The position numbers and the translations under genes are program-made. This document shows positions 1-64,000 of a DNA stretch of 64,000 nt, in pieces. The notes beneath the pieces were generated by a model. It saw nothing but the letters and a program-made list of their open reading frames with translations. It was not told the DNA's origin and did not search any database. This stretch comes from Paraphysomonas bandaiensis (Eukaryota > Protista > Chrysophyceae): assembly GCA_965644295.1 (NCBI GenBank), contig CBFFRP010000188.1, positions 1 to 64,000 of the forward strand, in the 5' to 3' direction. How positions within the stretch are numbered: position 1 is the stretch's first letter; the number at the start of each line of letters is the position of its first letter.

Positions 1-10621: not shown

Positions 10622-13600
10622 ATGTTACCAGCTAGTGGTAAGGGATGGATAGGGTTACCTGTATGGGTATTTATAGATACAGATGGTATATGGGAGCCTG
10701 GAACTGTTAAAGCAGCATCTCCCTCTAGTAATGACCCGTCTAGCTGGCATATCACTGTAGTCACTCAAGAAAAGAATACTATCAATGTCACATGTAAACA
10801 ATTAAGTAATTATGAGTTCGATAAAGTTCAGCGGCGAGTTATTAATAACAATACCACTTGTAGTGATTTGGCTGCAATGGATACTCAAAATGAACCGGAA
10901 ATGTTAAACTGTCTCTCTACAAGATATGCAAATGGAGATATATACACGAGCACTGGCCCTATTCTTATTGTTCTGAATCCTTTCCAGAAGGTTGCTTTGT
11001 ACACTGATGAAATCATTAAACTGTACATTGAACACGGGGAACAGCACCGCATGAATATCTTACCGCCGCACGTTTATAAAATTGGAGACAGTGCGTACCG
11101 TAAAATGTTTATTGACCCTTATGACCCCGACAAGCGGCAGGACCAAACAGTAGTCATTACGGGCGATTCTGGTGCGGGCAAGACGGAGTGCACGAAACAA
11201 TTGTTGCACTACTTGACTGCTATCTCCACCAGGGTATCCATGAGCCTTGGAATGGAAAGTGTACAAGGGACTGAGATAGAGGACCTGATTATTGCCTCAA
11301 ACCCTATTTCCGAGTCATTTGGGAATGCACGTACACAGCACAACGCGAATTCCTCGCGTTTCGGGCGTTATATTGAGCTGCTGTACTCAGCAGACGGGTA
11401 TCTAGAGGGAGCTCTTCTACGAACTTACCTCCTGGAGGCCAGTCGGGTTACTCACCAAATTCAGGGGGACAGTAATTTTCATGTGTTCTATGAGCTCGCA
11501 GCTGGTCTATCCACCCGCGATAGGACTCAACTCGGATTTACTGCTGTTGACGATTTCCATTACCTCAACACCTCCCGCGTTTCTGATCAGAGTTCTTTAC
11601 ACCTGAAAAACTACACTAATCTCAGAGCAGCAATGACCACGCTCAATATATCTCTAGACACCCAAGAGGAAGTGATTAAAGTTCTTATTAGTATTCTTCA
11701 TTTAGGCAACTTATCTTTCGAAGATAACGAGACGACAGATGGTTCAGTTTCCTGTCATATCGCATCTGATGCGGAAGGTCACGCTGAGCTTGCTTGTCGT
11801 ATGCTTGGGTTTACAGAAGATTCTCTCAAAGATGCTATATTACGCACAGAACTTACTGTCCGTGGAACAACGATAATCAAGCAATACGACAGCAAGAATG
11901 CGGTATGTATGCGAGACCGATTAGCACGCACGCTCTATGTTTCACTCTTCAAGTGGATGATGGTCGAGATCAATGCTGCTCTGTCGCAACAGACGTCAGG
12001 ATATGTTGCTTCCAAAATAGGTGTTCTAGACATATTTGGATTTGAGAGCTATCAGAAGAATTCCTTTGAACAGCTCTGTATTAACTATGCTAATGAAAAA
12101 CTACAGGAACTATTCAACTACACTGTATTTGATAGAGAAAGAGAGGTGTACGAGGCAGAAGGTCTCATGTGGCAATCTGTATCCTATCCGGATAATAGAG
12201 AGCGCATTGATCTATTTGAAAATAAGTCTGTAGGCTTATTTACGATTCTTAATGATGCAATGAAGATCCCAGACTCCAACGATGTAAAATTTGCACATGC
12301 AATTTATGCGAGGAGTGCAGGCCATCCACATTGCTATGCTACGAACGCGATGAAAGCCCGTAACGAGTTTACTGTGCGACACTTTGCCTTCGACGTGACG
12401 TATACCGTTGAAAACATTTTAGAGAAGAATAGGGGCATGAGAGAAATCAATTTTTCTGCAATGTTTGGCACAATGTCTGGTGCGAGCCGAAAATTCAGCA
12501 CGGACAACTTGTCTATTTCCCGACAGCTGTCAGGAGAACTAGATTCGCCGAGTAAAGAAAACGAATCTATAGTCAAAAGAGGTAAATCTACGGCTGGCAT
12601 TCAAATAAAGAAGGACATGTCTATCGAATTACGACGGGCCGCTTCATCTGTTTCGGGGCGGAGGAGCGTAAAAACGTCAGTTGGGAAAAAATCGAAAACC
12701 ATATGCTCAGCTTATGTTGCAGAGATCACGTGCTTAATTAGTAGCATCAACTCCACACGATGCCATTTCATTCGATGCATAAAACCGAATAACGAGGGAA
12801 TTCCTGGGACTTTTGATGCGAAATCTGTTATTCGGCAAGTGCGTACTGGGGGAGTGATTAGTGCAGTGGAAGCGGTTAGATTAGGTATGCCTAACCGCCT
12901 ACCGTACGCCGCCTTCGTGAGCAAGTACCGATCCATTTCTCACACTGTAGGGAAATGTCCCTTGACGAGAAATTTGTTTATCTTATTGGGTCTTCTTCAC
13001 GAAAACTCGGACTTAGGTGTTCTGAAGCGTACAGCGACGGCTCTAGTGGAGGCTGTCCCTATGGCGGGGATGATTCTGAGTTCATTATTTCATGACAACT
13101 CGCTTCTGTGTCCTGCTAACCCGTTCGCACAAATTCAAATAGGTAATTCTGTTGTTCTGATTTCATCTGAGTTTTTTGAGTATATGGAGAGAATTCGCCG
13201 TGCCGGCATTACTCTGATTGCTATTCGACTACAACGTGTATGGAAAGCAAATCGGGCCGTAGACACTGGGAGTTATGTTAACACTGCGGCTCTCACGTCC
13301 CTGTTGTACTTTAGTCACAGTGTGAATCTAAAAGTGAGACGTAATACGTTGGCTGCAATTATGATACAGAGACGTGTACGGACATATCTTGCCCGTATGA
13401 GGTGGATGTTGATGCTAATTCGGTTACGGGCCTTGCAAGCTCATATTCGTGGTTATATAGCGCGATCAGTCTACCAAAAGAAAAAACGCTACAATGCTGC
13501 GGTGAAACTTCAGAGCGCCTATCGTATGTACAGAGATAAGCGAACATTTAAACGTTATGTTTTGTTGGCAATCATTTGTCAGCGTATTGTACGTGGTTGG

Positions 13601-16600
13601 ATTGCCCGGAATGCTGAATACTGGAATGTGAGTGTATTTATCGTATTTTTTTGTCGAAGTTGATTGTGAATGTGCAGCGACGAATGACGATGAGACGCTC
13701 CCCACAGATCGCACTTCAAGAAAAGGTTATAGCTTTGGAAAAAGAAGTTGATTCAATTAAGAGTCACACCAGCGTAAAGCCAAGAAGGGCAAGGTGTAAA
13801 TATGTTATTACAGCAGCCGATTTTGTACCCCTTGTAGAAGGTAGTGGCATCATATTCCCACTCTTATGCAATGTGATACATTTTTTCAGGGGAAGAGTTC
13901 ATCAAGATCTGCAGCAACGGAAAGAGTCGTATGACTCGCGTGTGGTTGAGTGCAGATCGGCGGTATCTTCACTGGGAGCGGAAAACTTTTTCCATGAAGA
14001 AGGCAGAGAAACGCATACGTATGTAATTTACATTACTGCGAACTGTTTAAAGATATATGTTTCAGTTGACCTAGCCACTGTAACACATGTCCAACGAGGC
14101 CAAGGAAGCACTCTGTTCAGGAAATGCGAGTTTATTCAAAACATTGAAGATGTTGTTCCTCGATCGTTCTCGCTCCATTGTCGGGATGGTAGGACTCTCG
14201 ATCTTGTGGCCCCGACAGTGGAGCTATTAGAGAGTTGGGTCACAGCACTACAGTTTCTCGTGGTGGATATATATATTATAAGGTACGTGTTAGTGTTTAC
14301 TACTACATGCCTAAAATGGTTTACTAGGCGAGACTTGTACAATATCTGGGCTCTACTGGTCACAGGTGAAGGAGTTGATGAAGTAATTTGCTGTCTGGAC
14401 GTCCTGCAGCGAACCGTTGATACTACTGTGAAGACCGCACTCGTTCCATTTCATGCTTTTGTGACTTTCTGGTGATAGTTTATTGCGATGTACTGCTCAG
14501 TTTCTTACCTGTTCACAGGATATCTCTCCAATGTAATCGAGTACACGCTGAAGAAGTTGTAGAACATATTATTGCTTGCTTACCTGGTATTGAGAATGCC
14601 AAGTACATGACGTTTCAAGCATTTTTTTGTCTGGTAACTTCCGAAAGAAACGATGGGTACGACCTTCACCGTCAGAATACTGTCTACCAAGACATGACGT
14701 TACCATTATCACTGTATTTTATATCGTGTTCCGACGGCAGTACCATGGGCGCCACATCACTGAAGCAAGTGGACCCCCTTGATCGCTATGTCCGTGACCT
14801 TCGAAATGGAGTCCGTGGGTTGGAGGTCCATTGCTGGGATGGGACTGGAGAGAACAAAGGAATTCCTGTTGTAGCTAATCCGAGTGCCGACCCGCAATGT
14901 TCTATTAGCAGTGAGGCGTTTCCCGAAGTATCGTTTTATGATTTTGTTGCTGCTGTAAAGACGCATGCATTTGTATCGAATCCCTATCCTCTATTCTTGA
15001 TTATTGAGATACACTGTAGTAAAGATATACAATGGAGAATGGCATCGATATTGCGAGATCTCATGACACCTGTTTTACTACATTCGTCTGATTTAATAAT
15101 AGAGAGCCAAGGGTCGGAGCCACGATTACGTTCACCTTCAGAGCTAAAGGGCAAAGTGATATTAGTATTGAGTAATCACAAGAAAAAGTTTTCTGTGGAA
15201 ATACCAGATAAGTCCGCACAGTGTCAAAAACAGGATGTTGGGGTATCAGAGGAAAAGTCTGGGTACGACGATCCGGCATCAAATGAGGATACTACAAGCA
15301 CAACAGGAGTCGATGATGTTGACCTTTTGCTTACTGGTGCTAAGAAAAGTAAATCTGACTCGAAGGTAATTATCGATGAGTGCTTTTATGCCACGTGTGA
15401 ATATTTAATTGGATATGCTCTGTGACAGACGGATCGTAAAGTCGAGGCCTTTTGGAATATGGATGCGAAGTCAAAGTCGACAGGCTCTGTAGATCAGGAC
15501 ACACCGAAAAGTGCTTTCTCCGACCAAGGGGAAAATGATGAAGAAATGGCTGCTCTGGCATGCTTCATTCCTTCACCTGATATATTCCATGATCTTCTTT
15601 CTTTGGCTACATTATTGTCAAGAGGTGTCAATGACTTGGATGCCATGGTGAATTTACCATCAGGAAGGGTGAAAAACAACACTCTTGCGAGTTGCGGTGA
15701 GGTGGACATGCTCTTTCATCTCTCGAGGAATAAGGCGATTCCTTGGATATATCACAATTCAGTGTGCTTAAGGTACGGTAACTTCGTAAATTTATGATTT
15801 GCTGACATTTATATACTTTCAGTCGAGTATACCCCGATGAGCGACTTGAGGAAGCAACTATGTTGGATCCGGCCCGTGCATGGGCTAGTGGTCAGCAATT
15901 AGTGTCCGTGGACATGCACAGCTGCTCCAACGAGGAGGCCATTCATACGGCACATGTTGTGCGTGGAAAGTTCATGGACAACGGAGGGTGTGGATATGTC
16001 TTGAAGCCACGTTACATGCATAGTCGGGGGCTAAAGCCTTTTCCCAAAGCACATTTATCTGTGCATGTGTTAAGTGCACAAAACCTCCCACCTTATCGCA
16101 AAAGTACAGTTGGAGTGATACAATCTCAAGATTCAAATGTACGTATTATATTTATATTGGTTTTCATCATCGCTTACAATATCCGTATTTGGATTTTAGG
16201 AATTAATGGAAAAGTTCCTAGATCCTTACGTCGTGATGGAGATATGGGGACTTGCACAAGACAAGTACACGTATAGCACAATAACCAGTGGAGGTAGTGG
16301 TCGCACAGATAACCCTATTTGGGATGAGGTGTGTTGCTTCAATCATTATTTGTTTGATGTCCGTAACAAATTGGTACTGTATAGGTGTTTGGACATAATT
16401 TGGATTGCCCAGATTTAGCTCATCTAACCTTTCGCGTCTTTGTTGGTGACTGTGTGCTTGGTATTGCATCTGTTCCCCTTACTTGTCTTAAACAAGGGCT
16501 GCATTGCCTGAATCTGTTTGATGAAAACGGGTATCGAATCCCTCACTCTACTCTGACAATTCGAAGCATGTTGTGCGAGCTAGACAATGCTTACAAATCA

Positions 16601-16690
16601 CTTTATTTTCCTTCACCTGATTCATCGGTGCTATCAGAGGAAGATTGTATTGACGACCTGGAACTTGAGCAAAAGCTTAGATCTAAATGA
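10622..16690 (+). CDS. Myosin (motor + 5 IQ) fused to a PLC-delta-like PH/EF/X/Y/C2 module; 10 exons, ~1866 aa
   Basis: Motor: GDSGAGKT, NANSSRFG, DIFGFE, FEQLCINYANEKLQ, HFIRCIKPN. PH: RSFSL...TLDLVAP...WV. X: VYQDMTLPLSLYFIS, CWDG, AFVSNPYPL, SPSELKGK. Y: LSRVYP, GKFMDNGGCGYVLKP. C2: VLSAQNLP, DPYV, NPIWDE. Introns at 13628-13677, 13841-13889, 14019-14065, 14283-14327, 14472-14518, 15366-15428, 15773-15822, 16139-16199 and 16329-16384 all preserve frame. Confidence 0.88.
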
Positions 16691-19341
16691 ATACTCTCGT
16701 ATAAAACTCCGAAGACAGTATTCGCTGCTCTCGGAATTGGACGTTCTACTCGGAAATAGATATCGGGTAAATATGAAGAAGTATTTCTAAGCGACGATGG
16801 GATGGTTGTTTACTAAAGGATCACATTACAGTAATAAATAAATTTGATGGGCTAATAGCAGAGGTATAATGGATCTGGAATATAGTTAGTCACTAGGGTT
16901 AGATAAATATTGACTGAAAGTTGTAATTTTTCTTAGGACAGAGCCAATGAAAGAATAGCAGTTTACGTCTATGAATTCGATGACTTAGAACACAGTGACT
17001 TGATGTACGCCATCAAACGACGCCATTTATTAGTACAGTATACTATCCTTCAGGCTATCTATCTCAAAAGGAGCGGAATCATTATTTTTATCTAAATTAT
17101 ATGTGTGCTTGTCACATAATACAACCAGCCAACTCCTACGTGCGTACTTGAATCTTGTTCAAGCCTATCGCTAGTAGCTATCCTGTGTTCTATGTAGCGA
17201 TGAAATACAGAATATACATGACTACAATATAAAAGTAGCTGTAAAAAGTATACAAAGAAACTGAAAATATAGTAGCTATTATTAAAGATACGATTTGTAC
17301 AACAGAATGTTCGTGTTGGTGATTGATGTGTTTCCTCAATCATAGTGCTACAACATCATAATTTCACTTTATCTCTCTTAACGTAGTTCAGTCGGTTCTG
17401 TGCTACTACAAGTATTATTTAATAGTTTGTTGAGTTTTGTTTATAAAAAGCTGCAGTTAATTAAAGGTTGCGGATAATAGCAGTTAATTGAAGAATATGG
17501 TATTTAGAGACAGTATTATATGAACTCAGAACTCAATGATGTGATGAGCTAAACTGGAATATATGACTATATAAGACTGCTTCTAACTAAGACTGTTGAC
17601 TTTTGATTATGTGCAAGCAATTGAAAGCTGTATTCTAAGACTTATAAAATTTTAGCCGATAATAAAATGATACAATACTGGTGGAAACAGTACCATATGA
17701 AATTCATCCCCATTTTTTTGACCTGAATTGCGTTCAACACAACGCTCATATATATGAACACCAAAAAATATTGACATTCAACTTCAGTATTCGGTTTTGA
17801 AAATAAATTACCTTTTATTGCTTATGGTATTGTTGACAGTAATGTATACTGACTTTATCGTTATGCTACACTGTTGACCGCGATAACGTCGATTCAAGTG
17901 ATCTCATTTCTAATCCAGGAATTCGCAACAACAATATGTCCAGCATTTTACTGGAGAGTTCAAATTCCAAAGCCGATGCTGAATGTGCTTAGAAGCAGTG
18001 ATACTCCTTCCTTTCAGGGTTTGGGTCATGTCGTGTTTCTCAGGATTGCATCGACAAGTTCATTTTTTTGATGTGCCTCATATAAGATTCCCTAAATACC
18101 CTTCTGCGAAATAGGGATACAATTTTTGTAGCTATTGTTTTGATATAGTTTAACACATTTGCCACTCACTATTATGCAGATACAATTGATTTGAAACAAT
18201 AATTGCTTTTTTTATTTGTATACTTAATATTAATCAGAGAATAGCTATTTCCTTCAAGGAAATTATCAGCAAGCTACAGACATATTATACGCATTAAATA
18301 GTAGGTATTCAACATCATGAGGATGACCCATAATTTAACCTGGAGAAGGAGTATTTTCAGCGGAATGATAAGATTCCTTATTACACATGGTGAATATAGC
18401 TACAATAATATGCTATGAGATAGACAAACTGTATCAACTTTTGACATATTTGGATGAATTCACCTAAATAACTGAATGTTGAAATCACTTAATAATCTCA
18501 TAGTTACTCTCAACATCTCCTATTATTTGATAGATATTCGCTACATTTATATTCTCATTCGCTGTGCTACCAATCAATATTTAAGATATTTAAGTTTTTC
18601 TGACATAATTCATATTATATCATTGTTTCATGTTTTACAGTAGTCAACTACTGTATTCTTAAACTAACTGTCATAACTCGAATACCCTAAAATACAGCTT
18701 TGGTAATTGCTTACACTTAAAATCAGAACTCAATACCTGATATGTTATATTGACTGAAAAAGCTCGTGCCTATATATTATCTAAGATCTGATAATATTGA
18801 TTGGTAGTAGAAAAAATATAAAAGTAGCGAATGACAATAAATGAGATATTGATCACAATTTTTAATTATTATGATTATTGAGTGAGTTTTCTGTTCAGTT
18901 AAGTATCTTTCTGTTACATTAACAAATTATAGGTGTCATTCATCTCTTGAAACTTAAGTGCAAAGAATATATTCAGAAAACGGGACAACATGTAGAGCCA
19001 CAGGAGCTTCAAATGTAGCTTTCCAGCTGGATAGACGACAGACTATATATCGCACATTACACTATAGCTGTACAACAACCTACCCTGTTGAGAGGAATAC
19101 ATGAACATGAATAATCCACTACAAGGCCATAACAGTCACACAGACCACTCTAGCTGTACTGGCAGTTCAAAAGTAGAGCAAAATAAAATGAGTATAATAT
19201 TACAGATATATCTTATTATGCAGACTCGTATAATACATATCTCTACCAATAACAGTGCAACATACATATACATAATACAGACACCGAACTCATGCTGTTC
19301 GACCTCTTGACGCAACATTTTACACAACACACCGAGAAAAA

Positions 19342-20127
19342 TTATCTTGAAAGCATAGTTCCTCGGTTTTTCACAAGATATCCATTGTAATTAGAAAAGT
19401 TTCCGTAATCAGGGACGTGCATATAGCCCCTACTATGCCTCTTGTCGGTAGCATGCAGTTTCGTTTCAGCAGCAAATAGTCTGCGCATTTTTTCGTCACG
19501 GTCATTTCTTGAGGTGTTCAGTGAATTAATGTGAGGGTCGAACTGGAGTTCTCGTACAGACTTCTGACGATCGTTGGACAAGCATTGACGCATATTATAC
19601 GATGATGTCCCCTTCGTGAGCACCCTCTCCTTGTGCTGTAATTCATCCATAAGCTTGTTATAATGAGGAGACTTCACTATACTATCCCGAATTGTACGAG
19701 GCGATTTGTTTGTATATTCGTAGCGAAACTCGTGCATTCTACCAGCATGTTTTTCAATGAATTTTTGTGTCATGTTAACTTTCTCTTCTATAGATGGCTT
19801 CCGATTATTCGAACTGCGCATGTTGCTATCAATCCATGCTTGTGGACAACTAGGAACCCTCTTTCGTGGCGTTGGGTTGTCTGGTGGCAGTGTCGGATAT
19901 CGTGAGGGAGGAAGAATGGGAGTAACTTTACGAGGAGTTAGTGGCTCTTGATTAGTACAGTATAATCTATTAACAACAAGCGGTTCATTGAGATCTCTTA
20001 TAGTCTGTTGTGTACGTGGCGATGGACGAATCACACCTGCTGATGAAACTCTCGCGATATTACTTCTTCCAGTAGAGGAACCAGGCCTCCTTTCACGAGA
20101 TGACCAGGGCCTCTCTCTGTATGACAT
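19342..20127 (-). CDS. Hypothetical basic, R/S/P-rich protein (261 aa)
   Basis: Uninterrupted ATG-initiated ORF with coding-like composition; no family recognised. Confidence 0.7.
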   Translation of the reverse strand: MSYRERPWSSRERRPGSSTGRSNIARVSSAGVIRPSPRTQQTIRDLNEPLVVNRLYCTNQEPLTPRKVTPILPPSRYPTLPPDNPTPRKRVPSCPQAWIDSNMRSSNNRKPSIEEKVNMTQKFIEKHAGRMHEFRYEYTNKSPRTIRDSIVKSPHYNKLMDELQHKERVLTKGTSSYNMRQCLSNDRQKSVRELQFDPHINSLNTSRNDRDEKMRRLFAAETKLHATDKRHSRGYMHVPDYGNFSNYNGYLVKNRGTMLSR

Positions 20128-20851
20128 TTCTCTATATATCTACAAACTTGTTGAATATGTACAGACAAATGTCATGTATCTCTTCAGTAAGGTTATGATA
20201 AGGGATTGATATATGGAGGTTGTGGATTTATGATGGTGTTATATGCGTGGATCTATATATATATATGTACAATGCATATATACATACATACATATACCAT
20301 ATATATACCATATATATGCATGCATACATATATACATACTGCTAATACTGCTGCTATACAGAGATTTTATATATCCAAATATACAGTACAGTCAAATGGA
20401 TGTAAAATACTGAGATTTTTAGCAGTTTCAACTTTGAAACACTATAAAATCCTGATTTATTAGGTGTTTTTGTAATTTGGTAGGAAAACAGGTATTTTAA
20501 TACTAGCGAATCAATGAACAGTAATTAATATTGAAGCATTATAATTGGCTACTGCTACTTCTATTGCTGTAAACCGTTATTCGAAATGATAAACATAAAC
20601 AATACAGCCGTATTGTCACTGTATTTCTGTATACCATATATAGTATACTGCTGTGTGAAGGAGGTGTCTCTCTCTATGTAAATACATATACACATATACA
20701 CGTACACTCTGGGTATGTATATAGACACACACACACACTCTCTCTGTATATATATGTGTATGATCAATCTATATGCCTCATGTAAGAGAGAACCACCACC
20801 ACAACAACAAACCTAGTTATGACTATCATTAAAACTCATTAAATAACAAGC

Positions 20852-21983
20852 ATGAAATCCACAGATATGACAGAGGAGGTAGTGAAGCTTCCTCTGAGTG
20901 ACCCCAATCAAAAGAGTCCTCCAAAATCATTATTCGGACCTGGATTTAGAAAATGGCTTCATATGAAAAGGGCTCTTCGTTTGGTGCAGGAGGAGGTGCA
21001 TACGGAGAAGATGTATGTACCAAAAATACGCTATAAGGTGAGGTCATACACCATTTGAAGCCTCCTTATAAAATTGTTCCGTAGCAACGACAGTATTGGC
21101 TGGATACTATCTATCCTGAGAGTACGAGTTGTGATAAATCAGATGACAATGATGAGAATGACTTAAATGCAGTGCTACTGCACCGGGATCATCATCCTTT
21201 ACTGGAGCGGCTACAAAATGGTCTCGATCCGAACACTCGTATGGGTCGTAATGAGCGGTCGTTATTGCAAATTGCAAGCAACAAGGGCGACCCTGAGAAA
21301 GTGGATATACTTCTCGAGTATGGTGCTAGTGTTAACGATACTGATCGTAACGGCGATAGCGCTATGTACCTAGCTGTTAACAAACCTCTGTTTTTTCACA
21401 AGATTAAAATTCTTTGGAGCCTGCACAAGGGCGGTGCTGACGTCAATCATCCTAACCACCAAGGATGGACAGCTCTTCACCGAGCATGTTTGCTTGGAGA
21501 GCCAGCTATTATTAGGGCTCTCTTAGAAATGGGTGCTGACCCGTACGTACTCAACACGAAGAACATGATTCCTATTCAATACTGCAAGGTATGGGCGATG
21601 ATGATGTTGGAATTCACGCTTACTAGCCGCAGGTGAATGCGGAAGAAATAGTCAACCATTTCAAGCAATCTGTGACTAAACAGAATCGACATAGACACCA
21701 CCTTATGTGGGCCCACCTGATGAGTAGAGACTTCGTATCAGCGTTGTTTATGTAAGTATTTTCCATAATTAGGGTAGTTGATAATGATTGTATATGTGGC
21801 TTCTCTTAACAGGGCTGTAGAACCTGCGTGTGTTATTTGCAAGAGAAAAGTGAGAAAGTGTGGAAGCCTTAAAAAGGAGAATTACAGGTTGCATATTATT
21901 AAGACTACATGTACTTCGTATTCTAATACCATGTACGTACTTTCAGGTATTGGCTATTTGTCCACAATAAAAAGCCACGATGA
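20852..21983 (+). CDS. Ankyrin-repeat protein, ~5 exons
   Basis: LLEYGASVNDTDRNGDSAMYLA, GADVNHPNHQGWTALHRAC and LLEMGADP; GT-AG introns link the ORF pieces; stop TGA at 21981-21983. Confidence 0.85.
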
Positions 21984-23029
21984 TGATCATCGTTGTCAAC
22001 ATTGTATTGCATTTTTGTATATGTAAATCATATATTTTAAGCTGTAGTATACATGATAGACTGTATTTGTGTTGTTAATTTAGTTGCATTCACAGCCTTG
22101 CCAATATTGTGCATATTCCTTAAAGAGTAATCAACACTCCCTCATCTTATTTCCACGTGCTGACTGTGCCAGGGATAATATGCAGTGCACTTTTTGTGAT
22201 AAGTGTTTATTTGTAAGTGTACTTCAATGTTATATTTTGCCTACATGGATACACTCGTAGTTCGAACACGACTTCCAAATTTTCGGAAGAGTAATTCCGT
22301 TGAATATGCTGGAGAAGTGAATTGCTCCATACTCCACAACAAAGTTGTGACAATAAGTTAGATATATTTTGGAAGTAGAAGTGTAGTTTTCGACATTTTG
22401 GAAATATCCTTTACCTGAAAAGTTTTTTATAGTGCATTTTAATACAATAAGTTGCGTACTCCAACGATATGTTACGTATGCAGTATATTTCTCACTCTTT
22501 GAAACATGACAATTTCCTTCTCCTTCTTGTCAATGTCAAAGAATGGATTTTCATATACAGTATGCAATATATATATATTCATTAATATCTTAAAGTATCT
22601 TCCAAAGCACATTTCTAACGTGGTGCTAAATCCTGCAGATGTTTGTTGAGTTTTGCTGTTTGTGAGCAATTAAAAGCTGTAGCTTTCAAGATATTTGAAT
22701 TATATCCGTTACTCAAAGAATACAGTAGTAGCAAACTGTATTATGAGAACCAATAATATGATAGCCATTGTAGTGATGAAACTGAAATATACTGACTGTA
22801 CAAGATAGTGACGATGTAAGATCGTACTAGAAATGGTTGGTGTAGTAGAGATAAAAAGAGTTGGTGAACGTCAATGAATGAAGTTTGGTATCTCTTATAA
22901 TTATATAATATTCTATATAAGTGTTTATCACGGTCTTATTACTAAGAGAATGTCAATTTCTAACAATGTTGCTTTGCCATTTCAATACAATAGAGACAGA
23001 GACTACAGTAGTCACTGTTTCGACCGAGA

Positions 23030-23291
23030 TAAATAAATGTTCAATTGTCCATTACATAGAATCCGAGCACTTGAAACAAAGTGTCAAGCACAGAGAGTTT
23101 CCCTCACTGAGTTGAAAGCGATTTCAGAAGTGGAGGTCGAAAGTACGTGCCGAGCACCCTTAAATAAATGTTCAATTGTCCATTACATAGAATCCGAGCA
23201 CTTGGAACAAAGTGTCAAGCACAGAGAGTTTCCCTCACTGAGTTGAAAGCGATTTCAGAAGTGGAGGTCGAAAGTACGTGCTGAGCACCCT
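23030..23291. repeat. Direct tandem duplication, 2 x 131 bp
   Basis: TAAATAAATGTTCAATTGTCCATTACATAG...GAGCACCCT at 23030 and 23161, about 2 mismatches. Confidence 0.95.
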
Positions 23292-23399
23292 ATGTTCAGT
23301 AGCTCGTCCACGAGACCCTCTTGCTTGTGGACGACATGTCGAAAGTACAGTTTCGTGCTTGTGTTAATGATGGAAATCATAACGTACCAGACAATTTTT

Positions 23400-24290
23400 A
23401 AAAGTGAAGCAACTGCTACAGCTGTTAGGCGTGATTATTCCTGAGGGGGAGGACACGGAAGTAAGTGAATCATCTTTCTTCAAGTATAAAATGGAAGCGA
23501 GCCATAAACAGAGAGTCTCCCAGATCACCACTGTTGCCAGAAACCGAGAAGAAAAAGACATTCGATTTTTTTCACTTGGGCTGTATTGCTCTTTACACAT
23601 TGCTCTGATATTGTGGCCGAACTTGTTCTCAATTGGGATTCAACTACGTTTTCTTGTGGCAACGATGAACACAACAGATTAAAAGTGCACATTGCTATTG
23701 TCCCTAGGGATGACTGGAACAAGGCCTCGCCTGAAAGAGTGGGTTCTCGACAAGGAATGTACATCAAAAAATATTTTCTTCATAACTCTGTAGGGGAGGT
23801 TGCTCCCCAGTTTATATTATAGAGGATAATACAATGGCTGAGAATGAATGCGATGTGCATAGAGTGGAAGTTCTTGGAACACAAATTGTGTAGGATCGTA
23901 TGGGTACATTGCCTTAACACTTACCAGAGCATGCAACGATAATTATTACAGGTGGTATATACATGCATGGAGGTAAACGTTTTATAAGATTATGTCTACA
24001 GGCTGGATCTCTCCAGTTCAAGACATTAATGAAAAGTGCCGTTGCACGTTTAGTACCGATCATGTTGGAGCGCCATTAAATCACAGAAGCAGAAATGGAT
24101 GACGCAGGCATTGTATCCTACAATGTGGAAGGCCAATTGCTGTCTGAAGAGCTTGTTATTAATCGCCGAAGAGCATGTGTCTTCTATGGTGACTGCATAA
24201 TTTCAGACAATACAGCTCACCGGCAGCGAATTCATGATGCTCCAGTCATTGCAACTGCAAGGCGTGCTGAACTCAGAAGGAAGCTACAGC
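23400..24290 (+). pseudogene. Possible decayed DDE (pogo/Tc1-mariner-like) transposase
   Basis: Frameshifted fragments AELVLNWDSTTF (cf. pogo IxNxDET) and FLHNSVGEVAPQFIL (cf. xAxGExLPP); stops and frameshifts. Confidence 0.4.
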
Positions 24291-24593
24291 AAAGCGGCTG
24301 CGTGATGCTCAGGCAGCCGTGGAAAGGGGACTTGCTGCACAAGCAAGAGCGGAAGAGAAGTTGCAGGCTGACCAAAGCAAAATAAGACCAAGAAAAGATA
24401 TTGTTACGAGGAATGTTCATCTATGTGACTATATGACGCCGAGAGGCGTCAGTACAGACTTGATAAAGCAATCGAAGCACTCAGAACAATTGACGACAAT
24501 GAGGCAATGGTCAGCCTGCAACTTCTCTTCCGCTCTTGCTTGTGCAGCAAGTTCCCTTTCCACCTCTGCCTGAGCATCACGCAGCCGCTTTGC
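24289..24593. repeat. 86-bp inverted repeat (fold-back) with 133-bp spacer
   Basis: 24289-24374 is the reverse complement of 24508-24593 with 3 mismatches. Confidence 0.95.
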
Positions 24594-24600
24594 GTCAGCC

Positions 24601-24908
24601 TGATGAGCACAGAGTGAATACATACATCATACAATACTTATATAGTCCCTGTGTGCCGTATGGTGCGCACAGAGTGAACGCATATATCATATACCACATA
24701 TATAGTCCTTGCGTGTTGTATGAGGGGCTAAGTGTGACACTCCACACCATATAACACAAACATAGCCCATGTGTGTTGCATGAAGAGCACAGAGTGAACA
24801 TTCACATCATATATCACATATAGAGTCTCTGTGCGTTGCGTAAAGTACACACAGCAAACATACAGATCATATACCACATACATGGTCTCTATGTGCTGTA
24901 TAAAGCAC
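24601..24908. repeat. Degenerate 60-bp minisatellite (~5 copies; further decayed copies at 25065-25240)
   Basis: GCACAGAGTGAA...CATATACCACATATATAGTC-like unit recurs at 24601, 24661, 24721, 24781 and 24841. Confidence 0.8.
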
Positions 24909-26255
24909 GGTTGCACCATGGTGCTCGCAGCGATGCACAAGCAGCCCCGAGACGGTTGCCCGCCACTAGTAGTATATAGCAAGTCCAGTTATTAGTTAGT
25001 CTATAAATGTAAAACTAGTTTCTGCACACAGCCGTTCTCATGTAATAATCAGACTTTCTCACTGCTGTATAAAGCACGCATAGTGAATATACATAGTGTA
25101 TACCACATCTATATCACATCGTCCCAGTGTGTGTATGAAGTACACAGAGCGAAGACACAGAACATATACCACATCTCTAGACCTTGAACTGTTGAATGAA
25201 CACACTGAGTGCATACAGAAAACATGAACCACACATAGTGTCACTATATAGCTGGTTAATAGGTAATCTATGCTGATATGCCATAAGATGGCGACTTCAA
25301 CTTTCGTGAAAACACAGTCCTATAATATTGAAACGAGAATACCTATAATAATAAAAATAACAAGGTTATGTGTTGGCAATAGCATCATAATAATATAAAA
25401 CAGCAAAATGCAACAAGAGACAATGTAACGCACTTACATACTCTTCCACTCAATCGCACTTACACTTCAACGCAGATGATACAAACACAGTGAAGCCATA
25501 TATCCCACAGATGTGATCACCTCTGCTGAAAGCATCAACTGCAATGAGATCCCTCGCACTCTTCGACCACCTGAAGGAGATTATATCCATATACACACTA
25601 TGAATAATGACCTTACAGGAAGTGACCGCAACTCTCAGCACATCACCAGGTTCAGTAATACCAGGAACACATCCCTCTCACTCCCCATCATATGATGTGA
25701 CTAACCATCGGAAGCATCCACTCTATGTATGGGTGTGTTTATTCTGACAGGATTTGACCTAACACTTCATTCCTATGATTCTTTCCCTGGTCATGTATGT
25801 ATGTGTCTGTACATGTATGTACAGTATGTCGTATGTACTGTATGTGTATGTATGTGAAAATCCAAATCTGATAAAAACTGAAGAAAAAAAATGACACTTC
25901 CGAAAAACAGCGACTGATATATACAGAAAAAATTAGTTATTTCACATACAAAACCCCACATATAAATTATTTTCTGAGTAGAAAAAGGGGATTTATATTT
26001 TGTTGGAAAAAAATTTCTTCTATTGTATTCCACTGTATTCTATTGTATACATAGGAAAAAGAGTGGCTGATATTGTCATACTTTGAAGCGTATAAATTCA
26101 TACATAAGCTCGTATGGTCCAGTCCAGTCTCTCGTCTCATACATACATACATACATACATATACATATACTCACATGAGCTCAATGGCAGTGTAATGAAC
26201 CATCTCATACATACATACATACCACTATTATATTAAATATATTAAGTAAATTAAT

Positions 26256-26972
26256 ATGTCAACTTGTGTTTTTACTAAACCATGTGTAGATCAAGAGATT
26301 AAATCACTCTCTGTAAGTGATCCCTATAACTTTATCAGTGGATTGGAGGGATATGTCAATGAGCAGATATCAAACACCACATATGACTTTATAGCCAATA
26401 AATCTCTATTAAAGTTATATCAGTGTTATCCTGAACTTCAATCTATTGATAAGATTGCTCAAGTATTGGTACTCTCATTGATGCGTCTCCCATCCACTGA
26501 TTACTTGGCTCTCTCTTGTCTCGTGCCTGGAAGATTGATGGCTTCCAATCAAAACTTGAAGGCAATACAGACATGCTCAGATTTACTAGAATCGGGGAAA
26601 TTTCCTGAAGTTTGGGATCATATTAGAAGCTGTCCTGATGCCTTTAATGTCAAGTCATTCAATGATCGCATTCGTGCGTTTATTCTCGGGAACATGTGCC
26701 TCACCTTTCGTAATACTAAGGTGGAGCAGTTTTGCCAAATGCTAAGCCTCAGTGAGTCAGAAGTAATGCAGTTATCTGCATCCTGCCCTGGACAGTTTGA
26801 GGTAGGAAAGAATAGTTGCTTTTGTGTAGTTTTAAATGAATTCTCTCAGGTTAAGTCTGGCGTCGTTACCTTCCATTCCACTGAGACGCATGGTGCTGGC
26901 AATAAATTTGAAGGAAGCCTAAGATTAGATGAAATTCTTCGACTGATGAAAACTGTGAAAACAATCGAGTGA
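26256..26972 (+). CDS. EIF3K: Eukaryotic translation initiation factor 3 subunit K
   Basis: LEGYVNEQ...YDFIANKSLLKLYQ...QVLVLSLMRLPSTDY matches the eIF3k signature; probable in-frame 48-nt intron at 26802-26849. Confidence 0.9.
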   Translation: MSTCVFTKPCVDQEIKSLSVSDPYNFISGLEGYVNEQISNTTYDFIANKSLLKLYQCYPELQSIDKIAQVLVLSLMRLPSTDYLALSCLVPGRLMASNQNLKAIQTCSDLLESGKFPEVWDHIRSCPDAFNVKSFNDRIRAFILGNMCLTFRNTKVEQFCQMLSLSESEVMQLSASCPGQFEVGKNSCFCVVLNEFSQVKSGVVTFHSTETHGAGNKFEGSLRLDEILRLMKTVKTIE

Positions 26973-27521
26973 ATGTATTTAATCGCGCATTTTTCTTAAC
27001 TGTCACTCAGTGGCATGGGACGGAGAGTGTTAGGAGCGAAATTGCATATATTTTGATAATAAGCAGAAACGACAATGTGCAACCTAAGTATGTTTCATTG
27101 CATATTTTCACATGAGCCATATTGAAGCAGTTGATTCTTGCGCGCTTATTGTTATGAAGTTGTTGCTGGTTTTTAGTTGCAACGTTTGAGGCTGTCATGA
27201 AAGGCAGAAGTCTACTTTCCTTAAATTCTATTAAATCAGTAGTTAGACACGACAAACAGAAATTAGATCTCTGTATTAGCTATATATATTACGTTATGTT
27301 GTGTTTTGGTCGTAATGTGACGTAGTAGAACGTGGAATCGTATTTCCATACCTATATCGAATACTCTTGAAACAATTACATAAGCTGAAAATGCGGATAC
27401 TTTTATCAGTCCACAATTAATTACTAGACAAAATATAGTTATATATATTGTCCTATATACTAAATGCTAAAATTAAAGACAAGTAAGACCTTGCTAAGGG
27501 GAATAATGAACATCTGATTAA

Positions 27522-28130
27522 GTAGTGAATGTCTGATTATTAGCAATATAGGCGTGTAAGAGTCAGAACTAGAGTAGCAATACCATGTAACTAACAAGTG
27601 CTTTACTCTGACATCCTACTATTTAACGCTACGAAAGCTGCTTGTGCGTCACCGCAAGCACAAAGGTGCAACCACTTTTGTTCTCTGTCCTTTAGATGAA
27701 CTGCCCGGGTGCTTGACTTCAGCAGGCAGTCCAATACCCCAGATGTCCTTCAGGTGGGCCCATTCCCGGATGCCTGTTTCTTCATCAGGGGCCCAAAGAC
27801 GTCTACAGAAGTGACACTTATCAGTGTCCCTTGTACCACACAAGCATTTGGCTATGAATGAGCAGAACAATATCTACTGACTATATATGCGGCTCACGCA
27901 TATATATTTTCCTGGAGAAATGTCTCCGGTAATTATCCCCCTAACACCACGAAAAGGTGCGACTCCGACTTTGTTGAGGGACATTTGATTATATTTAATG
28001 GTTCGGATTGAACACTTAATCAGGGATCGATCTTTTGTTGATGAGAGGTGTGTTTGTGGTGTGGTGTCCATTAGTTGGATAGGGCGGCGGAAAACTAGAT
28101 GTATTGAGAATCGAGATACATTATTCACTA
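27522..28130 (-). mobile_element. 5'-truncated non-LTR retrotransposon-like fragment (longest copy of a dispersed family)
   Basis: Decayed ORF end CLCGTRDTDKCHFC...IREWAHLK...VVAPLCLR*, followed by a ~130-bp 3' tail shared with four other copies; far boundary approximate. Confidence 0.65.
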
Positions 28131-28411
28131 TTCAAACGAGTCAACATTTAGTCGTACCTCGTCACAAATGGTGCTCACTATAGCTACGCATTACAGGACA
28201 GCTCATATGGTGACTCACTCACATTCGTAGCATGGTAAAATGAGAATTAACCATTAACTTATTTTTACATTATTACTCAAGTAGAAGTTCAGCAGCTGTG
28301 GCCGAACGGCCAAAGTCACCCAATATAATGCTTTTTCACAGAGGACTACTTTGTATATATCCAAATAAGACATATCCACGGACGAATATTCTAGAACAGA
28401 CTATAATGATA

Positions 28412-31400
28412 CTAGAGTAGGCTATTCCTTGTTTCTTCCAGCTTCTTCATGATTTCTGTGGGAGTCCTGTTGAGGCTATCAGCAATCTCTTCCTGTTTTG
28501 AAGCAGGCATACGTGCATATTGTTCGCAAAGGTCGCCATCAACCGTATCTTTCACAGGCTGGAAATATGATCTGTATGAGCAGTGGTCTCTACGAACGAG
28601 ACTGGGACACTCCTGCCGTAGACACAACTCTAGATGCTGGAATAAATCCAAATCGTCCGTTCTACGAAAAGGTACAAAAGCGTATATACCACCCATGACA
28701 GTTGCCGCAATGATAGCTTGATCTCCCCCGGACACAAGCGAACTCTTCACCATCGCCGTCACCATTTCACCAACATGGAAGTGTGTCAAAATCTGCGCTT
28801 TGGTAGGGGCGCCATTCAAAAGGCCTTGATCCCAAAGCAACCTGGACCCCACCGGGTTATCGATATTATCATTAGTTTTGTATGGCAGCTGGAGAACCCA
28901 GACATTTCCAAACTTGTCTGCTCCGGCAACAGTGTCGTAGTCAAGGATACAGGATGAAGTCATGAATCTGGGTACATCACCATGAGCGCGACATACTAAC
29001 TAAAGCTGAGATTACCTTGGTGAGCACTCATTCGCAAATATAATCAGGGAGTTGTCTTGCTTTCTGTACTTGACAAAATGCACCGATTCGGACAAATCAT
29101 TGGCGTATATCCTATCGCCGTTGACAAGTAGTTTCACAATACCACTCGAAAACCCCTTGTTCTCACATTTTTTCAGAAGCTTTTTCTTACCGAGTTCGAA
29201 TAGTCGCATCGATTTACCAGCACCTGTATCAAAAGTATTAGTCCAGCATTTCCAAACCAGGAAGAGAGAATTTACCAACTAAAAGCTTTCCCTGAAATTC
29301 ACACATTGCCATTGGAACTTCTTCCAAACATGTCTTATGAAGGAGCTGCAACCTATTCTCACGAAAGCGATAGACATGAACGTATCCTGAATAAAATTTA
29401 AGAGTCTCATAATGGCAGTATGTACAGTCCATACCGCACGCAACGCTTCTGGGATGAAGAGTCATATCCTTCGCAGTCCCTACAACTATGAACCTTTCCT
29501 CCGAAACATGAGAGAAGACACATGTACAGATAGAAAACGCAGCTTCATTGTCAGTTAACTGAAGAAGCTCCAGAGTGGAATTTGATACAGGATCCATTAT
29601 TCGAACACAGGAGGCCCAATGACCATCAGTTGGTGGCACCAACCCACGAATAGGAATGCCATTTTTAAGGTCACTCTCTCTTTCAGTTTTCTCTTTAGAC
29701 TCTTCAGTTTCCATACAGCCATTAGAAACGTCCATCACTTCACTTTCATTGATTCCGTTTTGAAGCTTCGACTCAGAACTAGAAGTCCCCAGTAATTTCG
29801 TCGTGACCTTTGCTGCCTTTTCCTTCTCATCCTCCCCATACTCATTGTGATCAGTCTCTATAACTGCCACATAAGTAGTGTCCGGAAGCCGTATCATCTT
29901 TCGCGGAGTGTGCCGCAATGGGTGCACTGTCTGATTGAACATTGCACCGAGGTTGTCTATCGCTACAATACGCAGGGTATTGGATACTATCACCACCACA
30001 CCCTCAGGACAAACTTTAGATGCAAAGTTCGATGCGAAATCAAGAGTCTCATACGATATGGGTGCCTGGAAGTATCTGCCTTGATAATTGCATAGCAACC
30101 ACGATCGTGTTGACAGTGCAAGTATCCCTCGACGACCACGCACCATCACTCGAAATAATTTAACTGGTTTTACACCCAGAACACGTTGTCTTGAGTTCGA
30201 TATAGTTCCCGCGGTTCTATCCACTGAGTATCTACAAAGCATCCCACTTACAAGACCGACGTGCAGGTACATGGTCAACGAACTAGACGAACTTTCTGCC
30301 TCTGGTGTAATAGCGCCGGACTCGCATTCCATGTGAACAAGGCAGACAGACTCGGGACGTTTTGAAAGCGATAATGTCGATCTCATGACGAGTAAATCAT
30401 CGGGTTCCAAGGACAGGATTAGTACCGTGTTGTCCCAGCTCCCCACTGCCAGAAAGGGCGACCTTAGCATTCCTGGTGGCACCTCACCAATGTCCAAACA
30501 TGCTACCTCATGCCCTAGATCATGAGTTTTCATTTCAACCAACTGACCCGCTTGGTCAATCTCAAAGTATATTAACTCCCCGCCCGCAAGAGACACGACA
30601 ACCTGTCTAGAGTTGGCGGATGCTTTCTCGATCTGCTTTTTTCCAGGAGTTTTCCAATCACTGATGCGATGGTCACCGTTCCCATTCATGTCAGGACGAA
30701 TGTGTCTGATACCAGTTGGATGGACCTAAATGAAGGAAATTATTCAAATTAACACAAACAGTGAGGACCAAGATGTATACCTGTAGCAGTGCATTGTCAG
30801 CCAGTAGCACCACATCTAAAGTTGGAACGGATGCCAGGAAGCCAGAGTCCGTAAATTCCTCAATAGTATCCCCAATTGAAAGTACGAGAGTAGAGTTACT
30901 AAAAGATACTATAATATACTTATCGTACTCGCTGTTTTGTTGACTACGGACTGTCCATACTGCGCTCGGCCTTCCCGGCAGGTCTGATAACGCCATCTCA
31001 GTCACTGAGATGCCGTGCCGTAGTACACGCAACGAGGATCTATTTCCCTTTCCACAAAGTGAATAAATCTGGGGCGTTCCTTCCCCGCTTAAGTCATCAA
31101 CCATCATGTCTGTCACCGGCGCCATTGACTCAATCTCGTCCGTGATGGAAAGGTTCTTGAGGACAGGGGATGCAGTGAAACTTACAGCAACGCGACAGGC
31201 AGAAATGGAGTCATGGCCCAGCTCTTCGTTCATCTTTTTATCAACGCTGTGAGCAACTACGGTAGCCTCGTCCTCTCCTAAGTTCTGAAATCTCAGCAGC
31301 AAGTGATTTCCGAATTCGCTAGCTGAGAATAACATCGCCGTATTGGTGATACAGAGAGAGACGGCTGGAGGTAGTGTGTCAAACACTTTCACGACCACAT

Positions 31401-32537
31401 CAGTAACAGTCTTGTCGGTGGGATTCCACGCGAGATTTACCATATAAAGGTCACCTAGTTCAGACTGGAGCATGAAGAAGAAATCTCCATTTTGCTTGTG
31501 CATTGCAGCAGACGTAATGAGCAACCCCTTCTGCACAGGCATGTCGCTTCGACGGGGCAAGGCAGTACGTACCTCAGGGTGCCCACGGTTCCTATATGCT
31601 ACCCAATTCTCCCCACACATCAGCACACCGGAGGGTCCATCAACACCCCCAGGAACGGTCAGCAGCATGTTGGCAGCACGAGAAATCGGCTCCGAACACT
31701 TACGTACGACTTGGCTATTATCCAAATCAAGCTCGTAGTAGGTGAGGCTCTTAACTGCCTTCACTTCTGCCTCTCTTGATTGGCCGTTCACAACTTCTCT
31801 CTGCTCTAGTTCTATCATAGCAAACATAGGATTGCTAAGTCCGACATCGACACCACATATTGAAAATACGATTGTTTCCGCTCTATGCGCCTCCAAAGGA
31901 GATGATATGGATAATCCATTGGCTGAGTCTGGGGTGGTGATACACACAAACCTCTGCTTCTCAATACTCGCTGAAATCAATATCAGATAATAATAAAATC
32001 ACTTGAAGACTACCTATCATTAAGGCTCGCCCCATCGGGTCAGCGGCAAGATATTGTCCAGGGGCATATCTACGGCACCCGGTCTTACCGATACCTTTAC
32101 ATTGCACAGTTTTCCAATCATTTATCTCCATATCATACTCGATTATAGTTATCTTCCCAGAGTCTGATCCAACAACCACATAATCCTTATTCACACCTAC
32201 TCATACATACCACTATATCATGTATATCATATGATTATATGGTAGATATACATACCTTGTATGCGGTATGTTAAGAGAGACTTAATGACAGCGAAGAGAG
32301 GCGTCTCGCATATAGAGATTAGCTTTCCATATTCATCTGGTCTTAAGAGTTCTAATGTACTTCCTCTAGCAATAACTATCTCTTCATTATTACGACATGA
32401 AAAATTCCCTGTATATATAGAGAGAGTGATGAGTATGTATGTATGTATGTATGTATGTATGTATGAGGGCTCATCGTACCGTGTATAGCAGTTATGATAG
32501 CGGATGGCTTCTGTAAATTAAGTGAAAGTAAATGCAT
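28412..32537 (-). CDS. SF3B3: Splicing factor 3B subunit 3 (SAP130/Rse1), multi-exon
   Basis: MHLLSLNLQKPSAI, KDYVVVGSDSGKI, PGQYLAADPMGRALMI, ISSPLEAH, SSLRVLRHG, RSYFQPVKDTVDGDLCEQY. Confidence 0.97.
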
Positions 32538-32674
32538 TGTGTGGAGCTGAAGTGACACCTGTAGAAGTGTATATGAGATCAGCTGCACTGCATGAACTTC
32601 ATATGAGTTTAAAGTGAAGACAGCCTTGCAAACAATAAATACACTGTACTCATATACACATACCTACCTACATA

Positions 32675-32749
32675 CTACATACATACATACATACATACAT
32701 ACATACATACATACATACATACATACATACACTATACATACATACATAA

Positions 32750-32780
<31 letters not shown>

Positions 32781-33028
32781 CATACATACATACATACATA
32801 CATACATACATACATACATACATACATACATACATACATACATACATACATACATACATACATACATACATACATACATACATACATACATACATACATA
32901 CATACATACATACATACATACATACATACATACATACATACATACATACATACATACATACATACATACATACATACATACATACATACATACATACATA
33001 CATACATACATACATACATACATTCATA
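32675..33028. repeat. (TACA)n microsatellite, ~85 units
   Basis: Direct reading; a few interruptions near the left end. Confidence 0.99.
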
Positions 33029-33289
33029 CGGACTGCTTTATCTTCGGAATTATCGCTGGCTCTACCATTTTTCCAGAAGGTCTTCGCGAAGTCAGGGCAC
33101 CTAGTGTTTAAGTTGCCTAGTATGTCTTCTATCAGAGTATGGCTGTGAGCTTCTGATGGAGGGGAAGCTCCAGGGACCCTCTGATGAACATGAGAGTATG
33201 GTATATGAGGCTATCTTATATAAAAGACGCCCATATTCTTGCATGATATGGTAGTTCATTGCTATCGGTAGTAATGTTGTCCATGATTA

Positions 33290-33693
33290 TGTCAATTTAC
33301 ATGTAGTGTAAGTATATCCGAGAACGGAGATTGACTGTCGTACAGCTGCCGTATCCAGTGTTAAGATATATATGGAGTACCGGAACGGTCATGTGTACTC
33401 CATTCCTACATCCCAGCCGTCTCCGCCACTCGTGTTGCTCACGAAGTGTTGGAACATACTCCCGACTGGTGTGTTCTGTTAACGGACGCATGCTTGGAAT
33501 CCTATTTTGGGCGATTCCGGTTACTGGCTGACATACCGAAAGTGAATATTAACACTCTGGTGAGCTGAAGACCAGTTCTGGAATAGGTGATACAGTAGCC
33601 AGAATGGTCTTGTCAAAACGAAAAGCGCTCGCTTTTTCTAGTTGGGAAAATTTGAAAAGCCGGGTGCGGAGCAGCGTGTGGAAGTTTAGTTGA
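33290..33693 (+). pseudogene. Decayed gene ending in a helix-hairpin-helix motif (Crinkler/REase-HhH-like C-terminus)
   Basis: ...CVLLTDACLESYFGRFRLLADIPKVNINT, frameshift, then ELKTSSGIGDTVARMVLSKRKALAFSSWENLKSRV; upstream YM*CKY. Confidence 0.5.
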
Positions 33694-34034
33694 ATCGCTT
33701 GCTAGAAGTTCTCTTTCTATCATTCCGTCTATTTTAGCTAGTTTTCTTGTTTTGAAATATTTCGTGGCCTTGCTTCTCAGTAGCTACTTTGACTTTATAA
33801 TTGGATAGTACTTTAGAAGTATACCCATTCGCCCCTTAGGTACACACACGATCTCTGCACAGAAGTACAATACTATGAAAACACTAATTAACATTAACAG
33901 TGAGGCACTTTAAAATCATACTTATATCTTACAAAACAACAACTGCAGAACATATTAGAGCAGAACACATTGAGTACTTATTCTAGTTAGAGCTGGTATG
34001 CCCTAACCCCGAACTGCACCATAGAGAATCTTAG

Positions 34035-34190
34035 GTAGAGTGAATGTCTTGTTATTAGCAATAGGCGTGTAAGAGTCAGAACTAATGTAGTAAAACAATT
34101 TAACTACTAGTGCTTAACTCTGATATCCTACTATTTAGTGCTACGAAAGTTGCTTGTGCGTCACCGCAAGCACCAAGGTGCAACCACTTT
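34035..34190 (-). mobile_element. Short 3'-end copy of the LINE-like family
   Basis: GTGAATGTCTTGTTATTAGCAATAGGCGTGTAAGAGTCAGAAC...GTGCGTCACCGCAAGCACCAAGGTGCAACCAC matches 27522-27680. Confidence 0.85.
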
Positions 34191-35373
34191 CGATCTATCA
34201 CTCAATACCTGACATCTGATGACTTCAGGAATACAGAATCCTAAGCAGTACATGTTCAAAATTGTACTACACATTAAGGTAACCGTTAAAATTCAAATGT
34301 AAGCAGTGATACTTTTAAAGCATAACACATAACAATTCGTATATTGTAGTTAGAACTAGTAAGGTAAAACTAATAGTAATGATGTATAGTGACCGTATAA
34401 GAGTCAACGAATGAGAACATTTGACCATAGCTGAAAATTGTGTCTGTTCAACCGTGACCATAGAGAATATGTATGGTTGGACATGGTGATTGCTTAGGTG
34501 GTATTATATTATATTATAATATAAGGAACTATAATATGTGAATTCAGTAATTATGAGTTCAATTAGTTGGAAAAGTCTAAACAATATCAAATCGAACATG
34601 GTAGCGAGTTTTATTTCTAGCAAAACTGTCATGAAATAATTATCTATATTCGATCAGTGTGGAGTAGTCAATTGAACTAAGCGCATGAAGATGTGGTTGA
34701 TAAGGAAAAGAAATATTATAGACTGGAGCTAAATGCTAGTATAAGTATCAAGAAATCCTGACGGAGTGGCTGGAGCACACCTTCCAGACAAAGTGGCCGA
34801 GTGTAGCCAATTTTAGACGCAACTTCCAGACAAAGTGAATTACATCTTGTCGTATTCACGTGTAAAATACATGTAAGAGGTATACATGAATCAGTGAATA
34901 ATATTAATTTGTTACTCATATCATTGGGAGAATATGTCGTCATAAGTCAAATAAAGATCCTATATATAGACATAACAAAATAAGGACTATACAAACCATA
35001 CCAACATAATCCACGAATTTCTGTGTTAATGAAAATCTCTAAGTGAATATATCACTTTCAGTCATGCTTATTATATCAGATCTCATCGCCTAGATCATAT
35101 GTGGCATAGCTTGAATTCATTTCACGGTTGTGGACATTATTCGAAATTAGAACAGCAATTTCGGTGCTTTAACCATGTTTGAATATGCTACTATTCTTGC
35201 CTGTATGTAGACAGTGAACACATGTACACTCGATATTCTACAATGATAACATTTGTCACATACAGTATTGATTTCGTATATGGGACGATTATATATTGAC
35301 TTTAAAAAGCCTAACTGATAAACAAAATAGTCTCTAAGCTTTAAAATCTCAATATTCGACACAATAAAACAAT

Positions 35374-36570
<1,197 letters not shown>

Positions 36571-36977
36571 TTATATATTCTTAGATGGAGTTATATATGA
36601 GGGGAGTGTTGTGATCTATATATATATATATATGTGTATGCATGCATATCATATGAGTCAATCCACGTCATATCATCATACTATCAGATGTAATTCTATA
36701 TGCTGCTGTGCTTGTAATCCCTATAAATCGAGGGTTTATAGTAATATAGGTGAATTTACTGTTTAAAACCCTAATTTCCTGACACAGACATCTACCTACA
36801 GTATATACATGTACATATACGATAGTGCACCATACTAGAAGAGGGATACATACATATATACTTTCTGTATCTATGTGTACATGTATAGAGCACAGGCAGA
36901 AGAACACATAGATATATACACATAACACTCATACATTCCCAAACACAGCCTCTCTATATACTCACACATTAATCAAT

Positions 36978-37211
36978 ATGAGAACCGAAGATACTGTTGG
37001 AAGTGAATTGGCAATATGCTACTTATCTCAATTTAAATTTATTATTCCTGCAGTTGCTGTTGGAGCATTTATTGGACGTAAAAATAAATCATACATACCA
37101 TTTGTATGGAGTATAGTGCTAGGATCTGCTGCTGACTATATGTATGGACGTTGTTATGATTGTAAGGCACTTCAAGAAGAGTATGATGCGATGGTAAGTA
37201 CAAAAAAATGA
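36978..37211 (+). CDS. Small hypothetical membrane protein (77 aa)
   Basis: ATG ORF divergent from GMDS, with two hydrophobic stretches (FIIPAVAVGAFIG, IPFVWSIVLGSAA). Confidence 0.6.
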   Translation: MRTEDTVGSELAICYLSQFKFIIPAVAVGAFIGRKNKSYIPFVWSIVLGSAADYMYGRCYDCKALQEEYDAMVSTKK

Positions 37212-37877
37212 GTGAGATGGACTTGCACTTTTTGTTTGAAGTGATATTATACTCATCTAACTTAATCAGAATTTATACCTTCTTTTCATAATATTATTCT
37301 GAAAATAGTAACATGACGCATAACAGGTTATATAGTTTTCGGAAATTATAGTTTTCCATATATTCGATAGTCCTGTGCACAACGTAATTTATATGACACT
37401 GCTTTGACTAAAATTATTAGCCATACACGAATATTTTTTTCAACGTACAGGACACTATTAACATGTGGCTCAGTGTAGAGTGTGATTTATAACTGTTCAA
37501 CTGATAGGCTATACAGAAATCATGCTCAAGGTTTTTACTTACAGGCAACCATTGTTTTGAAATGTAACATAATCACTACTACTGCTGGATTCAGATTTTG
37601 CTATGTGTTGTTAACACTTCGTAGTTAAATAACTCTACAACTGGCACTAATTCAGTAACAGGGATAGCGGCAGAACTAACCACCAACAGGGTCTAAAATC
37701 CGTCTGGCATATAGTACTTAAGTATAACTATATATATCGAATGCGAGGTAAAAACTGTAAAGCAAAAAGAAATTTGCTCGTATATATCAGAAAAGACCTA
37801 AGTAAATATACCATTGCATGCCATAGTAATACAATCACTATTGCAACATCAAATTCCGAATATAACTTATATGCCAG

Positions 37878-40317
37878 TCACACAGGGCTGGAAGGGCGGA
37901 CGCTAGCAATTTTTTCAGACAGTTTAGTCATTAAAGGATGATCATCCCCTAGTGAAGGTGCTAACTGACAACGTACTTTGTCATAGTGCTCATAGGCGAC
38001 ATTGGCTTGATTGAGCTTTGCAAAAATATCACCTTTGCGTACAATAGCACTTGCCGTTTCCATACTGTCTTCTCCATATACATCTGTACATAGTGTCTGG
38101 ACATCTTGAAGCAAGCTCAGTACTCTATCGTATTGCTCAAGACAAGTGTACTCATTCACAAGGTCGGCATAGCATTGTAGTAGCTTGTATTTCATGTCAG
38201 GCAGAGAGGAATAACATCTGCGCGAACATTCAAAAGCCTCGGCGGCCTCCTCGTGCTTCCCAAGGGCACGCAGTACGTCTCCCATGAAATAGTTTAATGC
38301 TGCCACTTCACTTCGAGGGGGAGAGTTCAAAAGTGTAAGGGCAGATAAAGAATTCTTGTAGCTCTCTACCGCATCGTCTAACCGCCCCATAGACTTGTAC
38401 AATTCAGCCATATTAGAGTATACCCTCGATACATCACGCTTTCGCCAAGCACATTCGGTGAATGATACAAGTGCTTTTTGATGATACTCAACAGCTTGAA
38501 GATACTCTTTCTTCATTCCATACGCTACAGCCAAATTGTTATAGGCATCACCAACGTATACGTGAGTCTCCCCAAAGCATTGTATTCGTGTAGAGAGAGC
38601 TTTTTGACCATAAGATATGGCGTCCTCTAGCCTTCCTGTCAACCTACATACCTCCGCCAAATTCATATACGTACTAGCTACAGTGGGATGATCATTTCCG
38701 AGAACCTTTAGCAAGATTCCTTGGCAATTTTCAAATTCTGATAACGACTCCTCGTAACGCCCCATTGCTTGATACACCATCGCTATATTATTATACGATG
38801 TAGCTACGTCAGGGTGGTTTGGGCCCAGAGTCGAAAGGCGAATATCAAGACATTTTGAGTTATATATTTCAGCCTCTTTTAGTCGCCCTTCATGGCGACA
38901 AGCCTCAGCACAGTTTCCATAAAGCGAAGCAACTGAGGGGTCTCGCTCCCCACAAGCTTTAACAATAACGTCCATAGCCTTCTCGAAGTTCGAAATAGCC
39001 AGTGAAAAATTTCCACGATGTACATAGACTAAGCCAATATTGTTGTATGAATACCCTACCCACAAATGTTCACTTCCAAGTGAGGCAATATTCTCTAATA
39101 GGGCTTTCGTTGCGTAGTCCATACCATCCTCTAAGTGACCGTGTGCTGTACACAGTGCTGATAGGTCATTATACACTCCCCCTAAAGCCGGAGAATTTTC
39201 AGCACATTGCTCAAATAGTATACGTGCTTGCGTGTAGGATCCCTGTGCACTATATGTTCCTGCCAATGCTAGTCGGCGACGATAAATATCTAGCTCTGAT
39301 AAACCGGTGGAATTTAGACTTTTCTCAATGACACCGGCTACCCAAGACCGCAGTCGCGACAAAATCATGGCATTGACTCTATCCATACCCACATGAGCTT
39401 TAACGACTTCAAATATCTGTGCTTTATCAGAAGGATTAAATGATTCGCTTCGCGAGACATCTATAGCAGACAGCATTTTCAGGTACCCACTGAAGTCGGA
39501 GGTAATGGACTTAACAAACGCCTCTGTTTCGCCCTGACTTAATGCGACATCAAACACACTATTCGTAAATATTGCAGAGTATATCTCAAACAGACACCTG
39601 CATAAACAAGTGTTAGTAGCGTCACATGAACCCGAATTGTGCCGGTGTGTATATATATTTCGTAATGAACAAATAGTAAGGTTGCATGCGTACCATGCTC
39701 TAGTGAAGGGAATGGGGTTATTCCATGGGGCAAGGACCATGACGACATGCCCAAACTGGCGGATAGCAGACATAAAAGTTGTGCTCCACCAATCAAAGTC
39801 AAGGGATACCGCTAAATGCTGAGAATAATATTCTTAAAATGTTTCCATTGTAGTTTTGCACTTGGCATACCTGATTGTTGCTGAAGAGGTCAAACCATAA
39901 CACTGTGTTCGGTGCACTTGAAAAGTGAACACATAGTGCGTTAATTACATCTAAAAATAAAAATTTCCAAGCATGGGATATGAATACATCAGCTACTCCC
40001 ACTTCGGGATTGCCACTTTCCGATATCATATCACAGTAAGATTGTCGTGTTGATGCCGTTGCAGGCATTAAAAATCGAATATTTACATCGGTTGTGCTTA
40101 GGCCCACAAATTCATTTTCACCACCACATTTTTCAATAAACTCTTTCATTCCTTTTATTGTAATACCGTTCTTAGGAAACGGGACAGTTTCTTTCTTACT
40201 GTATTTCTCAGTGTGGACTTTAACAGCATGCTGGAGATTATCATTTACTAAGTTCTGAATATATGATCCGCCTTCTGAACTATTATGATACTGATCAATG
40301 GACCCAGTTGCACCCAT
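37878..40317 (-). CDS. HET/TIR-like N-terminal domain plus kinesin-light-chain-type TPR array; 3 exons
   Basis: VFISHAW, LWFDLFSNNQ|H and TRAW|CLFE after removing introns 39819-39870 and 39598-39693; repeats such as LGPNHPDVATSYNNIAMVY. Confidence 0.85.
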
Positions 40318-40893
40318 ATGATCTTACTATGATTAGATATAATTGATAAGTGTGTTGATTTGTATATGGCTTCTAGAGGTTGGAATGATCATGAATGCAG
40401 TGCACTAGTTGATTAGATAAGATAACACATCACTGTACAATACTGGGAAAATGTTTCAATCATACATATCTGTCTATTCGTCTTGATATAAAGAAGTTAT
40501 TATGTTTTAATGTATCTATCAGTGATACTATGGATATATATGTATGTACATGTATGCTGTGTGAGTATCATATCAGGCAACAGATGCGGTGGCGGCTTTC
40601 ATTGTATTCCAGTATATACAATGCATGTGCCGTTATATTTCCTAATTTTTATGATTGTAAAGTTGATCATACAGAAAATACCTACAATTTTATCTTAAGA
40701 TATCGAAATAAGCATAGTTTTCATATGACGACCTGGAAATATTGTGGGTTTTTACTGTTGCCTGTTCAGAGTGATGTTCACTGCACCACTCTCACTCTAT
40801 ATATCACAACTATCCAGCAGTAACTATTACTGGAATCAAACGACTGGGGTAATTTCTTCTATCAAAGACCAGTTAACTAATCCCGTTTATCTA

Positions 40894-41652
40894 ATGTCAA
40901 CATCAGTTCGTTCTGATCAAGATGAACAACCTCAAAAGTCTCCACAATATACACAATTTGACGACTTGGCTTTCAATATGCTAACTTACTTAGAGACATT
41001 CGATGAAGTGTGTGACATTGAGTTTGTTTCTCATGATGGTCTTCAGTCTGTTGAGTTCAACATATGGGAGCGTAAGAACAACCCGATTGAGCTACCTTGG
41101 GATATGAAGGGGTTCTATGAGTTGTTCAATGGTTTCGTGTTGCGTTGGAAAGTATTATACATTGATCAAGAAATCACCGTAGGCGAAATAAAATTAAACA
41201 AAATTGAAAATATTGCATCCATTCCAATGCAAGGGCATTTCATGCCTGCAGATGTTTCAGGGCTGAAAATATTACCACCCGATCTAAAGTCTAGCGTTGC
41301 TTTCTCGTTTGCCAGCTCCGAGGAGGGCCAGGTAGTTTTATTGTACAGAAATTCAACAGAACCTAATGGAACAGGCGGAAGAGATCGAGGCTTTGATGAT
41401 GAAGTTAAGGATAAGGGATCAAATCACGCTCCGCCTGAGATCTGGTTTATTGACTGCTCTTGCCGATGGCATTTCGTGTGCTTTACATTCACGCAGTACT
41501 TACGTTTGTGCATCATGCATCTTGGTATTCAAGGATGGCATATGATATTCACTCCTGAAGGAATCACAATGAATACAAGGCAGTGGATGGGTATGTTTTG
41601 CAAAGAGAGACTTTGTGTGTACCAACATGCAATATCAAGTGGTAGTGCTTGA
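40894..41652 (+). CDS. TPGS2: Tubulin polyglutamylase complex subunit 2 (SMI1/KNR4 fold)
   Basis: WERKNN...LPWDMKGFY...NGFVLRW and EIWFID...WHF...FTQYLRL...HLGIQGW...FTPEG; first ATG at 40894. Confidence 0.85.
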   Translation: MSTSVRSDQDEQPQKSPQYTQFDDLAFNMLTYLETFDEVCDIEFVSHDGLQSVEFNIWERKNNPIELPWDMKGFYELFNGFVLRWKVLYIDQEITVGEIKLNKIENIASIPMQGHFMPADVSGLKILPPDLKSSVAFSFASSEEGQVVLLYRNSTEPNGTGGRDRGFDDEVKDKGSNHAPPEIWFIDCSCRWHFVCFTFTQYLRLCIMHLGIQGWHMIFTPEGITMNTRQWMGMFCKERLCVYQHAISSGSA

Positions 41653-42120
41653 TGTTTGCATTGTAGTCTATCTGTAATTCATTATCGTGAAACAGTGCAT
41701 TAATATAGTATGTAATTTTGTATATTTTATCTCATGCTGAAGTGGTGTCTTTCGCTGATATTCTTTTCATTGTCAAAGTTATAATGTTCTTGGACGTAAT
41801 GCAGTGAAATGAATTTCAATGCAATTCTTTTCATAGATAAAAACACGAGAATATCATTTCTTATTTCTATATATCTAAAACTAATAGAACATAATTCAAA
41901 TTCACATATGAGTAAAACTATACGTATAAAAGATTCGACGGTGACCATTTCAGAAAATGATGCACTAGTCCATAGTCCACGATCTCACTCTCATTTGGGA
42001 GTAGAATATAGAATATAATTAACTAAAGTTTCAGGCAATAGAGAGTGGCAAACTTCATATTCACAACTATAAAACAGAGCTCTATATTTCAATCGGTGAC
42101 AAGTGTACAGATAGCTTCAA

Positions 42121-42823
42121 TCATGAACAAAAAAGTGCACACTCCATAAATTTCAGCGCTCGTAATATCAGCCAATCAGACGAATAGTTGTGAATACGAA
42201 GTAAACACTTATTCGACACAACGGGAAATTCTAAGTTCCACTAATAAAAACAGTCATGCTAAAACATATGACGTACATATCATACATACCTCGCGTTCGA
42301 TAAATTTGTCTGTATCGCCGGTTTCGATTTTCGCAGAACATATATTAATTTTGGTTGGCATGCGAGCCATATCACTACAATCTTCAAGAGCGGCATCAAA
42401 TGATGACCCCAACGATTCTATTCGAAACGAATGTATAATGCACGCACTCCTAAACTCAATTACCACATATGATTCAAACTCTGCTGATACCCATATTGAC
42501 GCATCATTGTTGACTAAATTAGAAGGGCGACAATAGGGATCCCATGTGCTTGCCCCAATAACTAAACACCCGGTAACTTGACGACAGCCGCTATCCCTCA
42601 ATAGTGGCATCAACTTCTCTGACTTCAATATTGCTTGTTTAATTTCGTAGTCATAAGAACTAGAAAGCGGCATAACAAACGCTGCCTCTAGTAATTTTAC
42701 CAAACGAGCATAGCTCACCTCACCACTATTCAATCTATTAAATAGAATACCAATTTGTTGAACAAATTCATCAACTGTAGGCTCTTTAGAGTTCATAACT
42801 GCATGAATTAGTAAATCCTTCAC
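42121..42823 (-). CDS. Hypothetical protein, possibly with a galactose-binding-like beta-sandwich C-terminus; start codon unresolved
   Basis: 189-codon ORF plus a last exon WNLEFPVVSNKCLLRIHNYSSDWLILRALKF; motif PSNLV...SIWVS...YVVIEF. Confidence 0.5.
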
Positions 42824-43414
42824 GTCTTCATCTCACCTTTAAACTAGAGGCATGTAATACAACTCATAGATGCTATGCACATGATGTAGAGTCCTCTCGT
42901 TACGACAAAGCATTAGGATAACTATAGCATGTTTCTTTTTCAATATTCATCACTGAGAATGCAATGCAGTCAACTTAGAGAGAGTCCATTGGAAGGAGAT
43001 GCCTTAAGTTGTATATACTGAAGCACTCTCAGTACTCAGCAGTACACAATACATTCCTGTGATAGCAAAAAATCCCAAGTTTTTATTATGAAGATAGGCC
43101 GAAAACTGTGCTTTTTAGCTTCCACTGGGCTAGATTTCAAGATTTGGCCTGAAATTTCATCAGGTTTGTCTGCTTTTTTCTGGTCCGAATAAAGACGGTG
43201 TAGAACAGCTGGAGTGTATAGTGGTTGTTTCCATCAATGAAATAACTTGTTTCCTAATTTACCACTGCTCATTGGCTATTATTTCCATCGAAGTGTATAT
43301 ATGTGTATGTATGTAGTCATGCAGCCTATATATATGTATATATGTACAGTATATATTCATATTCTAGAGAGATATACACACAACTATCTCTATTTAACAC
43401 CCATATAGACCACA

Positions 43415-45841
43415 ATGGCAACTAACTACAATAAATGGGATTCATACAACACTGATCTTGAGACTTCTAAATTAGAACAACAATGGGAAATAGAAACAGT
43501 AACAGAGAGTATCAATACAGCCCAGAAACGCTTTCAATGTCAATTAGATCATATCAAGAAAAAATCTAAACAAACAATTGATTCACTTCGTTCAAAAGTA
43601 TTATGATTATATAAGAATGATGATATGTGTTTATTATGGGATTGATAGGCTGCTGTAGAGGCACTGAAAGCAAAGAGTCGAAGAAGACGAAACAATCAGT
43701 CTGTTAATGAGGTCATTCATAGTTATTTATTATTAATTTGTATGGATGTTAAGTGTGTGTTTTATAGAATTCTGATAATCAAAGTGAAGTGAAGTTGCCG
43801 TCTGTGCAACTTGCTGATGCGATGGATTCATTGGTGGCAACAATATCTACAATCCTTGAAATCAATACCGCCACCGCTCAAACACTCCATGTACAACCAT
43901 CCTCAGTCCTATATATCCCTTATACTGATGTTATTTATAGTCTGGAAGTTATATGTTGGCCTATGAGAAGGGACTCGACTTGCTGTGGAGGTTACCTAGT
44001 CTGGAGGATTCACTTAATGTTGTAGCTGATATATCTCAATCCAACGAGAACATGACTGCAGACGACATCATAAATGGTATCCGTTTCACAATATGAAAAG
44101 CATATCTACTATTGCATGTTGTGCCTAGTATATGTGTTGCTATATGAATGAAGGTGCGTTACTTTTCCGACAACTTCATGACATTTTTCTGCATAAAGAG
44201 ATAAAGGAGGCCTTACCACGGGTCATTGCCAGCGCGACTGCAGCAGTAGCCATAAGTGCGGTGGAGTGTCGTGAATACGCTGTGGCTGCCGATCTTTCTC
44301 GTTGTTATATCAAGCTCTTTACTGCGTCCAAAGATTCTGCTGCCCCAGATTGGCACAAAGAAAAGGCTCTTGCTGTGGCCATGTGGCTGAGCAGAGGTCG
44401 GGCTTTTGTTGGTCTAGGTGAAAACTTGTAATAAACTTACATATTTGTCTGTTTTAATGAGAATTTTAGGTTTGCCTTACATGGCCCATATGCACTTCCG
44501 TCAGGTAAAGCTCCTCCATCCCTCGTTCCCGGGGATAGATGACATTTTGAAGCATTTAGAGGACGACGAAGTGAAGTATGCGATGCGTGTGAACACGATT
44601 CCGTTGCAGGTAATTATCACGACCGTGCAATCGTCTTTAGTACTAGATGTCAGTATTTGCATACAAAATCGATATTGTTTTGTGTGAAGTGGTGTGATGC
44701 TCAACCGTAACCTGGATACAGGGCATGTTGCACTGTGAGTATAGACTACTGATGAGCACTGTACAACCATGTGAAGTGGACAACAATTCAACGAAGAAAG
44801 GGCTTCACATGTACTCGGCAGAGCACCTTATCACGAACATGAGTCGTTGTTTTGGGGTGTTTCTAGATGACACTGCCAGTGACAGGAGCATATCTCACGA
44901 GAGTGATTTACATATGGAAAAGAGCGATGTGCATACCTCCTCCACGGTTTCCGATGACCGTACATGCAATAGTCTTTGCCATCAAATGAGAATGTTAATG
45001 TCAGAAAGTGGAGCCGAGTCTGATCATGTGCTGAAATACCATACACTTATTAGGAGATGCTTTTACGCCGCACAGGTGCTCTAATATATGTGTTTGATGC
45101 AACTGATGTTTGCATGCATTGGTTTATATTCATACGAGTGTACTGTGGGCACGATTTTGATTGTCAAATATTTTTAGGTACTTTATCTTGAAGGTTTGTC
45201 ACGTGCCGCAGAGGTCAAGTACTGGCTTACGACATGTCTTCTTCATTCTTGTCTTACCGCCTCGACTGCCCCCTCTTCAATTGCCGCGCCTCTTCCAAGT
45301 GAATCCGACACTGGCGGCAAGTATTACCGCACCATGCTGGCCTGTTGCCTTCTTAATATTGCTACATGTCGAGTCAAGCAGCCAACGCATCAATTTCGTC
45401 ACACTATCGACATAGCCACGGATAGTATGTCTGCTGACAGCATCAATATACCCTACCTAATGACACTTTCCCCGGAGGAACTGTGTGACGCGTCGATTGC
45501 CATTGTTAACGACCCTTTGGCACATGTTAGAAAAGCCCTTATACTCAGTGAACTTAAGAGGTATTAAAACGTATGTGTAAAGAATCTGTTTGACACGTTG
45601 ACGCAGATTCGATGCAAGTCGTGCTGCTCTAGAAGTCACGGGCTACTTGCTTGAAGATACCAACATCACAACTTCATCGTATATTGTTGACCACGGAGAG
45701 GCGACTATATTCAGTCAGCGATACATTGTTGGGGCTACACAGCCCCTACCATTCATGGAACCAAGATCGCAGCAGTTTGTCAGCAATAGGATCTATGCTT
45801 TTATGACGTCATTTGAATCAAAGGTCAAGCGTTATTTGTAG
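43415..45841 (+). CDS. Hypothetical multi-exon helical/TPR-like protein
   Basis: Starts MATNYNKWDSY; a chain of short ORFs bounded by GT-AG; TPR-like segments MWLSRGRAFVGLG and LAHVRKALILSELKR. Confidence 0.65.
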
Positions 45842-46188
45842 TCCACCGAAACCTGACCGATTTGTAGCAATTGTGAAATTCTATATGTAGCTATAGTTTA
45901 TTCTTTAATCTATTCTGGTGTATGCGATAGCGCCGTTTTAGGTATCACGAAGAGTGTTGGTATATACTGACACACAAAGTTGATTTCTAACCACTATTCT
46001 ACAAGTAAAAGTTGTATGACCGTTAAAACACCCGCAGTTACTAGGCCTGCGACTATGTTACTCCGACATTGTATTCGTTAATATAATATAGTAACCGAAG
46101 TATATTTGTATAAATGCATGCAGTAGTCGTATGTCAGGAATCAGGAACATGTATGCCATGGAGTTGTAATACAAGTGATAGCATAAAT

Positions 46189-46315
46189 CAGAGCGTGGTA
46201 AACGTTAATGGCCCATTAACCATTAACGGGTGCCCAGTTCCCCGCAATTATAAAATATGTTCCCACAATTAGTAGAATGGCATTACCATTAATGGTATCT
46301 AGTTTCTAGGCCCTG
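46189..46315. mobile_element. Degenerate hAT-like MITE (related fragment inverted at 56354-56415)
   Basis: Right end TTTCTAGGCCCTG; imperfect 8-bp flanks GCATAAAT/GTATACAT; internal GGGTGCCCAGTTCCCCGCAATTA is reverse-complement homologous to ~56375-56397. Confidence 0.55.
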
Positions 46316-46660
46316 GTATACATGCGACGGAAATATTGGTACGTTGAAACCATAGAGTTAAAATAATGTCGAATATGTTATATGTTACACATCAATGGGC
46401 ATAAGTAACTCGGCCTTTGATAATGATCAATATCATTAAATTGCGACAATATATTAGTCTCCTTATCTCCTTATACCATTATGGAAACATCATAGCAGTA
46501 TTTAATACATTGTAATATCAAAACCGGAAACAGTAATCACATCAGAAACTTTGATAACGTAAGACAAAACTCGGCGGTGCAGATACAAATTCTAACATAA
46601 CTACATCAAAAAGATCCCAGATCTATCCGTCAGAGAAAATAGTTATGTTAATCAAAAGAT

Positions 46661-51007
<4,347 letters not shown>

Positions 51008-51569
51008 TATAATTAATATCAGACTATCTGGAATAGTCAAGAGATGAGTAGAGATGGAGATATTATCATAGGATGGTATTGTTATGTGTATGTGAGGGGG
51101 ATTTGAGAGTATGAGAGCTTTCATTGACCGCCCTGCCCTGTCTGAGTACTCTCGGCTGTGTATCCGGACTAGACTAGACTAGATACAGCAGAGTACGCTA
51201 CAGAGTAGATGTACACGTGGAGCATATGTACCGGAATACTTCTGTGAATGTATGTCTATACGTACATACAGTACAGCAGTAGGACATATATATACACAAT
51301 GTATTATACCATCATATACCTATACACACATGTTCCCATAAAATCTTAAAACGACATTTTCAGGCGATGATTGGACAGATCTAAATAGAAATGTGTGACA
51401 CACAGTGCCTGTACTCACCACAACTCTACATACATACACATACATACATACATACATACATACACACACATCCCGCTCCTATCACCATATCATCATGTAT
51501 ATACACATATATCGTGAGTGTGCAGTGTAATTATCAGACATATTATTCATATTCAATTAAAAGAATAGT

Positions 51570-54009
<2,440 letters not shown>

Positions 54010-54930
54010 TCCAGTGATGTGTTTTCTGGCTAGCTAGCATTATACTGCTTCGCTCTTGTTGTTATATTCTGAGAGCAAAGAGTAATACGAATATGTAAGA
54101 CCAAATTTAGTTACGCTGTAGTTGGCTGAAATACTTGACGTAGTCTTCTCAAGCTCCAGTAGCCAGCAGGCATTCGCGAGGAATGTTCTGTGTCATCTCA
54201 ATCCCCATTACTCCAGAAAATAATATGCATTGTAAACCTGTTATTTTAAAATAATACGCTGTCACAAACGTGCAGTAAGTGAGTGAGCAAGCATGCACTG
54301 CAGAAAAAAATTAATACATTAAATGAAACGCTTTAGGGGCGATGAAAATACACATGCAATTGATCTGCCATTTACTTTAGATTACATCGTCTAAGAGTCG
54401 AATGAATACTATTCATTATTCGTGATAAAAATTGTACAGACTTTGAAAAATTCATCATCATAGCATGCTAATGCAAGGACTGATGCAATTCTTTCTTCTG
54501 GTATGAAAGTCATTATTTAGCAATCGTCAAGTATAGATGAAAACTAGTCAAAGCTATATAGATGATAGACTTCTACCTGAAACTAACTAGTGCAAATTCT
54601 AATATCCGTCTTCTGTACTCTGTATCATCATTTCACTCCTGTTTCACAGTTACATAGCTATGCAGCATCGTTGACTACAATATACTGTTTCTCACACTGT
54701 CCTTAGTATATAGTACGTCAATACATCATTATCATAGAGTATCATACATAAAAGGTTTACACTCCTTCGATTACAAAGTATCTACAGTTATGCCTTACAA
54801 CTGCACGGCTTTCATTCGTGCATAATATATTAGTTTATTGCTACAAGTAAGTATATATGTTATAAAATAAGAGCTACGCACATAACTATATGTCTTTATA
54901 TTATATATGTAATCGTATACCATACATTTT

Positions 54931-55045
54931 GTAGTAGGGAATGTCTTATTATTAGCAATGTAGGCGTTTAAAAGTCAGTGCTTAACTCTGAAATCCTACG
55001 AAAGCTGCGTGTGCGTCACCGCAAGCACCAAGGTGCAACCAGTTT
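54931..55045 (-). mobile_element. Short 3'-end copy of the LINE-like family, abutting a hAT relic
   Basis: GAATGTCTTATTATTAGCAATGTAGGCG...GTGCGTCACCGCAAGCACCAAGGTGCAACC, with internal deletions. Confidence 0.8.
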
Positions 55046-55833
55046 TGTACAAAAAGATTGTTGACAGAAACAAACTGAGCACTTACTGCCAGTTGAAAAA
55101 CGCAAGCAAGCTGCGAAAGAATAAACTACCACCTGCTAAGCTAAAGAGCATCATCTATCTGTATGATATAGTCGAGAGGTATAAGGAATTATTCACTCAT
55201 ATTTGCGTAGGTGGTGTTTTGATGACGTGTTGAGGTAAACCCCAAGCGAAGTGGATCATGACAGGAATCGTAGGAGTGCTTTTGTCTCTTTAGAGAGGTT
55301 TAACATTGTCTGTAAACTTTTGCAACAAGGTGAAGAATAACAGCCTGACCTAGATTATGTCCGGGTGCAATTTGATGATTTGATTCGTCAGTACCTTGGG
55401 ATGAAACTCTACCTGGGTGCAGACGGGGACATTGTTCAAAATTCAGATTTCAAAAACGAAGTAGTCAAAATTCAGTGTGGTAGAGTAAAGAAGAATTGCA
55501 CCGTGCTGAAAACACACAGGTGCGACACTTTTTGATAAATGATGTACCTGCGCACGAAGGTGACCTCCATGAAGAGAAAGATAGCGATGAGGAAGACAAG
55601 GCCATTGGTTTACATATAAGGACAACCTAAAGCGCAAGAAAGCGCGAGAAAAAATAAACTTCCAACACGATATCGTTGCATGAATCATTTTATAGCCCTA
55701 CCCTTATTTTTGCGGGGGGTTACTTAGAAGAGCTAAGATTATTATGACTGATTTTTGCAAGCGAAGGCCACCTAGACATCTCTCTATACATCTTAAAGCG
55801 TTAAAGTTTCTGCGTGCAAATTGGTATCTTTGA
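55046..55833 (+). pseudogene. Decayed hAT-like transposase (C-terminal half)
   Basis: Fragments KNASKLRK, LDYVRVQFDDLIRQYLGMKLYLGADGDIVQNSDFKNEVVKIQ and RAKIIMTDFCKRRPPRHL...LKFLRANWYL* resemble oomycete-type hAT transposases and the hAT dimerisation domain; stops and frameshifts. Confidence 0.7.
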
Positions 55834-55904
55834 TATGAGAGTGTAATTCAGAAAGTTATTCTAAATCCAACAACATAATTGCAACGCCAATAATTGGATA
55901 ATAT

Positions 55905-56262
55905 AATGCACCCTCAACAAAGTCGGACTCGTACTTTTTCGTGGTGTACAAGGGACAATAATTAGTGTCCCTTGTGTAGGCATCTTGGGGACGAATAAAA
56001 CAGTCATCCGGGAATGGGCCCACCTCAAGGGCATTCGGGGTATTGGGCTGCCTGATAAGTCACGCATACACGCTAATTCACCTTAAGAACAGAGAGCGAG
56101 AGTGGTTGCACCTTGGTGCTTGCGGTGACGCACAAGCAGTTTTCGTAGCGTTAAATATAATAGGATATCAGAGTTAAGCACTAGTTAGTTAAATAGTTTG
56201 GCTACATCAGTTCTGACTCTTACACGCCTATTGCACATTGCTAATAATCAGACATTCACTAC
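55905..56262 (+). mobile_element. LINE-like family copy (opposite orientation); extra 3' fragment at ~56450-56500
   Basis: TLNKVG...IREWAHLKGIRGIGLP...VVAPWCLR*, then a tail ending GACATTCACTAC; reverse-complement homologous to 27522-27985. Confidence 0.8.
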
Positions 56263-56758
56263 GTAATATAATGCAATATAGTTACAATTATTTTTGTTAA
56301 ATACCTGCCACCAATTAGTTGTCACATCAATCCTTACGCAAGCCTGCTGATGACCATTAATGATAATGCCACTATAATTGCGGGAACTGGGCACCCATTA
56401 ATGGGCCATTAGAGATTACCAGATACCAGGTCATATTAAGTTATTACATGTTCTGACTTTTACACGCCTATTGCAGCTAATAATAAGACAATCACTACTA
56501 TGTGTGTTGTTTATACTTTAGATAAGTCCTATTCAATCTCAATACCCCTCTCGGCTGATACGTACTATAATCTAATAACTAAAACTAGGAATATGTTATT
56601 GTCGATACTGAACCGATGGCTAGAACAGATTTCCATCCCTTTAATTCGATATCTAACCTTTGTCAAGTTCATTGCTAGGGACGCAATAAGTAATCACAAA
56701 GTAATACAGAACGTAAAAAGTATTCATAATCACTATTAGTTTAATGTGTATCACTATC

Positions 56759-59700
56759 TCATGACTTATTTAACTGTTTCTCAAGTTCTTCGTTGATCTT
56801 CTTAATACTCATCATCTTTCCACTTTTTAAAGCTTTAATACGCTGCATATCAGCCTTGTTCCCATGTGATGGTCGGCTACTACTGTCCCCATCTTTGTAT
56901 ACACTACTCCTCTGTTTTTTACTACGTGTTTTTTCTTTCTTTGGCAAACGAGGGGATTCCGGAGTACCCTGTTCCGCAATGGCCAAACTGTTTTCCATCA
57001 CATGTGCATTAACCCCTACATTAATTTCATCTTCGGAGACCTCTTCCAAACCCACATCAGAATCAACAGCTTTCTTGCTACTGGGGCGTTTGCGCTTTCG
57101 CTTGCGACCGGCCTTCTCACCATCAGTATCTAAACTAGATCTCGTCGCTTCCGATACTTGTACTTCCTGTTTCGGCTTAGATTTTTTTGCACTTTTCGTA
57201 GCTTCCTGCCCAACAGGTTCCTCATGGTCGGCATTAAACCCAACAGCTTGATGCTGAGCACCTGAATAGCATATACAATATAGTTACTGCACACGTAGAC
57301 ATGGATATCTCTATACAGCAACATGGCAATAGGGAACTATATCTATCTCATGCTTACCTGTTTGTTCTAACTCTTGCAGCATCGCCTCGGCTTTTTTCTG
57401 GCGAACAACCAAAGCTTTCCACTCCGAAGGGTTTCTTGCAAATAACTCCATCTGTGTCAAACGCATAACAACCTTTCCTTCACGGGTAGGGACTATTGCA
57501 CTGCGGTTTGTAGGATTGGCGAGGGCAGACACAATTCGTTCTTTGTCCACTTCTGAAGCATGTTCGTAACACTGTCTAAGGGTATGGTGGCCCACAGCAT
57601 GCGTAGCGAGAGCAACAAGGTTCGGCTGCTCAAGCATATAATTACATTAGTACAAACACACTACACTGTGAAAATACGACGGGTATTGTACAAAATCATA
57701 GATTTATATTGACGACGGTTATACATGCACGTAGATGCATGATATATAGGCCACATACCAAGATAAAATTCGAAAGAAGAAGTGATCTGCCTCGTCCATT
57801 ACTTTTGCAGGAAAAGAAGCCGTCCATGACACACCTGCACCAAAATACACCGTTTCATGGACCGTGGTAAATAGAATAAATAGAATACAACACATATTCC
57901 ACAGGCTGTGCATATATAGCGCACACACAGACAACCCATCCAAACAACCATCCAAAAGTTATGAAATTTGTTTTACGTGTAAAAATACCTGCTCATTGGT
58001 CCTGAACAACAGATACAAAGCAAAGTTTCTTCTGGAAGTCGACAAATTGCATTGCAAATAACTCGGCAGCATGAGGTTCCCTCCAATTCTAACATAGCCT
58101 GTATCCACATATTACGATTAATGCACATGTCACATAAATAGCTTACCCCTAAGAGCCGACTAGTTAGTATAGCCACCGGGCTATGTCCCGGAATGGCGTC
58201 TGAATTAGTACTTTGCATACTGGACTTATAATTCGAGTGGCCTTTGCTTTTTGCCGCAGGGGCATTGTGCGACATGTCCGCTTTAAACGGCTTGAACTTA
58301 TTAATCAATGCTCCGTCTAAAGCACTCCGAAACTCGCTTCCCTCAAAATCAAAATCTTGATGGCTCTCACTTTCTAGACCACTCCACACTCTTGTCACTT
58401 CAAGGCCTATGTAGTTCGATTGACAGCTCAATGTGTCATTACCACTTCCACGGTGGACGAGATATTTCTCCGCAGCTGAAGCAAGCTTTATCATCCATAA
58501 TACAACGCCACCTTTTTGTCTGACAAGATAGGGAAAGAGTTCAGGCTCTGCGAGAGCATTCTTCGACAAAAGCTTTTCCGTCTACAGGCCACACCAAGTT
58601 ACCATGAAGAGCTACATGAAACAGAGAGACGCTTTACCATGACAATGGCGGCAGTGAGGTGCTCCTCAGATTGCTCCGCAGAGATAAACTTATTGCTACT
58701 TATAGTCCAGGAGAATTCGCTTGTAAAACGTTTCATGATAGCTTGCAGTATAAAGTTTCCAACTCCGTCTCTAGCAAACTCAATCACAGTATCTGCGTTA
58801 TTTAGTAGGCACTTCTCAGTTAGCGGAATCAGGAACTCCAAACTGAAAGGAATTGAATGAGCTTCGTACATACTGCGAAAGAAATGTACCTTGCACACTC
58901 AATGATGGTCTCCAAAAAGTAACTTCCACTCTTATCACCCCCCATTGCATAATAAACCACCGCACATAGTTCTTCGCCACTATACACAAGAGATTAAATT
59001 TATAGGTGGATTACTAAAATGAATAGTTTACTTTTTATCGGGAGGAGAATCATATTCCAGCATACATCTAGCAATACGATGCGCCATTTCAGGACCGTCC
59101 TAATAGAGAGCGGTAAATTAGATCTTTAAGATATTCTGCATAAATTTATACCTGGACAATATGTGGGCTAAAAAGAATACGCAGCAATATGCCGAGCACA
59201 GCACAGCTAGAGGTGTTGGCCGCCAGCTCTTGCAGTTCCCTGCTAGCCCTACAATAACAATTAACTTTAGATACTTACATACCTTCGGACAAGTTTCTTA
59301 CCCCACATCTCCTCCTCCATGTGCAGGAGAGAGCAGGCCTTCTGCGGCCCTCTTCAGCGAATCTGTATGCTAAGAATCAGTGCACGATCCAGAAAATCAA
59401 GCAATTAAAGAGTGCAGATACCAAGCTAACAAAGTGCGCAAGTGCAGTGTAGAAAGTGACTGACAATATAATACCATGAAACGCTTCCGGGACACCGAAG
59501 CACACTCGACTGTCAAAGTGATACCCTCCTTTAACGATCAATTTGTCCATGGGCTCAGAAAGCGACACTGAATGCTGATGCTTCGATGCCTTTCCCTTTT
59601 TCTCGGATATTACGGGCATCCCAGATAAAAGACAGATTACTGAACGCAGTACATGGCTACCACACTGCTCCAATGCAATAAATTTGAATGATTCAAGAAC

Positions 59701-60138
59701 ACTCTGAACAAATTTCAGCACAGTTGACTCCAACACTTCATCTTCAACATCATGAGTTGCATTCGACTTTATTAAATGACATAAACGTGCTAAAATAGCT
59801 TGTACAACATGTGATGAATATCTATTTTGTGAGAGGAATATAACATATGGAGCACACCGGTTCATAATCTCCATCAGTTGTGTTGTGTTGGCAGCATAAC
59901 ATAACTTTTCGATAATATAATTTGTACGTCGATCACTTGCAGCACTAGCTGTACGATGTTTTATTTCATCCAATACATTATTCACGAGTATTTCTACACC
60001 ATCTGCATCAATCTCATCCAATTGAGCCTCTAACTGAGATAGATACACAGCTGTCTCTTCTTCCAGTCGACGAGGTTTCTCAAACTCCACATTACTCCCA
60101 TATGATGAGCTGGCTGTTTTCTCTTTATGTGAGGACAT
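56759..60138 (-). CDS. NOP9: Nucleolar protein 9 (Pumilio-repeat), multi-exon
   Basis: EETAVYL, ILVNNVLDEI, NRYSSHVVQAIL, GSHVLRSVI, GNFILQAIM, GHHTLRQCY; basic low-complexity C-terminus. Confidence 0.85.
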
Positions 60139-60268
60139 GTTATGAATAATAGAATAGATGAGGATCAATGTGATGACTCTGAACTGTTCCAACAACTATA
60201 CAAACACGAAAGGCACCAGAGCCATCACTTCACACCATACCTCTCGACCTACACGTACCTACCTACAG

Positions 60269-60532
60269 TACATACATACATACATACATACATACATACA
60301 TACATACATACATACATACATACATACATACATACATACATACATACATACATACATACATACATACATACATACATACATACATACATACATACATACA
60401 TACATACATACATACATACATACATACATACATACATACATACATACATACATACATACATACATACATACATACATACATACATACATACATACATACA
60501 TACATACATACATACATACATACATACATACA
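60269..60532. repeat. Perfect (TACA)n microsatellite, ~66 units
   Basis: Direct reading. Confidence 0.99.
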
Positions 60533-61479
60533 GCAGTACAATCCCAGTGATCATAGTGGTTCATCTCACAACACTCACTCCTATTGACTATTCAACAAAC
60601 AATGCATCCACCACTTTTTAGACCTCACCCTGATTGTGCAGAGGTACTCCACCTATTACCCTCTTCATTAACCTAACTGTCAGTATATCAGTATGTAAAT
60701 GCTCTAGTTGAGTGTCATGAAAAATACGCTATAGGTAACTGCACTCCCCTCATATCTCTCTATATTCATGAAAGTTATATAGGTAAATTTTTTGGGATGT
60801 GTAATCAAGACAAGAATGCTCTCGATAAGTGTTTTAGACTCGAGAAATTATCTCGAGCACAAAGAAACAAAGAAGCAGTTCCTCGTGGAACAAATCCATT
60901 AATGCAGCGTTCATTTGATGATCCATTTTTCCATAAAACAACAGACTCAGAGAGTTCTTAAAGCAATTCAATGGGAATGAATACTATAATGTAATGTGTC
61001 CCATTTAGGACTATAGCTGTACATTGACTTTTTCTGACTATTTCGAGTAGTGAAAGTAGTTTGAAATATTAATTGAATAATTGAATAATTGAAGGAGTGG
61101 ACTATATTCTGTAGTCGGACATATTAGTGACAACTGTATTCTTTTATTTGAATCTGAATCCATACTCCAAATTATATTCTAGGTTTCATCAGAATGTATT
61201 AAGATTCACTAATTCACTATATATATATCGTATACGTGAATACAACATAATACAATGAAATAACAATTTGCTGAATTATCATCAGACTATACAAGATATG
61301 CTTCTGTGTTATTGGGCCCAATCATCCTTACAATCGTGTTTGCTAGCATACTACATGGCTTTTTTCCTCATATGAAGCATTTTATTTTTACCCTTGATTC
61401 AATGTGTATCTCCCAATAAGTATCACAACTGGCTACAAATCTTTGCTGTATAATATGTAAGCAACTTGTTCTACTGTAC

Positions 61480-61594
61480 CAGGGCTAGGGAAAAATATAT
61501 TGCAATAATATATACTATTGACAGCCATTTTATCAGAAGCAATATTGATGGAATATTTGGTCGGTGCAATTAAATATATTGTTTCCTAGCCCTG
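61480..61594. mobile_element. Minimal hAT MITE, 115 bp, related to 8288-8749
   Basis: TIRs CAGGGCTAGG / CCTAGCCCTG, perfect 8-bp TSD TACTGTAC (61472-61479, 61595-61602), shared internal TATTGATGGAATATTTG. Confidence 0.92.
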
Positions 61595-61880
61595 TACTGT
61601 ACTAAGTTCGTTTATAGTCTATATATAGAACTACCGTATGCTATACTTGCAAGATCAACTGTAGGGTAAAAGTATGTCTTTATAGCGCACAAAATTCATA
61701 GTTATTCCATCCACCATATCAAATAGTCAAATTAAATTAGAGTACGAACATGTACTGAAACCGAATTATCGTATTGGCACTAAATAATAGTTAAATATTT
61801 GTACAACTTATTTATATATACTAGCTACTCGTATATACTGCGGCTTAACTTTTACCAATTTATCATAAAAATGACAACAG

Positions 61881-63762
61881 TTAAACCTTCCTAAAACGTA
61901 TTTTTACAGGTCTTTTACCGTTCTTTAGTGTGCTCACTACATGGGTATGTGAGAGATACTTTTCATCGTTTACTCCTAGCACCATATATCCTATTTGCAC
62001 CCCCAAAGTTTCTGCTGGTCCTTTGGGTACAATACTAGATACCACTGACTGCGCGTATACTCCCGGCCTCTCATCAAGACTCAGGCCAAGGTCGCCCTCC
62101 TATAACATAATCAACAGAAATTTTAATTGATGGAAAATAGTGCCAATTCACAGGAGGTCCTTACTATCTGCTAAGGAATAAATACAGTGTAAATCATACC
62201 TCTACAAATATAACTTCCAGCTCATCCTCTGTTAGTGGGTTCAACCGTTCTTCTCTCGTAGACATTTCATCAACCTACAGGACACTAGTAAATGATAGTA
62301 CACACCATTCTCATACAGCTAAGTATCAATCAATCAAAATATACATTGACCACAGCTTTTAACAATATACATATGACTTTGACGTACAAAAGCCATACAT
62401 GTAATCAATGAATACATTCTCTTATGAATACACACCTGGGAGGTGACAAGACGAATCATATCTTCTTTAACTACAGATTCACTTGAACTCCCTTGCTGTT
62501 TACTGCCTCCACTATCATCCCTTATAATGCTACTCCTCTCGGTTTTCATATTTTCATTAGTACTAAACGAAGTCGGCGATGAGTTTCCAGACGGCATTAT
62601 CCAAGACGACGCAGAGAACTGGGCTACAAATTGCGGGGAAATCGGCGAATCATTCTGCTTGCGCCTTATTACCAAAGTGATAGGATACTCAATGGCGGGT
62701 AATATCGTCATGAAATCGTCGTATCCCTCCACCCATCGGTCCTTGACGCCAATAACACAATCCCCCACATATATACCCTTGTCACTGGCATATCCACCTG
62801 TCACTACCTGCACTCAACAATTACTGATCGTAAAAAGATCTGATACGAAGAGACTATAACTACTAGTATTCCATATCAATTCTCAGAAAACAGTACACGA
62901 CTTAAATGTTGTGCAAACCCAAAATGTTGTAATGGAAAAGAATTCAATGTACATACTATATCTCACTCAAGGGCCTACACACACTTGAGGAAATTTTACG
63001 AGGTATGTACCTTCACAATCTCCGCCCTGCCACCTTGTCCACGAGCCACTGTCATCCCCAGAGGTGGACTGGAGAAAGTGACCCGGAAATCAAATTGCTG
63101 GCGCTTTGAATTCTGAAAGGCGAACATCACTATTAACTCATATACAGTAACGTTGGGCATGTGTGCATTGACTTCGAGATATCACAGGTATCGCAGGTTC
63201 ACACATATACATATACTCACAGTACTATCTCCATCTTTTATCCACTGGCTTATGTTAACGCCATCTTTGTCAGTATCAATGAAACCATTGTCGTCTTCCG
63301 CACCCTCATAATCTGGTGTCTTCCCAGACGAAGAATATTCAGATACGAAACAACGTCCACTAGTGCCAGTAACAGATATTGAAGTGACTAGATCATGATT
63401 ATCTATTGCAACGCGCAATTGTTCGTGTGAGATATGATCGGATTTCGAGCCGTCCTCGTAAACAATCTGTCTCAGATATTAAGTTGGGCAGAAACACATT
63501 TATACATGAATGAAACAAGCATTCAAATATATCAACAGCAAATTATGTAGACAAAGTAAACGATGCTGAACAGAAGTATAAAAGTTGTACATACAGCATG
63601 GAAATGAAGGTTTGGTACTGTACATGCCTCAAATGTTCCATCTTCATAAATTCGTTCTATAAATCCTATTCGACAACTAGAAGAAGACTTGTTTTCCAGC
63701 TCAGCCCCGTCCTCACTTCCAATATGAGCCGGGTCCAAAAGCACATAGACTTTACTGCCAAT
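61881..63762 (-). CDS. Two-PDZ-domain protein with a Tudor/SH3-like segment; 5' end not resolved (probably beyond the window)
   Basis: PDZ1: FRVTFSSPPLGMTV...GIYVGDCVIGV...YPITLVIRR. PDZ2: GDLGLSL...GPAETLGVQIGYMVLGVN...RPVKIRFRKV*. Also YEDGTFE|IVYEDG. Confidence 0.8.
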
Positions 63763-64000
63763 CTATATACCATAATACACACATATAAGTAGCGATCGAT
63801 ATATATCGTATCCAACACACCACTGTTAGGACACACCACACTAAAGAGTACTCATGTGTGCACTTCACGAGAGCACAAATACAGCATGCATAATACAGTA
63901 CACTGAGTAGCATAAGCGCAGTGTCTAGACGCACAGTGATGTCAGTAAATATACTACACACAATACAGTAGTACGTGTATATAATAGGACAGCGAACTTT

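What the first reader, a model, noticed from the sequence alone, without database searches (positions are those of the whole stretch)
10622..16690. Myosin motor fused to an entire phospholipase-C-delta-like module (PH-EF-X-Y-C2)
Seen in sequence: the myosin ORF does not end at 13663. A 50-nt GTGAGT...TGCAG intron (13628-13677, phase 0) joins YWN to RRMTMRR, and eight more GT-AG introns of 45-63 nt keep frame to TGA 16690 (6069-468 = 5601 nt, 1866 aa). The ORFs overlap with no intergenic room for a second promoter. The splices restore motifs that are split across exons (EG|EEFIK, RI|LDL, LS|RVYP). Established knowledge: PH-EF-X-Y-C2 is the PLC-delta architecture, and myosin-enzyme fusions are known (chitin synthase, kinase, RhoGAP). 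I do not recall a described myosin-PI-PLC fusion, and oomycetes such as Phytophthora lack canonical PI-PLC. Inference: an actin motor whose tail reads phosphoinositide membranes and Ca2+, e.g. for phagosome or vesicle transport.
Basis: partly seen in the sequence, partly recalled or inferred. Interest (0 to 1): 0.93.

Follow-up and report, generated by a model that had tools for sequence, protein, structure and literature searches.

The report
Myosin with dead phospholipase-C tail
One expressed gene of a marine, non-photosynthetic protist joins an intact myosin motor to a whole phospholipase-C-delta-like module that has lost its catalytic residues; it belongs to a small gene family that I could not find described.

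Summary
All nine splices, including the key 13627/13678 joint, stand in RNA-type contigs of three studies and are absent from a DNA run. One 5772-nt contig runs from the motor to a poly(A) tail at 16855.

Searched exon by exon, Pfam gives Myosin_head, four IQ motifs, PI-PLC-X and PI-PLC-Y above cut-off. PH and C2 are only weak matches.

The gene is not unique:
- Three diverged paralogues in the same genome have the same layout (C255, C84, C218).
- Six unnamed environmental proteins carry motor plus PLC, one as a single 2045-codon ORF.
- Earlier scan notes reported such fusions on other pieces of this genome.

The PLC part is not a canonical enzyme. Rat PLC-delta1 H311, N312, D343 and H356 are D, G, H and N here. 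The genome's two stand-alone PLCs and 47 of 48 canonical representatives keep all four.

The degenerate modules group together in the X-domain tree. The motors do not form one group (AU p 5e-5).

Most likely this is an actin motor with a non-catalytic, PRIP-like membrane-binding tail. I rate it a new variant of a known kind, of moderate to high interest.

The parts
10622..13627 (+). Exon 1 (1002 codons): N-terminal region, myosin motor (about 10862-12946) and a neck with four IQ motifs (about 13229-13576)
   Evidence: Pfam Myosin_head 1.4e-173 over residues 81-775 and IQ x4. P-loop GDSGAGKT at 181, switch I NANSSRFG at 241, switch II DIFGFE at 470, and IQ cores at 870, 915, 938 and 963.
13628..13677 (+). 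Intron 1 (50 nt, GTGAGT..CAG, phase 0). Its removal takes out the stop at 13661-13663 and joins motor to tail.
   Evidence: Joint 13627/13678 in X1, X4 and X5, absent in DNA run X18.
13678..14282 (+). Exons 2-4 with introns 2 (13841-13889) and 3 (14019-14065): short helical linker, then a PLC-delta-type PH domain
   Evidence: PH_12 0.0025 and PH 0.0046 on exon 4. Both joints seen in RNA contigs. Collinear PH matches in paralogues and environmental loci.
14283..14327 (+). Intron 4 (45 nt). It is in frame and free of stops, so retaining it would add 15 codons.
   Evidence: Frame map. Spliced out in X1, X4 and X5.
14328..14693 (+). Exon 5, intron 5 (14472-14518) and the start of exon 6: the region where PLC-delta has its EF-hands. 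No EF-hand family is detected here.
   Evidence: No Pfam hit. Only its last part aligns to the stretch upstream of X in canonical PLCs.
14694..15164 (+). PI-PLC-X half-barrel with a degenerate active site (D, G, E, H, N, E at delta1 positions 311, 312, 341, 343, 356, 390)
   Evidence: PF00388 5.3e-23. Alignment to rat PLC-delta1. Residue table.
15165..15587 (+). X-Y linker, acidic and serine/threonine-rich, spanning intron 6 (15366-15428)
   Evidence: No family match. Joint seen in RNA contigs.
15588..16012 (+). PI-PLC-Y half-barrel spanning intron 7 (15773-15822). It keeps the SRVYP motif (delta1 R549, Y551) and NGGCGYVLKP.
   Evidence: PF00387 1.7e-10 on exon 8. PDB alignment. The conserved part starts at model residue 1556.
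16013..16690 (+). C2-like domain and C-terminal tail, with introns 8 (16139-16199) and 9 (16329-16384); stop TGA at 16688-16690
   Evidence: C2 0.025 on exon 9. The only PDB matches of exon 10 are the PLC-delta1 C2 end, E 0.14. Joints in RNA contigs.
16691..16855 (+). 3' untranslated region up to the poly(A) addition site
   Evidence: 24 loose A's behind 16855 in the X1 contig (table 7).

Best explanation
This is one protein-coding gene, transcribed as one spliced, polyadenylated mRNA. It encodes an unconventional myosin of 1866 residues. The motor keeps its nucleotide-binding and switch motifs, so it should hydrolyse ATP and move on actin. Four IQ motifs form a light-chain-binding lever. The tail is a complete PLC-delta-like module (PH, EF-position region, X/Y barrel, C2). 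That module has lost both catalytic histidines and half of the catalytic Ca2+ ligands, yet remains under purifying selection. I infer that the tail acts as a non-catalytic membrane or inositol-phosphate binding unit, as in animal PRIP/PLCL proteins. It would tether the motor to phosphoinositide-bearing membranes such as the plasma membrane, phagosomes or vesicles. Shown here: the fusion, the splicing, the expression, the domain order, the loss of catalytic residues, and the family's presence in paralogues and other organisms. Inferred: lipid binding, lack of enzyme activity, and the cellular role.
For: The frame and splice model hold. All nine joints stand in RNA-type contigs from three studies and not in DNA. 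One 5772-nt contig runs from the motor to poly(A). Domains were found exon by exon. Motor motifs are intact. The active-site residues are D, G, E, H, N, E against H, N, E, D, H, E in rat PLC-delta1 and in 47 of 48 canonical representatives plus this genome's C308 and C331 PLCs. Three paralogues have the same collinear layout. Six environmental proteins combine Myosin_head with PI-PLC-X. P0151 (2045 codons) and P0154 (1901 codons) are single uninterrupted ORFs. The replacement residues are themselves conserved within subgroups: D at 311, and H or R at 343. Between strains, 12 of 16 coding differences are synonymous, 6 of 7 in the tail. All 16 degenerate modules lie on one side of a branch in the X-domain tree, SH-aLRT 96.7. 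An animal 'inactive phospholipase C-like protein 1' is among the few named relatives of a fusion tail.
Against: No lipid-binding or enzyme assay exists. The PH, C2 and EF assignments rest on weak or absent profile matches in this gene. By ungapped extension of the alignment, delta1 K438 and K440 (phosphate contacts) are V and S here, so headgroup binding by the barrel may be weakened. Logan contigs cannot prove a single molecule or rule out an extra internal start. The X1 contig ends about 18 nt short of the proposed ATG. The grouping of degenerate modules in the tree could be partly long-branch attraction.
Confidence: 0.72

Rival explanations
1. The tail is still an enzyme with a rewired active site. 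His and Asp have swapped places (H311 to D, D343 to H), and this swap is conserved in the subgroup, so the motor might deliver a phosphodiesterase or related lipid-modifying activity.
For: The D-at-311 and H-at-343 pair recurs in this gene and in P0001-P0007. E341 and E390 are kept, and so is the R549/Y551 motif. The barrel is under purifying selection.
Against: H356 is also lost (N, S or Y), N312 is lost, and K438/K440 appear lost. The other subgroup has R at 343 and further decay. I know of no precedent for an active PI-PLC without both histidines; that is my own knowledge, not a test made here.
Confidence: 0.1
2. There are two functional products. Besides the fusion mRNA, an internal promoter or alternative processing yields a stand-alone PLC-like protein or a tail-less myosin, and the fusion is a minor read-through form.
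For: In the metatranscriptome X5, the contigs over the tail have higher word depth than those over the motor (57 against 7-10). The 45-nt intron 4 could be retained in frame.
Against: Contig depth is not a measure of expression, and poly(A) libraries favour 3' ends (tool caveat). There is no intergenic space. Unspliced, the myosin frame stops inside intron 1, and no unspliced RNA contig was seen. Relatives encode motor and PLC in one ORF.
Confidence: 0.12
3. The join is an artefact: a misassembly or a chimeric contig brought two neighbouring genes together.
For: Contigs across two genes do not by themselves prove a single transcript (tool caveat).
Against: A DNA contig of 8554 nt covers the whole stretch colinearly. 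The splice joint keeps the frame. Three studies and two organism labels show it. Four paralogues and six environmental proteins repeat the layout.
Confidence: 0.02

Closest known systems
PRIP / PLCL1-PLCL2 (animal 'inactive phospholipase C-like proteins')
   Same: Both have the PLC-delta layout (PH, EF region, X, Y, C2) with catalytic residues replaced, and both are kept as a binding module rather than an enzyme. A PLCL1 is among the few named relatives of a fusion tail.
   Different: PRIPs have no motor and are animal genes. Here the module is the tail of a myosin, and its replacements (D311, H or R at 343) arose separately in a protist lineage. Orthology was not tested and is unlikely.
PLC-delta1 (rat, PDB 1DJX and 1QAS families)
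   Same: It is the best solved-structure match for the X (3e-19), Y and C2 exons. The domain order is the same, and conserved motifs such as CWDG, SR[IV]YP and NGGCGYVLKP are shared.
   Different: H311, N312, D343 and H356 are not kept. No EF-hand match was found. The module is fused behind a motor and IQ neck.
Unconventional myosins with lipid-binding or enzyme-type tails (myosin I TH1, myosin X PH domains, myosin III kinase, myosin IX RhoGAP, myosin XVII chitin synthase)
   Same: They follow the same principle: a conserved motor and IQ neck carry a tail that sets the cargo or membrane target. This is from general knowledge. Classes III, V, VII, IX and XI were present as outgroups in the tree.
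   Different: None of these tails is a PLC module. This motor does not group with those classes but with unnamed environmental myosins, some of which have PX tails.
Environmental proteins P0151-P0156 and in-genome paralogues at C84, C218 and C255
   Same: They share the motor-IQ-PH-X-Y(-C2) order and a degenerate active site.
   Different: Motor identity to this gene is only 22-28%. Their motors form a separate long-branched clade, and one clade of all PLC-tailed motors is rejected. The tails closest to this gene are the short fragments P0001-P0007, at 34-41%.

Membership tests
Myosin superfamily | Myosin_head domain above the Pfam gathering score | tested here: met
   579 bits against a cut-off of 33.3, residues 81-775.
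Myosin superfamily | ATPase motifs: P-loop, switch I, switch II | tested here: met
   GDSGAGKT, NANSSRFG and DIFGFE are present. D replaces the usual E in the P-loop.
Myosin superfamily | IQ neck after the converter | tested here: met
   Four IQ stretches, 43 bits against a cut-off of 20.3.
A named myosin class (I, III, V, VII, IX, XI, oomycete PDZ or FYVE-ankyrin types) | Motor groups with that class in a tree | tested here: not met
   The motor groups with P0295 and the unnamed P0271-P0301 set, apart from the named classes sampled. No formal class assignment against CyMoBase was possible.
Eukaryotic PI-PLC (EC 3.1.4.11), delta type | X and Y barrel halves above Pfam cut-offs, in that order | tested here: met
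   PI-PLC-X 81.7 bits (cut-off 23.1) and PI-PLC-Y 41.6 bits (cut-off 28.8).
Eukaryotic PI-PLC (EC 3.1.4.11), delta type | Catalytic histidines H311 and H356 (rat delta1 numbering) | tested here: not met
   They are D and N here. 47 of 48 canonical representatives keep both.
Eukaryotic PI-PLC (EC 3.1.4.11), delta type | Catalytic Ca2+ ligands N312, E341, D343, E390 | tested here: not met
   They are G, E, H, E: two of four are kept.
Eukaryotic PI-PLC (EC 3.1.4.11), delta type | N-terminal PH domain | tested here: inconclusive
   Below the cut-off in this gene (18.7 bits against 27). The homologous position scores 24-32 bits in P0151, P0154, P0155 and P0003.
Eukaryotic PI-PLC (EC 3.1.4.11), delta type | EF-hand lobes between PH and X | tested here: inconclusive
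   No EF-hand family hit in exons 5-6. There is a weak EF-hand_7 hit in paralogue C218.
Eukaryotic PI-PLC (EC 3.1.4.11), delta type | C-terminal C2 domain | tested here: inconclusive
   C2 15.2 bits against a cut-off of 22 on exon 9. Exon 10 matches only the PLC-delta1 C2 end, at E 0.14. Relative P0153 has C2 over the cut-off.
PRIP / PLCL inactive PLC-like proteins | PLC-delta layout with inactivating active-site replacements | tested here: met
   This shows likeness in how it works, not shared descent.
PRIP / PLCL inactive PLC-like proteins | Orthology to animal PLCL1/2 | not tested
   No PLCL sequence was placed in the X-domain tree. The only link is a 24% identity hit to a fusion tail.

The most novel reading that the evidence does not exclude
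The reciprocal His/Asp exchange at positions 311 and 343, conserved across the subgroup, marks a rewired and still active catalytic centre. If so, this is a motor that carries a lipid-cleaving or lipid-modifying enzyme along actin to its membrane substrate. The module would also have been moved between unrelated motor lineages as a cassette.
Probability: 0.1. Interest if true: 0.85.

Novelty: new variant of a known kind. Interest (0 to 1): 0.62.

Why it matters
Myosin tails decide what a motor carries. A complete PLC-delta scaffold used as a tail would be a new way to couple actin-based force to phosphoinositide membranes. It would also be a natural case of an enzyme fold re-used as a binding module outside animals.

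The family offers a testable case of tail exchange between motor lineages. It has four paralogues in this genome and is found in marine and other environmental data, and its tail and motor histories conflict.

It also fills a gap in myosin catalogues, which state that dozens of stramenopile orphan myosins remain unclassified (PMC5583752).

Tried and rejected
- **Joined protein.** The joined (spliced) protein was not sent to any search tool; all database searches were made exon by exon by reference. The joined model was built only inside scripts, for the frame check, local tblastn against fetched loci and codon classing.
- **Direct orthologue search.** A search for full-length orthologues of this gene was not possible. 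Exon 1 (1002 aa) limits candidates to 1753 aa or less, so fusions of about 1866 aa were out of range.
- **Closest motor relatives.** P0271 has a 640-aa downstream ORF with no PLC likeness. The contig of P0295, the sister of this motor, ends 560 nt after the motor, so it is uninformative.
- **Closest tail fragments.** The contigs of P0001, P0002, P0003, P0006 and P0007 are 4.3 kb or shorter. Only L016 shows weak IQ motifs upstream of PH-X.
- **AU test.** The test on the full 75-row motor set with the mixture model did not finish. A 31-row set under LG+G4 was used instead.
- **Organism.** It was not identified. The SSU rRNA search of the genome failed, and a paper search by assembly statistics gave nothing. 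There are no light-harvesting genes, and the best named motor hits are stramenopiles.
- **Literature.** An Emiliania huxleyi paper lists Myosin_head and PI-PLC-X among enriched domains but describes no fusion.
Full report
**Observation.** Ten exons between 10622 and 16690 are separated by nine GT..AG introns of 50, 49, 47, 45, 47, 63, 50, 61 and 56 nt. They give 5601 nt, 1866 codons and a single terminal TGA. The myosin ORF read without splicing stops at 13663, inside intron 1, and overlaps the next ORF, 13651-14475.

**RNA evidence.** Runs that hold the stretch include poly(A) marine metatranscriptomes and runs under three organism labels. I laid 10950-16900 on four runs.
- All nine joints appear in X1, X4 and X5, which come from three studies. 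None appears in the DNA run X18, which covers the stretch unspliced in one 8554-nt record.
- The key joint 13627/13678 has 161, 161 and 74 letters on its shorter side.
- A single X1 contig of 5772 nt runs from about 10640 to 16855 and ends in 24 A's. This marks the poly(A) site and a 165-nt 3' UTR.
- These are assembled contigs, so they cannot exclude additional internal starts. No unspliced or separately ending RNA form was seen.

**Domains.** I searched exon by exon by reference. The joined protein was never sent to a search tool and was built only in scripts. Pfam gives:

| Domain | E-value | Where |
|---|---|---|
| Myosin_head | 1.4e-173 | exon 1 |
| IQ (four motifs) | 1.5e-11 | exon 1 |
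| PI-PLC-X | 5.3e-23 | exon 6 |
| PI-PLC-Y | 1.7e-10 | exon 8 |
| PH (weak) | 0.0025 | exon 4 |
| C2 (weak) | 0.025 | exon 9 |
| EF-hand | no match | - |

The motor keeps its P-loop, switch I and switch II. Rat PLC-delta1 is the best solved relative of the X, Y and C2 exons.

**The PLC module is degenerate.** The alignment to PLC-delta1 and a profile alignment of 66 X domains show the following.
- Delta1 H311, N312, E341, D343, H356 and E390 read D, G, E, H, N, E in this gene.
- 47 of 48 canonical representatives keep all six residues. So do this genome's two stand-alone PLCs, at C308 and C331.
- R549 and Y551 (SRVYP) and the NGGCGYVLKP motif are kept.
- By ungapped extension of the alignment, K438 and K440 are V and S. 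This is tentative.
- In the weak C2 alignment, one of two loop aspartates (D706) is V.

So neither catalysis nor Ca2+ sensing is supported. The module is nevertheless conserved. Of 16 coding differences between strains, 12 are synonymous, and 6 of 7 in the tail are. The replacement residues also recur in relatives.

**A family, not a singleton.** The genome (62.6 Mb, 669 contigs) has roughly 45 myosin loci and six PI-PLC-X loci.
- Four X loci lie just downstream of a myosin head on the same strand: this one, C255, C84 and C218.
- Local tblastn shows collinear motor, PH, X, Y and C2 at all three other loci, with 23-28% motor identity. Pfam on their ORF pieces agrees.
- A database search with the long C84 exon found six environmental proteins, P0151-P0156, from ENA or JGI. 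They are unnamed, 'hypothetical' or 'myosin-5', and carry Myosin_head plus PI-PLC-X, mostly with Y and PH or C2.
- P0151 is one uninterrupted 2045-codon ORF on a 23-kb contig. P0154 is one 1901-codon ORF. In relatives, therefore, the fusion needs no splice model.
- A tail-directed search returned only these fusions. The next named hits were PLC-eta-2 and an 'inactive phospholipase C-like protein 1'.
- The closest relatives of this gene's X exon (P0001-P0007, 34-41%) sit on short contigs. One of them, L016, has weak IQ motifs just upstream of PH-X.

**History.**
- In the X-domain tree, all 16 degenerate modules lie on one side of a branch, SH-aLRT 96.7. They fall into three subgroups: this gene with P0001-P0006; C255; and C84, C218 and P0151-P0156.
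- In the motor tree, this gene sits with P0295 and a set of unnamed environmental myosins. Some of these have PX tails, and one (P0271) has a non-PLC downstream ORF. C84, C218, P0151, P0152 and P0154 form a separate long clade.
- Holding all seven PLC-tailed motors together is rejected on a reduced set (delta lnL 45.9, p-AU 5e-5, LG+G4).
- This pattern fits either exchange of the tail cassette between motor lineages or an old fusion followed by tail replacement in many descendants. Long branches (C255 and clade B) make both trees uncertain.

**Organism.** It is unknown. It is marine by the runs that hold it. It has no light-harvesting protein genes. Its best named motor relatives are oomycetes, brown algae, diatoms and Ochromonas. 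A heterotrophic stramenopile is therefore a reasonable guess, not a result.

**Mechanism (inferred).** The protein is an ATP-driven actin motor with a four-IQ lever. It has a short helical linker of about 25 residues, which gives little evidence for dimerisation. Its tail uses the PLC-delta scaffold as a binding device: the PH domain, and perhaps the crippled barrel and C2, hold the motor on phosphoinositide membranes. This parallels PRIP/PLCL proteins and, in function, the lipid-binding tails of myosin I and myosin X. A rewired enzyme, suggested by the conserved His/Asp exchange at 311/343, is not excluded but is unlikely without H356.

**Novelty.** Neither pan-eukaryotic myosin catalogue mentions a PLC domain in its main text or in the supplements held: PMC3942036 and PMC5583752. 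Targeted searches found no description. The library is incomplete, so this is absence of evidence only. Proteins with this layout already sit unannotated in public metagenome gene sets. Earlier notes of this scan flagged the same fusion on this stretch and on three other pieces of the genome, and flagged the dead active site. I rate it a new variant of a known kind, an unconventional myosin with a novel tail.

Noticed in passing
G000: C255:169500-179499 (L009, - strand), C84:2500-12499 (L010, +), C218:152500-162499 (L011, -): Three further myosin-PLC fusion loci in the same genome have collinear motor, PH, X, Y and C2. C84 and C218 are close to each other and carry the motor, IQ and part of the tail in single ORFs of 1560 and 1334 codons.
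   Followed up: partly
G000, whole genome: The myosin repertoire is very large: 101 exon-level Myosin_head matches at roughly 45 loci in a 62.6-Mb genome. Open frames of up to 5288 codons adjoin a motor (C400).
   Followed up: no
window 14283-14327: Intron 4 is 45 nt, in frame and free of stops, so retaining it would insert 15 residues at the end of the PH domain. All three RNA-type runs show it spliced out.
   Followed up: partly
L014 (ENA contig, 4286-7480 on - and 8001-11114 on +): In an environmental relative, two myosin genes of the clade nearest this motor lie head to head about 520 nt apart. The one queried is followed by a 640-codon ORF with no family match.
   Followed up: no
P0004 (1121 aa) and P0008 (1867 aa): These canonical PLC representatives each carry two full sets of X, Y and C2 domains. 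They are either tandem PLC duplications in one protein or merged gene calls.
   Followed up: no
P0009 (609 aa): This is a second, unrelated case of a degenerate PLC-X (H, K, E, I, V, D at the six sites). It groups with canonical PLCs, not with the myosin-linked modules.
   Followed up: no
window 16344 and 14481, 15371, 15419: Strain differences that fall in introns are a 3-nt insertion (ATT) in intron 9 and three substitutions. They were seen only in the DNA run X18, as expected if the RNA contigs lack these introns.
   Followed up: yes
window 9582-10067 (- strand): A 161-codon ORF lies on the opposite strand 554 nt upstream of the myosin start, so the two genes may share a divergent promoter region. 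It was not examined.
   Followed up: no
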